Origin: Naegleria gruberi
Lineage: Eukaryota
DNA: 1,104 nt
Reading direction: 5' to 3' (one strand)
Assembly: GCA_000004985.1 (NCBI GenBank)
Contig: GG739558.1
Notes under the pieces: generated by a model
Told to the model about the DNA's origin: nothing
The model's database searches: none
What the model saw: only the letters and a program-made list of their open reading frames with translations
Shown: one piece after another, positions 1 to 1,104 of the stretch
How positions within the stretch are numbered: the stretch's first letter is position 1
Layout of the letters: the number at the start of each line of letters is the position of its first letter
Translations under genes and position numbers: made by a program

Positions 1-807
1 CACCTGACTATTAGATTTGCTTGCTTTGTAAACAACTGATAATCCAGTGTGAAGTGTTTGAATGTTAGTATAATTTGAAAATTGAGTATTTAAAAGTAAA
101 ATAGAGTTTTGAAGTGCAAATACTCTGAATTTTTCTTTTGGTGTCATTGATGATGAAATGACAACACCATCTATTGCTAATGGTTGTTCCATTTCAATAA
201 TAATTTCAGGAAATTTAGGAATCAGCTCCATCAAGTCGTTTTGGATTTCTGATTTTCTTTCGTGCATGTTTGATAATTCCTGAATCATGTCAGAAAGTTT
301 CTTCTCCAATCTTTCAATTTCCTCAACTTTACCAATCTTGTTTCTTTTTTGAGTTTTAATTTCGAATATAAGTGTGTCTTTAGCATATTCAATATCTTCT
401 ATTTTGTCTTTGATTTCAGCTAGTGACTTGAACAAATCTTTCTTTTTCAATTTCAATTTGTTAACATTTTGGAAACATTCAAAATTAACTTCATGTTCTC
501 TCAAACTATTTTCAACTCTTTCAATTTCATTTATCAACTCTCTCTTATCATTATCAAATTCATCCAACTTTCCGCTATAATTTTCAAAAATTAAATCTTC
601 AATTCTGTTTCTTTCTTCAAGTAGCTGATTTAATTCTTTGAATTCAATATTCTTTCCACAAGTGGACATTTCAGAGATTTGTTTTTCAATTCTATTCAAT
701 TCTTTTTTAAGTGAATGAATGGTTTGAGATGCTTTTGGAATTCTCACAACTTGTTTAACATTTGGAATACGAGAAGCTTCTTTAAGTTGATTCTCCAAGC
801 TTTCATT
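1..807 (-). CDS. Exon 3 (3'-most in window) of a partial coiled-coil protein gene. It runs 269 codons to the window edge with no stop. The translation begins NESLENQLKEASRIPNVKQVVRIPKASQTIHSLKKELNRIEKQISEMSTCGKNIEFKELNQLLEERNRIEDLIFENYSGKLDEFDNDKRELINEIERVENSLREHEVNFECFQNVNKLKLKKKDLFKSLAEIKDKIEDIEYAKDTLIFEIKTQKRNKIGKVEEIERLEKKLSDMIQELSNMHERKSEIQNDLMELIPKFPEIIIEMEQPLAIDGVVISSSMTPKEKFRVFALQ... and ends ...KASKSNSQV.
   Basis: Manual reverse-complement translation gives an 807-nt open frame with no stop on the minus strand, in DNA that is about 72% A+T, where chance stop codons are frequent. The composition is K/E/L/I/N/R-rich with a heptad-like pattern typical of a coiled coil. Codon usage (GAA, AAA, ATT, TTG/CTT, GGA, CCA) fits Caenorhabditis-like nematodes. 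Upstream in the same frame there is a stop at 817..819 (+ coordinates), which matches an intron boundary at 807/808. The frame continues off the window at position 1. Confidence 0.8.
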
Positions 808-844
808 CTTTAAAAATTATTAATAGTAGGTATGTAAAACAAAC
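808..844 (-). other. Intron (37 nt) of the minus-strand gene. On the minus strand it reads GTTTGTTTTACATACCTACTATTAATAATTTTTAAAG, with donor AAG|GTTTGT and acceptor TTTTTAAAG|AAT.
   Basis: Reading through from the upstream exon in frame hits TGA at + 803..805. Removing these 37 nt joins two long in-frame coiled-coil-like segments: ...RTLCEK | NESLENQLK.... GT and AG dinucleotides sit at the boundaries. The intron is very AT-rich (about 19% GC). Its length of 37 (3n+1) gives the frame shift that is needed. Confidence 0.55.
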
Positions 845-982
845 CTTTTCACAAAGAGTTCTGATAGTCTTTTCTTGCTCACTCAAGTTGTACTCATTCA
901 CTTTCAACAATTTCTCCAAATGTTGAATTCGTAATTGTGAGATTTTATCCTTTAATTCATCCAAAGTATATTCGAGATTGAA
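845..982 (-). CDS. Exon 2 of the coiled-coil protein gene, 46 codons in phase 0: FNLEYTLDELKDKISQLRIQHLEKLLKVNEYNLSEQEKTIRTLCEK.
   Basis: This is a 138-nt open segment in frame. It follows an AG acceptor (ccaatattag|TTC) and precedes a GT donor. The coiled-coil-like composition continues, and both splice phases are consistent (phase 0 at both ends). Confidence 0.7.
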
Positions 983-1027
983 CTAATATTGGACTATATT
1001 TGACACTTATCTGAAAACTAAACTTAC
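983..1027 (-). other. Intron (45 nt) of the minus-strand gene. On the minus strand it reads GTAAGTTTAGTTTTCAGATAAGTGTCAAATATAGTCCAATATTAG.
   Basis: A consensus GTAAGTT donor follows the codon AAA directly (exon ends at + 1028). All three frames downstream of the internal TTTTCAG reach a stop. The coding frame itself has TAA and TAG inside this segment. The intron therefore has to run to the AG at + 983..984, after which the frame reads TTC AAT CTC GAA... in phase 0. A length of 45 nt is typical of small nematode introns. Confidence 0.6.
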
Positions 1028-1104
1028 TTTCGGTTTGATTTTTTTATCATATTCTTTTCTTTCTTCTTTTCCTATTCGAGCATTCTTGGCAAGTAATAAT
1101 TTTA
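1028..1104 (-). CDS. Exon 1 in this window (5'-most), partial: 2 nt plus 25 codons, KLLLAKNARIGKEERKEYDKKIKPK. The frame is open to the window edge.
   Basis: The frame is open from the window edge to a GTAAGTT donor that sits exactly on a codon boundary. The K/E/R-rich composition matches the downstream exons. On the + strand the (GAA)n-like purine-rich coding appears as a polypyrimidine run at 1053..1073. Confidence 0.55.

What the first reader, a model, noticed from the sequence alone, without database searches (positions are those of the whole stretch)
1..1104. Multi-exon coiled-coil gene on the minus strand that the ORF track does not show
The supplied six-frame track lists only a 68-aa low-complexity ORF on the + strand. 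Hand translation of the minus strand instead shows about 340 codons of coherent K/E/I/L-rich coding sequence in three exons, joined by two tiny GT..AG introns. The whole window is gene body of one large coiled-coil protein that enters and leaves the window in open frame. This corrects the naive picture of 'one small ORF'. I cannot name the protein family. It has long heptad-like arms followed by a non-coiled segment (PLAIDGVVISSSMTPKEKFRVFALQNSILLLNTQ...). That layout would fit an SMC/Rad50-like, kinetochore, golgin or cytoskeletal coiled-coil protein. No diagnostic motif is present.
Basis: seen in the sequence. Interest (0 to 1): 0.5.

Follow-up and report, generated by a model that had tools for sequence, protein, structure and literature searches.

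The report
Coiled-coil linker of Naegleria kinase-HECT gene

Summary
The minus strand carries 340 stop-free codons in three exons (1102..1028, 982..845, 807..1). They are joined by two phase-0 GT..AG introns of 45 and 37 nt.

The window is a whole 1104-bp Naegleria gruberi scaffold. Its exon 2 + exon 3 product is the GenBank entry XP_002667962.1, "predicted protein, partial".

Exon 1 and the last 147 codons are 100% identical to NAEGRDRAFT_75175 (977 aa, on a 207-kb scaffold). That protein has ankyrin repeats, a coiled coil, a Ser/Thr kinase domain and a divergent HECT domain.

So this is a linker in a signalling enzyme. It is not an SMC, golgin or kinetochore protein, and the organism is not a nematode.

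One small correction emerges. Model 75175 splices out 168 codons (1027..442). These are open, show 3-base periodicity and are 68% identical to a paralog's annotated protein, so a 1145-aa product is more likely.

Kinase-bearing divergent HECT proteins in N. gruberi were already noted in 2013. Interest is low.

The parts
1028..1104 (-). Exon 1. It runs off the window's right edge and includes 2 bases of a split codon. It encodes KLLLAKNARIGKEERKEYDKKIKPK, which is the end of the last ankyrin repeat plus a basic linker.
   Evidence: Identical to residues 145-169 of P0002/NAEGRDRAFT_75175, which lie at the end of its Pfam Ank region. Relative L001 has ...EIVKLLLSNKAHIGEQEKQAYKNNLKHN at the same place.
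983..1027 (-). Intron 1: 45 nt, GTAAGT...TTAG, phase 0, with in-frame stops.
   Evidence: The donor is used by public model 75175. The acceptor is where public partial model P0001 begins, at base 982. A 60-nt phase-0 GTAAGT intron sits at exactly the aligned position in the ~50%-identical environmental relative L001, at 322..381.
845..982 (-). Exon 2: 46 codons, FNLEYTLDELKDKISQLRIQHLEKLL...TLCEK, coiled coil.
   Evidence: Open frame. Included in public model XP_002667962.1. There is no independent homolog support: the paralog model starts downstream and identity to N. lovaniensis is 15%. Its 3-base periodicity is not significant on its own.
808..844 (-). Intron 2: 37 nt, GTTTGT...AAAG, phase 0, 19% GC.
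   Evidence: It is spliced identically in public model XP_002667962.1 (...TLCEK|NESLEN...). Reading through it shifts the frame into a stop.
1..807 (-). Exon 3: 269 codons, running off the window's left edge. It encodes coiled coil, then a pre-kinase segment, then the start of the kinase domain.
   Evidence: Paralog P0004 aligns colinearly from EASRI (780) onward at 65-68% identity. The last 147 codons are 100% identical to P0002 170-316.
223..964 (-). Alpha-helical, heptad-periodic coiled-coil stalk, about 235 residues, interrupted by intron 2 and by short breaks.
   Evidence: AlphaFold helices map to window 964-772, 738-661, 642-340 and 327-223. The heptad contrast and 3.5-residue periodicity exceed shuffles.
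94..222 (-). Family-specific conserved pre-kinase segment: IPKFPEIIIEMEQPLAIDGVVISSSMTPKEKFRVFALQNSILL.
   Evidence: Conserved in P0004, P0005 and the environmental P0003. Invariant residues are P, E, E, Q, K, A and L. There is no Pfam or PDB match. The structure models have low confidence here.
1..93 (-). Start of the protein kinase domain (beta1-beta3): LNTQFSNYTNIQTLHTGLSVVYKASKSNSQV. The glycine-rich loop is degenerate. The window ends just before the VILK (VAIK) lysine.
   Evidence: phmmer alignment to solved kinases starts here (9gmp, STK10, NEK1; E ~1e-22 for the whole domain). The Pfam Pkinase match in P0002 is 303-550, E 1.4e-41. H, G, L, S, V, N, Q and VILK are invariant in four relatives.
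442..1027 (-). The 586-nt 'intron' of public model NAEGRDRAFT_75175. It uses the same donor as intron 1 and an AG acceptor at 443..442. It removes exon 2 and the first 122 codons of exon 3, and is probably a mis-prediction.
   Evidence: P0002 joins ...KIKPK directly to KDLFKSL. The skipped part of exon 3 is open, shows 3-base periodicity (p = 0.001) and is 68% identical (77/113) to the annotated paralog protein P0004.
374..580 (+). 68-aa S/L/F-rich ORF, a shadow ORF antisense to exon 3. It is not a gene.
   Evidence: No Pfam match. It lies wholly inside the conserved coding region of the opposite strand.

Best explanation
Identity of the window. It is a complete 1104-bp scaffold of the Naegleria gruberi NEG-M assembly. 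It holds an internal piece of one protein-coding gene on the minus strand.

What the exons encode. The three exons encode, in order:
- the end of the last ankyrin repeat;
- an alpha-helical coiled-coil stalk of about 235-260 residues;
- a conserved family-specific pre-kinase segment of about 45 residues;
- the first strands of a Ser/Thr protein kinase domain.

Relation to the annotated gene. This is the same gene as NAEGRDRAFT_75175 on a 207-kb scaffold, or an allelic or redundant copy of it. The full product is ankyrin repeats, coiled coil, kinase and a divergent G2E3-like HECT domain. It is about 1145 aa when the window's exons are used in place of that model's long intron.

Inferred mechanism (not shown). 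The coiled coil acts as a spacer and probable dimerisation stalk. It holds the ankyrin partner-binding module at a distance from the catalytic half. The catalytic half may couple phosphorylation with HECT-type ubiquitin transfer.
For: Source and public models. The only close database protein is 'predicted protein, partial [Naegleria gruberi]' (XP_002667962.1). It is 100% identical and sits on a contig of 1104 bp.

Exhaustive search. An HMMER search of 1.84 billion representatives found only two further relatives. One is NAEGRDRAFT_75175/XP_002669909.1/D2W1D2. The other is a 115-aa environmental fragment.

Identity to 75175. Exon 1 equals P0002 145-169, and codons 194-340 equal P0002 170-316, both at 100%.

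Domains of P0002:
- Ank, E 8e-23.
- Pkinase 303-550, E 1.4e-41.
- HECT 674-960, 38.4 bits against a cut-off of 23.9.

Catalytic residues. In the kinase, VILK, the alpha-C glutamate, HRDLKPQN, DFG and APE are all present. In the HECT C-terminus, the H and C of SHTC are invariant in three relatives. The C-terminal region hits solved HECT domains (HUWE1, TOM1, Rsp5, E6AP) at E 2e-6 to 1e-3.

Family. The N. gruberi paralog P0004 and N. lovaniensis P0005 share the layout. P0005 has an even longer coiled coil.

Coding status of the stalk:
- open frame;
- 3-base periodicity;
- 68% identity to the paralog over the part that model 75175 skips.

Intron 1. Its position is conserved in the environmental relative L001.

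Helices and heptads.

Literature. Grau-Bove et al. [quoted passage not shown]
Against: - No transcript evidence could be consulted, so all junctions rest on sequence logic and gene models.
- Exon 2 has no homolog support.
- The DNA of the 207-kb scaffold was not retrievable. Whether the window is the same locus, an alternative haplotype, a gap-filling piece or a very recent duplicate is therefore open.
- The two public models disagree with each other over 982..442.
- N. lovaniensis has no introns in its stalk; residues 75-1311 are one exon. Introns 1 and 2 are therefore not conserved genus-wide.
- The HECT match is weak. It falls below E 0.01 in Pfam for P0004 and P0005.
- The multi-sequence AlphaFold model of P0002 is too poor to support any fold claim (mean pLDDT 45.7).
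- Dimerisation and catalytic coupling are inference only.
Confidence: 0.85

Rival explanations
1. The public model NAEGRDRAFT_75175 is right. Exon 1 splices directly to base 441 through a 586-nt intron, so window 982..442 (exon 2 and the first 122 codons of exon 3) is non-coding, or is included only in a minor isoform.
For: P0002 as deposited joins KIKPK to KDLFKSL, using GT at 1027 and AG at 443..442, phase 0. The environmental relative L001 has a much shorter linker between the ankyrin repeats and the pre-kinase segment, so a short stalk is viable in the family. Average N. gruberi introns are ~203 nt (PMC8296547), so 586 nt is not absurd.
Against: After removal of the two tiny introns, the 504 nt are entirely open. 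P is about 7e-6 for the 122 codons of exon 3 alone, computed from the stop frequency. The region shows 3-base periodicity (p = 0.001) with the same pattern as the undisputed part. It is 68% identical at protein level to the annotated paralog P0004, the same as the undisputed part at 65%. The other public model, XP_002667962.1, treats it as coding. N. lovaniensis has a ~450-residue stalk.
Confidence: 0.08
2. One reading: the window is the body of a large structural coiled-coil protein such as SMC/Rad50, a kinetochore protein, a golgin or a cytoskeletal protein.
For: About 235 residues are heptad-periodic helix. Pfam finds nothing above threshold in the 340-aa fragment taken alone.
Against: The flanking parts of the same protein are ankyrin repeats upstream and a kinase plus a HECT domain downstream. 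There is no ABC-ATPase head, hinge, GRIP/GRAB or motor domain. The 'non-coiled segment' aligns to kinase beta1-beta3. The stalk is about 260 residues, far shorter than SMC arms.
Confidence: 0.02
3. The window is not a functional gene copy. It is a leftover assembly fragment: a haplotig, a collapsed or duplicated piece, or a recent pseudogenised partial duplicate of the 75175 locus.
For: It is an isolated 1104-bp scaffold whose protein overlaps are 100% identical to a gene placed on a 207-kb scaffold. Naegleria is described as mainly a heterozygous diploid (PMC9928731), which favours stray haplotype contigs.
Against: There are no stops or frameshifts in 340 codons. This does not conflict with the main explanation, because a haplotig still shows the real gene structure. 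It cannot be separated from the 'same locus' reading without the scaffold DNA.
Confidence: 0.4

Closest known systems
NAEGRDRAFT_75175 (XP_002669909.1, UniProt D2W1D2) and XP_002667962.1, Naegleria gruberi predicted proteins
   Same: Protein identity is 100% over every part that both encode. The exon 1 donor is the same, and XP_002667962.1 uses the same intron 2.
   Different: Neither model is complete. XP_002667962.1 lacks exon 1 and everything outside the 1104-bp scaffold. Model 75175 skips 168 codons that the window shows to be open and conserved.
G2E3-like 'GL-Bikonta' divergent HECT proteins with kinase domains (Grau-Bove et al. 2013, PMC3673628)
   Same: [quoted passage not shown]
   Different: I could not check that this particular accession is in their set, because no supplement is held. 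The paper does not describe the ankyrin repeats or the coiled-coil stalk. No function is known.
Coiled-coil-containing kinases such as ROCK, MRCK and citron (from general knowledge, a functional analogy only)
   Same: A long coiled coil serves as a dimerising spacer attached to a Ser/Thr kinase domain.
   Different: In those kinases the coiled coil follows the kinase, and they belong to the AGC group. Here the coil precedes the kinase. The nearest solved kinases are a MAPKK-like protein, STK10 and NEK1, at only E ~1e-22. No homology is claimed.
HACE1 and HECTD1 (ankyrin-repeat HECT ligases, as summarised in PMC3673628)
   Same: N-terminal ankyrin repeats are combined with a C-terminal HECT domain.
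   Different: Those proteins have no kinase and no long coiled coil. The paper places them in other HECT classes (II and VI), not the G2E3-like group.

Membership tests
Spliceosomal GT-AG introns (two, in the window) | GT donor and AG acceptor, with removal restoring one continuous reading frame that cannot be read through | tested here: met
   Introns 1027..983 and 844..808 are both GT..AG and phase 0. Read-through meets stops. Fifty-four other GT..AG combinations also keep the frame open, so the sequence alone does not make the choice unique.
Spliceosomal GT-AG introns (two, in the window) | Independent support: transcripts, or intron position conserved in relatives | tested here: inconclusive
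   The position of intron 1 is conserved in the environmental relative L001. Intron 2 is supported only by a public gene model. N. lovaniensis has no intron in this region. No transcript data were available.
Coiled-coil protein segment | Long alpha-helices with heptad (a/d) hydrophobic periodicity | tested here: met
   AlphaFold helices of 26-101 residues. The a/d contrast is 0.475 against 0.277 +/- 0.03 in shuffles, and power at 3.5 residues exceeds the 95th percentile. Oligomeric state was not tested.
SMC/Rad50-type proteins | ABC-ATPase head halves at both ends, with a hinge or zinc hook in the middle of very long arms | tested here: not met
   Pfam on the full-length P0002 finds only Ank, Pkinase and HECT families.
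Protein kinase superfamily (Pfam PF00069) | Pkinase profile match above the gathering score in the full protein | tested here: met
   P0002 303-550 scores 143 bits against a cut-off of 31.7. Only the first ~31 residues of the domain (window 93..1) lie inside the window.
Protein kinase superfamily (Pfam PF00069) | Catalytic residues: GxGxxG loop, VAIK Lys, alpha-C Glu, HRD, DFG, APE | tested here: inconclusive
   VILK, NEI (Glu), HRDLKPQN, DFG and APE are present. The glycine loop is degenerate: LHTGLSVVY has a single Gly, conserved in four relatives. Activity is untested.
HECT ubiquitin ligases (Pfam PF00632) | HECT profile match above the gathering score | tested here: met
   P0002 674-960 scores 38.4 bits against 23.9, covering profile positions 20-291 of 306. 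PDB HECT domains hit at E 2e-6 to 1e-3. Relatives P0004 and P0005 do not reach E 0.01. The domain lies outside the window.
HECT ubiquitin ligases (Pfam PF00632) | Catalytic cysteine in the C-lobe, about 35 residues from the C-terminus | tested here: inconclusive
   The Cys of SHTCSFVFDIP is invariant in P0002, P0004 and P0005 and sits 36 residues from the end. However, HMMER's alignment to HUWE1 places it differently. The structure model is too poor to decide.
Ankyrin repeat proteins | Ank profile matches upstream, running into window exon 1 | tested here: met
   Ank_2, Ank and Ank_3 match in P0002 10-150. Exon 1 begins in ...NIVKLLLAKNA, the second helix of the last repeat.

The most novel reading that the evidence does not exclude
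The gene encodes a self-contained 'phosphorylate-then-ubiquitinate' enzyme. An active Ser/Thr kinase and an active, highly divergent HECT ligase share one chain, dimerised by the coiled-coil stalk encoded in this window. The ankyrin repeats select the substrate. Stalk length could be varied by alternative use of the 982 or 441 acceptor, or it varies between paralogs, and this would set the reach between the recognition and catalytic modules.
Probability: 0.15. Interest if true: 0.5.

Novelty: already known. Interest (0 to 1): 0.15.

Why it matters
Practical value. A prokaryote-style ORF track is blind to a spliced eukaryotic gene that runs off both ends of a short contig. Here, two deposited N. 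gruberi gene models are each incomplete, and merging them gives a likely 1145-aa product.

Biological value. The kinase-HECT combination is curious. It has already been noted in the literature, it is uncharacterised, and it lies mostly outside this window. The window itself holds only a linker.

Tried and rejected
- Pfam and PDB sequence searches of the 340-aa fragment alone gave only sub-threshold coiled-coil noise.
- The first word-indexed homology search returned only the self hit. It missed the 977-aa protein, which the exhaustive HMMER search then found.
- Fetching the genomic DNA of the N. gruberi models P0001, P0002 and P0004 failed, as none is on record. The window could therefore not be aligned to the 207-kb scaffold.
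- A metagenome scan with the conserved pre-kinase profile found no relatives.
- Single-sequence AlphaFold of P0001 gave helices but no confident fold for the C-terminal segment.
- The 3-sequence AlphaFold model of P0002 had mean pLDDT 45.7, so I ran no fold search on it.
- Rfam (E-value mode) gave two chance-level hits far below gathering scores. ARAGORN found no tRNA.
- Tandem Repeats Finder found nothing meaningful in the window.
- No paper cites the accessions, and no supplement of the HECT survey is held. The N. gruberi genome paper is not held either.
- I considered non-standard genetic codes and a nematode origin because of the AT-richness and the TTTTCAG motif. I dropped both once the 100% Naegleria match appeared.
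Full report
**Observation**

The window is 28% GC. On the minus strand, frame-by-frame translation shows three open stretches. Two short GT..AG introns join them:
- Exon 1: 1102..1028, 25 codons.
- Intron 1: 1027..983, 45 nt, GTAAGT...TTAG.
- Exon 2: 982..845, 46 codons.
- Intron 2: 844..808, 37 nt.
- Exon 3: 807..1, 269 codons.

Both introns are phase 0, and the product is 340 aa without a stop.

Neither intron can be read through. Intron 1 carries in-frame stops, and intron 2 shifts the frame into a stop.

The open frame is far beyond chance. The longest stop-free run is 272 codons, against 78.6 +/- 18.7 (maximum 176) in 2000 Markov simulations. P is about 4e-12 for 269 open codons at this base composition.

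The ORF track shows only the 68-aa + strand ORF at 374..580. The reason is that ORFs running off the ends of the source are not listed. That ORF is an antisense shadow of exon 3 and has no family match.

**Source and public annotation**

A homology search with the 340-aa product returned one protein: 'predicted protein, partial [Naegleria gruberi]'. It is 314 aa, 100% identical, and on a contig of exactly 1104 bp. Its accessions are XP_002667962.1 and EFC35218.1. The window is therefore an entire small scaffold of the N. gruberi NEG-M assembly.

That public model is exon 2 + exon 3 with the same intron 2.

An exhaustive HMMER search of 1.84 billion representatives found only two more relatives:
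- P0002, 977 aa. This is NAEGRDRAFT_75175 / XP_002669909.1 / UniProt D2W1D2, on a 207,235-bp N. gruberi scaffold.
- P0003, a 115-aa fragment from a 957-bp ENA metagenome contig.

**What the gene is**

P0002 has the following Pfam matches:
- Ankyrin repeats, residues 10-150.
- A protein kinase domain, residues 303-550, E 1.4e-41.
- A HECT domain, residues 674-960, 38.4 bits against a cut-off of 23.9.

The window's exon 1 peptide is identical to P0002 145-169. This is the end of the last ankyrin repeat (NIV|KLLLAKNA...) plus a basic linker. Window codons 194-340 are identical to P0002 170-316. After the window's last codon, P0002 continues VILKEISL...HRDLKPQN...DFG...APE.

1. A family-specific conserved segment, IPKFPEIIIEMEQ...MTPKEKFRVFALQNSILL, at window 222..94. 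It is conserved in the paralog, in N. lovaniensis and in the environmental fragment.
2. The first strands of the kinase N-lobe, at window 93..1. These align to solved kinases: a MAPKK-like protein (9gmp), STK10 and NEK1, at E ~1e-22 for the whole domain.

The glycine-rich loop is degenerate (LHTGLSVVYKA, one Gly) and is conserved in that form in all four relatives.

The C-terminal region hits solved HECT domains of HUWE1, TOM1, Rsp5 and E6AP at E 2e-6 to 1e-3. It keeps an invariant His and Cys (SHTC) 36 residues from the end.

**The stalk**

Between the ankyrin end and the pre-kinase segment lie about 235-260 residues rich in K, E, L and I. AlphaFold on the single sequence predicts helices covering window 964-772, 738-661, 642-340 and 327-223, with block pLDDT mostly 60-88.

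A register-scanning test gives an a/d hydrophobic contrast of 0.475, against 0.277 +/- 0.03 for shuffles. The 3.5-residue periodicity exceeds the 95th percentile of shuffles. 'Coiled coil' is therefore supported. Its oligomeric state is not tested.

**Conflict between the two public models**

Model 75175 uses the same donor (GT at 1027) but splices to an AG at 443..442. This removes 586 nt, which is both small introns plus 168 codons. Four lines of evidence say the removed codons are coding:
- They are open. From the stop frequency, P is about 7e-6 for the 122 exon-3 codons alone.
- Exon 3a (807..442) has significant 3-base periodicity (p = 0.001), with the same pattern as the undisputed exon 3b.
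- The N. gruberi paralog P0004 (828 aa, same 207-kb scaffold) aligns colinearly from EASRI (780) onward. It is 68% identical (77/113) over the skipped part, against 65% over the undisputed part.
- The N. lovaniensis relative P0005 (1311 aa) has an even longer stalk.

Merging the models gives a 1145-aa product.

Exon 2 is the weakest element. It is open and is in one public model, but it has no homolog support, and its periodicity is not significant on its own.

**Intron conservation**

In the environmental relative L001, the aligned sequence ...AYKNNLKHN is followed by a 60-nt GTAAGT...CAG phase-0 intron. This is exactly the position of window intron 1 (...EYDKKIKPK|GTAAGT). That supports the donor.

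In N. lovaniensis, residues 75-1311 are one exon. The two introns are therefore not conserved across the genus.

For context, N. gruberi averages 1.7 exons per gene and 203-nt introns at 33% GC (PMC8296547). Two introns of 37-45 nt are on the short side, but the public model already accepts one of them.

**Mechanism**

Shown:
- the exon structure;
- the identity of the gene;
- the domain order Ank, coiled coil, kinase, HECT;
- the helical, heptad-periodic nature of the window's product;
- the kinase start at the window's end.

Inferred:
- the stalk is a spacer and probable dimerisation element between the ankyrin partner-binding module and the catalytic half;
- the kinase is probably active, since all catalytic motifs except the glycine loop are intact;
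- the HECT domain may be active, since a candidate catalytic Cys is conserved;
- the two activities may be coupled on a common substrate.

None of the inferred points can be tested with these tools.

**Comparison with what is known**

Grau-Bove et al. [quoted passage not shown] I could not verify that this accession is in their set, and no paper cites the accessions.

The SMC/Rad50, golgin and kinetochore ideas fail on domain content. Coiled-coil kinases such as ROCK are only a loose functional analogy, drawn from my own knowledge.

**What remains open**

I could not retrieve the 207-kb scaffold DNA. Whether the window is the same locus (for example, sequence missing from a gap), an alternative haplotype (Naegleria is described as mainly heterozygous diploid; PMC9928731) or a very recent duplicate is therefore unresolved. 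No transcript data were available.

**Verdict**

- Novelty: already known. The gene is annotated and the family has been noted in the literature. The by-product is a modest gene-model correction.
- Interest is low.

Noticed in passing
L001 63..201: The environmental relative carries three tandem copies (94% matches) of a 47-nt intron-like unit. Each unit contains GTAAGT...TTTGAGTAG. The array sits inside an ankyrin repeat, between ...GIDVNK and TPLYAACNGG. It looks like a tandemly triplicated short intron.
   Followed up: partly
L001 ~540..600: The reading frame of the relative shifts from frame 0 (68-aa ORF...ELITEHKQKIEEKE) to frame 2 (P0003) around an A-rich run. This could be an assembly indel or another very small intron.
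   Followed up: no
P0004 (N. gruberi paralog, same 207-kb scaffold), residues ~380-390: The paralog's model jumps from HRDLKPQNILVNENG straight to DYFTNENP, so it lacks DFG through APE. Pfam matches only positions 13-136 of the 263-position kinase profile. Either another gene-model error or a truncated, inactive kinase. Its model also lacks the ankyrin repeats.
   Followed up: partly
L002 3223..4069 (N. lovaniensis C9374_012926): The deposited model has one 847-nt intron inside the ankyrin region. It is followed by FVSIIDLIFKIYSFQ, which looks like translated intron. L001 has an intron at this same repeat position. The N. lovaniensis model may miss ankyrin exons.
   Followed up: partly
window 54..22 (minus strand) and relatives: The kinase glycine-rich loop is degenerate (LHTGLSVVYKA, one Gly instead of GxGxxG). 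It is conserved in this form in P0004, P0005 and P0003. The best solved match (9gmp, MAPKK-like) also lacks the canonical glycines in the aligned stretch.
   Followed up: partly
window 374..580 (+): This 68-aa S/L/F-rich ORF is the only complete ORF of 60 aa or more. It is the antisense shadow of K/E/I/L-rich exon 3 and has no Pfam match.
   Followed up: yes
window 467..484 and 705..816 (+): Two Rfam hits fall far below gathering scores: CRISPR-DR22 at 19.2 bits against 50, and MIR166 at 19.1 bits against 60. Both are chance matches in AT-rich coding sequence.
   Followed up: yes
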